Shown piece after piece: positions 1 through 64,000 of a stretch of DNA of 64,000 bases (position 1 is the stretch's first letter; each line of letters begins with the position of its first letter). The stretch spans positions 21,949 to 85,948 of the forward strand of contig CAZBLD010000007.1 in NCBI GenBank assembly GCA_964492875.1, written 5' to 3'. The notes beneath the pieces were generated by a model. The model searched no databases. It saw only the letters and a program-made list of their open reading frames with translations, and was not told the origin of the DNA. Source of the DNA: an uncultured Planctomycetaceae bacterium. Lineage in GTDB: Bacteria; Planctomycetota; Phycisphaerae; Sedimentisphaerales; UBA12454. A program made the position numbers and the translations under genes.

Positions 1-216
1 ATGACGACCAGAAAAGGTTCATTGAAAACACGGACCCTGCATCAGTGGAAAACAACAAATTCGCATGTGGAATGTTCTGGTTTACAAAATAAACTTTATC
101 CCTGTAGAGATATAAATGAGTCAAAAAAACGGAATCACATCAAGAAAATAAGAAAAAATGCAGGAAATTATGAAATTTCAGTACACGGCGTTTAGTCCTT
201 GTTTTATAGCTAAATG

Positions 217-247
217 AAAGGCCGGTTATTTCGGTCGGCCTTTTTGT
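217..247 (+). terminator. Rho-independent terminator-like hairpin
   Basis: Stem AAAGGCCG (217-224) pairs with CGGCCTTT (236-243), followed by a T-run to 245. Confidence 0.45.
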
Positions 248-377
248 CTTTATTGGAGGGACTACTTGTCAGAGGATGCGATGTTCTTTTCCTTCCATCT
301 CACAAAGTATTAAATTCATTCTTGCTTGGCATTTTTTTGTGTGTATAATATTTGAAAATATCTGTCGGGGACCGGAA

Positions 378-872
378 ATGACAAATTCTGATGATGATGT
401 GGAAGAAATTTTGTATTATGCTGTCGGCAGGGAGGTAGAGGCCAATATCTTTTATAATCTTCTTTCTCAGTATATCGATGATGCTCAGGTTCGTGCCATC
501 TGCAATGAGTTCGCCGCTGAAGAGCTTGAGCACAAGGCCCGGCTGGAACTTGAGATAATGAAGCTTGGCAGGATTGTCAAATCCTCTGTTGCTGTTGAAC
601 AAGGCGATAGGGCAGCTCCCAGACCTCTTGATTATATGCTGGATATGGCCAAAGTTATGCGGATGAATCTGCCGGACCTTTTACTTTTTGCGATGGAAAA
701 GGAGAAGGTCTCTTTCCGGCTTTACATCGATTTGCTCAGATTGGTAGAAGACAAGGAGTCTCGTCAGGTACTTCTGGAGCTTGCCGAAGAAGAGGCTCGT
801 CATAAAATGAGATTTGAGATTGAATACGACAGGCTTTTGGCCGGCCGGCGGGAGCCACCGGCTCAGATATAA
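378..872 (+). CDS. Rubrerythrin/ferritin-like four-helix-bundle protein
   Basis: Two ExxH-containing helices (EFAAEELEHKARLE and ELAEEEARHKMRFE) typical of di-iron ferritin-like proteins. ATG 378 is preferred over the track start at 276, whose extra 34 aa look non-coding. Confidence 0.65.
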   Translation: MTNSDDDVEEILYYAVGREVEANIFYNLLSQYIDDAQVRAICNEFAAEELEHKARLELEIMKLGRIVKSSVAVEQGDRAAPRPLDYMLDMAKVMRMNLPDLLLFAMEKEKVSFRLYIDLLRLVEDKESRQVLLELAEEEARHKMRFEIEYDRLLAGRREPPAQI

Positions 873-876
873 GTTC

Positions 877-1599
877 TCAGTTTCGCAGGTCGATTATACT
901 CGCGTTTTTTACATAGCTTCTTATGACAAATTCTGCCAGGTTTACCCATAGTTTTGCCTTGTCTAACACGTCTCCGTCGCTTGTAGCGACGATTTGCTCC
1001 GATTGAATAAGCTCGGCATCAGGGTTATTGAGTAGTTTTACTTGTGTGGGGGGTGTGGGAGTTTTTGTCGCTGTCGATTCTATAATACCCTTGAGTCTTC
1101 CGCTGTTTGAGACAGGTTTGTCTAAAAGCCAGCAGGCGTTTTTTACCTTCAATTCGGTCAGAGCGTCGTTAATCAGTTCTATTGCAGGTATTGTCTCATC
1201 GACCTTTCTGTACGTCCCATGCATACCTGCCAGGTCTCTGACACAGCCGTCTCTGCCGATAAAGAGGAATCCTCCGCTCATTGCTGACTCGATGGTTATC
1301 AGGACGTTATATCCGTCGATAAGAATATCCCGGCCGGCAAGGTCGCCCGGCTGTAGTTGTCGAATCAGTCGTCCTGCAAGTTGCGTATCCGAGCAGCTGC
1401 TTCTCATAACTGCAAGTCTTTGTCTTTCGGTAAGTTCGAATTTGTCGCCGACTAATTTGAGGGCAGCGTTTTGAGGATATTCTTTTGTCAAAAGCATCGA
1501 GTAATCAGCCACAGCCTGCCGCAGAGCGGGGATATTTTCCCGGCAGAACAGGACACTATCCTGCGGATGAGCGCCTCTGTGTTTTCTTTTGTCCGGCAT
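877..1599 (-). CDS. DUF434-like conserved hypothetical protein
   Basis: The N-terminal RGAHPQDSVLF...LLTKEYP...LKLVGDKFELTERQR pattern resembles DUF434-family proteins (from memory). ATG at 1599 (MPDKRKHRG) is preferred over the longer track ORF. Divergent from murE. Confidence 0.5.
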   Translation of the reverse strand: MPDKRKHRGAHPQDSVLFCRENIPALRQAVADYSMLLTKEYPQNAALKLVGDKFELTERQRLAVMRSSCSDTQLAGRLIRQLQPGDLAGRDILIDGYNVLITIESAMSGGFLFIGRDGCVRDLAGMHGTYRKVDETIPAIELINDALTELKVKNACWLLDKPVSNSGRLKGIIESTATKTPTPPTQVKLLNNPDAELIQSEQIVATSDGDVLDKAKLWVNLAEFVIRSYVKNASIIDLRN

Positions 1600-1663
1600 A
1601 ACTTGTATTATATCATTTTTTACTATTGATATTGAATAAAATCGTTTGTTAAAATAGGCCCCT

Positions 1664-3100
1664 ATGACATTGGAGCAGTTATTGAAGCTGATGGATAGGC
1701 CCTTGCTTGAGCGGCCGCGCGTATGTGCCGACTCTCGCAAGCTTCGGCAGGGCGATATCTTTGTAGCGGTAAAAGGTACGCGTATGGACGGCCATGACTT
1801 TATCGGCCAGGCAGTTGTAACAGGCGCCAGATACGTTGTTTCGCAAAAACCGGTTACTGTTGCGTCAGCCGAAGTTATACAAGTTGACGATACAGCCGAA
1901 GCGCTTGGCCTGCTCTCTCAGGCATATTTTGACCAGCCCAACAGCAGGCTTGTTAATCTTGCTGTTACCGGCACAAACGGCAAGACGACGACGACTTATC
2001 TGGTTCGTTCGGTAATTGCCGATGCCGGCAAAAAATGCGGCCTGATAGGAACTGTGGTGATTGACTTTGGCAGCGGTGCAGACGACATCGAAGCTTCGAT
2101 GACGACTCCGGACGCGTTTGAGCTTGCGTCCATTTCAGACAAGATGGTACAAGCAGGCGACCAGTTCCTTGTTATGGAGGCCAGCAGTCATGCGATTGAG
2201 CAGAACCGTCTTGCGGGGATAAATTTCAAGGCCGCTGCTTTTACGAATCTTACAGGCGAACATCTGGATTATCACAAAACGATGGATGCGTATCTGGCCG
2301 CCAAGCTGAAGCTCTTTGAGAAGCTTTCACCTGATGCAACGGCAGTGATAAATATCGATGACCCTGTTTGGGAAAAAGTCGCTGCTGTAACAAAAGCTAA
2401 TAAGCTCTTTTACTCACTCGAAAGACAGGCAGACATAACGGCAGATATCATCTCGATGGATATTAGTGGTACGGTATTTGATTTGAATTTCAGAGGCCGG
2501 ATTATTCGGATAGAAACACCTCTTATAGGCAGACATAATATGAGCAATCATCTCGCTGCAGCGGGTCTGACGATTGCCTGTGGTTTTGACCTTAAGACAG
2601 TTGCAGAAGGTTTGAGTAAGCTCGGTAAGGTGCCCGGCAGACTTCAGAAAGTGCCTTTTTCAGGTGATTTTACGGTAATTGTGGATTATGCCCATACGGA
2701 CGATGCGTTAAAAAATGTCCTTTCAACCTTAAAACCTCTTTGTAAAAATCGCCTGACGCTGGTTTTCGGCTGTGGCGGCGACAGGGACAAAACCAAACGT
2801 CCCCGGATGGCACAGGTTGCCGAACAGTTTGCCGACAATATTTTTGTTACCAGCGATAATCCCAGAACGGAAAGACCCGCCGCCATAATAGAGGATATTC
2901 TCCAGGGTTTTTCAAACCCTTCTGCCGGTAACATAACTGTTCAGCCCGACAGGAAGCTGGCGATTGAGGCAGCGGTCAAAAATGCAAAGGCGGGCGATAT
3001 TGTTCTTATCGCTGGCAAGGGTCACGAAAATTATCAGATTATCGGCACGGAAAAGCTTCACTTCAGCGATATGGAGACCGCCGCAGAAATTTTGCGATGA
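1664..3100 (+). CDS. murE: UDP-N-acetylmuramoyl-L-alanyl-D-glutamate--2,6-diaminopimelate ligase
   Basis: Mur ligase P-loop GTNGKTTT, DYAHTDDAL and a C-terminal DNPR motif. Position upstream of murF-mraY. Confidence 0.93.
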   Translation: MTLEQLLKLMDRPLLERPRVCADSRKLRQGDIFVAVKGTRMDGHDFIGQAVVTGARYVVSQKPVTVASAEVIQVDDTAEALGLLSQAYFDQPNSRLVNLAVTGTNGKTTTTYLVRSVIADAGKKCGLIGTVVIDFGSGADDIEASMTTPDAFELASISDKMVQAGDQFLVMEASSHAIEQNRLAGINFKAAAFTNLTGEHLDYHKTMDAYLAAKLKLFEKLSPDATAVINIDDPVWEKVAAVTKANKLFYSLERQADITADIISMDISGTVFDLNFRGRIIRIETPLIGRHNMSNHLAAAGLTIACGFDLKTVAEGLSKLGKVPGRLQKVPFSGDFTVIVDYAHTDDALKNVLSTLKPLCKNRLTLVFGCGGDRDKTKRPRMAQVAEQFADNIFVTSDNPRTERPAAIIEDILQGFSNPSAGNITVQPDRKLAIEAAVKNAKAGDIVLIAGKGHENYQIIGTEKLHFSDMETAAEILR

Positions 3101-3219
3101 ATCCCGCACCTTCTAAATATTCAGTGTATCACGTATATCTTTTGAAGAGTCGTAAGGATGATAGCTTGTATATTGGATATACCAACGGGAAAATTGAACA
3201 GAAAGAAGGTGCGGGATGA
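3097..3219 (+). pseudogene. 40-codon mini-ORF, relic of the N-terminus of a GIY-YIG (COG2827-like) nuclease
   Basis: The translation is MNPAPSKYSVYHVYLLKSRKDDSLYIGYTNGKIEQKEGAG, with VYLL and LYIGYT matching the GIY and YIG motifs. Its ATG (3097) overlaps the murE TGA (3098-3100) and its TGA (3217-3219) overlaps the murF ATG (3216). Confidence 0.5.
3102..3216. repeat. Perfect 13-bp inverted repeat bracketing the mini-ORF
   Basis: TCCCGCACCTTCT (3102-3114) is the exact reverse complement of AGAAGGTGCGGGA (3204-3216). The right arm covers the murF ribosome-binding region. Confidence 0.85.
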
Positions 3220-4643
3220 AGCCTTTAAGCATAAGGAAACTCGCTGAAGTTATAAAAGCTCAAACCGTCTCCGGCAGCACAGAAATAGTAAGCAGTGTAA
3301 GTATAGACTCTCGTATAGTTCGCCAAGGTAGCGTATTTTTTGCGGTTAAGGGGGCAAATCACGACGGCCACGATTTTGTCAATCAGGCCTTTGAAAACGG
3401 CGCAGCCTGTGCGGTTGTGCAGAAGAAAATTGCTGTTACGACCGATTCGCCGCGGTGCGACCGCCTCGCAACAGGCAAGCTTGTCCTGCTTGTCAGCGAT
3501 ACGATAAAGGCTCTTGGCGAACTGGCAAAGTATGTGCGAAGTATCTCAGCCTGGAAGGTTATCGCAGTTACCGGCTCGGTGGGCAAGACTACGACAAAGG
3601 ATATGCTTCATCATGTTTTAAGCAGTAAGTTTAGATGTTTTGCCGCCCAGAAAAGCTACAATAACAATATCGGCGTGCCTTTGACGGTTTTCGATGCTCC
3701 GGATGATTGTGAATTTATTATAGCAGAGCTCGGCAGCAATCATCCCGGCGAGATTGAATATCTTTCCCGTATAATTGCTCCTGACATAGCTTTGATAACC
3801 ACGATATGCCCCGCACATCTGGAGGGTTTTGGCTCGATTGAAGGTATAATAAAGGAAAAGGTTTCCATCACGGCAGGTCTGAAGCAGGATGGAAAACTTT
3901 TTATCAACGGCGATAAAAAAGAGCTTGTTGATTATTGCAAAGAGAGTCGTTTGGATTTTACCACTTTCGGCACAGCGAAAACCTGCGACATACAGGTAAA
4001 GGATATTGAGTTTTTTGGCGATAAAAGTAAGTTTGTTATTGATGACGTTTTGGTGGAGCTTCCGCTTGCCGGCAGAGCTAACGTGGAGAATGCGGCAGCG
4101 GTCTGGGCGATGTGTAAATATCTTGGCATTCCAGCGGCTCAGCTTGCCCGCTTGATTGCTGACATAAAACCTGTCGGTATGAGGCTGGAGATTATCGAGT
4201 GCCGTCAGGCATCCCTTAGCGGACTTGGTTCGGTAACGGTTATTAACGACTGTTACAATGCAAATCCCGGCTCGATGGAAAATGCCCTTCAGACCCTTTC
4301 TCTGCTGGCGGAGCAGAAGAAGAAAAGACCTGTTTTTATTTTTGGCCGGATGGGTGAACTTGGCGCCCAAAGCGAAAGGCTGCACGCCGAGCTGGGCCAA
4401 AGAATTGCTCATTACAAAATCCCGCTTGTTCTGACGACGAAAGGCGATAGTGCCGTGGCTGCCCAAATGGCGGATAAAAGCGCTGATTTTCATATCTGTG
4501 TGAGGATTTTTGAAAATGTGCGCGAGCTTACCGCTAACCTGCACAAATTTATTGAACCTGACGATATAATATTAGTCAAGGCTTCTCGCAGTGAAAGCTT
4601 TGAAATAATTGTGGATAAACTGAAAGGACTTTTTACCAGATAG
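3216..4643 (+). CDS. murF: UDP-N-acetylmuramoyl-tripeptide--D-alanyl-D-alanine ligase
   Basis: Mur ligase P-loop GSVGKTTTKD, NDCYNANP motif, synteny murE-murF-mraY. Confidence 0.9.
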   Translation: MKPLSIRKLAEVIKAQTVSGSTEIVSSVSIDSRIVRQGSVFFAVKGANHDGHDFVNQAFENGAACAVVQKKIAVTTDSPRCDRLATGKLVLLVSDTIKALGELAKYVRSISAWKVIAVTGSVGKTTTKDMLHHVLSSKFRCFAAQKSYNNNIGVPLTVFDAPDDCEFIIAELGSNHPGEIEYLSRIIAPDIALITTICPAHLEGFGSIEGIIKEKVSITAGLKQDGKLFINGDKKELVDYCKESRLDFTTFGTAKTCDIQVKDIEFFGDKSKFVIDDVLVELPLAGRANVENAAAVWAMCKYLGIPAAQLARLIADIKPVGMRLEIIECRQASLSGLGSVTVINDCYNANPGSMENALQTLSLLAEQKKKRPVFIFGRMGELGAQSERLHAELGQRIAHYKIPLVLTTKGDSAVAAQMADKSADFHICVRIFENVRELTANLHKFIEPDDIILVKASRSESFEIIVDKLKGLFTR

Positions 4644-4696
4644 TAAAAAAAATTCCACAGTTTTGGGTTTTTACTTTTAAGTTTTAAGTTTCTTTT

Positions 4697-5836
4697 ATGC
4701 TGTATCATCTGTTTTCATTTTTGCAGGATTTTGTAACTCGCTCGCTGGGTTTTTACGCCTGGCAGGAGGTGATGTTCCGTTGCATAATGGCGGCGCTCAC
4801 AAGTCTTTTTGTGGCATGGCTTTCCGGCCCGAAGATAATTCGCTGGCTGATGCGCAAAAAAATAGGCGACCGGCCGGAATTTCATCACGAGACGCTTAAT
4901 GAGCTTAACAAAGAAAAGGCCAATACCCCGACTATGGGTGGTCTGATAATTCTTGCTGCGGTGCTGGTAGGTACTCTGCTATGGGCAAAGCTGAACAATT
5001 CGTTTATCCAAAAAGCGATTATTTTGATATTATGGTTTGGCGGCATAGGAGCGGTTGACGACTGGCTCAAGCTTACAAGTAAAATTCGCCATCGCAGCCG
5101 CAACGGCTTAAAGCCGTGGGAGAAGCTGGCGTTTCAGTTTGGCGGTGCGGTGCTGATAGCGACGTTCCTGTATTTTGATATTAAAAATGTGCCGGATGCA
5201 ACGAGGTTTTGGCTGCCTTTTTACAAGTATGGCATACCCATCACCGGCTGGTTGTTTGTATTGATTGCGATACTTTATATTTCAGCGACGAGCAATGCGG
5301 TCAATTTAACTGATGGTATGGATGGCCTGGCAGCTGGTTGTGTTGCGATAGCAAGTCTGACTCTGGCTATTCTCTGTTATGTTGCTTCTGAGTCGATGAC
5401 GAGGACCTCAACGATGACATGGGCCGGCTATCTGCTTTTGCCGCATATACCGCAGTCCGGCGAGCTTAGTATATTTTTCTCGTCTATTCTCGGCGCTTCG
5501 CTGGGGTTTTTATGGTTTAACTGTCATCCGGCGCAAACGTTTATGGGGGATATTGGCTCGCTTCCGCTGGGCGCTGCGATGGGTTATGGCGCTCTGGTTA
5601 CGAGGAATGAAATCCTGCTTTTGGTAATTGGCGGCGTATTTATGGTTGAGCTCTTCAGTGTGGTTTTGCAAATACTGTATTTCCGCTATACCGGCGGAAA
5701 GAGACTATTCCGCTGTGCGCCGATTCATCATCATTTTCATCTTGCCGGCTGGTCTGAGCCGCAGGTGGTGGTAAGATTCTGGCTTTTGGCCGCCGCCTTT
5801 GCAACATTAGCCCTCGCAACTCTAAAAATCCGCTGA
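4697..5836 (+). CDS. mraY: Phospho-N-acetylmuramoyl-pentapeptide transferase
   Basis: Polytopic membrane protein with NAVNLTDGMDGLA and FMGDIGSLPLG motifs and HHHFHL near the C-terminus. Confidence 0.93.
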   Translation: MLYHLFSFLQDFVTRSLGFYAWQEVMFRCIMAALTSLFVAWLSGPKIIRWLMRKKIGDRPEFHHETLNELNKEKANTPTMGGLIILAAVLVGTLLWAKLNNSFIQKAIILILWFGGIGAVDDWLKLTSKIRHRSRNGLKPWEKLAFQFGGAVLIATFLYFDIKNVPDATRFWLPFYKYGIPITGWLFVLIAILYISATSNAVNLTDGMDGLAAGCVAIASLTLAILCYVASESMTRTSTMTWAGYLLLPHIPQSGELSIFFSSILGASLGFLWFNCHPAQTFMGDIGSLPLGAAMGYGALVTRNEILLLVIGGVFMVELFSVVLQILYFRYTGGKRLFRCAPIHHHFHLAGWSEPQVVVRFWLLAAAFATLALATLKIR

Positions 5837-5997
5837 CAGGTTAGCTGCCGATTTGATATCCTGTAGGTACGGATTATGTTTGACAGCGTTTAACAGTCTG
5901 TCTTTTATTTCCTGTCTTGTCATACTCGACAGTTTAAGTCGGCAATTGAAATTTGTCAATATCTATCATTTTCTACCTCAAAAACACACTTTTCTAC

Positions 5998-6026
5998 TTG
6001 ACAACATCTCGCCAATCGGCTATAAT
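5998..6026 (+). promoter_or_regulatory. Consensus sigma70-type promoter
   Basis: TTGACA (5998-6003), exactly 17 nt spacer, then TATAAT (6021-6026), about 55 nt upstream of the GTG at 6081. Confidence 0.55.
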
Positions 6027-6080
6027 CTATTTAAGAATAGACTGCCTTCAGTTGAGTATGTGTTCTGGAGGGAAAGAACA

Positions 6081-7010
6081 GTGAATCATCCCCGTGTGCT
6101 TATCAGGAACCAGAGTAACGAGATGTTGGAGTGCGAATCTCTGGAAAAGTTCGCCGCTCCCTTTGCCGATGTCTTAATCGTATGCGGTCAGGGGGTGTAT
6201 GAAGATGGGATATACTATGGGGAATTTCATGACAGAGATGTCTGCTTCGAGCATTCTCTCAAGTTTCCAGAAATAGCAGGTCGCTTTCGGTATAACATCA
6301 TAGTTTTGTCAGGCGGCTTCACGCAGGAACGCGCTCCATGGCTTTCAGAGGCTGAAAGCTTCTTGAATATTATGAGGGATGCGGGTGTCGAGATTCCCCC
6401 CGTACCGCTCATTTTGGATGAATATGCACTTGATAGCGCTGAGAACATCCTATTAGGACTTATGACGACCAGGCTCGCGTTGTCGAAAACCCCTATTCGG
6501 CGAGTAGGCATTTGGGTGGCTTGGAAGTTCAAGAAATGGAGGTTCAATAGGAATGCGGAGGCTCTTGGTATCGTTGAGCAAACCTATGTTCATGGCTTTG
6601 CTCACGTCTCGGATACTAACATTCAGGTGCCGATAGACGACGCGAAGCAGAGGGATTATAACGAATATATGCAAGACACTGTAGAACATTATCTGCTGCG
6701 AGCAAGCGACAAAGAGGATGAACGACGAAAGAAATGGCAGAATAACCGAAGCGACAAAGACCGAGACCAGGTCTTTAGTCCTTTTATGCGATTTCCGAAC
6801 GACCCGAAGCGGTGGTTTCGCTCCCTCGACCGAAGTGGAGAGCCTCAAATGGTCTGTGATACAAGACCTTTTTCATTCTACAAAAATCGGTTAGACCTTT
6901 TTGCACCTTTCGTGCAGACATGGCAAAGCTTACACTCAATTGAGAGAGGAGTTAAGTTAGAGGACTCGGGTTTAAAAGATGCGTTTAAAGAGGAAGTAAT
7001 GAAGCTGTGA
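6081..7010 (+). CDS. DUF218/YdcF-like (ElyC/SanA superfamily) protein
   Basis: VLIVCGQG...IIVLSGGFT...SEAESF...LDEYALDSAENIL pattern is typical of DUF218. GTG 6081 is preceded by GGAGGG. ATG 6123 is an alternative start. The track start at 5853 lies upstream of the promoter. Confidence 0.55.
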   Translation: MNHPRVLIRNQSNEMLECESLEKFAAPFADVLIVCGQGVYEDGIYYGEFHDRDVCFEHSLKFPEIAGRFRYNIIVLSGGFTQERAPWLSEAESFLNIMRDAGVEIPPVPLILDEYALDSAENILLGLMTTRLALSKTPIRRVGIWVAWKFKKWRFNRNAEALGIVEQTYVHGFAHVSDTNIQVPIDDAKQRDYNEYMQDTVEHYLLRASDKEDERRKKWQNNRSDKDRDQVFSPFMRFPNDPKRWFRSLDRSGEPQMVCDTRPFSFYKNRLDLFAPFVQTWQSLHSIERGVKLEDSGLKDAFKEEVMKL

Positions 7011-7100
7011 TGGGATGCCGAACATTGGCATCCAGACTCGTAGTTGGCATTGCTGTCCCAGCGGCATACAACGCATTATACATGACGAGTATCTATTTTA

Positions 7101-8411
<1,311 letters not shown>

Positions 8412-8490
8412 TTATTCTGGCTTTTGGGATGAAAAAGATAACGTCTGTATGGCATTAAGTCAAGACCTAAAGAGAAATGTCTTTTTCTGC

Positions 8491-9042
8491 TCAAAATTTG
8501 CTGATCAAAGGTGCTACTTGGAGCCAAATGTTATCAGTTTGCTTTTGAATAAAAGCAACCAAATTAAGTGGAACTGCATTTTGCGTGAAAGCCCCTTGGA
8601 GATTATATGCCATCCGTTCTAATGGGCTATTCTTGTAACCAAACTGTAATAGACCAATACCGTATGCAAAAAGAAAATTATCTACTCCTAATCTTTTCCA
8701 CTGTACTACATGAACCAATTCATGAAAATAAAGACTCTCCGTTTGATAAAGATGATGAACAAAGAATGTGTCCATATATGTTATCCCATCAAGTGGCATT
8801 CGCTCCATTTCTGATAGTTCTGGGAGACCCATTTGCCCAATTGGAGGAAATGGCACCTTAGAAACTGTCACTACCTTTGCTTGTTCTAATAAGTCAGAAG
8901 GAAAATGTTTTGCTATATTGGAAAAACCAAGGCTATTTACATTGACAGTTTCATTTTTATGCTTTTCTAATAACTCTTCAATCCATTTTCGGATCGTTGG
9001 TAGAGCAACATGAAATTTGTTGATTGTTTCTGCTACATTCAC
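8491..9042 (-). CDS. Hypothetical protein with HExxH motif (putative zinc metallopeptidase-like)
   Basis: 183-aa ORF with HELVHVVQW. Sampled line is AT-rich (33% G+C at 8701-8760, versus 50% at 8041-8100 in eno). Confidence 0.45.
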   Translation of the reverse strand: MNVAETINKFHVALPTIRKWIEELLEKHKNETVNVNSLGFSNIAKHFPSDLLEQAKVVTVSKVPFPPIGQMGLPELSEMERMPLDGITYMDTFFVHHLYQTESLYFHELVHVVQWKRLGVDNFLFAYGIGLLQFGYKNSPLERMAYNLQGAFTQNAVPLNLVAFIQKQTDNIWLQVAPLISKF

Positions 9043-9191
9043 AATTTATTCCAACAATGATTATGCAGTTTTATACGTCTCTGGCATACTGCATAAAACG
9101 CTAAACACACACATTAGAATACATTCCATCTTCCCCAAAAATCAAGATGAAAAATGTTATAAGTTGTCGTAACTCAGTTATCTATTCCGTC

Positions 9192-11171
9192 TTATTTTCG
9201 CGGCAGCCAGACTCTCATAGTTCCTGCACCGCGATTCGACCAGGCATAATAAGGAATTGCGGTCAGCTTTAATACTGTCTGACTGTTATTGGCTGGAACA
9301 TCACCTGTAATTATATTGACCCCATTGAGCAAATCAGTTCGTTTTTCCAGCTTTAATGCGGCATTGTCGGGCAATGTGAGCTCATCCAATCGGTTATTGT
9401 TATCTATGCCTTCGACACAATAAACAATAGGACCATATTCGAGAGCCGCCATATTCAGGTCGTCCTTTACTTTTTCGTTAGCTATTACATGGCGTATAAC
9501 CATAGGAAAGTTAACTTTAACCCTGTCTCCGACCTTCCATTTTCGAGTAATTGCTGCATAACCAAGACGTGTGCGATATTTTATTTCCCGGCCGTTTATT
9601 GTAATAACGACTTTGTCGCTTATTTTATCCGTATAAATATATAAGTCACTTGGGATAACCTGGTTTTGTGCCCAGCCGGGTATGCGGAGTTTCAGAGTGA
9701 ATTGCCCAGCTTTTTCAGGATTAATTACTATACTGACGTCTCCCTGCCAGGGATAATCCGTTTGTTGTTCAATAGTTACCTGCCTGTTTTCTAAATTCAC
9801 TTTTGCCTTATTGGATGCATAAAGGTTGACATACAACGTGTCTTTTTGTGCAGCATAAATCAAGCCCGGCAGTGAAGGAATAAAGCGAATGAGATTTGTC
9901 GGGCAGCATGAGCAGTCAAACCAGCTCTGGCGTGTTCCTGTCCCCTGATTGAAATTAAATTTACCATCGGCTTCTAAGGGGTTTACGTAAAAGAAGTTTT
10001 TTCCATCGAGTGATATACCCGCAATCAAACCATTGTATAAGGTGCGTTCAATAATATCATAATATTTTGCATCGCCCGAGAGCAGAAACAAACGATGATT
10101 CCAATATACATCGCCTATAGATGCACAGGTTTCGCTGTATGAAGTCAGGTTGCCAAGTTCATAATCTCTGCCTAATGATTCGCCTTCGTGTTTGGCTCCG
10201 ATACCGCCGGTAATATACATCTTGCGCTCTACCAGATTGTTCCAGATATTTTTCACCGCTTTAAGATACGCCGAATTGTTATAGATTGCCGCTATATCGG
10301 TCATACCAGCATACATATACACTGCCCGCACAGCGTGGCCGACAATTTCGGTTTGCTTTGTAACCGGTATATGGTCTTGGCTGTATTCGCCGTAGAGATG
10401 ATGCGTGTTTGGGTCTCCACGCCAATCGAGGAAACATTTGGCCAGTTGAAGGTATTTTTCATTACCGGTAATGCGGTAAAGTTTTACAAGTCCCGTTTCG
10501 ACAATTTGATGTCCCGGCGGAATTGTAAGTTTGCCCGGGCCGAAACTACGAACCAGTAAGTCAGCGTTTTTGATTGCGATATCAAGAAAATTGCGTTTGC
10601 CGGTGGCGATATAATGAGCCGCGGCGGCTTCGAACAGATGGCCGCTGTTATATAGTTCATGATTGCTTGCTTCGCCTGTCCATCGTTTGCCTGTTTTTTG
10701 TGCCCAGGGAGCAGGAGGATTATTGGGGTCGATAGTAAACCATGTCGTAATATAGCCATCAGGCTCCTGACCGATTTTGATAATGGCAATAACCGAATCA
10801 AGGTAAGCATCCAGTTCTTTGTTGGGAGCGATTATCAATGAGTTGGATGCTCCTTCGATAATTTTATACACATCTGAATCGTCAAAAGGCATCTTTCCGC
10901 GTACTTTACCTTTTCTTTTACCTCCGGCAATAAGGAAGTTCTCCATTCGGCCTTCTTTCTCGCATTTATCAAAGCCAAAAGCAATAGTCGTGTTTTGCAC
11001 CGTCCTGATTTTTGGCAGCCAGAAGCTGTCGGTTATCTCTACATTGTTAGGCCCAATCATAGAAATGGGATAATCTTTGTAATTTTTATGCTGCCCATAA
11101 CTTTGAACAGAAATTAAACATAAAAGCATAAACGAACAAAAAGCGTGTTTTTTCATTTTTTTGCCTTTCAT
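9192..11171 (-). CDS. Glycoside hydrolase family 127 (DUF1680, beta-L-arabinofuranosidase-like), secreted
   Basis: N-terminal signal peptide. HELYNSGHLFEAAAAHYIATGKRNFLD and LYRITGNEKYLQLAKCFLDWRG are typical GH127 blocks. Confidence 0.8.
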   Translation of the reverse strand: MKGKKMKKHAFCSFMLLCLISVQSYGQHKNYKDYPISMIGPNNVEITDSFWLPKIRTVQNTTIAFGFDKCEKEGRMENFLIAGGKRKGKVRGKMPFDDSDVYKIIEGASNSLIIAPNKELDAYLDSVIAIIKIGQEPDGYITTWFTIDPNNPPAPWAQKTGKRWTGEASNHELYNSGHLFEAAAAHYIATGKRNFLDIAIKNADLLVRSFGPGKLTIPPGHQIVETGLVKLYRITGNEKYLQLAKCFLDWRGDPNTHHLYGEYSQDHIPVTKQTEIVGHAVRAVYMYAGMTDIAAIYNNSAYLKAVKNIWNNLVERKMYITGGIGAKHEGESLGRDYELGNLTSYSETCASIGDVYWNHRLFLLSGDAKYYDIIERTLYNGLIAGISLDGKNFFYVNPLEADGKFNFNQGTGTRQSWFDCSCCPTNLIRFIPSLPGLIYAAQKDTLYVNLYASNKAKVNLENRQVTIEQQTDYPWQGDVSIVINPEKAGQFTLKLRIPGWAQNQVIPSDLYIYTDKISDKVVITINGREIKYRTRLGYAAITRKWKVGDRVKVNFPMVIRHVIANEKVKDDLNMAALEYGPIVYCVEGIDNNNRLDELTLPDNAALKLEKRTDLLNGVNIITGDVPANNSQTVLKLTAIPYYAWSNRGAGTMRVWLPRK

Positions 11172-11237
11172 ATTGAGAAACCTTTATATAGCTTCCGTCC
11201 AACCCAAAATCAAGATGAAAATTGGTCTAAAAAATCC

Positions 11238-11266
11238 GTGAAATCTGTGTAATCCGCGGTTAAAAT
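11238..11266 (+). promoter_or_regulatory. Promoter-like module GTGAAA-17-TAAAAT inside a dispersed CCGTGAAATC...GGTTAA repeat
   Basis: GTGAAA at 11238-11243, 17-nt spacer, TAAAAT at 11261-11266. The psd GTG start lies 6 nt downstream (11273). Confidence 0.4.
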
Positions 11267-11272
11267 AAACTT

Positions 11273-11956
11273 GTGAGAATTCCAATAACAAAATATGGTT
11301 TGCCGGAGGTTGTGATTTATCCCGGCCTATGTGTCCTTGCGATGGTGATAGCTGTTTTTGCTGTACCGGCTGGTGTATTACTTTGTGTTTTTGAGGCTGT
11401 TTTGGCAATTGTTTTGGTCTGGCTTTTATCTTTTTTCCGTGACCCTAAGCGCAATATCCCGGCGGGGGATAATTTAATTCTTTCGCCTGCTGATGGAACG
11501 GTAACTGATATTGAAGAGGTTGACGAATCTGACTTTATCGGCGGCAGGGTGGTCAGAATTGGAATTTTTTTGAGTATATTTGATGTCCATATAAACCGGA
11601 CACCTTGCGGCGTCAGGATTGAAAAAATCACTTATCGCAGGGGGAAGTTTAAAAATGCCTTAAATCCTGCCAGCGGCGGAGTTAATGAAAGCAATGACAT
11701 AGCGATGACTCGGATTGTCGAGCCGTCTGATAAACTTCTTGTCCGTCAGATAGCTGGTGCCATCGCCCGCAGGATTGTCTGTGATGCAGCGGAAGGTCAG
11801 GAATTTTCTGGCGGAGCGGTTTTGGGTATGATAAAATTTGGTTCCAGGACTGAGCTTTACCTGCTGGCCGGAAGTTCAGCAAAAATAATCGCTAAAAAAG
11901 GCGACAAGGTAAAAGCCGGCATTACGGTGCTTGCAAAATATGACAGAGCTGGTTAG
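11273..11956 (+). CDS. psd: Phosphatidylserine decarboxylase proenzyme
   Basis: N-terminal TM segments, FLSIFDVHINRTP, and a C-terminal FGSRTELYL self-cleavage-type motif. Confidence 0.85.
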   Translation: MRIPITKYGLPEVVIYPGLCVLAMVIAVFAVPAGVLLCVFEAVLAIVLVWLLSFFRDPKRNIPAGDNLILSPADGTVTDIEEVDESDFIGGRVVRIGIFLSIFDVHINRTPCGVRIEKITYRRGKFKNALNPASGGVNESNDIAMTRIVEPSDKLLVRQIAGAIARRIVCDAAEGQEFSGGAVLGMIKFGSRTELYLLAGSSAKIIAKKGDKVKAGITVLAKYDRAG

Positions 11957-12878
11957 CAGATCGGAACGTGCCAAGCGAAGCCTTTTGCGAACCGTTCGCA
12001 GACAAAGGCTCAAGTACATTACCGTTCTTCCCTCGCTGGTAACGCTTATCAATGGTGCCTGCGGTTTCGCTGCGATTGTTTTTGCCTCCAGGGCCGGCCA
12101 GGCTGACCTTGATGGTCTTAACGTTTATCATCATCAGTTCCCGTTCTTTTCTATGGCCTGCTATATGATTTTTTTTGCGATGCTTGCCGATATGCTGGAC
12201 GGCCATTTGGCCAGGATTAGTCAGAACACCAGCAGTTTTGGTGGTCAGCTCGACAGTCTTTGTGATGTAATCAGCTTCGGCGTTGCTCCTGCCTTTTTAA
12301 TGTTGCGTGTGGTTGAGAGCAGTGTTACGTTCAGTCCGGCCTTCGATGTTTTTATATATCGTTTTCTCTGGCTCACCGCCGCCATATATATCAGTTGTGC
12401 CGCCATACGTCTTGCAAGGTTCAACGTTGAAAACGAGGAGGATGAGGCGAGCCATATGAATTTCTCGGGTCTTCCGACTCCTGTCGCCGCAGGCGTGATT
12501 ACCAGTCTTATTATTCTCAATCAGGACATTGTCAAAAAAATCGACGTCACCCAGACTTTCTTTTCTTATATGGGGCACAATATTATTATTGCCGTTTTGC
12601 CTTTTGTTGCGCTGGGCGTGTCGGTTCTTATGGTCAGTAGAATTCGTTATCCGCACATCCTGAATCAGTATCTTCACGGCAGAAAGCCTTTTGCATATCT
12701 TATAAGGGCGATAGCTTTTCTTGTGATAATCATTTTCAGTTTTGAAGTTGCCCTTGTTCTGGTCTTCTGTAGTTTTGCCGCAAGCGGCTTTTTGAGATGG
12801 TTTTATTATCGTGTAATTGCTCACAGGGACGCCCCTGGTGAAGCCCAGGAGCCGCCGCTGCTTACGATTTCGCACTGA
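11931..12878 (+). CDS. pssA: CDP-diacylglycerol--serine O-phosphatidyltransferase
   Basis: CDP-alcohol phosphatidyltransferase signature DMLDGHLARISQNTSSFGGQLDSLCDVISFG. Overlaps the psd 3' end. ATG 11940 is an alternative start. Confidence 0.85.
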   Translation: MQNMTELVSRSERAKRSLLRTVRRQRLKYITVLPSLVTLINGACGFAAIVFASRAGQADLDGLNVYHHQFPFFSMACYMIFFAMLADMLDGHLARISQNTSSFGGQLDSLCDVISFGVAPAFLMLRVVESSVTFSPAFDVFIYRFLWLTAAIYISCAAIRLARFNVENEEDEASHMNFSGLPTPVAAGVITSLIILNQDIVKKIDVTQTFFSYMGHNIIIAVLPFVALGVSVLMVSRIRYPHILNQYLHGRKPFAYLIRAIAFLVIIIFSFEVALVLVFCSFAASGFLRWFYYRVIAHRDAPGEAQEPPLLTISH

Positions 12879-12995
12879 TAGCTGAGTTTTGCGTTCTTCT
12901 TTATTTTTCCTTGCCGTTTTCCTTCAAAATATTATCATTGTTAGTTTATCTTTATTTATTCGGGCCGGCATAGCCGACATTAAAAGGGGCATAAC

Positions 12996-13838
12996 TTGAA
13001 GGAAAGCAAAAAACATATTTCGCGTGAGTTAGGTCTTGAAATCGGCCATATTCTCGGCAAAGGCGTGCTCAAACTTGAGCATCTGCATTACGGCCTGTGG
13101 AAAAAGGGCTTGGAGCCGGACCTTCTCAATCTTCACACCGCTCAGGAAGAGTACTGCAGGTTTGTAGTTTCGCACATTCCTGCAGAGGTAAAGTCAATTC
13201 TTGATGTGGGCTGCGGCACAGGTGCATTTTCAAAGCGGCTTATAGATTTGGGTTATAAGGTGGACTGTGTTTGTCCTACTGAGTATCAGAATGAGCTTGT
13301 CGAAGGGCTGCTCGGCGGCAGCAGCGAAATCTTCAAGTGCAAATTTGAGGATATTCAAACCGGCAAAAAATACGATATGGTGATGTTCTGCGAGAGCTTT
13401 CAGTATATCGACCTTGACCGCGTAATTGATATAGCAGCGTCTCTTGTAAGGCAGGGTGGTTTTCTGTTAATCTGTGATTTTTTCAAAAAGCATTCTGCTG
13501 TCCCCGGCGGTCTCAAGGGCGGCCACAAGCTCGACAAATTTATGAATCTTCTCGGACAGTCGCCTTTTAAAATAATTGAGGATATTGATATCACCGAACA
13601 AACCGCTCCGAATATGGACATTTTGGACAGAGCCACAAAAGAGGTAATGATACCGGTTGTCAACGCTGCAGAGCGATTCTTTAAAAGTCGTCATCCGATT
13701 GTTTTGAAGATTTTAAAATGGAGATACAAAAAGAAGATTGAAAAGACCGAGCAAAAGTATCTCAGGGGCAGCCGCACCGGCAAAGACTTTGCAGAACACA
13801 AAACCTACAGACTCTTTGTCTGCCGCAAAGCAAAATAG
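12996..13838 (+). CDS. Class I SAM-dependent methyltransferase
   Basis: Motif I ILDVGCGTGAFSKRL, HYGLW block, DMVMFCESFQY. TTG start per the ORF track. Confidence 0.75.
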   Translation: MKESKKHISRELGLEIGHILGKGVLKLEHLHYGLWKKGLEPDLLNLHTAQEEYCRFVVSHIPAEVKSILDVGCGTGAFSKRLIDLGYKVDCVCPTEYQNELVEGLLGGSSEIFKCKFEDIQTGKKYDMVMFCESFQYIDLDRVIDIAASLVRQGGFLLICDFFKKHSAVPGGLKGGHKLDKFMNLLGQSPFKIIEDIDITEQTAPNMDILDRATKEVMIPVVNAAERFFKSRHPIVLKILKWRYKKKIEKTEQKYLRGSRTGKDFAEHKTYRLFVCRKAK

Positions 13839-13844
13839 AGGAAT

Positions 13845-15593
13845 TTATTCAAATTGAATATCGTTTAAGACAAGCTGGACGGAATTTTGGCCGTAGAAGT
13901 TGTCTATTTGCGGCTCAAAAGCGATACTGAAAAATTCATTTTCCAAAAGCTTTTTTTCCAGATGAGCCATATTAAAGCCGATACATCGTGCATTTGCGCC
14001 GCTGTCGCAGACGGCTAATTGCAGATGTTCGCCGCCCTGGCCTACTCTTCTCGGCGAGGCAATCAATCTTATGCCTCTTGCTGCGAAAGTCGGTGAAGGA
14101 TTGCCTCTTCCGAACGGGCCGAGCATCGCCAGCGATTTTATAAGAGGCACGCTCAAATCCGAAAGTCGGCAGACCGCGTCGATTTCGAGTCTATTGACGA
14201 ATTCGTCGGCGTTCCAGTTTTCAGCGGCATAGTTTTCGAAGGCTGCTGCGAAGCTGCTTATTTTATCGACATCGATTGTCAGTCCTGCCGCCATAGTATG
14301 TCCGCCGAATGAAATTAGTTCGTTGCTGCAGGCGGTAATAGCTTCGAGGATGTCGAATCCTTCGATTGAGCGTGCCGAGCCTTGGGCTTTGTCGTTTGCA
14401 ATGTTGAACAGGATGGCGGGTTTGTAGTATTTATCGACGAGTCTTGATGCGACTATGCCGATTACGCCGGTATGCCAGTCGCTGCTTGCAAGGACGATTG
14501 TCTTCTTGTCGGCTTGGTCGAGGCCGGCGCTGCTTATCATATCGCAGGCATGTTTGTATATTTTCTTTTCGAGCAGTTGTCGTTGTTTGTTCTGCTGTTT
14601 AAGGTATTCTGCAATTCGGATTGCCCTGATATCATTATCGCACGTTAGCAGCTCGACGGCCAGTCTGGCGTGTCCCATTCTGCCGGCTGCGTTGAGCATC
14701 GGCGCAAGGCAGAAGCCTATATGGAAGCTGTCGATTGTCTGGGTTGTGAGATTTGCGGCATTGACTAATGCCTTCATTCCCGGCAGGTTGGACTCGGCGA
14801 AGGCCCGCAGGCCGAAGCTGCTGATGATTCTGTTTTCGCCGCGCATATCGATTACGTCTGCGATTGTGCCCATCGCGGCGAAAATCGTGGCGTTAATCAG
14901 GAATTGCCTGAGATGTTGCGGCGTAGTGCCGCTGCCTTTGAAGCGGTTGATAACAGCCCATGCAAGCTTAAAGGCCACAGTAGAACCGGCACTTAATTGT
15001 GCAGGATAGTTTTCATCAAGGTTCGGATGCACAATCGCAATCGCCTGCGGCAATGAGCCGTCCGGAGATAATCTATGATGGTCTGTGATAATCAGGTCGA
15101 TATTATTAGCTTTGGCAGCCAGTGCCGATTCAAAGGCTGTTATGCCGCAATCGACGCTGATAATCAGTTTTGCGCCTGACTGAGCGATTTGCTCAACCGC
15201 CTCGATATTCAGGCCGTAACCTTCATCTATTCTGTGCGGGATGTAATAATCTACGTCAGCCGCCAGCAACTTAAAAAGTCCCAGCAGAATTGTAACAGCA
15301 GTTATTCCGTCAACGTCATAATCGCCGTAGATGGTGATTTTTTGTTTGTCTTTTATTGCTTTTTCAATTCGCTCGATAGCCGTGCCGATGCCGGGCATCA
15401 ATTCAGGTTCGACAAGTTCATTGAGTTTGGGGTTGAGGAAGTTTTTCGCTTCATCGGGATTTTTGACGCCGCGGTTTATAAGCACCTGTGCAAGCAGGGG
15501 CGGTATTTTCAGTTCGTTCGCCAGTTGCCCCGCCAAACTGTCAGCGGGTAAAATGTGCCATTGTTTCTTTTGCATCCTTGCCGCCAGACGCAT
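13845..15593 (-). CDS. recJ: Single-stranded-DNA-specific exonuclease RecJ
   Basis: DHH motifs (YGDYDVDGIT, DCGI, ITDHH) and the DHHA1 block GGHTMAAGL. Confidence 0.9.
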   Translation of the reverse strand: MRLAARMQKKQWHILPADSLAGQLANELKIPPLLAQVLINRGVKNPDEAKNFLNPKLNELVEPELMPGIGTAIERIEKAIKDKQKITIYGDYDVDGITAVTILLGLFKLLAADVDYYIPHRIDEGYGLNIEAVEQIAQSGAKLIISVDCGITAFESALAAKANNIDLIITDHHRLSPDGSLPQAIAIVHPNLDENYPAQLSAGSTVAFKLAWAVINRFKGSGTTPQHLRQFLINATIFAAMGTIADVIDMRGENRIISSFGLRAFAESNLPGMKALVNAANLTTQTIDSFHIGFCLAPMLNAAGRMGHARLAVELLTCDNDIRAIRIAEYLKQQNKQRQLLEKKIYKHACDMISSAGLDQADKKTIVLASSDWHTGVIGIVASRLVDKYYKPAILFNIANDKAQGSARSIEGFDILEAITACSNELISFGGHTMAAGLTIDVDKISSFAAAFENYAAENWNADEFVNRLEIDAVCRLSDLSVPLIKSLAMLGPFGRGNPSPTFAARGIRLIASPRRVGQGGEHLQLAVCDSGANARCIGFNMAHLEKKLLENEFFSIAFEPQIDNFYGQNSVQLVLNDIQFE

Positions 15594-15698
15594 TTGTATG
15601 CCTTAAATACGATAAGCTTTTTATCCGTTTCAGTGATAGATTATAACAGAGAGTCAGGCTTTGTCAAAGTCTGTCATTGGCGCAAAGGGTTTGTTTAG

Positions 15699-15719
15699 CC
15701 CCGAAGCCTGTCTTCGGGG
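15699..15719. other. GC hairpin CCCCGAAG-n5-CTTCGGGG downstream of the 15756-16832 gene
   Basis: Perfect 8-bp stem. No clear U-tract on the minus strand, so a terminator role is uncertain. Confidence 0.3.
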
Positions 15720-15755
15720 TTATTTCTCACTAATTCTTGACCCTCAGAACTGGTT

Positions 15756-16832
15756 TTACTTGGCTGTTGTATTTGGTGTCGGCACTGCTGGTGCTGCCGG
15801 TGCTGTGGCTGGTTGTGGTACATAGTGCAGCATAATATCATTGTTGCCTGTGCCGCCTTTATAGGTCAGCGTATAATTATAGTTATTTCCACCAAAATTC
15901 AGAACCACACCAGTGCCTTCCGGTGCAGGATTGCCGTTGACCGTATCGAAAGTGCCGTTAACGGGACTGCTGCCCTGATTCTCGATAAGAAGAATATCAG
16001 CCTTTGGCGGTTCGCCGATGGCACTGACAATCAGCCTGGCTGTAACATCTGCGTTGGCTAAGTCAATGGAAATACCGTCCGAAACCCGAATCGGGCTTAC
16101 GCCTGTTGGACCAATCTTGAATTCAAGGGTACCTTTGCAGCCAATGCTGCCATTGCTTGCGACACAGAGTCTTTTAAGGTTAATATTGGCGGCACTGCCT
16201 GCTATGGTAAATGTTCCTTCGGTTGGCCCTCTGCCTCCGATTCCCGCTATATACAGGCCTGCATTGTCGTTTGTAGGATTATACGTAATGGTCCCGCCGC
16301 TGATGGTATAAAAGCCTTTGCCCTCATTGGGGTTTTTCTCGCTGGTTCCGTAGCGTCCTACTACAAGATTATCAGACAGATTTACCGTTCCTCCTGTCTG
16401 GTTTACGCGCCCGTAAGGGCCGCCGGTTGTAGAGCCGCCGCAGCCGACGCGGAATTCACCTATGCCGAGGATTCCGCCGGGTGCGATTTCCAGTCTTGGT
16501 GCGTTTGACTCTTCGGACCCGCCGGCTATACTGAGTTTGCACAGGTAATTTCCTGCGTTGCTGTCAAGTGTGCACACCGTTTTAGCTCTGATGATTTTTA
16601 TTTCATCTTTACTTATGCTTGGCCCCGGCGGAAGATGGACTGGCGGGCTATTCCAGTAGGCTTCTTTCCATGGGCCTGTCCCTGGGGTACATGCAGGCCG
16701 GTTCGCATCCGTTGGCAGGTTGGGGTCTGGTGCGGGACAGCCGTACCAGTTGCCGATAGTAACCGAAAATCCATTCCCAGCCGTGAAGATGGTTATTATG
16801 GCAATTACAATTAGCAGCATTTTGAGTCTCAT
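15756..16832 (-). CDS. Secreted Gly/Thr/Asn-rich beta-strand-repeat protein, function unknown
   Basis: Signal peptide MRLKMLLIVIAIITIFTA. Repeated GGT(V/I)-type beta-helix-like segments. Pro/Ala/Thr-rich C-terminus. Confidence 0.55.
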   Translation of the reverse strand: MRLKMLLIVIAIITIFTAGNGFSVTIGNWYGCPAPDPNLPTDANRPACTPGTGPWKEAYWNSPPVHLPPGPSISKDEIKIIRAKTVCTLDSNAGNYLCKLSIAGGSEESNAPRLEIAPGGILGIGEFRVGCGGSTTGGPYGRVNQTGGTVNLSDNLVVGRYGTSEKNPNEGKGFYTISGGTITYNPTNDNAGLYIAGIGGRGPTEGTFTIAGSAANINLKRLCVASNGSIGCKGTLEFKIGPTGVSPIRVSDGISIDLANADVTARLIVSAIGEPPKADILLIENQGSSPVNGTFDTVNGNPAPEGTGVVLNFGGNNYNYTLTYKGGTGNNDIMLHYVPQPATAPAAPAVPTPNTTAK

Positions 16833-16871
16833 TTTTTGTCTCCTTAAAACTTAACTAATTTAAATAATTAT

Positions 16872-16924
16872 AAATCTTTGTGTCTTTGTCCTTAGGACTC
16901 CTAACGGAGTGTCTTCGTGGCTAA
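16872..16924 (+). repeat. Dispersed element AAATCTTTGTGTCTTTGTCCTTAGGACTCCTAACGGAGTG-CTT-GTGGCTAA, copy 1
   Basis: Near-identical copy at 17764-17807. Its core recurs in reverse orientation at 23792-23821 and 32163-32190. Short versions occur at 43199-43230 and 46607-46672. Confidence 0.85.
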
Positions 16925-17047
16925 TTTTCGTACGCTTGCAGGCAAAAGGCAAGACAATTCTATCCGCCGTAGCCTTGGCGAAGGAGGATTTTACGCAATA
17001 TGATAGTTTGTTTTGCGCAAGCCTGTCCTGAGATACTAATTTTGAAT

Positions 17048-17632
17048 TTATTCAAAATTAAGCGCTGCGAACCTCCCTCTGTACTTCTTTGCCGCTTCAT
17101 CGTATGCCCTTGCTGCCTCTTCCTCGCTGTCGAAATAGCCTAAATGTTTTGGTTTTAAGTCGGTATGGATATACGCACGCCATTTCCCGCGTTTTTCATC
17201 CCTGCAGACTCCTCTGTATTTTGACCCGCTTGGCCTTCCTCTTTTTGTGCAGTTTAGCGCGTTTTGTCTATGGTCAGCGAATTGCAGATTAGCTTTTCTG
17301 TTATCAAGGCCGTTGCGGTTTTTATGGTCAACGATAGTTCCCGCCGTTGCCTGCATTATTTCCCTGTGCATATATATAATCTTCCATTTCCCGTCTTCCA
17401 GCAGCATCCGCCACGCATAACAGGTATTTTTGCATTCTTTAAGCAGCCACTCGCACCGGCAGAGTTGCGCATAATCTTCAGGGTCAACTATTGCGTACTG
17501 TCCGCCGACAAGTCTGATTTTACGAAACGCAAATCCATATTGTTTCCGCCGGTACCAAAGCAGTATCGCCGCGCCGATGGTTTCTAACCAATTCGGAACA
17601 GCAATAGGAATATGAAGATGATGTATTTTCAT
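17048..17632 (-). CDS. HNH endonuclease fused to an AP2 DNA-binding domain
   Basis: HNH_3-like IVDHKNRNGLDNRKANLQFADHRQN, followed by the AP2 block SKYRGVCRDEKRGKWRAYI...LGYFDSEEEAARAYDEAAKKYRG. Confidence 0.8.
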   Translation of the reverse strand: MKIHHLHIPIAVPNWLETIGAAILLWYRRKQYGFAFRKIRLVGGQYAIVDPEDYAQLCRCEWLLKECKNTCYAWRMLLEDGKWKIIYMHREIMQATAGTIVDHKNRNGLDNRKANLQFADHRQNALNCTKRGRPSGSKYRGVCRDEKRGKWRAYIHTDLKPKHLGYFDSEEEAARAYDEAAKKYRGRFAALNFE

Positions 17633-17701
17633 CGGAATTTAAAAATTATTTAGGTATTTTTAATTAGTTTTGAACTTGTCTGCCGATATCGTTTTTGACA
17701 T

Positions 17702-17757
17702 TTGAATTTTGGTTATTCGAATTTGTTTAGGATTTAGAAATTAGGATTTAGGATTTT
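17702..17757 (+). repeat. TTGAA...TTTAGGATTTAG low-complexity element, copy 1
   Basis: Related copies at 17952-18015 and 25433-25466, and a reverse-complement-like copy at about 23430-23465. Confidence 0.7.
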
Positions 17758-17763
17758 TCTTTC

Positions 17764-17807
17764 TGTCTTTGTCCTTAGGACTCCTAACGGAGTGCCTTTG
17801 TGGCTAA
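17764..17807 (+). repeat. Dispersed GTCCTTAGGACTCCTAACGGAG element, copy 2
   Basis: Direct repeat of 16881-16924, in the same orientation, on the other side of the HNH-AP2 gene. Confidence 0.85.
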
Positions 17808-17951
17808 ATTTATTCACTTTTCACTTAATAATACCGGTATTTTACCATATTTACAACAAAAAGTCAAGGAAAATCCGCTTTTTTTACTTAAAAAAGTGGT
17901 TTTTCTTTCACCGTTTCACGCTTGTCCTGAACAATGTTGAAGGGGCGGGTT

Positions 17952-18015
17952 TTGAACTTTTGGTAATTGGTATTTAGGATTTGTTTAGAATTTAGGATTT
18001 AGTGCTTAGGATTTT
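17952..18015 (+). repeat. TTGAA...TTTAGGATTTAG low-complexity element, copy 2
   Basis: Aligns by eye with 17702-17757. Confidence 0.7.
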
Positions 18016-18062
18016 CTTCTCTCTACTCTCGATTTTCGATTATCTCGCCCTTGGCGCGGTTT

Positions 18063-18184
18063 AGCCCCGCCTGCCCCGCACATATTTAATATTCTTATTC
18101 TACTCATTTTTATACTTATTGAATGAATAGGTGCGGGGTCGATTTTCTGCCCTTGCAGGGGCAAGGGCGGGGATAGGTGCGGGG
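18063..18184. repeat. Cluster of GC-rich CCCCGCAC / GGTGCGGGG motifs around an AT-rich core
   Basis: CCCCGCAC at 18074-18081. GGTGCGGGG at 18130-18138 and 18176-18184. Palindrome CCCTTGCAGGGGCAAGGG at about 18149-18166. Confidence 0.7.
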
Positions 18185-18242
18185 TTCCGGTCTGTCTTTT
18201 GCCATTTACCGCAACACCTCATAGTATCAATATATAAAATTC

Positions 18243-19337
18243 TTAATCTATATCTGCGTTAACAAGTTTTTCCGGCAAACCAAGATGTTCTTTAATCTCT
18301 TTCTGTCTCAGACCGTCTACAAAATCACCTATTTTACCAAAGTCAAGTTGCCACATTTCTCGTACACCTGTACTGTACTTGTCGGCAAAAAACCCCTGTA
18401 CTGTCGGGTACTCGATATGTATATCATCGTGGATTGAACGGAGTAAGTAGCTTCCAATTGTCTGCATTTTGCTTCCGGTAGGTGCAAGAATTATACGATG
18501 AGTACCTGAAAATTTCCAATATAAACTAGTAAGAAGTTCATAAGTTTCATTATAGTAAAGGGTGCTAGTTACTTTGATGGGATTGTTATCATCTTCGATA
18601 GTCCATTCTCGGCGCAAAAACTGATGAACATAGGCTGTAGCCTCTTCTCGCCATTTTAATTCTCCTCGTGGTGGACGGCCATTGATAAGTATGAAACGTG
18701 ATGGCTTGATAACATTAACTAAAGCCTGGCATAAAGCTTCATTGAAAGAGTCAAAGGCTATTAGCAATGTTGCCTGATTTTGCATTCGAATACTTGAGAG
18801 TCTGGAAACATGCAGCACATCGTAAACACCGGTATGTATGAAAGATGTAGGTAAATGTTGCTCTTCTTTTGATTTTGCTGTCTCAAACTGGGCTTGGCTT
18901 GGCGCGTATTCACAAGCTTCAGCATACACTATACGTAATGGCAAATTCAATTCGCGTACTACGTCAAGGATAATCATAATTGCCAGTCTTGACATGCCGG
19001 ATATATCAAGGCATACCGCCTTGGCTTGAGAATTAATCAGAATATCCTTAAAACAAATATCAAAGTCAAAAGGTAAATGCAAATTGTATTCCACAGGCAC
19101 AACCTTGCAACCTTTCTTATTTAGTAAAGACATAATCTCTTCAAATCTATTTTCTGGTTTATAGGGCAAGTAGTTCAGAAGTACCGCAATATTGTTGGTT
19201 GAGCTGGAAAATTCGAGAATTTCAGAAAACTTGCATGCGCGTTCCTCAAATCCTCCTGCTGCCACAAATAATTCATCATTATGAAGCACAAGTTTATCGA
19301 TAGATGTGAGTTTAGGTATGATCATGGCTACTTTCAT
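18243..19337 (-). CDS. Hypothetical protein, third gene of the MTase/kinase-ATPase operon, with possible Rossmann/CARF-like motifs
   Basis: Long AT-rich ORF whose start (ATG 19337 or 19325, TTG 19340) overlaps the stop of the upstream gene (19312). Motifs AAGGFEERA, LDISGMSRL and APTGSKMQ. No family recognised. Confidence 0.7.
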   Translation of the reverse strand: MKVAMIIPKLTSIDKLVLHNDELFVAAGGFEERACKFSEILEFSSSTNNIAVLLNYLPYKPENRFEEIMSLLNKKGCKVVPVEYNLHLPFDFDICFKDILINSQAKAVCLDISGMSRLAIMIILDVVRELNLPLRIVYAEACEYAPSQAQFETAKSKEEQHLPTSFIHTGVYDVLHVSRLSSIRMQNQATLLIAFDSFNEALCQALVNVIKPSRFILINGRPPRGELKWREEATAYVHQFLRREWTIEDDNNPIKVTSTLYYNETYELLTSLYWKFSGTHRIILAPTGSKMQTIGSYLLRSIHDDIHIEYPTVQGFFADKYSTGVREMWQLDFGKIGDFVDGLRQKEIKEHLGLPEKLVNADID

Positions 19338-21840
19338 CAAACAATCTCATTTGTTTAGTGTTAAACCGCTCTCTATCTTTTTTCCACTTTTGGGCAAAAT
19401 CTGCTGGGTTTAAAAGTAAATCCCTAAAATCTACTGCTTTCATAAAAATGCTATCAATTTTGGAAAATGTCAATGTACAAAACGGAATAAGTAATCGCCG
19501 TAAATATAGTCTGGGAATTATAGCCCCTCTAATACTTTTTCCTCTGTCATCCCTCAGGAACACTCCATAACGTACAAGATCTTCATATATTTCCCTACAG
19601 ACACCTTCCAAGGAAAACTTATCTACTATTTCTATTCGAAAAGCCTGTTTAGGTTCATTCTGTCGATCTTTTCTGCCGCTATTCAGTTTTCGTAAATCAT
19701 ATAAACTAACTTCCTTAAAAGCTTCAGCAATCTTAACCAAATGTTCACCCCATGAAACTATATGGCGAGGAAGGGGAGTTTTACCATCTCTTGCTGTTCT
19801 GGCACAGGCTTTAAGAAAATGCAGAAATTCCCCTCCTGCACGCCTGAATTCCTTGTTTTGTATATCTGGTTGTATTGGAAGATTCAAAGGTTGTTTATCT
19901 GGAATTTGTTCCAAGAGATTCTGAGCAAGTTTAACCATTGATCTTGTGTCTCCAGACCACATGCTCACAAAAACTTCTCGACCATAATAAAGAACCTGAG
20001 GTTTTGGTTTTTGTATAGGTTGCAAGTCATCATTCTCCGGCCCTACCTCTTTCCGAATTCCTCTTGCAAGTTCTGCCCAGGATTTATCAAATCTGCCAAG
20101 CACCTCAATGAGATTTTTGCCTTGAAACTTGTCTTCTCTTGCGAGACGACGACAAAACACATCATCAAGAAATGTTTCGCGTTTTTCGTCTGGCAAATCG
20201 ATTGTTACAGAACCTAAATCTGTAAGTTCAAAGTCGTGAGGCTCATCGAGGACCTTTTTAGTATAATCTTCGCGATATAAAGTTGAAGGTGATTCTGTGG
20301 AAATTTTGAAGAAAAAACAATCTGATCTTTGAAAAATAACCGAATTGAGAATTTTCTGAAGTGATTTGCCAACCTTGGGAAGAGAATAGTCATCAAGAAA
20401 AAAATATAATGGTCTATCGCCTATCCAAGGTACTATTTGCTGCAATTTTGGAACAAAACGTTTAAGCCAATCATTTTGCGCCATTTCCGAAAGACAAGAG
20501 ATGGGCTCTTTTGCATTTCGTACTCTGTCTTTAGCAGTCTCTACTAACGAGGCTGCAACCTGCATTTCAAGCCTGGGGCCTGGATATAAAGTCTTAGGAT
20601 CAATTTTCGTGATAATCAAATTAAATAACTGACGGTTTGATTCATCAAGTACAGTTTGTTGTCCATCCGCACCTTTTTCTCTGGCAGTTGATGCAATCCG
20701 TATAATCTCTGACAACAGCGAAAGATGAAAAAACTGAATTATACGCATAGCAAGGTTTTTATCTGGCGACTTCTCTTGGTCAAACAGAAACGCATCAGCA
20801 ATATCGTTCATATTAAGATATATGCCAACCAACTCTCCTGCCGCACCATCATCTACAGGACCAACCTCAAGAGTAAGAAGCTTTGAAAGACGTCTGAATA
20901 CCATTGTTTTGCCACAACCTCTTGTTCCAGTCAAGACCGTGATATTTCGACTGACGATATCTTCGTAGCCGGGAAAACTTGAAACAAAAAGTTCTTTCCA
21001 TTCTTTCCATCTATTCCCTAATTGTTCGCCTACCAAATAGTCACCAAATCTGGAATGACCCATTTGTGTAATTTGTGGCATGCTTGTTCGTTGACGTATA
21101 CGAATCAATTCCCCTACTATATTTTCAACGACATTTTTTTCATCCCCTCTTTCCAATGGCGATTGCTCTCTGAGACTCTTTATGGCAGATCCGCCGCAAA
21201 TTTCATCATAAAAAAATCTATCACCTTGCGTTAATTGTTCTCGAGTAATTGACTGAAGCATCAATGTGGTTATCAGGCCAATTTGCTCTATATCTTTTTT
21301 AGGTTGTAATATAGCCCCAGTATCACCCATCCCAAAATCTGTTATCATAACCTCGTATGCACGAGGACCTCCCATCTCAGGTTTTCTCAGAATAATATTT
21401 CCCGGATGTAAGTCTCCATGCTGTAAGTTCTTTTTTTGCAGACAATCTCGACGAAAAAATAATAAGTTTTCCAATATGTGTTGAACGTCGCTGATGGTTA
21501 ACTTGCGATTTATAACATGTTCTTTAAGTGTTTGGCCTTCGATGAAATCAAAGACCATCACAGCATAATCTTTATACCAAAAAAGTCCATGAAATCTTAC
21601 GGTGTTTGGTTGCTGTTCAAGTTGATGCGCTTTGAGAGCTTCTTGTTCCCAACCATGTTTTAATTTGTTTTGAGATATAAATTTTAAAGCTCGCTCACGC
21701 CCGTATTGATTTTTAGCTTTAAAAACATGCGCTCTTTTTCCACTTCCAATATAACTTATTATCTCGTATTCGTATTCTTTGTCCTTGTTAACTGTATTAC
21801 CTACTAAATCTTTTAATTGGTCTGGTAGAGAAAGAGTCAT
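19312..21840 (-). CDS. Fusion protein: Ser/Thr-type protein kinase core (aa about 24-200) plus P-loop NTPase (aa about 295-520) plus uncharacterised C-terminal region
   Basis: Kinase: G-loop IGSGKRAHVF, ALK (K53), HGDLHPGNIIL (D143), ITDFG (168-170). NTPase: Walker A GTRGCGKT (305-312), Walker B-like LYFFLDD (478-484). Confidence 0.85.
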   Translation of the reverse strand: MTLSLPDQLKDLVGNTVNKDKEYEYEIISYIGSGKRAHVFKAKNQYGRERALKFISQNKLKHGWEQEALKAHQLEQQPNTVRFHGLFWYKDYAVMVFDFIEGQTLKEHVINRKLTISDVQHILENLLFFRRDCLQKKNLQHGDLHPGNIILRKPEMGGPRAYEVMITDFGMGDTGAILQPKKDIEQIGLITTLMLQSITREQLTQGDRFFYDEICGGSAIKSLREQSPLERGDEKNVVENIVGELIRIRQRTSMPQITQMGHSRFGDYLVGEQLGNRWKEWKELFVSSFPGYEDIVSRNITVLTGTRGCGKTMVFRRLSKLLTLEVGPVDDGAAGELVGIYLNMNDIADAFLFDQEKSPDKNLAMRIIQFFHLSLLSEIIRIASTAREKGADGQQTVLDESNRQLFNLIITKIDPKTLYPGPRLEMQVAASLVETAKDRVRNAKEPISCLSEMAQNDWLKRFVPKLQQIVPWIGDRPLYFFLDDYSLPKVGKSLQKILNSVIFQRSDCFFFKISTESPSTLYREDYTKKVLDEPHDFELTDLGSVTIDLPDEKRETFLDDVFCRRLAREDKFQGKNLIEVLGRFDKSWAELARGIRKEVGPENDDLQPIQKPKPQVLYYGREVFVSMWSGDTRSMVKLAQNLLEQIPDKQPLNLPIQPDIQNKEFRRAGGEFLHFLKACARTARDGKTPLPRHIVSWGEHLVKIAEAFKEVSLYDLRKLNSGRKDRQNEPKQAFRIEIVDKFSLEGVCREIYEDLVRYGVFLRDDRGKSIRGAIIPRLYLRRLLIPFCTLTFSKIDSIFMKAVDFRDLLLNPADFAQKWKKDRERFNTKQMRLFDESSHDHT

Positions 21841-21844
21841 GACA

Positions 21845-22957
21845 TTAACTCTTCTTTCGTAGCACTATAATAGTTTCTTCACGAGTTGAATGGCAGTTGA
21901 CTCGTGCGCGGCGAATGTCAGGAATAGCATTTTTGCATATAGCAGTGGGTTTTAAATAACAATCTTTGCGTGAAGTAATTCTCAATATTTCTTCCGGTAA
22001 ACGATGATACTTACCATTTCGACGTACTGCTCCCAACACAAGAATACACACACCATTCCGCACTAAAAGCTTTGACCATATATCCATCAATGCTTCCATC
22101 ATATTTAGAAATTGTGTCTTGTGTGGCGAAAGCACAGGTTCCAATATTGTGTGATCCTTAATTCCTAAGAACCATAGTCTCAAACGATTATCACGAGCAT
22201 AAGAAAGCGAATTCATATATGGCGGACTTGTTATAATAGCTGAAACCTTCTGACAAACCAACTTTGAGTCTGGCTTCATTGCGTCCGACTGTACAACATT
22301 CCTAATCAATTGCCGATCCACCTCAGACGTTCTTTTGTAAGCACGGCGTACTTTAGCAAGCAATCGTGGATACACCGCTCTATAAGCATATAGTTCAGGG
22401 TATTTTGTACGTGGATAAAGCTTATCTTTCAAATATGGAACTGTATGGGAGGATGGATATGACAAAAAACCTGGTCTCCAATGATGAAGTATTCCGAGCA
22501 GACAGCTGAGCAAAAAATATTGACGGTGACGTAGCATAACATTTCTAATTGCAAGAGTATCCCGAAGAGTCTCCGGTTGGAAAAAATTGCGTACCCACTC
22601 TGGAATTTTTCTGAGATCAATCGTTTTACGTTCTTTAGTTGCTTCTTGCCAACATTCATTGAGTCTATTCTCGGCATCTTTAAAATTTTTAGGAGGATTC
22701 ATTTTGGCTTTTGAAAGCACATAAGCATAAGGACTGAGATCTCCTGCAAACACGTGTCTCTTGGTAAGCCATCCTTCTAATGCTATCGTTCCTGCTCCCG
22801 AGAAGGGATCGTATATGGTATCCCCCGGCTCAGTAAACTGTGTGATTAAACTTCTGGCCATTGAGGATTTCATCCTACCAATGTATGGAGACAGTTGGTG
22901 CCAGCTACATTCTGAATTAAGAGTACCTTTTCTCCAATCAATCCGTATTTTATCCAT
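21845..22957 (-). CDS. DNA methyltransferase (N6-adenine or N4-cytosine type)
   Basis: SAM-binding DPFSGAGT (aa 50-57) and catalytic TSPPY (aa 243-247). Its stop lies 4 nt from the next gene's ATG. Confidence 0.85.
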   Translation of the reverse strand: MDKIRIDWRKGTLNSECSWHQLSPYIGRMKSSMARSLITQFTEPGDTIYDPFSGAGTIALEGWLTKRHVFAGDLSPYAYVLSKAKMNPPKNFKDAENRLNECWQEATKERKTIDLRKIPEWVRNFFQPETLRDTLAIRNVMLRHRQYFLLSCLLGILHHWRPGFLSYPSSHTVPYLKDKLYPRTKYPELYAYRAVYPRLLAKVRRAYKRTSEVDRQLIRNVVQSDAMKPDSKLVCQKVSAIITSPPYMNSLSYARDNRLRLWFLGIKDHTILEPVLSPHKTQFLNMMEALMDIWSKLLVRNGVCILVLGAVRRNGKYHRLPEEILRITSRKDCYLKPTAICKNAIPDIRRARVNCHSTREETIIVLRKKS

Positions 22958-23004
22958 TTCAGCATCTTATTTTTGAATATACTTTGGTTCAGACGTAGTG
23001 AGAA

Positions 23005-23032
23005 ATTATACTATTCGTAAGTTAACAGGCAA
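23005..23032 (-). promoter_or_regulatory. Candidate sigma70-type promoter of the three-gene operon
   Basis: On the minus strand, TTGCCT (23032-23027), 16-nt spacer, TATAAT (23010-23005), about 45 nt upstream of the ATG at 22957. Confidence 0.35.
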
Positions 23033-23478
23033 GCCATTTCCCAGTGAAGCCGGTTCATAAAATCTTCATTCTTCAATTTTGCGACAGTAGTTCTCCGCTT
23101 CGCAAAAACGCGCAAGCACAAGTTGCGCAAATTCATCGAAAACTTGCCAAAAACTCAAAAAAACCCCTCATTTTTTTTAATTTCCGTGTAATCTGTGTAA
23201 TCTGTGGTTAATTTCCACCCCATTTTTACCCCCTTTTTTGAAGTTTACCCGCCACCGGCGGTCGGTTAGCCCTGCCAACGAAGTTTACCCTCGCGCAGTG
23301 CCTGCCCTCGAGTAGTCGGGGGCGGGGGGCAGGGTTTTCATTGCGACCCCTTAGGCCGTAGCAATCCGTCGTAAGGCGTCCCGAGCGAAGTAATGTCACC
23401 CCTGCGCAGGCAGGGGCGAGGGTTCTATTTAAATTTCTAATCTGCAATCTCAAATCCCGAATTTCTCCCTCACCTTGA

Positions 23479-23492
23479 TTGATAATTATCAA
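23479..23492. promoter_or_regulatory. Perfect 14-bp palindrome TTGATAATTATCAA (operator-like), copy 1
   Basis: Self-complementary. An identical copy lies at 23696-23709 within a duplicated block. Confidence 0.3.
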
Positions 23493-23695
23493 GTATCGAT
23501 TTTCAGCCCCAAAAACTCATAAAAACAGTGTAAATCTGCGAAATCTGCGGTTAAAAACAGCAACTTTAACTTGTCCGCCTATGGCGGACGGCAACGCCGT
23601 CTCCGCCCCCCGCCGCTTCTCAATTTTTAACTTTTCACTTTTGGCTTTGAGCTTTTAGCTTTAACTTTTAAACTCTTGTCTCTCCCTCACCTTGA

Positions 23696-23709
23696 TTGAT
23701 AATTATCAA
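23696..23709. promoter_or_regulatory. Perfect 14-bp palindrome TTGATAATTATCAA (operator-like), copy 2
   Basis: Identical to 23479-23492. Confidence 0.3.
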
Positions 23710-24082
23710 CTACCGATTTTCAGCACAAAAACTTGTAAAAACCTGTAAAAAGTCGTCAAAAAATTGTAATTTGTGTCAATTCGTGTTCATTCTCCGTAAG
23801 GAGTCCCAAGGACGTGGTTAATTAAAATCAATTTAATCTGCGTAATCTGTGATTAAAAGTACCCTCATTTTTAGCGTAATCCGCTGGGGGATGCCTGACG
23901 GCATTTTTAAAACTCTTGTCCGTTCGACTTGTCCGCTCGTAGCCTTGGCGGAGACGGAAGCCTTAGCGACCTGTCCTCCGTAGTCCATCTTGGTGGACGA
24001 AGGATGGAAGACGGATGCCCGCTTTTGACGAATTTTTTATCTCCTCAAATTACCTAAAAATCGTTTATCCCGCACCTACTTG

Positions 24083-24137
24083 CCCCGTTAGATGCGTTAG
24101 TTAGCTGCTTGGGGACACTTTAGCTATCTAACCGGGG
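24083..24137. repeat. CCCCG-TAGAT...ATCTA-CGGGG hairpin-family element
   Basis: CCCCGTTAGAT (24083-24093) pairs with ATCTAACCGGGG (24126-24137). Same family as 33069-33103 and 53039-53115. Confidence 0.6.
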
Positions 24138-24405
24138 TTTGCTATTCAATCGTTTACTTGGTGCGGGGTCAATCCCGCACCAAACTTATTATTCTTTACT
24201 CGGTGCGGGGTTCATAACTCCTTATTTTTCATTGCCGGTTTTTACCTGTTCTACTATTCACTGTTCACTATTCACTGTCCCCCTTTTTCTACTTCCCCTG
24301 ATTTGCCTTTCAGTCTTTTATTTCGTATATATTTATATGGAGTCGATTAAAGAAGGCCGAGGGGCCTATAAGTATTTAATTTGGGGGGGTTTAAGGAGTT
24401 TTTTT

Positions 24406-24726
24406 ATGGGTTGGAGAAGCAAATTCATATTTTTGTTGATTGTTTATTTCGCGGGTTTTGCGACCGCGATTTACTATCTTGCTCCTTCTGATAGGGGCCA
24501 GTGCCAGGCCGCCAGTTTCTTAAGTAGTTTAGACAGCGGTTCGCAGGGCAATGCAAGTGCTTTATGTAAAGGGTATTACGACAAGGCCTATGCGAAGGCT
24601 TCTGAGAGTTTTTCTCAGGTAGATTGGCAGGATTTGAAGGAAAGGTTTAATCGTGGCCTGCAGAAGCTGATGGAAATGGCTAATAAAAACAGCCAGAATG
24701 CAGCTGAAGGAGCTGAAGATAAGTAA
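24406..24726 (+). CDS. Small membrane-anchored protein (106 aa), function unknown
   Basis: ATG 24406 is preceded by AAGGAG at a 7-nt spacing. One N-terminal TM (FIFLLIVYFAGFATAIYYL) followed by a hydrophilic tail. The track's upstream extension runs through repeat DNA. Confidence 0.45.
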   Translation: MGWRSKFIFLLIVYFAGFATAIYYLAPSDRGQCQAASFLSSLDSGSQGNASALCKGYYDKAYAKASESFSQVDWQDLKERFNRGLQKLMEMANKNSQNAAEGAEDK

Positions 24727-25080
24727 CGCATCCACCGAGGGATAGGGATAGGTCTCTTTGCTGGAGCTTGTGGAGTTGAGCTGTTTTTGGGGGGGTGTTT
24801 ACTATAGAATATCAGAAAATAGGACTTGACAAAACTGTAAAGATAGAGGTAAAATAACAGGTTAGATAAAATTTGGAATAGCTGAAGGGCTGGCAAAGGA
24901 AGTCTTAGCGCGTGCCTTTGCAGAAAGTGGTAGATGCGCATGAGCGACACTTTATTGCCTGAGGGACTGTTAGCCTGCCTGACAGAACCGATTGAAATTC
25001 GGTGCTGTGCTCGTGTGCATTGATATATAGACGGGCAAAGAGTATCCGTAAAGGTACAAAGGGTTTTAATTTTTCATAGT

Positions 25081-25108
25081 GGCTGACCGAAAGTGGGCAG
25101 CCTTTTTT
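25081..25108 (+). terminator. Rho-independent terminator-like hairpin
   Basis: GGCTGACC (25081-25088) pairs with GGGCAGCC (25095-25102) with one mismatch, followed by TTTTTT (25103-25108). Confidence 0.4.
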
Positions 25109-25199
25109 ATTGAGTTGTCCAGCTGTCTCTTTACTCCTTTCTCATTTGTCGGCAGCGAAAATATGTCGTTTGCCATGAACACGCGAAAGCGATACATCC

Positions 25200-25409
25200 G
25201 GAACCCGGTGGTTTGCTGCCCAAAAACTCAAGGAGCTTGTGGAAAGACGACGGCTGAATTATAATCACAGACGGCAGCATAGTTCGCCTGGCTGTATGAC
25301 CGCCGGCGTGTTTCCGCTGCGATGTAATTCTTCGGCTTCGCTTATGGCTCAGCCTCAGGAATACGGAACGGGAAAGATGGATAGTTCTCTAATTCAGAGT
25401 GGTACATAA
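25200..25409 (+). pseudogene. C-terminal relic of an IS3-like (rve/DDE integrase) transposase
   Basis: Translation ...TRWFAAQKLKELVERRRLNYNHRRQHSSPGCMTAGVF...LIQSGT* matches the conserved ...W...YN..RPHSSLGY.TP..F tail of rve-domain transposases. The upstream frame is broken by a stop (about 25170). Confidence 0.6.
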
Positions 25410-25432
25410 AGCGGCATCAAGGCAGACTGTTT

Positions 25433-25466
25433 TGAAGATTCAGATTTAGGATTTCGGATTTTTTCT
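25433..25466 (+). repeat. TTGAA...TTTAGGATTT element, copy 3
   Basis: GTTTTGAAGATTCAGATTTAGGATTTCGGATTTTTTC resembles 17702-17757 and 17952-18015. Confidence 0.55.
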
Positions 25467-25494
25467 TTTTTATTGGATATTACTGTAGGTTCAA

Positions 25495-27831
25495 ATGGTA
25501 TTTTCTTCAGAAAACAGTCTGTTTGACATTTCGGGAAACGAGAAAATTCCCTGCGGGAAAATTGTAACTGTTGCTCCGGATACGGGTGTTGATAATGTCT
25601 TTGATTATCTTCTGCCCGACCGATTAGGGGAAGTTCGACCCGGCCGACGCCTTGAAGCGCCTTTCGGCAGGGCAAATAAGCTTATAACAGGATTCTGTAT
25701 AGAAATAAAAAATGCCGAAGCAGATGAAATACAAAAAAGAAAATTGAAATTTGTGAAAAAGGTGCTCGATACTGAACCACTGCTCGACAGCAGACAGCTT
25801 GAGTTCGGCAAATGGATAAGCGATTTCTATGTTTGTCCATTGGGGCAGGTTTTAAGTGCGATGGTTCCTGCTGCCGTCAAAAAAGGTGCGGGTGTGAAAA
25901 AGCTCAAACACGTTTTTCTTGCGGCTGATGAAAAAAACCTCGGTGAACCGCGCGGCAAAAAACAAAAGCAGATTATTCAAGCTCTGAGGGAGACAGGCGC
26001 ATTTGACGCCAAATCAGCAGTTGAGTTGAAGGGCCTTCTTGGGCGGTTAAGCATTGGCGGTTCACCTTTGAACAAACTTGTTCAGGCAGGCATCGTCAAA
26101 TTAACAAGCCAAACTTTCCTGCGAGAACTGCCGGTTGTTCCGAAAGGATTATTATTAAAAACAGATGCCGTGATATTGAATAACGACCAGCAGAAGGTCC
26201 TGGCCGAGATTGAAAAGAGAGTAAATTCCAACAGCTTTTCCGTTGTGCTTTTGCACGGCGTAACTGACAGCGGCAAGACCGAAGTGTATATCAGGGCAAT
26301 TGAAAAGGCTGTCGAAAAGGGCAAAAGCGCAATAGTACTTCTGCCCGAAATTACACTGACCGCTCAGACTGTTCAGCGTTTCGGCAGCAGATTCAAAAAT
26401 GTCGCTGTTATGCATTCTCAGCTTACCGCCTCGCAGCGAAATGCACAGTGGCAGAAGATAAAAACCACATCGCCGATAGTTGTTATCGGTGCCAGAAGCG
26501 CGATTTTTGCGCCGGTTTCAAATCCCGGAATAATTGTAGTAGATGAAGAACACGAGCCGAGCTACAAACAGGATACGGTCCCCAGATATAACGGCAGAGA
26601 TGCTGCAATAAAACTTGCACAAATGGCAAATGCCGTCTGCGTTCTGGGCAGCGCAACTCCTTCGCTTGAAACGCTTTACAATTGCAGGACAAAAAAACAT
26701 TTTACACGCCTGACTTTGCCGAATCGCGTGATGAACCTTCCAAGACCGGAAATGAAAATCATCGACATGGCACAGCAGCATTTCGAAGGTCGCGGCATAA
26801 ATCTCATCAGTTCCGAACTTCTTGGGGCACTGGTGCAAACCCTGCAGAAAAAGGAACAGGCGATTCTACTCCTGAATCGCAGAGGCTACAGTAATTTTAT
26901 TTATTGTCCGAGCTGCAGATATTCGCTCAAGTGTAAAAACTGTGATGTAACTCTGACTTTTCACAAGTCCGAAAAACATCAGAAGACGACGGACCTGACG
27001 GGCAGACTCAAAGGCGGTTTTGCAATGTGCCATTATTGTCTGGCGCAGACACTTGTGTCTAAGAATTGTCCGCTGTGCGGCAAGGCGGTTACGATGATTG
27101 GTCTTGGCTCGCAGCGACTCGAAGACGAACTTGAAGCGAAACTTCCCGATACACGTGTAGTCAGGGTTGACAGCGACTCGATGCAGCACCACGATTATTA
27201 CCGCTTGCTATCGGATTTCGATGCGGGCAGAATCGACATTCTTGCCGGCACACAGATACTTGCAAAGGGACTGCATTTTCCAAATGTTACGCTTGTCGGA
27301 ATAATAAGCGCAGATACATCGCTGCAGCTTCCAGATTTCCGTTCCAATGAAAGAACCTATCAGCTTATCTGTCAGGTCGCAGGCAGAGCCGGCAGAAGCA
27401 GCAAAGGCGGAAAAGTTTACATTCAGACATTTTTGTCGAACCAGCCGGCCATTAAATTTGCGGTTAATGACGATTTTGAAGGTTTTATAAAAGAAGAGCT
27501 AAAACACCGACAGGCCTGTCTGCTGCCGCCTTTCGGCAGAGTGGCTCTGGTACGAATGAGAGATACAAAATATGACCGGTTGATGGGAGCTGCCGATGTT
27601 ATTGCACAGCAGTTAAACAATATTATTTCTTCGCTCAAGCTGGATATAAAACTTACCGGCCCGATGCCAGCTGTTATCGGGCGTATTCAGCGTTTTTACA
27701 GGATGCAGATTATATTGCGGACCGGCAATCCCAATAACTTTGCGGAGCTTTTCAGGACATTTCGCCGACTCAAAATAGCGGTTTCTACCGTTGAAGTGCA
27801 GGTTGATGTCGACCCCGTTAATTTATTATAA
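25495..27831 (+). CDS. priA: Primosomal protein N' (replication restart helicase PriA)
   Basis: Walker A GVTDSGKTEVY, DEEH box, Cys-rich zinc-binding insert (CPSC...CKNC...CHYC...CPLC), C-terminal PriA domain. Confidence 0.9.
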   Translation: MVFSSENSLFDISGNEKIPCGKIVTVAPDTGVDNVFDYLLPDRLGEVRPGRRLEAPFGRANKLITGFCIEIKNAEADEIQKRKLKFVKKVLDTEPLLDSRQLEFGKWISDFYVCPLGQVLSAMVPAAVKKGAGVKKLKHVFLAADEKNLGEPRGKKQKQIIQALRETGAFDAKSAVELKGLLGRLSIGGSPLNKLVQAGIVKLTSQTFLRELPVVPKGLLLKTDAVILNNDQQKVLAEIEKRVNSNSFSVVLLHGVTDSGKTEVYIRAIEKAVEKGKSAIVLLPEITLTAQTVQRFGSRFKNVAVMHSQLTASQRNAQWQKIKTTSPIVVIGARSAIFAPVSNPGIIVVDEEHEPSYKQDTVPRYNGRDAAIKLAQMANAVCVLGSATPSLETLYNCRTKKHFTRLTLPNRVMNLPRPEMKIIDMAQQHFEGRGINLISSELLGALVQTLQKKEQAILLLNRRGYSNFIYCPSCRYSLKCKNCDVTLTFHKSEKHQKTTDLTGRLKGGFAMCHYCLAQTLVSKNCPLCGKAVTMIGLGSQRLEDELEAKLPDTRVVRVDSDSMQHHDYYRLLSDFDAGRIDILAGTQILAKGLHFPNVTLVGIISADTSLQLPDFRSNERTYQLICQVAGRAGRSSKGGKVYIQTFLSNQPAIKFAVNDDFEGFIKEELKHRQACLLPPFGRVALVRMRDTKYDRLMGAADVIAQQLNNIISSLKLDIKLTGPMPAVIGRIQRFYRMQIILRTGNPNNFAELFRTFRRLKIAVSTVEVQVDVDPVNLL

Positions 27832-27873
27832 GTTGCAAAAAGAATAAAAATTTCGTAAAATAGCATTTTTCGG

Positions 27874-27949
27874 CGGGGTGTAGCTCAGCTTGGATTAGAG
27901 CGCTTGGTTCGGGACCAAGAGGCCGCTGGTTCAAATCCAGTCACCCCGA
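27874..27949 (+). tRNA. tRNA-Pro (anticodon CGG)
   Basis: Manual cloverleaf. Acceptor arm CGGGGTG pairs with CACCCCG (C1:G72, as in bacterial tRNA-Pro). D arm GCTC/GAGC. Anticodon stem CTTGG/CCAAG with loop TTCGGGA. T arm GCTGG-TTCAAAT-CCAGT. Discriminator A. No encoded CCA. Confidence 0.9.
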
Positions 27950-27976
27950 TTTTTTGCGACAAAGTCGCAAAAAATA
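27950..27976. terminator. Bidirectional terminator-like hairpin
   Basis: TTTTTTGCGAC-AAA-GTCGCAAAAAA, a perfect palindrome with flanking T and A runs, directly after the tRNA. Confidence 0.5.
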
Positions 27977-28041
27977 GAGCAGTGGAGCAGGTGATAAGAT
28001 GATATGCGGTCAGTTTTCTTATAATTTGCTTTCAAAAATTT

Positions 28042-29550
28042 ATGTCTAAGTATATGAAGAGATTTGGGCGGTTTCTGACTAGAAAATGGCTGGTAAGAGG
28101 AGTAGCCATAGTCATTGTTGTATTTATTGGGATTAAGGCAGTTCACTTTTTTACCGCCAAACCTGTACCACAAATAGATTATGTGGCAATGTTTAACGAA
28201 TTAAGCTGCCCCGGCAATTTCATAAATTACCAGGAAGACCCGAACAATGCGTATAAGGAATATCAAAATGCCTTCGATTATTTTGTGGAGTTTCCCAGGA
28301 TTTTCCAGGATATCCCTTGTCCTTATATAGACTGGCCGGGTGATTTTAACGAAGTCCAGCAAAAACGACTTGAAAGCTGGTTGGTATTGAACGAAGTTAG
28401 CTTTGAAGCATTTCAAAGAGCAGTGCATAAGCCATATTACTGGCGGCATTACTATTCAGGGAATAGTAATATGATGGGTATTGGACTCTATGGATTATCA
28501 GAATTAAGAGAGCTTATCAAAGCGGAATGCTGGCAGGCAAAATGGCAGGCTTGGCGAGGAAATTATACCGGAGCTGTAGATATTATTCTTGACTGTTATA
28601 AAGCAGCAAAACATCTTACAGATGGCAGAAGAATGCTATGTGAGACCCTTAATGGATGTGAACTGAGGAATTTGGCTGTTTCAAGCGGTTTTTTGATTAT
28701 ATCTCAGAGCCATATTGATAGTCGGTCTCTCGAAATTTTTCAGCAACGGTTGGAAAAACTCCTTAAAAATGATTCGGTGAAAATAGATTTTGGAGTAGAA
28801 AAACTCTTTCTCTATGATGTTGTCCAGCGAATGTTTCACCAGAATAAAGACGATGATGGGAAACTTGCATTTCGCTATTTCCCTAGTATGGACTGTTTGT
28901 GTGATGAGGGGAAATACCGGATGCGTCGTTATATTATACAGAGTTTTCTGGGACCGACCAGTAGCGAGACGAAGCAGAAAATCAGCGAATATCTAAGCAA
29001 GTTTAAATGCGTGGCTGATTTGACTCCATACCAAGTTTTTGCCAAAGCCCCGCAATATTTTGAAAAGCTCGAATCTGAACGAAAAAGGGATTTGCTCCTT
29101 GACTTGGTGGCAACTAATTATGAAAAAAGTTCAGCACAGATATATGAAACCAAATTAAGGGCGGAGGCTCTTATTACGACAATAGGTATTTTGCGGTTTA
29201 AGAAAGATAAAGGGCATTTACCGAAAAGCCTGGAAGAGTTAAAGGAGAAAAATTATATCAGCGAAATATATCTTGACCCTTTCAGTGACAAGACGTTGGT
29301 TTACAAACTACTTGATAGTGATTTTGCTCTATACAGCGTGGGTAAAAATTTCAAAGATGACGAAGGTGAACCAGGTTTTAGGCCGAGTATCTATCCGGCA
29401 TCCTGTTTTCCATTAGGGCAGAAAGGTGATGATATAGTGCTCTGGCCGATAAAGACATCATATACTTATTATGAGGAAAGAAAAAATAATTTTAAATCCC
29501 AACCCCCTTTATTTCGCAACTTACCCCAACACGAAATCCCTGAGCAGTAA
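28042..29550 (+). CDS. Membrane-anchored hypothetical protein
   Basis: N-terminal TM (VAIVIVVFIGIKAVHFF). The C-terminal stretch LPKSLEEL...YLDPFSDKTLVYKL...FALYSVGKNFKDDEG resembles the C-terminal region of type II secretion pseudopilin-like proteins (weak, from memory). Confidence 0.5.
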   Translation: MSKYMKRFGRFLTRKWLVRGVAIVIVVFIGIKAVHFFTAKPVPQIDYVAMFNELSCPGNFINYQEDPNNAYKEYQNAFDYFVEFPRIFQDIPCPYIDWPGDFNEVQQKRLESWLVLNEVSFEAFQRAVHKPYYWRHYYSGNSNMMGIGLYGLSELRELIKAECWQAKWQAWRGNYTGAVDIILDCYKAAKHLTDGRRMLCETLNGCELRNLAVSSGFLIISQSHIDSRSLEIFQQRLEKLLKNDSVKIDFGVEKLFLYDVVQRMFHQNKDDDGKLAFRYFPSMDCLCDEGKYRMRRYIIQSFLGPTSSETKQKISEYLSKFKCVADLTPYQVFAKAPQYFEKLESERKRDLLLDLVATNYEKSSAQIYETKLRAEALITTIGILRFKKDKGHLPKSLEELKEKNYISEIYLDPFSDKTLVYKLLDSDFALYSVGKNFKDDEGEPGFRPSIYPASCFPLGQKGDDIVLWPIKTSYTYYEERKNNFKSQPPLFRNLPQHEIPEQ

Positions 29551-29565
29551 AACAGGTAAGCAGAT

Positions 29566-30690
29566 ATGAAAGAAATTAAAAAGGTTATCTGCGTATTAAT
29601 AATGATTGCTATGCTAGCTTTTTTACAAACACTCTTTTCTCAATCTGATTCAGAAAATGCGCGACAAATCAGTTTCAGAGACCGGCTATTGCCTGCTCCG
29701 CTCGATGGCGGATTCAAGATGGAAGGTTACTGGGTCTGGTGTGGTTCGGTTATCAAGGGAGAAGACGGGAAATATCATATGTTCGCGTCACGCTGGCCGA
29801 AGGGGCTGCCGTTTAGTCCACACTGGTTGACGAATTCCGAAGTTGTCAGAGCGGTTTCCGATAAGCCAGCCGGCCCATACAAATTTGAGGAGGTGGTTTT
29901 GCCGCCGCGAGGTGAAGAATACTGGGACGGGAAAATGACCCACAATCCGGTTATCTGCAAATCCGGCGATACCTATTTACTGTATTACACCGGAACAACT
30001 TATCACGGCGATATGCCGACGCCGGAAAATCCGACCAAAGAGGATTCGCCGTTGAAACTGGAAGCCCATCAACATGAGAGAGTAGGATTGGCTACTTCAA
30101 AGTCTGTCTATGGTCCCTGGGAAAGAAGAGACAAGCCGATTTTAGATGTCCGGCCGAACAGCTGGGAGCAGTATTTAATAAGCAATCCAGCTCCCATTGT
30201 AATGCCGGACGGCAGGATTTATTTATTTTATAAAGGAGTGGAGAGACTCAAGAAACATGCCATTGGACTTGCGGCGGCGAAAAGTTACGAGGGGCCTTAT
30301 GTGCGTGTTTTTGATAAGCCCTTTGAACTTGGAGTGGATGCCGAGGACCCGACTATCTGGTTTGAAAATGGGAAATATCATATGCTGCTGCTTGATTGGG
30401 CGCATAAATATTCTGATAAGGAAATATATTATATTGTTTCGGATGATATTTTGCATTGGAAAGCCCAGCCGAATCCGGTGGCAATCACCAAAAATATTCT
30501 TTGGCAGGATGGCAAGTACAGAAAAATGGATAGTACCGAACGGCCACAGATTTTAATGGAAAATGGAAGAGCAACATACGTGTTTTTTGCTACCGGACAA
30601 ACAATTAATGGAGAGAAATCAACCTGGTGTATGTCGATTCCATTGAAGCCCCAAGAGGAGGTTAAGAGTTCTCCTGCCGTTAAGAATTGA
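29566..30690 (+). CDS. Secreted beta-propeller glycoside-hydrolase-like protein (GH43/32-clan-like)
   Basis: Signal peptide. Repeated blade-like segments (GKYHMFAS, DTYLLYYTG, GRIYLFYKG, GKYHMLLL). Family assignment is tentative. Confidence 0.45.
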   Translation: MKEIKKVICVLIMIAMLAFLQTLFSQSDSENARQISFRDRLLPAPLDGGFKMEGYWVWCGSVIKGEDGKYHMFASRWPKGLPFSPHWLTNSEVVRAVSDKPAGPYKFEEVVLPPRGEEYWDGKMTHNPVICKSGDTYLLYYTGTTYHGDMPTPENPTKEDSPLKLEAHQHERVGLATSKSVYGPWERRDKPILDVRPNSWEQYLISNPAPIVMPDGRIYLFYKGVERLKKHAIGLAAAKSYEGPYVRVFDKPFELGVDAEDPTIWFENGKYHMLLLDWAHKYSDKEIYYIVSDDILHWKAQPNPVAITKNILWQDGKYRKMDSTERPQILMENGRATYVFFATGQTINGEKSTWCMSIPLKPQEEVKSSPAVKN

Positions 30691-30699
30691 TACAATCTT

Positions 30700-32298
30700 T
30701 TATTTTTGCCGGAGAGCGTTAAGCGTTGCTTTGCGAAGAATTTCCATAGGACAGTCTTTGTGTGTAAATAATTTGAACTGTTCAGCGGCCTGGTTGATAA
30801 ACATCTCGGCTCCGCTGACGGTTTTTGCGCCGACCTGTTTTGCCCCCTTTAAAAGGGGAGTTTCCATCGGGTTATAAACCGTATCAAATACGACCATTGA
30901 TGATTTCAGGCACTTTATCGGCACAGGACTTGCATCGGTTTTGGGATACATCCCGATACTCGTGCAGTTAATAATAATTTCCGCGTCCATTTGCTCAATT
31001 GCATCGAGGCCGGCAGAATGACAGCCAAATTCCAGAGCAAGATTGTGAGCCTTCGAGACAGTGCGATTATATATCGTAACCTTTGCTCCGGCATCGGCCA
31101 GGCCGGCAACGATTGCTCTTGCCGCGCCGCCTGCGCCGATAACAGCCACAGTTCTATTGTGAAGCTGCTTTCTCCTGATACCTAAAGCTGTTGTTAATGC
31201 GTCCATCGCACCGGCATAATCGGTGTTGTAGCCGGTTATTCTTTCGTTAAATCCAATTGTCAGCGTATTAACCGCGCCGATTTTTACCGCTAAAGGCTCG
31301 ATATATTCGCCTTTTGCCCTTGCATATTCGAGAGCATCGGTCTTGTGCGGAATTGTTACGCTGAAACCTCTGAAATCAAGCCAGGGCCTTGCAGTTACAT
31401 TATCGAGAAATTCATTGAATTCTCTTTGCCCACCCGATACGAGCAGAGGCAGAAAAAGGCTGTTCATTTTTTCAGCCTCAAAACAAGCATTATGTACAGC
31501 GGGGCTGATTGAGTGTTTCACCGGGTCGGCAATTACGCCGAAAAGTTCGGTTTTGCTGTTTATTGTGTCGAACCGGTATAGTTCCTTCATTTTTTTTATT
31601 GTCAACTGTCCTGGTGCAGTAGAGTCATTTTCCTCGATGTTCGCAAAAGTCAGGAATGCGTCGAGTTTTTTTGCAATTATTCTGCTGATAACGCCGGCCT
31701 GGCCCATACAGATTGCAATTGCCTTTTTGCCATGCTTTTTGAGGATGTCGAATGCCGCAAAGCAATCGTTTATATGGCCAGCCTGGTATGCGGTTTTGGC
31801 TATTGCTGAGGGGAAAGCAGCAAAAATCTGTTCATAGATACTGCTTAAATCTTCAAACGTGCCGGTAAAATTATGTGCTGAAAGTATGAGTTTTGTTTTA
31901 TTATTTTCCGGCAGCGTTTTTCTCAAGCAATCGCTGAAATCGTTTTTTTGAAAATTTACATATTCACAGTCGATGAAATCCGCACCGAGTTTGACAGCTT
32001 CAGTCAGAATCTGTCTGCGAACAGAAGAATTTAGGTTGTTTTGTCCGCCTTCTGCGGCATCTCGGCAGGTAACAATTATCGGCAGGCTGGTTTTTTTTGC
32101 AAATCCGATGACTTCCCGCAGTGGCATAAGCCATCTTGACGAATTATCGGCATTAAGCCCTTCTCCGTTAGGAGTCCCAAGGACGAGGTAATCTGTCCGC
32201 AATTCGAGCATTTCCGCACCAGCTCTATGAGCTGTGGTTATTTGCTCCTTACAGTCTTCCAAATTTTTTCCTGAGATTGGAATGGCCAGATAGGTCAT
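30700..32298 (-). CDS. aroDE: Bifunctional 3-dehydroquinate dehydratase (type I) / shikimate 5-dehydrogenase
   Basis: N-terminal AroD-like region (ELRTDYL...PIIVTCR...SAHNF...AKTA). C-terminal AroE-like region (SISPAVHN, SVTIPHK, NTDYAG, GAGGAARA). Confidence 0.85.
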   Translation of the reverse strand: MTYLAIPISGKNLEDCKEQITTAHRAGAEMLELRTDYLVLGTPNGEGLNADNSSRWLMPLREVIGFAKKTSLPIIVTCRDAAEGGQNNLNSSVRRQILTEAVKLGADFIDCEYVNFQKNDFSDCLRKTLPENNKTKLILSAHNFTGTFEDLSSIYEQIFAAFPSAIAKTAYQAGHINDCFAAFDILKKHGKKAIAICMGQAGVISRIIAKKLDAFLTFANIEENDSTAPGQLTIKKMKELYRFDTINSKTELFGVIADPVKHSISPAVHNACFEAEKMNSLFLPLLVSGGQREFNEFLDNVTARPWLDFRGFSVTIPHKTDALEYARAKGEYIEPLAVKIGAVNTLTIGFNERITGYNTDYAGAMDALTTALGIRRKQLHNRTVAVIGAGGAARAIVAGLADAGAKVTIYNRTVSKAHNLALEFGCHSAGLDAIEQMDAEIIINCTSIGMYPKTDASPVPIKCLKSSMVVFDTVYNPMETPLLKGAKQVGAKTVSGAEMFINQAAEQFKLFTHKDCPMEILRKATLNALRQK

Positions 32299-32317
32299 AA
32301 AATCAACTCAAAACTTT

Positions 32318-32899
32318 TCATTCGAGCTGCTGATAGATTCTGTCCAGTACAATGTTGATTGCTGTCAGGTATGCCTTTGCCGTTGCCTCGAACATATCAA
32401 TTGAACAGGCCGTTGTTCTGACCTGTTTGTTGTGATATTCGATTGTCATACTTGCCTGTCCGAGGGAACTTGCGCCGCTGCTTATCATACTGAAATTAAA
32501 ATCCTTTAGAAAGACCCTTATACCTGTTGCCTGGCTGATTGCCGAAAATATTGCGTCAGTAGAGCTGTAGCTGGCCGCTTCGGATGTTATTTGTTTTCCG
32601 TCCAGCGTCCTGAGCACTACTATTGCCGCCGGCAGGATGCTTGGCCCAATGGTGGTTTTAAGCGACACAAGGCTCCATCCCTCCCCGGGTTGGATATGGA
32701 TTTCCTCCACAATAGCTGCAATTTCCTCGGTAAAGATTCTTGCTTTCAGCTCATAGAGGTCGTAAATCCGCTGAAAAAGCTGCTCGAATTGTTTGGCCGT
32801 AAGCTCCCTGCCCATTGCAGCAATCTGCGCGTGTACGATTTCGCGGATTGGAGGGTTATTGTCGTTAAATACCGGATTGTCTGGGTTTTGCAAAACCAT
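32318..32899 (-). CDS. Stand-alone LeuA-dimer (isopropylmalate-synthase regulatory)-like domain protein
   Basis: The block SSTDAIFSAISQATGIRVFLKDFNFSMISSGASSLGQASMTIEYHNKQVRTTACSIDMFEATAKAYLTAIN resembles the LeuA allosteric domain. ATG 32899 is preferred. The track ORF extends to 33010. Confidence 0.45.
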   Translation of the reverse strand: MVLQNPDNPVFNDNNPPIREIVHAQIAAMGRELTAKQFEQLFQRIYDLYELKARIFTEEIAAIVEEIHIQPGEGWSLVSLKTTIGPSILPAAIVVLRTLDGKQITSEAASYSSTDAIFSAISQATGIRVFLKDFNFSMISSGASSLGQASMTIEYHNKQVRTTACSIDMFEATAKAYLTAINIVLDRIYQQLE

Positions 32900-33068
32900 A
32901 TTTAGAATCTCGAATTCCGGAAGATAATCTATCAAAAGAATTCTGCAATTGCGACTAAAAAACCATATCTTTTTGTTGTCCTTAAATTTCTTGCCCGAAT
33001 TGCCATTCAATCGTAAAATGGAATTATTAGAATATAGAAGTTAAATAATCCGTGTAAATCTGTGCCTG

Positions 33069-33103
33069 CCCCGTGAGATGCCGTTTCTGCTATCTCATCG
33101 GGG
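33069..33103. repeat. CCCCGTGAGAT...ATCTCATCGGGG hairpin-family element
   Basis: Arms at 33069-33079 and 33092-33103. It sits inside an interrupted CCGTGTAAATCTGTG...GTTAA module. Confidence 0.6.
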
Positions 33104-33131
33104 TTAATCCGTGTCTTAAAAAGGTTTACAA

Positions 33132-34112
33132 GTGCAGATTATAGAAACACTTGAAAAAATCGATAGTGAACTTAAGGGCTGTTGTCTGACGATAGGCAAT
33201 TTTGATGGCGTCCATCTGGGCCATAAGAAAATTATTGCTGCTGCCCGCCGAACCGCTAAAAAATTCGGCAATTGTCCCGTTACAGCTATGACTTTTGACC
33301 CGCATCCGGTGGTCATTCTGCATCCGGAAAAGATTCCTCAGGTTTTAACACCTCTGCCGTTAAAAACCGCTCTGCTCGAAGCAGCAGGCATTGATTATCT
33401 GATTATCCTGAAGGACAGTTACAAACTCCTGACTCTTTCGCCGACAGATTTTATCGATGATTTCCTGATAAAAACCATTGCACCAAAGGTTGTAGTTGAA
33501 GGCGATGACTTCCATTTCGGCTACGGCCGCAGCGGCAACGCTCAATTTCTCCGCCAGCTCGGAAAACAGCTGGGCTTTGATGTTGTTATTATCGAACCAG
33601 AAATTATAAATCTTGGAGGCAATGCCGCAAAGGTTTCGAGCACGCTCATCCGTCATTTGCTCCAGGCCGGCAATGTTGCTGGTGCTGCAAAGGTGCTCGG
33701 CAGACCTTATCGTCTTATGGGCAGGGTTATCAAAGGCAGAGGCAAAGGCACTCAGCTTGGTTTTCCGACAGCAAATATTGACCCGCATGAGCAGATAATA
33801 CCTGCTGAAGGCGTTTATGCGGGTTTTGTTTCTATTGCGGAAAGTATCGAAAAACTCTGTAAGCTTAATCAACAAATCCCTGCTGTATTCAGTCTCGGCA
33901 GGGCAAAGACGTTTATTTCCGCTCATCCTCTGATGATTGAAGCTCATATACTCGACGGCAAAGTTGAAGATTTGTATAATAGCTATCTGGCAATGGATTT
34001 TGTTGATTTTATCCGCCATCAACAGCGGTTTGAAACTGAAGAAAAATTGAAGGAACAAATCGAAAAAGATTGTAGGAAGGCGAAAGGTGCTTTAGAAACT
34101 CACAGAGCCTGA
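33132..34112 (+). CDS. ribF: Bifunctional riboflavin kinase / FMN adenylyltransferase
   Basis: GNFDGVHLGH, then a C-terminal riboflavin kinase block (GRVIKGRGKGTQLGFPTANI...IEAHILD). Confidence 0.9.
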   Translation: MQIIETLEKIDSELKGCCLTIGNFDGVHLGHKKIIAAARRTAKKFGNCPVTAMTFDPHPVVILHPEKIPQVLTPLPLKTALLEAAGIDYLIILKDSYKLLTLSPTDFIDDFLIKTIAPKVVVEGDDFHFGYGRSGNAQFLRQLGKQLGFDVVIIEPEIINLGGNAAKVSSTLIRHLLQAGNVAGAAKVLGRPYRLMGRVIKGRGKGTQLGFPTANIDPHEQIIPAEGVYAGFVSIAESIEKLCKLNQQIPAVFSLGRAKTFISAHPLMIEAHILDGKVEDLYNSYLAMDFVDFIRHQQRFETEEKLKEQIEKDCRKAKGALETHRA

Positions 34113-34184
34113 AGCGAAAACGACAGGAGGAATTCCCCCCTGTGCTATCGCTTGGGCTCTGATAACTGATTAAGAAGGATTTAT

Positions 34185-35192
34185 ATGATTACAGCCGATG
34201 ATTTTAAAAAAGCAATTGATTTAATCAACCGCACAAACAATTGGCTTGTAACTTCGCACACAAGACCTGATGGGGACAGCATCGGGTGTATGAAAGTATT
34301 TTGTGAAGTTGCCAAACAGCTTGGCAAAAAGGCAAAGCCGCTTTTGCTTTCGCCGATGGCAGAATGGTATAAATTTATTTTTGCTGAACCGGTGCCTGTG
34401 CTTGGAAACGATGTAAAACTTGACCAGCTCAAAGCCGGCTCGTTCGGCTCACTTGACCTCGTCGTAATAGTTGATACCAATAGCTATGTTCAGCTTGTCG
34501 AATTTGATAAATGGCTCAAGGCATCAAACGTTCCTGTGCTTGTTATCGACCATCATCTGATAGGAGACAGACTTGGTACTGTTGAAATTATCGATTCAAC
34601 CGCAGCAGCCACCGGCGAAATAGTCCTTGACCTGCTCGAGTTTGCCGGCTGGGAAATTACCGAACAGATTGCCGAGGCTCTTTATATCGCTATTTCAACC
34701 GATACAGGCTGGTTCAGATTCGATAATACCGACGCCAGAGTGATGCGCAACGCATCGAAACTTATCGAACTCGGGGCCAGGCCATCCGAAATTTATCACA
34801 AAATGTACCAAAGTTATTCACCTGCGAGACTTAAACTCCTCGGCAAAATGCTCGAAAGTCTCGAACTTCATCACGCTGACAGAATCGCTTTGATGTTTAT
34901 TTTACGCTGCGATTTTGATGCGACCGGTGCAACAGGGACGGATACCGAAGAATTTGTCAATGAATCGCAGCGTATCAGCTCCGTTGAGGCATCAGCCTTG
35001 TTTGTTGAATTGAAGGACGGCGGTTTTCGATGCTCGCTGCGGAGCAACGGCAAAGTTGATGTTCAGAGAATCGCCGCCAAACTCGGCGGCGGCGGCCATA
35101 AGGTCGCTGCAGGCGTGAACCTCAAAGGCCCACTGGCGCAGGCAAAGAAACTTATCCTCGACGAACTGGAAAAAGCGTTATCGGAGGCTTGA
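34185..35192 (+). CDS. nrnA: DHH/DHHA1 phosphoesterase (NrnA-like oligoribonuclease/pAp phosphatase)
   Basis: TSHTRPDGDSIG, DTN, VIDHH, STDTGWF and the DHHA1 block GGGGHKVAAG. Confidence 0.8.
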   Translation: MITADDFKKAIDLINRTNNWLVTSHTRPDGDSIGCMKVFCEVAKQLGKKAKPLLLSPMAEWYKFIFAEPVPVLGNDVKLDQLKAGSFGSLDLVVIVDTNSYVQLVEFDKWLKASNVPVLVIDHHLIGDRLGTVEIIDSTAAATGEIVLDLLEFAGWEITEQIAEALYIAISTDTGWFRFDNTDARVMRNASKLIELGARPSEIYHKMYQSYSPARLKLLGKMLESLELHHADRIALMFILRCDFDATGATGTDTEEFVNESQRISSVEASALFVELKDGGFRCSLRSNGKVDVQRIAAKLGGGGHKVAAGVNLKGPLAQAKKLILDELEKALSEA

Positions 35193-37725
35193 AGGTTTTT
35201 ATTTTGATTCGGCCGGTCCGGTTTATCGAAACGGTTATAGCACCGTCTTTACAGGTATAATAACTTTGTCCAAAATCCGTTATTTCCCTGCTGATACTGC
35301 CAAGCCGGGCCTCTGAACAACTTGTTATTAAAAATTCGGGTTTAAAGGCGTTCAAAAAGAGCGGTTCAAGGGTTCTACCTGAGCCGTGATGAGGGGTAAC
35401 AATCAAATCAACATCCAATTGCGGATATAAATTCATTAACTGTCTCTGTGCCTCGGCGGTTATGTCGGAACACAGCAGAATTTTTCTGCCGGCATATTCG
35501 AGCAAAAGCACAAGCGAAGCCTCGTTATCTGACAATGGGATTTCGGTTGAGGTTTCCTTCGGCCATAAATGAGTAATTACGGTTTTGCCGAGCGAGATTT
35601 TTTCAGGTGTAATACAAAGAGGAAGATTCTTCGACCTGATAAACTCACTTAACTTCGCGTCAGTTGCTGAAGTTGCAGCACTTTGTATAAACTGCGGGGT
35701 TGAATAAACATTTTGGCAGTTGTGCTTGTTCAGGATTTCAGGCAGGCCATTATAATGGTCAATATCATCGTGGCTGATGAATATGGAATGAATTTTATCG
35801 GCTGCGGTATAGTCGAGGAAGGGATTTACAATCCTATCTCCAACATCGTTTTTTGACATTGAGCCGGCGTCGATAATGAAATTCCTGTTATCAGGTGTCT
35901 TGACATAAATTGCCTGGCCGTGGCCGACCGACAAAATAGTCAATTGCAGATTATTAAATTTTTCGAGTCTGTTTACAAATACGGCGAGGAGAAGCAGAAA
36001 TATCATTACTGTGGGATAAACGAAATTTAAAACAGGTTTTTTCCGAAAAGGAAAGAATCGCCACAGGAAAATCAGCAGGTAAAAGAGTACAACAAAATGA
36101 ATTCCCGGTTTGCCGATGATTATATAAGTAAACGAGACTTTGGCGAAGATTGTTACAAGATACGAAAGAATTTTCGCTGAAAAATCGAGTATAACTGCCA
36201 AACCGGCAGCAAGGGTCGGCAGGAGGGGATTTAATAGAATTTTAAGTGTGCCGAGGATGAGGATAACCGCTACGGGAATAGAGGCGGGGACCGTCCATAG
36301 GGCGGTAAGCAACTGGAATTGATAGAAATGGTAGGCAATTATAGGCACAACGGCTATCCACGCAGCAAGACCTAACGCAAACATATCGAGAGGCATTCGC
36401 AGAGGCGAATACAAAAAGGTTTTCTTAAGAGGTTCGATGGGCTGACTGATAAATATGCTTATTGGATACATAAAAAACAGCATCCCCAGCACTGCCGCAA
36501 AGGATAACTGAAAACCGGGATTTAAAAAATCCATCGGTCTTATGAGCAAAAGCAAAATCGCTGAAACGGCAAGACTGTTTACGGCCTTTGATTGGCGGCT
36601 CAGCAGCGGACCCAGACAAAAAATGATAAACATTATTCCTGCACGAAGGGTCGATGATGTGGCGGGGACTACCAGAAGAAAAATAATCGTCGCAATAATG
36701 CAGGCAATGGAGCGGCCTTGATGCAGGAGGCCGAACTTTTTTGAAAGCCACCAGAAAAAACCGGCTAAAATTCCGACATTCAGGCCGGAGAGGGCGACCA
36801 AATGAACAAGGCCTGTTTTTATAAAGTCATCATAGAGTTTTCTGTCAATTTTAGTCCGGCTGCCTAATACGAGAGCTTCAACAAGGCGCATATTATCATA
36901 TTGCTCGGTATCTTCGAGCAAAGCAGCAATGGCAAGCTGGCGCAGTTTTGCTTTTATGTCAAATGGTGATTTTAGTTTTTCAGAACTAAGCACTGTTATA
37001 GCATTTGCGGATTTGATGGAAGCTGAAAGGAAGACACCATTGCGGTTCATATATCTGGCGGTGTTAAACTGGCCGGGGTTATCGGCAGCAGAAAATTTTC
37101 CCAGTCGACAAAAAGCCTGAATTTCATAGCCGGCATTTACATCCTTGACAGCTTCTAAGATGTAAAATTTTATTGTGCCTGTTGCTTTTGTCCAGCCTGC
37201 AGCGGTTTTTACATCAGTAACCTTTGCATAAAAGCTTGTATAAGGCAGAGATTGAGAAAATTTTGAAAAGAGCCAGTCATTTTCGTCTGCAACTACGACC
37301 ACAGGTTTGGAAATAATTTTGGCTTTTATATGGGCAAAAGTGAAATTTTCAAGTGCGATATTGCGAATATCATTCGAAGCCGGCCTGTTATACGCTATCA
37401 GTCTGATTCCGCCGAGACAGGCAAAACATAAGAAAATAATAACGAGTATGAGATTTGTGGGGACTTTTTTGGGAAATTGTTGTATCAGATATACAATCGT
37501 ACACAGGATTAAAATAGCAAGCCAGATAAGCAGTGAAAGAGCGAAATAGAACTGTACGACAAGGCCGATGATTAAGCCGATGGCGGGCAAAAGAGCAGGG
37601 CAGGTCAATAGGGTTTGTTTCAGCAGTGTTTGTTTCGGTATGAGCTGACTTTGGAGATCCTCGATTTTTTGCTGTATTTCGTCCACGATAATAAACCCCG
37701 CCAAAGTGTTGGCGGGGCTAACCAA
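35152..37725 (-). CDS. comEC: ComEC/Rec2 DNA internalisation channel protein with metallo-beta-lactamase domain
   Basis: Polytopic competence domain (LVHLVALSGLNVG). C-terminal MBL motifs (SHDDIDHYNG, VTPHHGS). Confidence 0.85.
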   Translation of the reverse strand: MVSPANTLAGFIIVDEIQQKIEDLQSQLIPKQTLLKQTLLTCPALLPAIGLIIGLVVQFYFALSLLIWLAILILCTIVYLIQQFPKKVPTNLILVIIFLCFACLGGIRLIAYNRPASNDIRNIALENFTFAHIKAKIISKPVVVVADENDWLFSKFSQSLPYTSFYAKVTDVKTAAGWTKATGTIKFYILEAVKDVNAGYEIQAFCRLGKFSAADNPGQFNTARYMNRNGVFLSASIKSANAITVLSSEKLKSPFDIKAKLRQLAIAALLEDTEQYDNMRLVEALVLGSRTKIDRKLYDDFIKTGLVHLVALSGLNVGILAGFFWWLSKKFGLLHQGRSIACIIATIIFLLVVPATSSTLRAGIMFIIFCLGPLLSRQSKAVNSLAVSAILLLLIRPMDFLNPGFQLSFAAVLGMLFFMYPISIFISQPIEPLKKTFLYSPLRMPLDMFALGLAAWIAVVPIIAYHFYQFQLLTALWTVPASIPVAVILILGTLKILLNPLLPTLAAGLAVILDFSAKILSYLVTIFAKVSFTYIIIGKPGIHFVVLFYLLIFLWRFFPFRKKPVLNFVYPTVMIFLLLLAVFVNRLEKFNNLQLTILSVGHGQAIYVKTPDNRNFIIDAGSMSKNDVGDRIVNPFLDYTAADKIHSIFISHDDIDHYNGLPEILNKHNCQNVYSTPQFIQSAATSATDAKLSEFIRSKNLPLCITPEKISLGKTVITHLWPKETSTEIPLSDNEASLVLLLEYAGRKILLCSDITAEAQRQLMNLYPQLDVDLIVTPHHGSGRTLEPLFLNAFKPEFLITSCSEARLGSISREITDFGQSYYTCKDGAITVSINRTGRIKIKTFKPPITLFPVRRG

Positions 37726-37732
37726 CCAAATA

Positions 37733-39004
37733 TTATTTTGTGATTTTTTCCATACCGTTCATATAAGACTGCAAAACCTTCGGTATATTGACTGAGCCGT
37801 CTTTGTTCTGATTAAGTTCGAGAATCGGTATCAAAATCCGCGGCGAAGCAATAACAGTATTATTAAGTGTATGGCAGAAAAGGTTCTTTTTTGTTTTGCT
37901 ATCTTTGTAGCGAAGATTTAATCTCCTTGCCTGAAAATCATAAAATTTGCTTGCGCTGTGCGTCTCGCCGAAGCTGTTTCGGGATGGCATCCAGGCTTCG
38001 ATATCGTATTTTTTCGCCTGCCCTCTGCCGAGGTCGCCTGTGCAGACCTTCACAACACGATGGGGGATACCAATCGCCTGCATAACGGCTTCGGCATTTG
38101 CGAGGATTTCCTCGTGAAATTTTGCACTTCGTTCAGGGTCGTTTTCGCAGATGACTACCTGCTCGACCTTGTCGAACTGGTGAATTCTATAAAGGCCATA
38201 GGTATCCTTGCCTGCCGCGCCGGCCTCTCTGCGATAACAGGTGCTAAGACCGACGAATTTCTGCGGCAGAGTTTCCTGCGGGATGATTTCGCCCATAAGA
38301 TAGGCGGTCAGAGGCACTTCGGCAGTGCCGGCAAGATTCAATTCATCCTGCTCCATACGGTAGGTCTGCTCTTCAAAACCCGGGAAAAAACCTGTGCCGA
38401 CCATTGCCTCGTTGCGAATGAGCATCGGCACGGAAAAAGGCACATAGCCTTTTTGAATCATAAAATCCATCGCAAAACGAAGGACAGCCCAATGCAGCAT
38501 TGCCCCTGCGCCCTTTAGAAAATAATTTCTTGTTCCGGCAAGTCTGACGGCTCTTTCAATGTCGATTATGTTGAGTGCGAGACCGAGCTGGACATGGTCT
38601 TTTAGTTCAAAGTCGAATTTGCGGATTTTACCCCAGCGGGAAATTTCGACATTTTCCGTCTCGTCTTTGCCTTCCGGCACATCCTCATCCGGCGGCTGAG
38701 GAACGGCAAGCATCAGCGCATCAAATTCGGGCTGAAGATTTTTAAGCTGCTCGCTAAGGGTGATTTCTTCGTTTTTAAGTTCAGTGAGCTTGTTGAGAGT
38801 CTTTTGTTTTTCGTCGACGGAAAGTTTCGGGATTGATTTACCCAGAGAATTTTTTTCAGTTGTTATTTCCTGCAGGCGAGTTTTTGCCTTTCGCAGGTCT
38901 GAATCGAGCTGGAGTAATTTATCGATATCGACGCAAAAGCCTTTTGTTTTGCAGGCTTTTTTGAAGATTTCGGGATTTTCGCGAATAATTTTTATATCTA
39001 TCAT
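37733..39004 (-). CDS. serS: Seryl-tRNA synthetase
   Basis: N-terminal coiled-coil tRNA-binding arm and class II core motifs (YRREAGAAGKDTYGLYRIHQFDKVE, GETHSASKFYDFQARR). Confidence 0.95.
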   Translation of the reverse strand: MIDIKIIRENPEIFKKACKTKGFCVDIDKLLQLDSDLRKAKTRLQEITTEKNSLGKSIPKLSVDEKQKTLNKLTELKNEEITLSEQLKNLQPEFDALMLAVPQPPDEDVPEGKDETENVEISRWGKIRKFDFELKDHVQLGLALNIIDIERAVRLAGTRNYFLKGAGAMLHWAVLRFAMDFMIQKGYVPFSVPMLIRNEAMVGTGFFPGFEEQTYRMEQDELNLAGTAEVPLTAYLMGEIIPQETLPQKFVGLSTCYRREAGAAGKDTYGLYRIHQFDKVEQVVICENDPERSAKFHEEILANAEAVMQAIGIPHRVVKVCTGDLGRGQAKKYDIEAWMPSRNSFGETHSASKFYDFQARRLNLRYKDSKTKKNLFCHTLNNTVIASPRILIPILELNQNKDGSVNIPKVLQSYMNGMEKITK

Positions 39005-40320
39005 TGGTTAAATCTTTTCACTATAACCACGTTATTTTGGCCGCCAAAGCCGAAAGACTCATTTAACGCAATATCGACCTGTGCCTTTCGAGGCTTGTTC
39101 GGCACATAATCCAAATCGAGGTTCGGGTCAGGGTCGTTGAGATTTATTGTCGGCGGTAATATATTATCACGAATCGCAAGGATACAGGTAATCAATTCTG
39201 CAGTGCCGGCTGCGCCGATTAAATGCCCCATCATACTTTTAACGCTGCTTGCGGGAATATTTTTCGCTTCTTCCTTAAAGACCTTTTTTAAAGCAAGAGT
39301 TTCAATCGAGTCATTTTCAGCAGTGCTTGTGCCGTGTGTGCTCACATAGTCTATATCCTTATAGGATAATTTTGCATCTTTCAAGGCAGCTTCAATGGCC
39401 TGAATTGCGCCGCGAGCTTCTTCGTGCATATCGGTTACGCGAAAGGCATCGTTGCTGCTGCCGTAGCCGATGATTTCAGCGAGGATTTCAACGCTGCGTT
39501 TCTTTGCTGATTCGAGCGTTTCAAGAATAACAATCGCTGCGCCTTCGCCAATGACGAAGCCATCCCGGCTCGCAGTGAAAGGACGTGATGCTGTCTGCGG
39601 ACTGCCGTTTCTTGTTGAAAGGGCTGTAAGACGATTAAAACCGGTGATGCCTAATGGATGTATCATCGAATGAGCGCCGCCGGCAATCATTATGTCGGCC
39701 TGTCCGCTCTGGAGCATTTTAAATGCTTCGCCGACAGCCTGTGTGCTTGCGGCACAGGCTGTAAGGCAGCTTCTTACCGGTCCGCGGGCGCTGGTAAAAA
39801 TCGCGATGTGTGCTGCCGGCATATTCGGCTCCTGCTCAAGCTCGCAATATGGCTGCATTCTGCCAAAAGCAACCGAAGCCCATTTCTTCCAGTCCATTTT
39901 TGCTGCAGTGTCGTCCCAGCCCTGAACTATCGCGTTAAAGAAATTTTCATTGTCAACAGAGCCCTCGCCTGCACCGAGATATATGCCCATTCTTCTGCGG
40001 TCTATGCCGTTTTCAGGATTTTCCGTTTCAACTTCGATTTTTGCCTGTCTGCAAGCTTCGGCAGCTGCACCTATTACAAAACCACTATGGCGGTTGCTGT
40101 GTTTATGCAGTTCAGGATGTTTTGTATATTTTGTGATGTCGTAATTTTTGACTTCGGCGCAGAATTTCGTCGGGTATCCGGAAGCGTCGAATATTGTGGT
40201 CGCGGCCATTCCACTGCGGCAATTGAGGATGTTATCCCACATTGTTTTGACATCATTGCCGAGCGGGCAAACGATGCCCATACCGGTTATGACAACGCGA
40301 TTTTTAGTTTTCTCGTTCAT
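39001..40320 (-). CDS. fabF: Beta-ketoacyl-ACP synthase II-like (Cys-His-His)
   Basis: Active-site context LTACAAST, HGTSTAENDSIE and KSMMGHLIGAAG. Its stop overlaps the serS start (39001-39004). Confidence 0.85.
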   Translation of the reverse strand: MNEKTKNRVVITGMGIVCPLGNDVKTMWDNILNCRSGMAATTIFDASGYPTKFCAEVKNYDITKYTKHPELHKHSNRHSGFVIGAAAEACRQAKIEVETENPENGIDRRRMGIYLGAGEGSVDNENFFNAIVQGWDDTAAKMDWKKWASVAFGRMQPYCELEQEPNMPAAHIAIFTSARGPVRSCLTACAASTQAVGEAFKMLQSGQADIMIAGGAHSMIHPLGITGFNRLTALSTRNGSPQTASRPFTASRDGFVIGEGAAIVILETLESAKKRSVEILAEIIGYGSSNDAFRVTDMHEEARGAIQAIEAALKDAKLSYKDIDYVSTHGTSTAENDSIETLALKKVFKEEAKNIPASSVKSMMGHLIGAAGTAELITCILAIRDNILPPTINLNDPDPNLDLDYVPNKPRKAQVDIALNESFGFGGQNNVVIVKRFNQ

Positions 40321-41626
40321 ATTTTTTCAGTACCAATGCCGCTGTCTGGCCGCCATAAGTATAACTGCAGCAAAGGATATAATTGATGTTTTTTTTTATC
40401 TGTTTAGTAATAATATTCAATTTACAATCTTTATTTTTTCTTTCGCAGTTTTTGGCTGCGGGAATGACGGCGTCTTTCATTGCACAGCAGGCGGCAACGA
40501 CATCAACAGCGCCTGCTGCGGCGCCGGTATTGCTCGTCATACTCTTTGTCGGAAGTACAGGTACCTTATCAATAGCGCCGCCGAGAGCTTTTTCAATTCC
40601 TCTTGCCTCAGCAATATCGTCAGACGGCACTCCTGTACCGTGAGGAATAATCAAATCAATTTGTTCTGGTTTTATCTTTGCCTCGTCTAAAGCCATTTCG
40701 ATTGCGTACCGGACGCCTTTGCCGTCCGGTTCGAGATATTCATATTTGGGATTTATGCTGCAGCTTTGGCCGAAACCCGCAATCTGTGCGTAGACTTTTG
40801 CGCCGCGCTGTTTTGCGTTTTCAGGATTTTCCATAATCAGACAAGCTGCCGCTTCACCGAAGACCGAGCTTTTTGCATCAGCATCGAATGGACGGCAGGC
40901 GTCTTTAGGGTTATCGTTGTAATCTGCCGTAGCTCTTTTGAGCAGGCATTGTCTGAGATGAACAATCGGATTTACCTTTGCCTCTCCGCCGCCGGCAAGC
41001 GCGGTGTCTGCGTCGCCGCGGGCGATTATCTGCATAGCTTCGCCGATGGCAAGATGGCCGGCCGCTTCGGCACAGGTTATCGAATTGCTCGGCCCCTGAA
41101 TATCGTGAATTATGCCGATATGGCAGGCGAGCATATTAGGCAGATATTTGAGCAGCCACAGAGGAGTGAGCAGTTCTATGCCCTGCGAACCCCATTTTTT
41201 TATGTCAAACTTTCCATCTGTAATACTTTTTGCAACGGCAGGGGCAAGCTCGACAAGGTCGCAGCTTATCAAACCTGCTCCAAGAATTATTGCTGTCCGT
41301 TCGGGATTTATGGAAATGTCTTGTTCTTCTGATGCCTTAGTCTTCAGACCTGCATCTTTAAAGGCTTCATTTGCGGCGACAACGGCAAGTTCTATATCAC
41401 GCGACATCAGCTTGGTTGTTTTACGCATTGATTTGGGGACATAATCTCGAATGTTGAATTCCGGCACCTGTCCTGCAATCTGACAGGTAAAACCTGAAGG
41501 GTCGAAGGCGGTGATTTTGTCAATTCCGCATCTGCCCTGACAAAGTCCCGACCATAAGTCTTTATAACTTAATCCCAGAGGGGTGATTGCTCCCAGACCT
41601 GTTATGACCGGCAAGGCAACCGTCAT
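40304..41626 (-). CDS. Beta-ketoacyl synthase paralog with a Cys-His-Asn arrangement
   Basis: Active-site context ITCAEAAG and PHGTGVPSDD, but TKSMTSNTGAAAG where FabF-type enzymes have GH..GAAG. Overlaps both neighbouring genes. Confidence 0.8.
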   Translation of the reverse strand: MTVALPVITGLGAITPLGLSYKDLWSGLCQGRCGIDKITAFDPSGFTCQIAGQVPEFNIRDYVPKSMRKTTKLMSRDIELAVVAANEAFKDAGLKTKASEEQDISINPERTAIILGAGLISCDLVELAPAVAKSITDGKFDIKKWGSQGIELLTPLWLLKYLPNMLACHIGIIHDIQGPSNSITCAEAAGHLAIGEAMQIIARGDADTALAGGGEAKVNPIVHLRQCLLKRATADYNDNPKDACRPFDADAKSSVFGEAAACLIMENPENAKQRGAKVYAQIAGFGQSCSINPKYEYLEPDGKGVRYAIEMALDEAKIKPEQIDLIIPHGTGVPSDDIAEARGIEKALGGAIDKVPVLPTKSMTSNTGAAAGAVDVVAACCAMKDAVIPAAKNCERKNKDCKLNIITKQIKKNINYILCCSYTYGGQTAALVLKKYEREN

Positions 41627-42114
41627 TGTGTTTGCTCCGGTGCAGGAGCGGGAATACCCGAAGCTCTTAAGACAACGCCGAACAAGTCGGTAAATACAAA
41701 ATTCTCTTTAGGAAACCGCTTTCCTGCAAGGTTCTGGTCGATATGGCTGAACATCAAATCAATTTCAGCGATTGTTTCATCATTGAGTGTGATTTTGCCT
41801 GTCGTTGAAGCGGCTTCGTCAGTGATTGATTCAATTTTGGCGTGAATCTTGATTGTATCGCCGGGACGGACGAAATTGAAAAAAACAGCCTTGTTGATTT
41901 TTGCGAGGATTACCTTTTCTTTATAATTTCTGGCCTGTCCGACAAGTATTCCTGCGGTCTGGGCCATTGCCTCAATCATCAGACATTCCGGCATAATGGG
42001 AAAGCCGGGGAAATTATCGTGCAGATACTCCTCGGCCATAGTGATATTTTTTATGGCAACGGCGTTCGAGCCGCTGTTGAACTCGATAAATTTATCAATC
42101 CATATCCAACGCAT
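41623..42114 (-). CDS. FabA/FabZ-like hot-dog dehydratase
   Basis: MRWIWIDKFIEF...HDNFPGFPIMPECLMIEAMAQTAG. ATG 42114 is chosen by analogy with the paralog's MRFILIDKI start. The track's longer ORF runs through a hairpin repeat. Confidence 0.7.
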   Translation of the reverse strand: MRWIWIDKFIEFNSGSNAVAIKNITMAEEYLHDNFPGFPIMPECLMIEAMAQTAGILVGQARNYKEKVILAKINKAVFFNFVRPGDTIKIHAKIESITDEAASTTGKITLNDETIAEIDLMFSHIDQNLAGKRFPKENFVFTDLFGVVLRASGIPAPAPEQTQ

Positions 42115-42156
42115 AAGTAAATTAAAAATCAAAAATAAAAAATCAAAATTGTGGAG

Positions 42157-42226
42157 TCCCGCACCTGTTTGCCCGGTTTTACCGATGGATTTTTTATCTG
42201 TTGCCACAGTGCAAACAGGTGCGGGA
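42157..42226. repeat. Long hairpin with 16-bp perfect stem carrying the CCCGCACC core
   Basis: TCCCGCACCTGTTTGC (42157-42172) is the exact reverse complement of GCAAACAGGTGCGGGA (42211-42226). On the minus strand it is followed by a T-rich tract. It lies between the ACP and dehydratase genes. Confidence 0.8.
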
Positions 42227-42241
42227 CGGTTTTATTTTGTT

Positions 42242-42634
42242 TTATGAATTAAGTTTTGCATCAACGTAGTTAACCAGAACATCGACAGTAAACAAGTCGC
42301 CGATTTTGTTGACGTTTGGGTCGTTAGCAAATTCAGAAAAGTCGGTATGCGGCATACGTTTTTTGAGCTCTTCCAGACCCTTTTGTGTAAGTTTTCCGTT
42401 GCTGACGTAGTCTTTGCTGCTTAGAAGATTTTCAGCGGGGAAGAGCTCCTCGCGGGGGATTTTTATTCCAAAGGTTTTTTCCAGTCGGAAGACGATGTCG
42501 AGAAAGTCTATGCTTTCAGCGCCAAGGTCGGTCATAAGAGTTGCATCCGGCGTAACCTCATCCTCATCGACTCCGAGAGCGTCGGTAAGCACGCCCTGAA
42601 CTTCCTGTAAAATCTGCTGTCGTGTCATAGCCAT
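42242..42634 (-). CDS. Acyl carrier protein with C-terminal extension (130 aa)
   Basis: Phosphopantetheine-site context DLGAESIDFLDIVFRLE, plus about 50 extra C-terminal residues compared with a typical ACP. Confidence 0.75.
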   Translation of the reverse strand: MAMTRQQILQEVQGVLTDALGVDEDEVTPDATLMTDLGAESIDFLDIVFRLEKTFGIKIPREELFPAENLLSSKDYVSNGKLTQKGLEELKKRMPHTDFSEFANDPNVNKIGDLFTVDVLVNYVDAKLNS

Positions 42635-42670
42635 AAATAAGACCTCCGGTTACAAAAAAATTGCAATCCT

Positions 42671-43144
42671 TTAAAAATTATTACGTAAAAGTTTCCAGCG
42701 CTCTTTTAATTTTTCAATAATATAGGCATCTTCGGCAGCAAGTTTTGAATCCTTCTCGGCAAGATTAAAGTGTCTGAGACTAAATCTTGCTTCGACAATA
42801 GTATCCGAGCCGCAGGTGCCTGTGCCTGAAAACGAACTTATGCTTTCTTCTATTGTTTTTGCCGTTACGGCATATTGAATGTTCATACCCGGTGCGGCAA
42901 AACTTTTGTATTTTACATTTTTTGCCTGAGCAAGCAACACCATACTGTGGGCAAAATTTTCAGTCTCTCTGACAAGCCAGCAGGCCGATTCTACCAGCCC
43001 TTGAAGCAAAAAAACGCCCGGCAGGACAGGAAAAGTCGGAAAATGGTCCGCCAAGTATTCCTCAGAAAGAGATACATTCTTGACAGTAATTATCTCTTTG
43101 CCGGGCTCTATTTTAACTATCTTATCAATCAATATAAATCTCAT
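42671..43144 (-). CDS. FabA/FabZ-like hot-dog dehydratase
   Basis: MRFILIDKIVKIEPG...ADHFPTFPVLPGVFLLQGLVESACWL. Confidence 0.75.
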   Translation of the reverse strand: MRFILIDKIVKIEPGKEIITVKNVSLSEEYLADHFPTFPVLPGVFLLQGLVESACWLVRETENFAHSMVLLAQAKNVKYKSFAAPGMNIQYAVTAKTIEESISSFSGTGTCGSDTIVEARFSLRHFNLAEKDSKLAAEDAYIIEKLKERWKLLRNNF

Positions 43145-43198
43145 AATGGCCGGTATTGTAGTGATTAGATTCCGGTTTTCCAGCTTTTTTTCTGTAAA

Positions 43199-43230
43199 TT
43201 AGCCACAAAGGCACCAGGACACAAAGATTT
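43199..43230 (-). repeat. Short form of the AAATCTTTGTGTC...GTGCCTTTGTGGCTAA element
   Basis: TTAGCCACAAAGGCACCAGGACACAAAGATTT is the reverse complement of the ends of the 16872-16924 element without its central palindrome. It lies in a divergent intergenic region. Confidence 0.7.
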
Positions 43231-43294
43231 TTTTCTGGACAAAAATAGGACTTTTTATATAATGAGAAAATAGGAAATACAGGAGGATATAAAG

Positions 43295-45028
43295 TTGATT
43301 TATACTGAAGAGGTTTTGAAGAATTGCCTTGTTAAGCTCCTTTTCATTGGCCTGTTAGTTTCAACGGCTTTTGCCTACTCCGGCGGAAGCGGCACAGAAT
43401 CTGACCCATACCAGATTGCCGCAGTCTCCGATTGGAACGATTTAATGAATACCGTATCAGATTGGAACAAGCATTTCATTATGACTGCTGATGTAAACTT
43501 GCAGGGCGTTGCGCTGACGCCGGTCGGCATTGACTACGTGGTAGGCTTCACTGGTGTATTTGACGGCAACAGCCATATTATCCGCAATGTGTATATAAAT
43601 AACCCAACCGGTCATTTTATTGGCCTGTTTGGTACTATTATTGACGGCCAGGTCCGCAATTTAGGCGTGGAGAATGTCAATATAGTCAATGTAAATATAA
43701 GCGACTACAGTTGTGTTGGCGGCCTGGTTGGATGGAATTATGGTTATACCGGCACCATCAGCAACTGTTACGTCACAGGTTCAGTCTGCGGAGATGACAT
43801 GGCCGGCGGTTTAGCAGGGGAAAATAACGGCTTCATTACTGATTGTTTCGCCACTGGCGATGTCAACGGAATCACTGATGTAGGCGGTCTGGTAGGTGGC
43901 AACACTGGCACAATTGAAACATGTTACGCTACCGGCTCAGTCAACGGCAGCAATTATGTCGGTGGTTTGGCGGGAAGTCAGTATCAAGGCTCTGAAACCA
44001 TTATCGCAAGTTACGCTACCGGCACAGTTACAGGCAACACTTGCGTCGGCGGCCTGGTAGGATGGAATTCCTATTCCGCTATCAATGGCTGTTACTCCGT
44101 CGGCCAAGTCATTGGAGACACCGATGTCGGCGGCTTGGTGGGATATAGTTATAATGGAACTATCGACGCCTCTTTCTGGGATGTCAACACATCCGGCCAG
44201 CCGACCAGTGCCGGCGGGACGGGAAAAACCACAGTTGAAATGAAAACACTTTCGACATTTACATCAGCAGGCTGGGATTTTGTCAGTGAGACCGCCAATG
44301 GATATTTAGATACCTGGCAGATGTGTGTCGATGGGCTGTATTATCCAAAACTTTCCTGGCAATTTCCACTGGGTGATTTTGTCTGTCCGGATGGAGTCGA
44401 TTTTTATGATTTTGCTGTTTTTGCAGGCCAGTGGTTACTTGAGAAACTGTCTTATGACGTTGCTTCCGGCAAAGGCGATGGCATTGTGAACTTTCTGGAC
44501 TGGGCGGTCTTTGCGAACAACTGGCAGGGCGATATGGCCCAGTTATCGGAATTTACTTCTCAGTGGCTAAAATCGAGTGCTTATAATGCAGATATTGCCC
44601 CTGAACCTGACGGCGACGGCGTGGTCAATTTTATAGATTTTGCGCTATTTGCCGAAAACTGGCTGCAAAACTGCGGTCCGTATGTGCGTCAGCTTAATGT
44701 TCAGCCGTGCGATATGAACGACAGCCTGTTAACTCTGGATTCAAATGGTACCCGCTTCAGCATAATAGTGCAGGGCAATAACCTTTATTTTGAGGATATG
44801 ATTGAAGCGAACTGCTGCAAGGATGAAATCAGGCTGGATATGTCGGTTGAAGGCAATAAGATTAACATTTATGAGATAGAGATAACTACAAATCCCTGCT
44901 ATTGTTTGTGTGATTTCCCGACCACCGCTTTGCTGGGCCCATTTGAATCTGGCGATTATATTGTTGAAGTTTTTGATGTTGGGGGAAATTCTCTCGGAAC
45001 AGTTGAAGTTTCTATACCATCACAATAA
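43295..45028 (+). CDS. Secreted GLUG-motif repeat protein with dockerin-like repeats
   Basis: Signal peptide. About six GGLVG/GGLAG repeats of GLUG type. Three DG(I/V)VNF(L/I)D(W/F)A(V/L)FA.NW dockerin/EF-hand-like repeats. Confidence 0.7.
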   Translation: MIYTEEVLKNCLVKLLFIGLLVSTAFAYSGGSGTESDPYQIAAVSDWNDLMNTVSDWNKHFIMTADVNLQGVALTPVGIDYVVGFTGVFDGNSHIIRNVYINNPTGHFIGLFGTIIDGQVRNLGVENVNIVNVNISDYSCVGGLVGWNYGYTGTISNCYVTGSVCGDDMAGGLAGENNGFITDCFATGDVNGITDVGGLVGGNTGTIETCYATGSVNGSNYVGGLAGSQYQGSETIIASYATGTVTGNTCVGGLVGWNSYSAINGCYSVGQVIGDTDVGGLVGYSYNGTIDASFWDVNTSGQPTSAGGTGKTTVEMKTLSTFTSAGWDFVSETANGYLDTWQMCVDGLYYPKLSWQFPLGDFVCPDGVDFYDFAVFAGQWLLEKLSYDVASGKGDGIVNFLDWAVFANNWQGDMAQLSEFTSQWLKSSAYNADIAPEPDGDGVVNFIDFALFAENWLQNCGPYVRQLNVQPCDMNDSLLTLDSNGTRFSIIVQGNNLYFEDMIEANCCKDEIRLDMSVEGNKINIYEIEITTNPCYCLCDFPTTALLGPFESGDYIVEVFDVGGNSLGTVEVSIPSQ

Positions 45029-45075
45029 TAGATGTTTTTGTTGCAAAAACGCTTGATGGGGTTATATTTCATATT

Positions 45076-45543
45076 ATGATTGTCAGAAATGCTACAGTTA
45101 AAGATGTTGAAGTAATTTATGCGCTGATAAGCCGTTATGCCCAGCTTGACAAGATGCTGTTCAGGTCAAAGGCATATATATTTGACAATCTGCAGATGTT
45201 CGGTGTAGCAGAAGTTGACGGCAAAGTTGTCGGCTGCTGTGCATTGCAGGTAATCTGGTCCGACCTTGCAGAGATAAAATCCCTTGCCGTTATGGATGGG
45301 TATAAAAATATCGGGATAGGTAAGGCACTACTCGAAAATGCTATCCGGCAGGCTAAAGACCTTGGAGTTAATAAAGTTTTTGCTTTGACTCTCGAACCGG
45401 CTTTTTTCGAAAAACGGGGTTTTGTAGTTGTGGATAAAAAAACGCTTCCTATGAAGGTCTGGAGCGATTGTGCCCGCTGTCCAAAACAGGAAAACTGTGA
45501 CGAAACGGCGGTAGAGAAAGTATTTGATATTGAAAATCGATAA
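45076..45543 (+). CDS. GNAT family N-acetyltransferase (ArgA C-terminal-like)
   Basis: Acetyl-CoA binding block IKSLAVMDGYKNIGIGKALLENAI and a C-terminal KVWSDCARCPKQENCDE tail. Confidence 0.75.
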   Translation: MIVRNATVKDVEVIYALISRYAQLDKMLFRSKAYIFDNLQMFGVAEVDGKVVGCCALQVIWSDLAEIKSLAVMDGYKNIGIGKALLENAIRQAKDLGVNKVFALTLEPAFFEKRGFVVVDKKTLPMKVWSDCARCPKQENCDETAVEKVFDIENR

Positions 45544-45625
45544 TCGAAATTAGACCGCAATCGAGAATTTGCCGACCTTAATTTTCGACTTTCGACTCTC
45601 GATTGCTCTGTTGGCCTACGGCCAA

Positions 45626-46594
45626 CTACCCGACTTGTCTTCTTTCAAAGAGGGCTATTGCAATCAGGATAAAGGCGGTAGTGTAAATCAACCCATAAAT
45701 GCCGCAGGAGGCTATGTAGCTGGCTGTTATTCTACTGCTCTGCTCGTAAATGGCATCGCTAATCCAGAATACCTGAAGGCTGGGGATTATTATTTTGCCT
45801 ATTTTCGCCCACAGGTGGCTTTCGGCAAATCTTCCAAACACATAATCGCTTATAAGGCCGAGGAGAAACAGGCCTATACAACAGCTGAGGGTTACAAGGA
45901 CATTGAAGCGTGCCGAGAACATCAGGGCCGCTGCTGTTAAAATAAAAAGTGCAATCAGGAGTAATATTGAGCCAGATATGTCAAATAAATAAATCCCGTT
46001 TCCAGCAGGATTGAATTTCCAGTTCCTGTCGATAAAGGAAAGAAACACGACAGTCCCAGTCGCAAAAATCGAAATCAAGACTATTGCCGTTGAGGTGAAT
46101 TTCCAGTCATAAGAGTAGTTTAGGAAAGCGGTTATAGCAAGTGGAAGACATATAGTGATAGCAGCCGATATAATAACAGTCATATCATGAGTGTCAGAGG
46201 CTGTCGATAATACACCGTGGCGTATTGTCATCAGCATAGCGATAGTGAAGATGTAATGAGCCAGGATAACGGCGGCGATTACACCTATGAATTTTCCGAG
46301 GATAAAAACGTATCGTGGAATTGGTTTGGAAAGGGTGGTCAGGATAGTTTTTGTTTCAATTTCCTCTGTGATTGCCGCAGCAGCGGAAAAAGTTGCTATG
46401 AACAAACCGGCAATAAAAAGCGTAGATAACCCTAATTCTCTCAAGAGTTTGTTGTCATCTTCCATTGTGTACATCGTCAATGACGGACTGATAAAGAACA
46501 GAAGCACAGCGGCGACAACAATAACCGCATAAACCGGCTGTCGAATTGTCTCAGTGAAAGTGTTTTTCGCTATTGAAAACAGTTTATAGAACAT
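45626..46594 (-). CDS. ABC-2-type transporter permease-like membrane protein
   Basis: Six or more TM segments with an N-terminal FTETIRQPVY...EEIETKTILTTLSKPI block. ATG 46594 is preferred because the track start at 46624 lies in repeat DNA. No ATPase partner is adjacent. Confidence 0.6.
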   Translation of the reverse strand: MFYKLFSIAKNTFTETIRQPVYAVIVVAAVLLFFISPSLTMYTMEDDNKLLRELGLSTLFIAGLFIATFSAAAAITEEIETKTILTTLSKPIPRYVFILGKFIGVIAAVILAHYIFTIAMLMTIRHGVLSTASDTHDMTVIISAAITICLPLAITAFLNYSYDWKFTSTAIVLISIFATGTVVFLSFIDRNWKFNPAGNGIYLFDISGSILLLIALFILTAAALMFSARFNVLVTLSCCIGLFLLGLISDYVFGRFAESHLWAKIGKIIIPSLQVFWISDAIYEQSSRITASYIASCGIYGLIYTTAFILIAIALFERRQVG

Positions 46595-46606
46595 TTTTCT
46601 ATACCA

Positions 46607-46672
46607 TAGCCACGAAGGCACCAAGGCACGAAGAAAAAGATGAATTATTTTAAATCTTTGTGTCTTTGTGGC
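46607..46672. repeat. Inverted pair of the GTGCCTTCGTGGCTA-type element ends
   Basis: GCCACGAAGGCAC (within 46607-46633) can pair with GTGTCTTTGTGGC (46660-46672), giving 13 bp including two G-T wobbles. Divergent intergenic region. Confidence 0.65.
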
Positions 46673-46820
46673 AGAAAGTTTGCCGATTATATTAACTTCT
46701 TTTATACTTGTAGTAAAGCAACTTTCTTGTATACTTTGGGTGCGGGCGGAGGTTCATAATGCAAAAGCCTGTTAAGGTTTCTATGAGACAACATAAATAA
46801 GGAATATCAGGAAACAATAA

Positions 46821-48863
46821 ATGCAGACAGAGGTGAAAAAGGCGGGGATTGTAAGCCTTTCGGCACTTGTTTTAAGCGCAATATTTTTTCTCGGCAGTTT
46901 GATTTTAAGCAAGGTAACGGGGGTTTTTGCCGTATATGCGCTTAGCTGGCAGATACTCGCCGCGGCAGTAATCTGGGCTGTTCTTGCAATACAGTTCTAT
47001 CAAATGGCGCTGGCCCAGCAGGAAAAACTCGATATGGCTGTACTTGGGCGCAGCAGCGGCGATACGATATTTGAGGCGCAAAAAAGCCATAGCGAGCTTT
47101 TTGCGGTCGCCCAGAACAGATTAAGAATCTTTGAAAAGTGGATTCTGCCTGTTTTTTCCGTATCTTTGGCCGCATACGAGATGACGATGGGTGCGGTGTT
47201 TATAAGGTATCTTCTGCGGCGTCAGGAGGCTGGTGAGCCGGGCCATTTGCTTGTTGGTGCGGTGCTAACCGTCTCTATTGCTTTTTTAAGTTTTCTGTTT
47301 TCTCTATTTGCCACGGGGATGTCGAGCCAGCAGCAGTGGCGGCCATTGCGAGCGGGGGGAAGTTATTTACTTGCCACGGCGATTTTGTCGTTTGCCGCTG
47401 CTTCAGGGATGGCTTTTGCTCAATTTAAGATGCTGGTGCTTATAGCGGTTCTCGATTGGGTTGTGCCGATAGTGATTCTTGTTCTCGGACTCGAAACCGC
47501 TCTTAATTTTGTGCTTGATATATACCGGCCGAGATTAAAGGGACAGTACAGCAGCAGTGCTTTTGACAGCAGGCTGCTGGCGATAATAGCATCGCCCGGA
47601 GATATTTTACGGACTGCCGCAAGCGCCATCGACTATCAGTTCGGCTTTAAGGTATCGCAGACGTGGTTTTACAGGATAATGGAGCAGGCGGTAGTGCCGT
47701 TGATAATTGCCTCGGCGGTAATACTTTATCTTTTGAGCTGTATTGTAATTGTCGGGCCAGGGTCGGAAGCGATAATTGAGCATTTCGGCTCAGCGTTTGA
47801 TTCGCAGGGCGATGTGCGGCTCATCGGACCGGGACTTACATTCAAGCTGCCTTGGCCTTTCGAGACGGCAAGAAAATTTCCAACAAAGGAAATTCAGGAG
47901 ATACATATAGGTTATGTGCCCGAAGATGACCCTGATAAACAAAAGGCCGCTCTGCTGTGGGGTAAAGAACATTACAAAGCGGAGTATAATCTTCTGGTTG
48001 CCACTGAAAGTATCAGCTCACAGGAAAAAGGCGCGGTGCCTGTAAGCATTATAAGAGCGGCTATTCCCGTTCAGTATCGTGTGGTGGATTTATACAAATA
48101 TCTTTACGGACACGGCGACAGCCGCAAGGTTCTTGAGGCTTTATGTTATCGCGAGGTAATAAAATTTGCCGCAGGAGCCAGAATTGAGCCTGAATCTGAG
48201 AGCGGAGGCGGCCAGGAAAGTCTGCTGGGGGCAGGCAGGGCAAAGGCTGCCGCAGAACTTGTAGAGATAATCCAGAAGCAGGCCGACCAGATGGGCCTTG
48301 GAGTCGAGATAGTCTTTATGGGTCTGCAGGGTTTTCATCCTCCACCCGGTGTCTCGCCGGATTTTCAGGCTGTTACAGGCGCCGTGCAGAAAAAACAGGC
48401 TGTTGTCCTTGAAGCCATCGCCCAGCGGGATAAACTTTTTACTACCAATGTTGGTTCGGTCAAACAGGCCGAGACTCTTTACGAACTTGCGGAAAAGTAT
48501 ATGCAGACAGAGCAGTCCGGTAGGCAGAAGCAACCGGACAAAATCAAGATAGAGCTTGATAGTGCCTTTTCACAAGCCAGTGGCGAATTGTTTGCCAAGC
48601 TTCGCCAGGCACAGAGTTACGCCTATGAGAAAGCCACGCTTGCCAAAGCGACCGGCAAAAGGTTTGGCCAACAGCTTGAGGCTTATCGAGCTTCAAAGCA
48701 GATTTATAGACATGAATTGAAAATGGATATGCTGGAGGAGGCCCTTGAAAAAATCAGAAAATATATCGTTGTGGCCGAAGGTGATAAGCAGGTAACGATA
48801 ATAGACCTTCAGGAAAAACTTGTGCCGAGCCTGTATGATATTGAGCCGGTAAAAGAACGATAA
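46821..48863 (+). CDS. Polytopic membrane protein with C-terminal SPFH/band-7 domain
   Basis: N-terminal multi-TM region, then an SPFH-like block (IIEHFGSAF...LIGPGLTFKLPWPFETARKF) and a coiled-coil tail. Confidence 0.7.
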   Translation: MQTEVKKAGIVSLSALVLSAIFFLGSLILSKVTGVFAVYALSWQILAAAVIWAVLAIQFYQMALAQQEKLDMAVLGRSSGDTIFEAQKSHSELFAVAQNRLRIFEKWILPVFSVSLAAYEMTMGAVFIRYLLRRQEAGEPGHLLVGAVLTVSIAFLSFLFSLFATGMSSQQQWRPLRAGGSYLLATAILSFAAASGMAFAQFKMLVLIAVLDWVVPIVILVLGLETALNFVLDIYRPRLKGQYSSSAFDSRLLAIIASPGDILRTAASAIDYQFGFKVSQTWFYRIMEQAVVPLIIASAVILYLLSCIVIVGPGSEAIIEHFGSAFDSQGDVRLIGPGLTFKLPWPFETARKFPTKEIQEIHIGYVPEDDPDKQKAALLWGKEHYKAEYNLLVATESISSQEKGAVPVSIIRAAIPVQYRVVDLYKYLYGHGDSRKVLEALCYREVIKFAAGARIEPESESGGGQESLLGAGRAKAAAELVEIIQKQADQMGLGVEIVFMGLQGFHPPPGVSPDFQAVTGAVQKKQAVVLEAIAQRDKLFTTNVGSVKQAETLYELAEKYMQTEQSGRQKQPDKIKIELDSAFSQASGELFAKLRQAQSYAYEKATLAKATGKRFGQQLEAYRASKQIYRHELKMDMLEEALEKIRKYIVVAEGDKQVTIIDLQEKLVPSLYDIEPVKER

Positions 48864-48895
48864 GAAATAGAATATAAAATTAAGGATAGAGCGAA

Positions 48896-49786
48896 ATGAA
48901 AAATATTGCGGTAGTGGTTCTTGTTGTTTTGATTGTTGCCGTTATGCTGCTTTATCTTGTATCGTTTCAGGTTCGCCAGACGGAATCAGCACTGGTTTTG
49001 ACGTTTGGTGAGCCAACGAAACAGATTACAGAACCGGGCTGGAACTGGAAATGGCCCGCGCCGGTTCAGACGCTGGTAAAATACGATTCAAGGCCGACAA
49101 TCTTTGAAGGCGTGGAGGAAGAGACGACAACAAAAGGCGGCGAGCCGATAATTGTGCAGAGTTATCTTATCTGGCGAATAGCTGAACCTAAGAAGTTTCG
49201 TGAAGCCGTAAGGGATGCCGAGGGAGCCGAGAAACTTCTCAGAAGCCGGCTTCGAGACGCTCAGAATAAAGTGGTAGGCAGACACTATTTCAGTGAGTTT
49301 GTAAATACCGACCGTTCACAGATAAAGTTCGGCGAGATTGAAGATGAAATGGTTTCGGTTATTGGCGAGCCTGTAAAAGAAGCCTACGGCATAAAGGTTG
49401 AATCTGTCGGTATAAAGATGCTCAAGGTAAGCGAGAAGGTTACCGAGGATGTCTTTGCGAGGATGAGGGCCGACAGGAAGCGCAAAACCGAGGCAATTTT
49501 AGCGCAGGGAAATGCTGAGGCGATGCGAATTAAGAGCGATGCAGACTCGAAGATTACCGAACTTCTGGCAGCAGCGGAAGCGAGGGCGAAGGCGATACGC
49601 GGCAGCGGCGATGCCGAAGCCGCGCAGTATTACAAGATGCTCGATGCTGACCCGGAATTTGCAATGTTCCTTCGTGAGATTGAAACTCTGAAAAAGACGT
49701 TAAAGGAACGTACAACGGTAGTTCTGCCTGCCGATGCGGAGCCGTTTAAGCTTCTTAAGCAGATGCCGCAGATTGAGCCTAAATAA
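48896..49786 (+). CDS. hflC: HflC-like SPFH/band-7 protein
   Basis: Single N-terminal TM. ALVLTFGEPTKQITEPGWNWKWP, then an Ala/Glu-rich coiled coil. Confidence 0.7.
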   Translation: MKNIAVVVLVVLIVAVMLLYLVSFQVRQTESALVLTFGEPTKQITEPGWNWKWPAPVQTLVKYDSRPTIFEGVEEETTTKGGEPIIVQSYLIWRIAEPKKFREAVRDAEGAEKLLRSRLRDAQNKVVGRHYFSEFVNTDRSQIKFGEIEDEMVSVIGEPVKEAYGIKVESVGIKMLKVSEKVTEDVFARMRADRKRKTEAILAQGNAEAMRIKSDADSKITELLAAAEARAKAIRGSGDAEAAQYYKMLDADPEFAMFLREIETLKKTLKERTTVVLPADAEPFKLLKQMPQIEPK

Positions 49787-49801
49787 TAACCGGGAATAAT
49801 T

Positions 49802-51034
49802 ATGAGTGCGATTCAAAATGACGATAAAACAGATTTGCAGGCTGATATTCCAGCCGGCGAACTCGATGCGGGCAGTAAAAGCCTTGCTGATGCTCTGCGA
49901 ATCAGCTTTTTTGTTTTGAAGATTGTAATGGCTGTGCTTGTGATACTGTTTTTCAGCTCAGGTGTTTTTACGGTTGGGCCTGACGAGCGGGCGATGGTTT
50001 TAAGATTCGGTCGAATACGCGGTGATACCGGCGAGAGAAGGATACTTGGCCCTGGTCTGCACTGGGCAGTGCCTTATCCGATAGAAGAAGTGATAAAGTT
50101 TCCCGGCAAAAATACCGTCCAGCGGGTCTCTGTGGATGCCTTCTGGTACGATGAGACGAAAAAAAGTGCTTCGCCGTCGCTCGACCCTGTGATGGATGGC
50201 TATTGTATTACGCGAAATGATACCGTTGCAGATTTGAAAGGAGGCAGCGATTACAACATCGTACATTCAAAATGGCTTCTGACCTACAAGATTTCCGACT
50301 GTGAGCTGTTTTTCAAAAATGTTTATGTAAAACCCGCCCCGGCCGGTCAGAATTATATTGATGTGATATCACAGAGTGTTGAACCTTTTTTAAAAGCTCT
50401 TGCCTGTGATGCGATTGTTGCCACGATGGTTCAGTTCAGCATTGACGAGGCGATAAAGAGTGATGTCCGGATAAGCCGACAGGCCCAGAAACTTCTGCAG
50501 GAAAAACTTGATGAAATAGAAGGCGGCATAGAAATTGATTCGATGCAGATTACGCAGATTACCTGGCCGCGGCAGGTGGAAGATGCCTTCGTTGCCTCGA
50601 TAAAGGCGAGCAATGAGGCCGACAAGCACATCCGCGAAGCAAAAGGCTATGCCGAGAGCAAAATCAATGAGGCCGGCGGCATCGAAATAATCAATGCACT
50701 AACCGAGCCGAATATAACAGAACAGCAGATGGAGAATTTGCTGGTAAATGCTTCAGGACAGGTTCGCCAGACAATATCGCAGGCGCGAGCTTATCGAACA
50801 AAGGTGGTTGAATCCGCAAAGGCAAGCGCCGATTATCTTGCAAAACTTCTGCCTGAATACCGTAAAAGGCCAAAGCTTGTGCTTGAAAGGATTTATCAGG
50901 AGGCAATGGAAGATATTCTGAGCCATACTCAGGAGACTATAATTGCCCAGCCCGGTTCAGGCGTAAAAAGCACGGAGTTCAGAGTTATGGTAAACAGAGA
51001 CCCGATGCTCGAAAAGGAAAAAAGTAAAAAATAA
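49802..51034 (+). CDS. hflK: HflK-like SPFH/band-7 protein
   Basis: TM followed by ERAMVLRFGRIRG...ILGPGLHWAVPYPIEEV. Confidence 0.7.
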   Translation: MSAIQNDDKTDLQADIPAGELDAGSKSLADALRISFFVLKIVMAVLVILFFSSGVFTVGPDERAMVLRFGRIRGDTGERRILGPGLHWAVPYPIEEVIKFPGKNTVQRVSVDAFWYDETKKSASPSLDPVMDGYCITRNDTVADLKGGSDYNIVHSKWLLTYKISDCELFFKNVYVKPAPAGQNYIDVISQSVEPFLKALACDAIVATMVQFSIDEAIKSDVRISRQAQKLLQEKLDEIEGGIEIDSMQITQITWPRQVEDAFVASIKASNEADKHIREAKGYAESKINEAGGIEIINALTEPNITEQQMENLLVNASGQVRQTISQARAYRTKVVESAKASADYLAKLLPEYRKRPKLVLERIYQEAMEDILSHTQETIIAQPGSGVKSTEFRVMVNRDPMLEKEKSKK

Positions 51035-51093
51035 AAAGTAAAAAAGCATCCGCCGAAGGCGGGTTCAATAATTTTTAATTTTTAATTTCCTAT

Positions 51094-53031
51094 ATGGCAC
51101 ATAGAGCATTGCAGTTGACGGCACATGAGGTCGATGTTGAAAAAACACATCGAAAGCAGGTAACGGTCAGTCTGGCGCTGGTAGGCACGCTTCTTGGCGG
51201 GACGCTTCTTTTAAATAGTTTGCTTTCGCCGATTTTTTACGGCAGGACAGCGGAAGTCGGACAGATACTTGCTATGCTTGCAGCGATACTGCTGGGAGCG
51301 CCGGTTGTTATCCATTCGATAAAATCCGTCATAAAAAACCAGATGCATATGGATGAGCTGGTGGCACTGGCCATAATCGCCGCCTTTGCTACCGGCAATT
51401 ATGTTGCGGCCAGCATTGTAGCGTTTTTCCTGCTGCTCAGCGAACTTGTTGAAACAAGGACCGCACTGGGTGCAAGGGCTGCTATTGAGACGCTGATAAA
51501 ACTTACTCCAACAAAGGCTTGTCTTGTTGAGCGCAGCGGTGAGGAAAAGGAGATTGATGTCGGCCGCTTAAACAGGGGCGATATAATTCGTGTAAGACCC
51601 GGTGATAACATTGCAGCCGACGGCGAAGTCGTAACTGGTTTGAGTTCTGTAAACGAAGCGACAATAACGGGTGAGTCTCTTCCTGTGGACAAGATGCCTG
51701 GAACGCGGGTTTTTGCCGGTACCAGTAACCTTACCGGCGCTCTCGATATCAGGGTAACCCGCGTCGGAGAGGATACGACGCTGGGTAAAGTGCAGGCCCT
51801 TATCCTGCAGGCTGAACAAACCAAAATACCAATAATGCGGATTATCGACAGGTATGTGAAGTGGTACATACCGACAATATTGATGATATCTGCGATAATA
51901 TGGTTTTTTACGCGGGACATAAATCGTGCGATAGGTGCGATTGTTGTTTCCTGCCCCTGTGCGCTGATACTTGCTACGCCAACGGCAATGGTAGCGGCAT
52001 TGTCGGCTTCTGCGAGACTCGGTATTCTGATAAAGAAGGTTGCCGACCTTGAACTTGCCGGCAGGATAACTGCAATGGTCTTTGACAAGACCGGCACTCT
52101 TACCACCGGCCAGCTTTATGTGACTAAACTAACGCCTGCCAAAGATACTGAACCGGCAGAGCTTTTGAAACTTGCGGCCTCAGCAGAACAGATGAGTAAG
52201 CACCCGGCCGCACGAGCTCTGCAAATGGTTGCAAAAGAAGCAAAACTGACACTTTCGAATGCAGATAATTTTGCTGAGACGCCGGGGAAAGGCGTTTCTG
52301 CTAAAGTTAATGGTATAAAAGTTCTGGTAGGCAGAGATACATTTTTGCACGAGCAGAATATCGATACATCTGTTGTGCCTGACCCCGCACTGCACGAGGA
52401 GCAGGGTTTCAGCACTCTGTACGTTGCTTCCGGCACGAAATGTATCGGCTGGATAGGTTTACAGGACAAAACCCGGCCGGAAGCCAGACAGGCAGTTGAC
52501 CAGTTGCTTGATGCGGGCATAAAGCGTTTGACTATGCTCACCGGCGACAGGGAAGAAGTTGCCCACAGAGTTGCGGCGGAGCTCGGCTGTACGGATGTGA
52601 AAGCCAAATGTTTTCCGCAGGATAAACTTGCGATAGTGGAACGAATGAAAAAAGACGGCCATATTGTGGCAGTGATTGGCGACGGCATTAATGATGCGCC
52701 TGCCCTTGCAAGCGGCGACCTCGGAATAGCGATGGGAGCGGCAGGCAGCGATGTGGCCATAAATTCTGCATCTATAGCGCTGATGAGCAATGATTTGAAA
52801 AGACTGCCGTTTTTGGTCAGGCTGTCGCGAAAAACAAGGGCTGTAATCAATCAAAACCTTCTTTTCGGCATTCTTTTTATAATTCTCGGCGTCTCAGCAT
52901 CGGCTGCGGGCTGGCTGCCGTTGATTTACGCTGCCGTGCTGCACTTTACCGGTTCGCTTGTCGTGGTTTTCAACAGTGCAAGATTAGTGCGTTTCGGCGA
53001 GGAGCTTGAGCCGCACGGCGAAACAGAATAG
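51094..53031 (+). CDS. Heavy-metal-translocating P1B-type ATPase
   Basis: TGES, CPC motif (VSCPCALILATP), DKTGTLT, SKHPAARAL, GDGINDAPAL. No N-terminal CxxC metal-binding domain is visible. Confidence 0.9.
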   Translation: MAHRALQLTAHEVDVEKTHRKQVTVSLALVGTLLGGTLLLNSLLSPIFYGRTAEVGQILAMLAAILLGAPVVIHSIKSVIKNQMHMDELVALAIIAAFATGNYVAASIVAFFLLLSELVETRTALGARAAIETLIKLTPTKACLVERSGEEKEIDVGRLNRGDIIRVRPGDNIAADGEVVTGLSSVNEATITGESLPVDKMPGTRVFAGTSNLTGALDIRVTRVGEDTTLGKVQALILQAEQTKIPIMRIIDRYVKWYIPTILMISAIIWFFTRDINRAIGAIVVSCPCALILATPTAMVAALSASARLGILIKKVADLELAGRITAMVFDKTGTLTTGQLYVTKLTPAKDTEPAELLKLAASAEQMSKHPAARALQMVAKEAKLTLSNADNFAETPGKGVSAKVNGIKVLVGRDTFLHEQNIDTSVVPDPALHEEQGFSTLYVASGTKCIGWIGLQDKTRPEARQAVDQLLDAGIKRLTMLTGDREEVAHRVAAELGCTDVKAKCFPQDKLAIVERMKKDGHIVAVIGDGINDAPALASGDLGIAMGAAGSDVAINSASIALMSNDLKRLPFLVRLSRKTRAVINQNLLFGILFIILGVSASAAGWLPLIYAAVLHFTGSLVVVFNSARLVRFGEELEPHGETE

Positions 53032-53038
53032 ATGAGCA

Positions 53039-53115
53039 CCCCGATGAGATAACTAAAGTATCTCACGGGGTAAAGATGAGCCCCGATGAGATAGCCTAAG
53101 AGACATCTGGCGGGG
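53039..53115. repeat. Two tandem CCCCGATGAGAT...GGGG hairpin-family elements
   Basis: Hairpins at 53039-53070 and 53081-53115, each preceded by GATGAGC and followed by GTAAA. They lie in a convergent intergenic region. Confidence 0.7.
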
Positions 53116-53227
53116 TAAACAGGGGATAAAAGGGATTTAGGAACATTGCTAATTAGTCCAGAATTTCTCTGCCCCCTTTAATTCCTCTAATTCCTCTAAG
53201 TGTAAGAACACCGGTTATTGCAGCAGT

Positions 53228-54550
53228 TTATTTTCTTCGAATCAGCAATCCTGCAATTGCGAACAGGACTAACGTGGCTGGTTCCGGAATATAATTTTGC
53301 GACATATTGCCTGTAGTGATACCGGCCATTGTGAAGACTACAGGTTCTCCTGTCCGGAAGTTAAAAATCCCGACGCTGTTGTTGGTTTGCAGATTGGCGA
53401 TGTCGTTCGCGTCAAGGGCAAACTTGTACAGATAGCCTGTGCCGGTAGCGGTGTGGTCGGCTACACTAAGAAAGGCCAGCGGCTCGTTATTCAATACTAC
53501 GGCCAGGTCCGCCAACAGGTCCGGAGCGATGACCAGAAAGTCGGGTTCTCCACTAATAACATAATTAATAAAGTCAACCGTTAGGTTTATTGTTCCAGGG
53601 TTAGGATACTGTATGCCTTCGAGCGCCATGCCGTGACAAATATTGCTCCAATAGTAAACCTGGGTGTTGGCATCGGTTTGGTTCTTCATCCAGTTCCAGG
53701 CATCTTTCATATCCTGATATGTGGTGCCATCATCGACTACCCAATCGTCAGGAAGAGGAGTAATGCCGTCCGGCATTTTCTTGGCTGGATCCGGATACAT
53801 CAGATAGATTTCGCTATCGTCATATCCGCGGGCTTTGAGGTTACTATAAATCCGAGAGAGGCTGTTGTAATTAGCCCAAGCATCAGGTTCGACGGCAGAA
53901 TATATAACAGAACCTCCAAAAAGAATGGCTCGGTATTTATCCGGGGTATCGCCACCTCCCTGGTTTGTGCGATACAGTGTTACGTCGGTTTTGTCCGTTC
54001 CCTCGTAGGTAAATTTGTACTGCGGGTGCTCCTTCAGCGGATTGTTAACTACCGGGCCTACCAAGTCTTTGTTGTATCCGTACTCGGCGGCTTCGGCGTG
54101 CGTGTTGACATCTGTGCCTCCGGCCCTTTGTGCATAAGGGAAGTTGTAATAAGATTCCGATAGGTTGCCGGTTGTTCCACCGATAGGACCATACCAAGCT
54201 AACTCATAGTACCGCGAGGCCGAAGTGAACGAGGATACGTCTGAACTTGTGCCGACGGAATATGTCAGTTGGTCAATCATTCCGCCGCCGTAACATTCCA
54301 TAAATGCAAAGGCAGTTTCCGCGTAATTTTTCTGCCCCTGAGCATTTATCAAAGCATTTTTGACCATCTGGGCAAATTCACCATCCAAGATGAACTTGCC
54401 GTCACTGGTGCAAATACCAGAGAGCCTGATTGTGGGACCGCTGTTTTGATTGGCATCATATTCTGGGAATTCTGCCCGGCTTTGCCCGCCGAAAACAGCG
54501 ATGAACACTATCGCCCCCAGTATTATTGAAAGAGACTTAACCGGTTTCAT
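53228..54550 (-). CDS. PEP-CTERM-anchored secreted protein, paralog A
   Basis: Signal peptide. C-terminal IPEPATLVLFAIAGLLIRRK (PEP-CTERM sorting signal). Confidence 0.8.
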   Translation of the reverse strand: MKPVKSLSIILGAIVFIAVFGGQSRAEFPEYDANQNSGPTIRLSGICTSDGKFILDGEFAQMVKNALINAQGQKNYAETAFAFMECYGGGMIDQLTYSVGTSSDVSSFTSASRYYELAWYGPIGGTTGNLSESYYNFPYAQRAGGTDVNTHAEAAEYGYNKDLVGPVVNNPLKEHPQYKFTYEGTDKTDVTLYRTNQGGGDTPDKYRAILFGGSVIYSAVEPDAWANYNSLSRIYSNLKARGYDDSEIYLMYPDPAKKMPDGITPLPDDWVVDDGTTYQDMKDAWNWMKNQTDANTQVYYWSNICHGMALEGIQYPNPGTINLTVDFINYVISGEPDFLVIAPDLLADLAVVLNNEPLAFLSVADHTATGTGYLYKFALDANDIANLQTNNSVGIFNFRTGEPVVFTMAGITTGNMSQNYIPEPATLVLFAIAGLLIRRK

Positions 54551-54582
54551 TTTCTCCCTTCTCCATTTATAACTATACCAGT

Positions 54583-55932
54583 TTATTTTTTTCGAATCAG
54601 CAATCCTGCAATTGCGAACAGGACTAACGTGGCTGGTTCCGGAATAGGGTTGGCCATATCACCTGTGGTGACGCCGGCCATCGTAAAATCTACAGGCCCC
54701 CCTGTCCAGTTGAACTCGAAACTATTACTGGTTATCTGCAGATTGGCGATGTCAATCTCATCAAGAGCAAACTTGTACAGATAGTCTGAGCCTACGCCGG
54801 CAAGGTCTGTTACCTCGAGAAAAGTCAGCGGTTTGTGATTCAATATTACGGCCAGGTCCGTGAGCATATCCGGAGCAATGACCTGAAAGTAGGGTGTTCC
54901 GGAGATTGCACCAGTTCCCTCACCATAGAAGTAAAACAGGTCTCTAACCTGATCAATAAATTCGCCTGTCAGGCCAAAGTCATATTCTACTCCGACCTCG
55001 ATGAGCTCATTGAGGTCGTCCCAGACCGCCCCGACGATATCATACGTCCGGTTGCCATGACAAATACTGCTCCAATAGTAAATCTGAGTGGTGGCAGTGC
55101 TTTGGTTCTGCATCCAAGTCCAGGCACTGAGCATATCCCTGTATGTAGTGCCATCGTCAACTGTCCAACTGGCAGGAAGTGCAGCACCGTTCGGCTTCGT
55201 ATTGGCCGGATACATCAGGTAGATTTCAGCGTCGGTATATCCACGGGCTTTAAGGTCGCCATAAATCCGGGACACGCTGTTGTAATTGGCCCATTGGTTG
55301 GTGGAACCTCCAAAAACAATGGCTCGATATGCGTCCGGCGTATCGCCGCTTATGTTTGCACGATGCAGTGTTACATCGGTTTTGTTCGGCAGCAGGCAGG
55401 GAAATTTATATTGGGGGTGCTCCCAGACCACATTTCCATCCTGATTTTTCACTACGGGGCCTACAAAGTCATTGTCGTATCCATACTGACCGGCTGCGCC
55501 ATGATTGTAGACAGTTGCGCCTCCGGCCCTCTGAGAATAGTATTTGTTGTAATAAGATTCATTGTTGTTGGATGCATCATAACTACTCCAATAGTAGGCC
55601 GGCTTATCGTGCTTCGAGGCCGAAGTGAACGAGGTTACGTCTGAACTTTTGCCGATAACGGGCAGGAGTTCGTCAATCATACCGCCGCCAAAACATTCCA
55701 TAAACGCAAAGGCAGCTTCCTGATTAGTGAGACCCAAAGGATTTGTAACCATCCAGGCAAATGCCGAGTCCCAGACAACCTTGCTGTCGCTGGTGCAAAT
55801 ACCGGAATGCCAGTTTGTGGAACAGCTGTCCTGACTGGTATATTCCGGGAATTCTGCACGGCTTTGCTCGCTGAAAACAGCGATAAACACTATCACCCCG
55901 AGTGTGATTGAGAAAAACTTAACCGCTCTCAT
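54583..55932 (-). CDS. PEP-CTERM-anchored secreted protein, paralog B
   Basis: Collinear with paralog A (shared blocks SRAEFPEY, AFAFMEC.GGGMID, HPQYKF, YRAI.FGGS, EIYLMYP, VIAPD.L.DLAV.LN, YLYKFALD). PEP-CTERM tail. ATG 55932 with GGGAGG upstream. Confidence 0.8.
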   Translation of the reverse strand: MRAVKFFSITLGVIVFIAVFSEQSRAEFPEYTSQDSCSTNWHSGICTSDSKVVWDSAFAWMVTNPLGLTNQEAAFAFMECFGGGMIDELLPVIGKSSDVTSFTSASKHDKPAYYWSSYDASNNNESYYNKYYSQRAGGATVYNHGAAGQYGYDNDFVGPVVKNQDGNVVWEHPQYKFPCLLPNKTDVTLHRANISGDTPDAYRAIVFGGSTNQWANYNSVSRIYGDLKARGYTDAEIYLMYPANTKPNGAALPASWTVDDGTTYRDMLSAWTWMQNQSTATTQIYYWSSICHGNRTYDIVGAVWDDLNELIEVGVEYDFGLTGEFIDQVRDLFYFYGEGTGAISGTPYFQVIAPDMLTDLAVILNHKPLTFLEVTDLAGVGSDYLYKFALDEIDIANLQITSNSFEFNWTGGPVDFTMAGVTTGDMANPIPEPATLVLFAIAGLLIRKK

Positions 55933-56119
55933 CTTCTTCCTACCTCCCTTGTCCATTTATACTTACTACCCCATTATAGACATTTCCTACTGACTGTCAA
56001 GTAAAAAAAGTCTGCCAAATCGGAGAACAGGAGAAATGGAGTATAGAATAATGTAGAACAGGCACAGAGGGGAAAGAATAAAAGAATATCGAATACTGAA
56101 TAGTGAAGTTAAATAATCC

Positions 56120-56148
56120 GTGAAATCCGTGAAATCAGTGGTTAATAT
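56120..56148 (+). promoter_or_regulatory. Promoter-like module GTGAAA-17-TAATAT inside a CCGTGAAATCCGTGAAATCAGTGGTTAA repeat
   Basis: GTGAAA at 56120-56125, 17-nt spacer, TAATAT at 56143-56148. The uvrB ATG lies 7 nt downstream (56156). Confidence 0.4.
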
Positions 56149-56155
56149 TAGAAAT

Positions 56156-58150
56156 ATGGCGAAATTTAAGTTAGTAAGCAGTTTTGTGCCGAAGGGTGAC
56201 CAGCCGGAGGCGATAAAAACTCTTGCCGACGGACTAAAAGCCGGCAGGCAATACCAGGTACTCTACGGCGTTACCGGCAGCGGAAAAACTTTCACTATGG
56301 CTAACGCCATCGCTCAATACCAAAGACCTACCCTCGTAATCAGCCATAATAAGACATTAGCCGCTCAACTCTACGAGGAATTCAGAGAGCTTTTTCCAAA
56401 CAACGCTGTTGAGTACTTCGTCAGCTATTATGATTATTACCAGCCGGAGGCGTATATCCCGCAGCGAGATATATATATCGAAAAAGACGCTTCGCGGAAC
56501 GATGAATTAGACAGGCTCCGCCTTGCTGCTACAACAAGTCTTACGAGCAGGGATGATGTGATAATCGTTGCATCGGTTTCGTGCATTTTCGGATTAGGTT
56601 CGCCTGAGGATTACAAGGCAAGCGTTGTTGCCGTCAAAATCGGCGATACTGTTGAACGCAACGAACTTTTAGGCAGATTTGCTGATTTGCAGTATGCAAG
56701 AAACGACATTGATTTTCATCGCGGCACTTTCCGTGTTCGCGGCGATGTCGTGGAGTTGTGGCCGAGCTATGAATCTTTTGCCGTGAGATTAGAATTTTTC
56801 GGCGATGAAATAGAAAAAATAAATTATATTAACCCGACAAGCGGGGAAATCCTGGCGACCGAGCAGCAATTGTTTGTTTATCCGGCAGGTCATTATGTAA
56901 TGCCTGCCGACAGGATTGAGCTGGCAATTGGGAGTATAAAAATCGAACTCCAGCAGCAGCTTATGAAACTAAGGCAGGAAGGGAAACTGTTAGAAGCACA
57001 ACGATTACAAGCGAGGACGCTCTACGATATAGAAATGCTCAAGGAAGTCGGGTTTTGCAGCGGGATTGAAAATTATTCAAGGCATTTGAGCGGACTGCCG
57101 GCAGGGGCGAGGCCTTATACGCTGATTGATTATTTTCCTGACGATTTTCTTTTGTTTATTGACGAATCGCATGCAACAATACCACAGATTCGGGCGATGC
57201 CCGCAGGAGACAGGAGCAGAAAAGAGGTTCTGGTTGAACACGGATTCAGGCTGCCGAGCGCACTTGATAACAGGCCGCTAAGGTTCGATGAATTTCAGCA
57301 GGATTGGCGGAATGTAATATTTGTTTCGGCAACGCCGGCGGAATTTGAACTGAACCTGAGCAAAGGAGCGGTTGTAGAGCAGATTGTAAGGCCGACGGGG
57401 CTGCTCGACCCGGAGATTTTTGTCCATCCTGCTTCAAATCAGGTGCCTCATCTGCTCGATTTGATTGACAGGCACGTCCAGGTAAAGCAGCGGGTGCTTG
57501 TTATAACACTCACAAAGAGGCTTGCAGAGGATTTGTCTTCATATATAACGAAAAAAGGCTACCGCTGCAGATACCTGCACAGTGAAATCAAGACGCTTGA
57601 ACGTGTGGATATTCTGCGCGATTTGCGCAGGGGCGAATTTGACGTGCTGGTGGGCATAAACCTTCTCCGTGAGGGGCTTGATTTGCCTGAGGTTTCACTT
57701 GTTGCGATTCTCGATGCCGACAAGGAAGGCTTCCTGAGAAGCCAGACCTCACTGATTCAGACCATCGGCAGAACCGCAAGAAACGTTGACGCAAAGGTCT
57801 TTCTGTATGCCGATAAGGTTACCGAATCGATGCAAAAAGCAATTGACGAAACGAACCGGCGGCGTAAAATACAGATGCAGTACAATAAAGAGCATAACAT
57901 TACGCCTGAGACGATAAAAAAGCAGATTTATACAGGCCTGCAGGATAAATTAAAGGCAAGAGAGGTTGCCCGCCAGGCAATCAGCCTGAGCGATGACGAA
58001 TATGATGCTGCTGAAATCGCTGCACAAATTGAGAAAGAGATGTTGGAAGCTGCCCAGAGGCTTGATTTTGAACGAGCAGCTTATTTAAGAGACCAGCTAA
58101 AAGAATTAAAAGAAATGCCGCAGATTACACAATCTCAAAAAAGCAGATAA
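56156..58150 (+). CDS. uvrB: Excinuclease ABC subunit B
   Basis: [20 protein letters not shown] matches the canonical UvrB N-terminus. Walker [13 protein letters not shown] box, C-terminal UVR domain. The track's GTG at 56120 lies in repeat DNA. Confidence 0.95.
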
Positions 58151-58160
58151 GGAATCAAAA

Positions 58161-59033
58161 ATGAAAAGTCTGAACCTTAGAAGTATAAACAAGCTTATAG
58201 ATATGGCGATTGAGGAAGATTACGGCGGGAAAGACCCATCGAGTGAGCTTATGATACCTGCACGCGCAAGGGGCAAGGCGTATATTGTAACGCGCGAGGA
58301 AATCGTTGTTGGAGGTATGGCTATTGCAAAAATGGTTCTGAAAAGATATGACGGGCGGCTTAAATTAAAGATTCTCAAACACGATGGTCAGCAGGCCAAA
58401 GTCGCCGACAGACTCGCCGTGATTGAAGGACCTATACGGTCGATGTTGACAGCTGAACGCGTTGTGCTCAATTTTCTTCAGAGGCTCTGTGGAATAGCAA
58501 CTATGACTTATAAATATGTTCACGCCGTCCGCGGCACAAAGGCCAAAATATATGACACAAGAAAAACTATTCCCGGCTGGCGCGAGCTTGAAAAATATGC
58601 CGTCCGCTGCGGGAAAGGGTATAACCACCGCTACAGCCTCAGCGAAGCGGTGATGTTCAAGGACAATCATATTGCACAGTTAGGTAAAAATTTGACGCCG
58701 AAACTTAAAAAGTTCGTCGAAAAGGCAAGAAAAATCGAGGGTGTAAAATTTATCTGTGTCGAGGTTGACCATGTGGACGACCAGCTTAATTATGTTCTGA
58801 AAGTGCCCGGCATTGACGTTGTGCTGCTCGATAATATGGGCCAGTGGCAGTATAAACACGCTGTCGAGATGAGAAACAGGATGTGCGGCAATAAACCTCT
58901 GCTTGAGGCAAGCGGCGGGATTACGCTTAACAATGTAAGACAAATCGCACTTTGCGGTGTTGACAGGATTTCCATAGGAGCAATAACCCACAGTGCAGTT
59001 TCGGTAGATATTGGTCTCGATAGAGAATTTTAG
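58161..59033 (+). CDS. nadC: Nicotinate-nucleotide pyrophosphorylase (quinolinate phosphoribosyltransferase)
   Basis: ERVVLNFLQRLCGIAT, DTRKTIPG, GKGYNHRYSLSEAVMFKDNH, and the LDNM block. Confidence 0.9.
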   Translation: MKSLNLRSINKLIDMAIEEDYGGKDPSSELMIPARARGKAYIVTREEIVVGGMAIAKMVLKRYDGRLKLKILKHDGQQAKVADRLAVIEGPIRSMLTAERVVLNFLQRLCGIATMTYKYVHAVRGTKAKIYDTRKTIPGWRELEKYAVRCGKGYNHRYSLSEAVMFKDNHIAQLGKNLTPKLKKFVEKARKIEGVKFICVEVDHVDDQLNYVLKVPGIDVVLLDNMGQWQYKHAVEMRNRMCGNKPLLEASGGITLNNVRQIALCGVDRISIGAITHSAVSVDIGLDREF

Positions 59034-59037
59034 ACAG

Positions 59038-59844
59038 ATGCCCGGAAAACATGTTTCGCTTGACGCTGATTTTATAAAAGCAAATCTCGGTACAATCCGA
59101 ATCGGCAACAGAATAGTCATTTACAAAAGCACTTCAAGCACGAATGATATTGCTGCAGAATATGCCAAAGGCGGCAGAAAAAACGATGGACTTGTTATCT
59201 TTGCTGAGTACCAGGCCGCAGGCAGAGGCAGAAGAGCAAATAAATGGCTCAGCCCTGCCGGAAAAAGCATTCTCTGTTCAATCCTTTTGTACGAACCTGA
59301 TATTAAACCTGATGCACTTATCCTCGCCTGCGCTGTTGCTGCTGCCGAGACTATAGGTCGATGCGGCAAAACTGATGCAAAAATCAAATGGCCCAATGAC
59401 ATCCTGTTGAATGATAAAAAAGTTGCAGGAATTCTTGTCGAAGGCATATCAGTAAAAAAACAAAAATTTTTCATTATCGGCATCGGCATCAACTGTCATC
59501 AGAAAAAAAAAGATTTTCCCGATGAGCTGAGCCGAACAGCCACAAGCATTGATGTTCAAAGCGGTACTGTTTGCGACAGAAACAGAATTGCCAAAAGACT
59601 GCTCGTAAATCTTGACCACTGTCTTGCTATCGAACTGAAAAATCCCGACGAAATCGTTGAAAAGTGGCGCAGTCAGAGCATCCTTTTGGGAAAGCACATT
59701 ACCGTGGAGCATAACGGCAGAGAGTTTACGGGAAATTGTATCGGCATCGAACCAACCGAAGGACTTATCGTTCAACTTGAGCGCGGCGGAGTCAGAATCT
59801 TTGATGCAGCCTCTACTACTATAGTGCAAAATCAGTTCAAATAA
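59038..59844 (+). CDS. birA: Biotin--[acetyl-CoA-carboxylase] ligase (no N-terminal HTH)
   Basis: QAAGRGRRANKW, KWPNDILLNDKKVAGILVE. The ATG at 59038 lies immediately after the nadC stop. Confidence 0.85.
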   Translation: MPGKHVSLDADFIKANLGTIRIGNRIVIYKSTSSTNDIAAEYAKGGRKNDGLVIFAEYQAAGRGRRANKWLSPAGKSILCSILLYEPDIKPDALILACAVAAAETIGRCGKTDAKIKWPNDILLNDKKVAGILVEGISVKKQKFFIIGIGINCHQKKKDFPDELSRTATSIDVQSGTVCDRNRIAKRLLVNLDHCLAIELKNPDEIVEKWRSQSILLGKHITVEHNGREFTGNCIGIEPTEGLIVQLERGGVRIFDAASTTIVQNQFK

Positions 59845-59875
59845 ATTATACTGCTGCCTGTGTGGAGATAAAAAA

Positions 59876-61258
59876 ATGGTGGAAAAGTTTGATATTGCTG
59901 TAATCGGTTCAGGCCCCGGAGGGTATGCTGCTGCGATAAGATGCGCACAAAGAGGCGCCGCGGTTGCAATTATTGAGAAAGATAATGTCGGCGGCGTATG
60001 TCTTAACCGCGGATGTATTCCGTCAAAGGCTCTTCTTGCCTCGGCTCATATTTTGACAATCACAAGAAATGCAAGATTTTTAGGCGTTGAAGTCGAAAAC
60101 CCGAAAGTAAACTGGCCGAAGATGCAGAACCGCAAGGATGTGGTTGTTGCAGGATTCAGAAAGGGGCTGACCGACCTGATTCAGAGCAACAAAATAAAAA
60201 TCATTCAGGGCACAGGTATTGCTACAGCAAAAAATAAAATCGCTGTTCAAAGCGATGATTCTGAGGAAATTGAAGCTGGAAAAGTCATTATCGCTACCGG
60301 CTCAGTGCCGATTGAAATTCCATCTGTTCCATTTGACGGGAAAGATATAATAAGCAGCACCGAGGCGTTAAACCTCAATCATATACCCGAATCAATGGTT
60401 GTAATCGGCGGCGGCGTTATCGGTTGTGAGATGGCTTGTATCTATGCGACTGTCGGCTCAAAGATTACTATTGTCGAGGCATTGCCAAGTATCCTGCCGT
60501 TTGAAGACGAATGGGTCGGACGATTATTAACAAGAGAATTCAAAAAACTTTGTATAGATGTCATTACAGGCAATAAAGTCATCGCTTCTGCAAAATCAGA
60601 CTCAAAGATAAAACTTTCTCTCGAAGATGGCGAATCAATTGAGACTGAAAAGGTTCTGGTTTCTGTCGGCAGAAAGGCCTTTTGCGACAGCCAGACTATT
60701 AAGGCTCTTTCACTCCAGATGAATGGCTCAGCGATAAAGGTCAACGAAAAAATGCAGACAAATGTTGCCGGCGTTTATGCGATTGGAGATGTTGTCGGGA
60801 CAACCTATCTTGCTCACGGTGCATTTCTTGAAGCCCAAGTCGCTGCTGAAAATGCAACAGGTGGTGATGTCTGTATAAAAGATTATTCGCTTGTGCCCAG
60901 AGCGGTCTATACGTTTCCTGAAGTTACTTCGGTTGGGAAAAACGAAACCAGATGTAAGCAGATGGGCATTGATTACACAATCGGCAGGGCGTTCTTCAGG
61001 GCAAACGGCAGGAGTCTTGCGTATAATGAAACGGCTGGTGAAGTAAGAGTTGTGCGGGACAAAAAAACAAATAAAGTTCTCGGCGTAACAATGGTTGGAG
61101 CCGCTGTTACTGAAATGATTGCTTCAGCAAGGGCTCTTTTAGGCAGCCAGGAACCAATCTGTGAGATTTCGTTTGCTCATCCAACTGTTTCTGAGGTGCT
61201 AAAAGAAGCCTGGGAAGATACCTTCGGTTTCGCCTTGCATGTTCCGCCAAAAGCTTAA
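59876..61258 (+). CDS. lpdA: Dihydrolipoyl dehydrogenase
   Basis: FAD-binding GSGPGGYAAA, redox-active GGVCLNRGCIPSK, NAD-binding GGGVIGCE, C-terminal dimerisation HPT motif. Confidence 0.9.
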   Translation: MVEKFDIAVIGSGPGGYAAAIRCAQRGAAVAIIEKDNVGGVCLNRGCIPSKALLASAHILTITRNARFLGVEVENPKVNWPKMQNRKDVVVAGFRKGLTDLIQSNKIKIIQGTGIATAKNKIAVQSDDSEEIEAGKVIIATGSVPIEIPSVPFDGKDIISSTEALNLNHIPESMVVIGGGVIGCEMACIYATVGSKITIVEALPSILPFEDEWVGRLLTREFKKLCIDVITGNKVIASAKSDSKIKLSLEDGESIETEKVLVSVGRKAFCDSQTIKALSLQMNGSAIKVNEKMQTNVAGVYAIGDVVGTTYLAHGAFLEAQVAAENATGGDVCIKDYSLVPRAVYTFPEVTSVGKNETRCKQMGIDYTIGRAFFRANGRSLAYNETAGEVRVVRDKKTNKVLGVTMVGAAVTEMIASARALLGSQEPICEISFAHPTVSEVLKEAWEDTFGFALHVPPKA

Positions 61259-61437
61259 ACAGCTCATCGGTTTGATAGGATAATCGCAGGTTACTTTTTT
61301 GTTGACGGGCAATGCTGCATAAAGTACAGTGGCTGGCAGATTTGACTAAATTTTGTCCGGTTTTTAAGGTTTTTACGAAGTTAACGGCCGATTACGGGTC
61401 GAAGCAAAAATAATAAAAGGATTGTAAGTCAGGGGAA

Positions 61438-62259
61438 ATGCAGGTTTTACGAAATTTTAAAACCTACTTTTTCAGGGGTTTGGCCGCACTTTTGCCGACT
61501 ATTTTGACGGTCTGGATTTTTGTCCAGCTATACCTGTTTATCCAACATAACATAAGTGCACATATTAACCGCGGAGTAGTCAGAATTCTGGTGTATGCTG
61601 TCCCACACTATCCATACATAAGTGAGGACAATTTGTCGGCTTATGTCAAAGAAAATTATCCTGCCGCGGCTGATAACCCACAGATGCTGGCTGAAAAGAT
61701 GAATGACCCTAATGTGAAAAGAACGGCCAGAATTGAAAAGGCTGAGAGTTTCTGGGTTCATGGCAAAGGACAAATAACAGGTTTTATAGCAGCATTTCTG
61801 ATAGTGATTTTTGTCGGGGCTTTTCTGGCCAGCGTTATCGGCAGAGCAGTATGGCGGATGTTTGAACATACGTTTATGAAGACGCCGCTGCTTCGAAGTA
61901 TTTATCCATATATTAAACAGGTAACGGATTTTTTTCTTGCCAGCAAAAAAATATCATTCAGCAAGGTAGTTGCAGTTGAGTTTCCCCGAAAGGGTATGTG
62001 GGCCGTAGGAATGGTTACCGGACCAGGACTGAAGAAACTGGCTCCGGAGGGAACGGAATTATTAACTGTTTTTGTTCCCACGGCACCATCGCCGATTACC
62101 GGCTTTGTGCTTATTGTTCCCAAATCGGAAGTTGTCGAACTGGATATTTCCATTGAAGAAATTTTGAGATTTATCATGAGCGGAGGCGTAATAGCTCCCG
62201 GGGATATTGTTAGCGGGAAATTGTCGGAAGATGAAAGCCATACATTGAAAAGCGAATGA
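61438..62259 (+). CDS. DUF502 family membrane protein
   Basis: Two TM segments plus the PTAPSPITGFVLIVPKSEVVELDISIEE block typical of DUF502. Confidence 0.65.
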   Translation: MQVLRNFKTYFFRGLAALLPTILTVWIFVQLYLFIQHNISAHINRGVVRILVYAVPHYPYISEDNLSAYVKENYPAAADNPQMLAEKMNDPNVKRTARIEKAESFWVHGKGQITGFIAAFLIVIFVGAFLASVIGRAVWRMFEHTFMKTPLLRSIYPYIKQVTDFFLASKKISFSKVVAVEFPRKGMWAVGMVTGPGLKKLAPEGTELLTVFVPTAPSPITGFVLIVPKSEVVELDISIEEILRFIMSGGVIAPGDIVSGKLSEDESHTLKSE

Positions 62260-62281
62260 ATATTTTTTAAGGAGCGGAAAG

Positions 62282-62602
62282 TTGGACGTAAGAATCATTG
62301 GTAAACACATGGATATGACGGATGCCATCAAGGCAAAAATTGAAGGGGAAATCTCCCGGCTTCCCAAGTTTTACAACATCATAGAAAATGTGGAGGTTAT
62401 CGTCGAAGGCAGCAAAGACGGGGCAACAAGCAGCGTAGAGATAATCGTAAGGGCCCGGCATAATCATATATTTGTTGCCAAGCAGGTCGGTCAGGATATA
62501 TATGGATGTGTGGATGAAGTCATAAGAAAAGTTGAACGTCAGCTTAAAAAACAGAAACAGAAAGAACGGGACAACAAGCATACAGACAAAGCAGGAACAT
62601 GA
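62282..62602 (+). CDS. hpf: Ribosome hibernation promoting factor (HPF/RaiA family)
   Basis: IIGKHMDMTDAIKAKIE...VEVIVE...A..Q.GQDIYGCVDEVIRKVERQLKK. TTG start with AAGGAG upstream. Confidence 0.85.
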   Translation: MDVRIIGKHMDMTDAIKAKIEGEISRLPKFYNIIENVEVIVEGSKDGATSSVEIIVRARHNHIFVAKQVGQDIYGCVDEVIRKVERQLKKQKQKERDNKHTDKAGT

Positions 62603-62702
62603 TGAGTTTATGCTTTTGCTGTTTGTTTTGTTCTGCATAAATAAAGAGACAGGAATGGTTAAAAACTGATATAGCTATGTTTTAGGATGTTCGGGAGCCA
62701 AT

Positions 62703-63173
62703 ATGAAAATAGCTGATTTTGTTTGTGCCAAGGCTATTATACCGAGGCTTGAAGCGGTGAAGAGAGATGATGCAATAAGGGAACTTATCGGGGCCCTTGA
62801 CAGGGCCGGAAAACTTGGCAAGGACAATGCTGCGGATGTTGCGAAGGCTGTTATCAAGAGAGAAAATGAGGCCAGCACAGGCATCGGAAAAGGAGTAGCT
62901 GTGCCGCATGTCAAGCACAAGGCTGCAAAAAAAGTCGTTGCCGCTATCGGAATAAGCGCAACAGGAATTGATTTTTCCGCCCTCGACAAGCAGCCGGTTT
63001 ATACCGTCATTCTGCTTATCAGCCCAACCGAAGGCGACCAGCATCTGCAGGCTATGGAGGCCGTCTTTGAACATTTGCAGAATGATAATTTCAGAAAGTT
63101 TCTCAGACAAAGTGAAACTGTCGAACAGATAAAAGAATTACTGGTTGAAGCCGACCAGAATCCTTCGTGGTAG
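62703..63173 (+). CDS. ptsN: PTS EIIA(Ntr)-type regulatory protein
   Basis: REN-EASTGIGKGVAVPHVK, containing the phospho-histidine context. Confidence 0.85.
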   Translation: MKIADFVCAKAIIPRLEAVKRDDAIRELIGALDRAGKLGKDNAADVAKAVIKRENEASTGIGKGVAVPHVKHKAAKKVVAAIGISATGIDFSALDKQPVYTVILLISPTEGDQHLQAMEAVFEHLQNDNFRKFLRQSETVEQIKELLVEADQNPSW

Positions 63174-63213
63174 GCCGGATTGGAAGACTTGGCAGAAGGT
63201 AGCTTTAAAAAAT

Positions 63214-63540
63214 ATGGGAGTTGAACCATTGTCTGATTCAGTCAGTCAGACCGAGGTCGAGATCAAAAATGCCAACGGCCTGCACTTGAGGCCGGCGATG
63301 CAGCTTGTCGATACCGCCAGCCGATTTATAAGCGATGTCAAAATCAGCAACGGCAAAACCACGGTCGACGGGAAAAGCATTATGCAGGTTACAATGCTTG
63401 CCGCCTCGGCAGGTACAAAACTAACTATAACTGCCACGGGCTCTGATGCTCAGATGGCAACCGAAGCCTTGAAAGACCTTATTGAAAATAAACTTTTTGG
63501 CGAACAGGACCGGCAGGTAGAGAAAAGAACTGCCGGCTGA
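63214..63540 (+). CDS. ptsH: HPr/NPr phosphocarrier protein
   Basis: NANGLHLRPA (His15 context) and GKSIMQV (Ser46 context). ATG 63214 is preferred over the track start at 63145. Confidence 0.85.
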   Translation: MGVEPLSDSVSQTEVEIKNANGLHLRPAMQLVDTASRFISDVKISNGKTTVDGKSIMQVTMLAASAGTKLTITATGSDAQMATEALKDLIENKLFGEQDRQVEKRTAG

Positions 63541-63554
63541 TTGGCGTAAAACAG

Positions 63555-64000
63555 ATGGAAATAAAAAAAGGAATAGCTGTTTCGCCGGGCATTGCGATAG
63601 CAAAACCCATTGTTATTGATGCGGAAGATTACCGGATACCCAGACGCTCCATTTTGCCTTCGGCAAAAGTTGCAGAGGTCAAAAAGGTAAGGGATGCTTT
63701 TCGCAAAGCAGTGGCAGAGCTTGAAAAGATTGACTCGGATGACAAGATTGCTGAAGGTAATATCAAGGATATTTTTGCCGTTCATCTGCGGTTTCTAAAG
63801 GACAAAAATCTGAGAAAAAAAATCACCGACCTTGTTTATAACGACCTTCTGACTGCCGAATATGCCGTTTCCACGACTTTGAGAGATATCGCTAACCATT
63901 TCGCCTCTGTGCAGGACAGATATATCAGCGAGCGAGCAACGGACATCTATGACATTGAAAAACGCTTATTGCGGCATCTGCTCGGTAGAAAAAGGGAGGA
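63555..64000 (+). CDS. ptsI: Phosphoenolpyruvate-protein phosphotransferase (Enzyme I), 5' partial
   Basis: My own translation from the ATG at 63555 gives MEIKKGIAVSPGIAIAKPIV...ISERATDIYDIEKRLLRHL, a typical EI N-terminus. The ORF runs off the window. Confidence 0.8.
   Translation, partial: MEIKKGIAVSPGIAIAKPIVIDAEDYRIPRRSILPSAKVAEVKKVRDAFRKAVAELEKIDSDDKIAEGNIKDIFAVHLRFLKDKNLRKKITDLVYNDLLTAEYAVSTTLRDIANHFASVQDRYISERATDIYDIEKRLLRHLLGRKRE

Follow-up and report, generated by a model that had tools for sequence, protein, structure and literature searches.

A tandem CARF-type protein encoded with a kinase/AAA+ ATPase and a DNA methyltransferase in an uncultured Planctomycetaceae bacterium

Gene organization of the locus

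The window analyzed here, a stretch of 64,000 nucleotides from contig CAZBLD010000007.1 of an uncultured Planctomycetaceae bacterium (GenBank assembly GCA_964492875.1), carries an operon of three genes encoding a DNA methyltransferase, a kinase/AAA+ ATPase, and a protein with two CARF-type domains (hereafter CARF-CARF) (Table 1). The 365-aa open reading frame reported in the preliminary description proved to be a genuine gene, located on the minus strand, and stop codons crowd the plus strand of the same interval. The length of 365 aa corresponds to a TTG start; an alternative ATG at 19337 gives 364 aa, and a further ATG at 19325 is the start that fits the 360-aa homologues of CARF-CARF. The homologue search returned 225 sequences, and relatives number about 1,000 at the 50%-identity cluster level. 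Family members still carry the label “hypothetical protein” in RefSeq.

As had been proposed, the CARF-CARF gene is translationally coupled to the kinase/ATPase gene, with an overlap of 14–29 nt depending on the start codon. Of 77 other loci, 73 likewise have the genes overlapping or no more than 15 nt apart, and the commonest junction among these loci is a 4-nt overlap. The gap between the methyltransferase and kinase/ATPase genes is 4 nt, and a candidate promoter lies 48 nt upstream of the methyltransferase start. The methyltransferase contains the motifs FSGAG at residue 52 and SPPY at residue 244. This third conserved operon gene had been overlooked in the preliminary description, as had the prior cataloguing of the CARF-CARF family. 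The GC content of the operon is 0.38–0.39, vs. about 0.45 in its flanks.

The operon encodes neither a nuclease nor any other evident killing effector, and no tandem array indicative of CRISPR was found in the window. Several neighboring genes were considered as parts of the system and set aside: a protein with HNH_3 and AP2 domains (17048–17632) has no homologues at any other locus, and neither a 358-aa ORF (15756–16832) nor the upstream 88-aa ORF has homologues at the other loci.

Table 1. Coordinates of the operon, its genes, and the domains and loops of CARF-CARF within the window.
Feature	Position	Strand	Evidence or remarks
Promoter-like site TTGCCT-16 nt-TATAAT	23005..23032	-	Candidate operon promoter; consensus scan alone
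DNA methyltransferase, 370 aa, first operon gene	21845..22957	-	N6_N4_Mtase, UPF0020; PADLOC MTase_II 1.6e-21
Kinase/AAA+ ATPase, 842 aa	19312..21840	-	Pkinase 2.5e-14, ORC-CDC6-like 2.9e-27; stop overlaps CARF-CARF start
CARF-CARF gene, 364/365 aa	18243..19340	-	ORF/translation, PADLOC, 225 homologues, AF2
N-terminal CARF domain, residues 16-156	18870..19292	-	Strand/helix alternation; HFX_2341_N/Csa3_N matches in homologues
GFEER loop, after strand 1 of N-domain	19239..19253	-	G29, F30, E31, R33 conserved 99-100%
DISGMSR loop, after strand 4 of N-domain	18987..19007	-	Fits CARF signature [DN]x[ST]xxx[RK]
Interdomain linker, residues 157-189	18771..18869	-	pLDDT 66-83; conserved LSS motif (L180, S182, >=96%)
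C-terminal CARF domain, residues 190-352	18282..18770	-	Separate AF2 model pLDDT 82.5; Foldseek CARF matches
FDSFN loop, after strand 1 of C-domain	18741..18755	-	S/T197 in 100%, CARF-typical polar alcohol residue
PTGSKMQ loop, after strand 4 of C-domain	18462..18482	-	G288, S289, K290, Q292 in 100%

Two divergent CARF-type domains in one chain

CARF-CARF consists of two divergent CARF-type Rossmann domains fused in one chain. The full-length AF2 model (pLDDT 88.8, pTM 0.90) comprises two alpha/beta halves, both of which follow a b1-a1-b2-a2-b3-a3-b4-a4-b5-b6-a pattern. Neither the domain scans (Pfam and NCBIfam) nor the AF2 model revealed an effector domain in CARF-CARF, and no wHTH or other DNA-binding domain was detected by the same means. 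The two halves share no detectable sequence similarity (hhalign probability 0.2%), which leaves an internal duplication unsupported from sequence alone.

The preliminary description had found no recognisable family for this protein. That holds for Pfam and NCBIfam, in which the protein itself has no match, but not for PADLOC-DB, which has CARF6 profiles that we take to be derived from Makarova et al. 2020. All 11 of the PADLOC profiles matched are “CARF6--CARF_CARF_CARF(_TM)” profiles, and the best match (E = 1.6e-15) spans residues 14–333 against profile positions 9–301 of 308. CARF-CARF thus belongs to a computationally catalogued, experimentally uncharacterised family, and we found no experimental work on the CARF6 CARF_CARF family or the triad in the searchable full-text literature. 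Among homologues, the N-half is matched by the Pfam family HFX_2341_N in 23 of 61 sequences (best E = 4.4e-5, 24.4 bits vs. a gathering score of 30) and by Csa3_N in one, all of these Pfam matches being below the gathering thresholds.

When the AF2 model of the C-half alone was compared with known structures by Foldseek, CARF domains made up the top 12 and 12 of the 15 best matches, including Cam1 (8t64), Csa3 (2wte, ranked third), Can2 (8bao/7bdv), TtCsm6, and Card1 (6xl1), with probabilities of 0.97–1.00 and modest E-values of 4e-4 to 2.5e-2. The full-length search against the PDB was led by the KCC C-terminal domain, CobK, and KaiC, with TM-scores of 0.17–0.25 and rmsd above 15 Å; the highest query-normalised TM-score among the matches listed (0.37) belongs to the tandem-CARF Csm6 9w3u. 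We regard the likeness to the KCC C-terminal domain, CobK, and KaiC as an artefact of domain arrangement, and set it aside after the search with the C-half alone gave CARF. A PDB sequence-profile search produced only noise (Octarellin, an anti-sigma antagonist), and neither a viral structure library, which gave generic Rossmann/methyltransferase folds only, nor a phage tblastn search yielded a meaningful match. Overall, the weak resemblance to CARF domains pointed out in the preliminary description is borne out by the PADLOC CARF6 profiles, the Pfam matches on the N-half of homologues, the fold of the C-half, and the N-half signature described below.

Conservation of the ligand-site loops

The four strings that the preliminary description singled out, FVAAGGFEERA, VCLDISGMSRL, LLIAFDSFNE, and IILAPTGSKMQ, are all present in the translated ORF, and in the AF2 model each directly follows strand 1 or strand 4 of one alpha/beta half. 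The ligand site of CARF domains has been placed at precisely these strand-1/strand-4 loops, with the signature [DN]x[ST]xxx[RK], and a conserved basic residue right after strand 4 has been described as a nucleotide-binding hallmark (PMC4012209). Across 80 CARF-CARF orthologues (28–65% identity), 28 positions are conserved at 95% or more, and 11 of these fall within the 25 residues of the four loops (hypergeometric p = 1.6e-7). Because conserved positions concentrate in these loops, we conclude from the alignment that the four motifs are defining positions of the family and not chance strings.

The two halves present different versions of the site. In the N-half, the signature D111-I-S113-G-M-S116-R117 is kept in nearly all orthologues (D/N in 80/80, S/T in 79/80, K/R in 80/80), and the end of strand 1 lacks the usual S/T, having instead a GFExR motif with invariant E31 and R33. 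In the C-half, S/T197 ends strand 1 in 80/80 orthologues, and the strand-4 signature is a shortened variant, T287-G-S289-K290, whose lysine is present in all 80. This loop conservation is what suggests that CARF-CARF may bind a nucleotide-derived ligand, as canonical CARF domains bind cyclic oligoadenylate. Serine or threonine is invariant at positions 113, 116, 197, 258, 259, and 289. A candidate metal or catalytic site in the C-half, HxDIHIEYP (H303, D305, H307, E309), is invariant in the close set and was rejected since it is not kept across the 80 species, where H303 occurs in 42/80, H307 in 46/80, and E309 in 45/80 orthologues.

The kinase/ATPase partner and the distribution of the triad

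In the 842-aa partner, a kinase domain (approximately residues 20–175) is fused to an ORC/Cdc6-like AAA+ ATPase, and the protein matches the PADLOC profile CARF6--CARF_STK_AAA (E = 7e-21, aligned to positions 125–691 of 1187). Invariant across 62 kinase/ATPase orthologues are K53, E67, HGDLHxxN, DFG, the Walker A motif TGxRGCGKT together with its R307, and the Walker B motif DD. Since these kinase residues and both Walker motifs are intact, the kinase and ATPase partners linked to the methyltransferase and CARF-CARF are predicted to be active. The substrate class of the kinase is uncertain, because its likeness to solved kinases ends at the DFG motif, with no recognisable C-lobe, and its catalytic loop, HGDLHPGN, is atypical.

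Eighty species-representative genomes, bacterial and archaeal, contain the triad of methyltransferase, kinase/ATPase, and CARF-CARF, which is distributed patchily over many bacterial phyla and the Archaea. The kinase/ATPase gene precedes CARF-CARF in 77 of 77 loci having upstream sequence, and the methyltransferase gene is present in 64 of the 66 loci for which sufficient upstream sequence is available. In 11/80 loci, ThyX is also part of the operon. Every gene family other than the triad and ThyX is confined to 8 or fewer of the 80 loci, and the clusters at that level are short antisense ORFs overlapping triad genes. No signal-making cyclase is conserved near CARF-CARF at the 80 loci. DUF1156, SNF2/NOV_C, and SNF2/PLD neighbors were seen in five loci, and dCTP deaminase and ThyA flank another triad locus. 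Rare natural C-terminal fusions join CARF-CARF to a TIR domain, a phosphoesterase (Metallophos), or a histidine kinase (HisKA-HATPase), and the fused variants all directly follow a kinase/ATPase gene. Cultured carriers of the triad are Bradyrhizobium sp. Oc8, Natrinema zhouii, and Bradyrhizobium quebecense (plasmid pBq66S1MBc); one copy on a Bradyrhizobium plasmid lies beside an annotated restriction endonuclease.

Proposed function and alternative explanations

We consider it somewhat probable that CARF-CARF senses a ligand as a pseudo-dimer and gates the kinase/ATPase of a defence module linked to DNA methylation. The two CARF halves probably pack as a pseudo-dimer, with the strand-1/strand-4 loops of both forming one asymmetric ligand pocket, and CARF-CARF would be the third subunit of a three-gene module with the DNA methyltransferase and the kinase/ATPase. 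In such a module, the methyltransferase would mark host DNA, and the AAA+/C-terminal part of the 842-aa protein would engage DNA. Translational coupling may keep CARF-CARF stoichiometric with the kinase/ATPase, to which it would bind, and CARF-CARF would then detect a nucleotide-derived small molecule or a nucleic-acid end arising on infection. The output of the kinase/ATPase, phosphorylation of proteins from the host or the invader that ends in growth arrest or exclusion, might thereby be released or restrained.

The preliminary description had suggested that the protein could be a sensor or an adaptor gating the kinase/ATPase, and we infer the same. This suggestion has been strengthened by the strict co-occurrence with the kinase/ATPase, the translational coupling, the published fusion of a kinase, an AAA+ ATPase, and a CARF domain, and the rare effector fusions. 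The effector fusions count in favor of a sensor-effector logic. The low GC content of the operon, its patchy spread, the plasmid copy, and the DUF1156 and SNF2 neighbors count in favor of a mobile context and a putative role in defence.

Serine or threonine at the end of strand 1 combined with lysine after strand 4 is a pattern associated with ring-nuclease activity of CARF domains, and the C-half has both. CARF-CARF could thus be an enzyme, processing a nucleotide signal or nucleic-acid end in a ring-nuclease-like or phosphodiesterase-type reaction and serving either as an off-switch or as the maker of the controlling species. The strictly conserved polar pocket residues (E31, R33, D111, S113, S/T197, S289, K290, and Q292) are many for pure binding, and the Metallophos fusion ties the protein to phosphoester chemistry. 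However, no source of a substrate is encoded nearby at the 80 loci, the HxDxHxE motif (residues 303–309) is not conserved in the wider family, and the TIR and histidine-kinase fusions better fit a sensor, which makes an enzymatic role rather unlikely. We give about the same low credence to CARF-CARF being a ligand-independent adaptor, a degenerate Rossmann scaffold that brings the kinase/ATPase and methyltransferase together or directs them to a target, for instance as a subunit for DNA state or specificity. Such a scaffold would suit the strict co-occurrence and the translational coupling, with no cyclase in evidence, as well as the departure of the N-half from the CARF strand-1 motif, but conservation is focused on the canonical ligand loops rather than spread over a broad surface, both halves retain the basic residue after strand 4 that marks nucleotide binding, and no DNA-binding domain such as a wHTH is detected.

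CARF-CARF might also serve chiefly as a substrate of the adjacent kinase, operating as a phospho-switch through conserved Ser/Thr residues, which would be compatible with a sensor role. The conserved LSS motif lies in the flexible, low-confidence linker, and the invariant Ser/Thr positions are matched by invariant catalytic residues in the kinase; this argument is purely positional, however, and most of the conserved Ser/Thr belong to the pocket loops and would contact the ligand there, so we judge the phospho-switch improbable. Least credible is that CARF-CARF is a generic double Rossmann protein of the USP, methyltransferase, or CobK kind, its CARF label being an artefact of the profiles. 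Although generic Rossmann proteins head the full-length Foldseek list and make up the viral-library matches, and the PDB profile search gave nothing meaningful, the full-length matches superpose poorly, the top 12 matches of the C-half are CARF, the N-half draws Pfam matches to HFX_2341_N and Csa3_N in particular, the PADLOC matches are confined to one CARF clade, and the CARF signature stands at the correct structural position. We therefore consider a generic Rossmann identity highly improbable.

Beyond the sensor role that we favor for CARF-CARF, the triad as a whole might be an immune signalling system complete in itself and linked to methylation, whose CARF sensor works entirely outside cyclic oligoadenylate (cOA) and CRISPR signalling and switches the kinase/AAA+ ATPase on unmethylated DNA; we regard this as unlikely. 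CARF-CARF would in that case read a pyrimidine-nucleotide-related or invader-derived metabolite, or alternatively a product of the atypical kinase-like domain itself. A pyrimidine-related ligand is hinted at by the recurrence of ThyX, which is predicted to be active, in the operon and by the dCTP deaminase and ThyA flanks elsewhere.

Implications

In type III CRISPR immunity, CARF domains act as receivers for the cyclic-oligoadenylate signals that raise the alarm. In at least 80 species of Bacteria and Archaea, the tandem CARF protein described here is tied to a DNA methyltransferase and a kinase/AAA+ ATPase, and no accompanying cyclase is seen. Identifying its ligand would reveal what CARF domains sense outside CRISPR, as well as how invaders are discriminated or answered by a kinase system that is linked to methylation and has no nuclease. 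If the cOA-independent reading is true, the triad would represent both a new class of CARF input and a new restriction-modification-like defence without a nuclease. Because cultured carriers exist, the CARF-CARF family is directly testable.

Comparison with known systems

The window operon shares a parts list with type 2 BREX/Pgl and MADS, namely a DNA methyltransferase, a Ser/Thr-type kinase, and an ORC/Cdc6-clade ATPase, and its kinase domain resembles MAD6 (PADLOC, 1.4e-17) and PglW (PADLOC, 5.5e-5). However, it lacks PglZ, a PglX-type methyltransferase, BrxC, and all of the other MADS genes, and CARF-CARF has no counterpart in BREX/Pgl or MADS. We rejected membership in BREX type 2 (Pgl) on the score of the NCBIfam PglW model (24.6 bits vs. 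a cut-off of 990), the slight similarity to PglX (1.4e-4), and the lack of PglZ in the operon; likewise, MADS was rejected since the NCBIfam model antiphage_MADS6 scores 43.9 bits vs. a cut-off of 460, matches the kinase N-lobe only, and the operon has three genes.

Among systems with CARF-like sensors, the SAVED proteins of CBASS have an analogous architecture of two CARF-like halves; membership in SAVED/CBASS was set aside, as no PADLOC SAVED/CBASS profile was matched and no conserved cyclase lies nearby. [quoted passage not shown] By contrast, Can1 and Csm6 carry nuclease or HEPN effectors and answer cOA made by Cas10, whereas the window protein has no effector, cyclase, or CRISPR context. 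An ancillary CARF effector of type III CRISPR was accordingly rejected, given that the window has no tandem array, the protein no effector domain, and the 80 loci no conserved gene besides those for the methyltransferase, the kinase/ATPase, and, in 11 of them, ThyX.

The Csa3/HFX_2341 (DUF6293) regulators are the Pfam families nearest to the N-half, and Csa3 (2wte) also ranks third in the fold search with the C-half. These regulators combine a single CARF domain with a wHTH and dimerise, whereas in the window protein a second CARF fold takes the place of the wHTH, for which reason we do not assign it to them. Ser/Thr/Tyr kinases joined to an AAA+ ATPase with a P-loop arginine and fused to CARF and wHTH domains have been described as a family (Makarova et al. 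2014, PMC4012209). The window operon has the same CARF-associated combination of kinase and ATPase, but its CARF domains are tandem, lack the wHTH, and are encoded by a separate gene, and the operon includes a methyltransferase gene. With the CARF6 “CARF_CARF” family of PADLOC-DB v2, no difference is detectable: the window protein matches end to end, its partner matches CARF6--CARF_STK_AAA, and the protein adds a new member to a family known from computational catalogues only.

Conservation and Fold of CARF-CARF

The 365-aa minus-strand gene product, hereafter CARF-CARF, is, with high confidence, a stand-alone tandem CARF protein. It has zero Pfam or NCBIfam matches, and all 11 of its matches in PADLOC-DB are to 'CARF6--CARF_CARF_CARF(_TM)' profiles, the top one (E 1.6e-15) being collinear across residues 14-333. 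If the PADLOC name is read as a 'CARF_' prefix followed by the architecture, 'CARF_CARF' would denote two CARF domains. Among 61 homologues, the N-terminal half (N-half) matched Pfam HFX_2341_N in 23 (best E 4.4e-5, short of the gathering score) and Csa3_N in a single case; the haloarchaeal protein HFX_2341 is a regulator resembling Csa3 (PMC11434293).

The AF2 model of full-length CARF-CARF (pLDDT 88.8, pTM 0.90) consists of two alpha/beta halves, residues 16-156 and 190-352, with a linker of lower confidence between them. Structure prediction with a fold search was among the checks proposed in the preliminary description; with the C-half modelled separately (pLDDT 82.5), the best PDB matches were the CARF domains of Cam1, Csa3, Can2, TtCsm6, and Card1 (probability 0.97-1.00; for Cam1, E 4e-4 and target-normalised TM 0.58-0.62). 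The full-length search was noisier, returning the KCC C-terminal domain, CobK, and KaiC (TM ~0.2), and also TtCsm6 (probability 1.00, rmsd 3.9 Å, 133 columns), Cad1, and VC1899; among the full-length matches listed, the highest query-normalised TM-score belonged to ApCsm6, the tandem-CARF Csm6 of Actinomyces procaprae. The CARF resemblance originally drawn from raw sequence is therefore borne out by the profile matches and by the fold of the C-half.

The N-half and C-half share no detectable sequence similarity. The CARF signature after strand 4 is exact in the N-half, while the C-half carries the S/T that follows strand 1 in CARF domains and, after strand 4, a shortened variant, TGSK. The four strings first quoted from the sequence (FVAAGGFEERA, VCLDISGMSRL, LLIAFDSFNE, and IILAPTGSKMQ) are all found in CARF-CARF, and the motif pairs they represent form the invariant core of the family in both a 61-sequence and an 80-species alignment: G29-F30-E31-x-R33 and D111-x-S113-x-x-[ST]116-[KR]117 in the N-half, and F195-x-[ST]197-x-[ND]199 and G288-S289-K290-x-Q292 in the C-half. 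In the model, strand 1 or strand 4 of a half precedes each motif, and of the 28 positions that are at least 95% conserved, 11 sit within the 25 loop residues of the four motifs (p = 1.6e-7), confirming the motif observation well beyond chance.

Organization and Distribution of the Triad

CARF-CARF forms one operon, the triad, with a DNA methyltransferase and a kinase/AAA+ ATPase. Its start may be a TTG (365 aa), an ATG at 19337 (364 aa), or an ATG at 19325, which agrees with 360-aa homologues; the plus strand of the interval has many stop codons and no open frame. The methyltransferase and kinase genes are separated by 4 nt, the kinase/ATPase stop overlaps the CARF-CARF start, and a candidate promoter-like site (consensus match only) lies just 5' of the methyltransferase gene. 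Operon GC is 0.38-0.39 vs ~0.45 in the flanks, where housekeeping genes encode RecJ, PriA, a GH127 glycosidase, and phospholipid enzymes. Such a low-GC patch (window 18001-22000) between RecJ and PriA agrees with acquisition by horizontal transfer. The homing-endonuclease-like HNH_3 + AP2 protein just downstream (PADLOC HEase 1.7e-4) has no counterpart in other CARF-CARF loci and is therefore probably a separate mobile element. A neighbouring 358-aa ORF has no Pfam/NCBIfam match and no homologue in 80 related loci.

Features in the window and in loci of other genomes carrying CARF-CARF relatives (L handles, coordinates of each locus)
Feature	Position	Strand	Remarks
RecJ	13845-15593
358-aa ORF	15756-16832	-
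HNH_3 + AP2 protein	17048-17632	-	194 aa
CARF-CARF gene	18243..19340	-	Single long ORF in interval; last of three packed genes
Interdomain linker	18771-18869	-	Residues 157-189
Kinase/ATPase	19312..21840	-	842 aa; Pkinase 2.5e-14 (residues 25-172) fused to ORC-CDC6-like AAA+ ATPase 2.9e-27 (residues 283-583)
Walker A TGTRGCGKT; catalytic loop HGDLHPGN	20905-20931; 21397-21420	-	P-loop arginine invariant
DNA methyltransferase	21845..22957	-	370 aa; Pfam N6_N4_Mtase/UPF0020; FSGAG + SPPY motifs
PriA	25495-27831
ThyX loci	e.g. L014:9122-10147		L014, L016-L020, L026, L028, L030, L032, L076
ThyX, Bradyrhizobium quebecense plasmid	L093:10148-11071
Triad with dCTP deaminase, DHFR, ThyA	L004:4833-11904		Pyrinomonadaceae MAG
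CARF-CARF fusions	L088:1105-2607; L089:264-2438; L090:4154-6166		With L091 and L092
DUF1156/SNF2 examples	L082:9026-11980 and 883-4296; L053:13926-16981		Also L087

We found 225 close homologues. Among 50%-identity cluster representatives, 1,045 are relatives at E <= 1e-3, and these are, with few exceptions, stand-alone proteins ~350 aa long. The 80 loci from a scan with one genome per species span Planctomycetota, Acidobacteriota, Nitrospirota, Desulfobacterota, Bacteroidota, Verrucomicrobiota, Gemmatimonadota, Alpha-, Beta-, and Gammaproteobacteria, and, in archaea, Methanoperedens, Methanoregula, Natrinema, and Thermoplasmatota. One copy, named 'hypothetical protein' in RefSeq, is on a Bradyrhizobium quebecense plasmid; a search for a phage copy found none. 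The kinase/ATPase gene lies directly upstream of CARF-CARF in all 77 loci having upstream sequence, overlapping it or at most 15 nt away in 73 (most frequently a 4-nt overlap), and the methyltransferase, usually the operon's first gene, is present in 64 of the 66 loci with enough flank. Beyond the triad, ThyX (11 loci) was the sole further conserved family in the 80 loci, and no cyclase was found.

The kinase/ATPase matches PADLOC 'CARF6--CARF_STK_AAA' (7e-21). Across 62 orthologues, kinase K53, E67, HGDLHxxN, and DFG never vary, nor do Walker A/B, and the enzyme is, judging by these residues, apparently active. Walker A reads TGxRGCGKT across orthologues, with an arginine within the P-loop, a feature noted in a small family fusing kinase and AAA+ ATPase to CARF and wHTH (Makarova et al., 2014; PMC4012209). 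The kinase may have an atypical substrate, because its catalytic loop is RIO/Bud32/APH-like rather than HRDLKPxN and its likeness to solved kinases ends at the DFG motif.

Neighboring Genes and Effector Fusions

In 11 of the 80 loci, drawn from three phyla, the triad has as its neighbour ThyX, a flavin-dependent thymidylate synthase (Pfam Thy1, E 8e-50), which shares the triad's strand in 10 and has the RHRx7S motif intact in all 11; in two (L014 and L016) it lies between the CARF-CARF and methyltransferase genes. On the Bradyrhizobium quebecense plasmid, housekeeping synteny cannot account for ThyX. The association suggests that the system is linked to dUMP/dTMP metabolism. Pyrimidine deoxynucleotide enzymes accompany the triad a second time, independently, in a Pyrinomonadaceae MAG, where dCTP deaminase (same strand, directly upstream), DHFR, and ThyA (opposite strand) genes flank it. 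In five loci, the triad adjoins typical defence-island neighbours, namely a DUF1156 protein (~990 aa) directly after it and SNF2-family helicases that carry a fused NOV_C or PLD domain.

In three rare variants, the CARF-CARF C-terminus is fused to a TIR, a calcineurin-like phosphoesterase, or a HisKA-HATPase histidine kinase. Each fusion gene is directly downstream of a kinase/ATPase gene, and these fusions fit the standard grammar of CARF sensor followed by effector.

Possible Role of CARF-CARF

A public defence-profile library already lists both the family and its kinase/ATPase partner with a CARF clade label, and the architectural ideas behind the module, including a 'fusion of two CARF domains', were published in 2014 (Makarova et al., 2014; PMC4012209); therefore, the window protein is a further member of a computationally defined family. 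A full-text literature search found no experimental study of this family, whose interest lies in a CRISPR-independent CARF and its ligand, and in nuclease-free kinase logic.

In both halves of CARF-CARF, conservation concentrates in the canonical ligand loops. The protein is obligatorily paired, through translational coupling, with the apparently active kinase/AAA+ ATPase, and the methyltransferase is conserved alongside. The triad occurs in a mobile, patchy, low-GC context, and a signal synthase is not co-encoded. By analogy with Can1 and ApCsm6, in which two CARF halves form one asymmetric pocket, the halves of CARF-CARF may pack as a pseudo-dimer around a single such pocket. CARF-CARF would bind the kinase/ATPase, a nucleotide-derived ligand in the pocket would switch that enzyme, and the methyltransferase might supply self-marking within a defence module. 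Taken as a whole, this model of CARF-CARF as a sensor or gate is the one toward which we lean, by a little over even chances.

That CARF-CARF is instead an enzyme acting on a nucleotide signal we consider unlikely, and a ligand-free adaptor seems equally doubtful. A conserved LSS motif (L180 97%, S182 96%) in the interdomain linker is a candidate site for phosphorylation by the neighbouring kinase; CARF-CARF as a kinase substrate, which is compatible with the sensor role, has a somewhat lower probability still. A Rossmann protein of non-CARF type is very improbable.

As a sensor or gate, CARF-CARF would belong to a module whose parts list resembles those of Pgl/BREX type 2 and MADS, although the triad is a member of neither.
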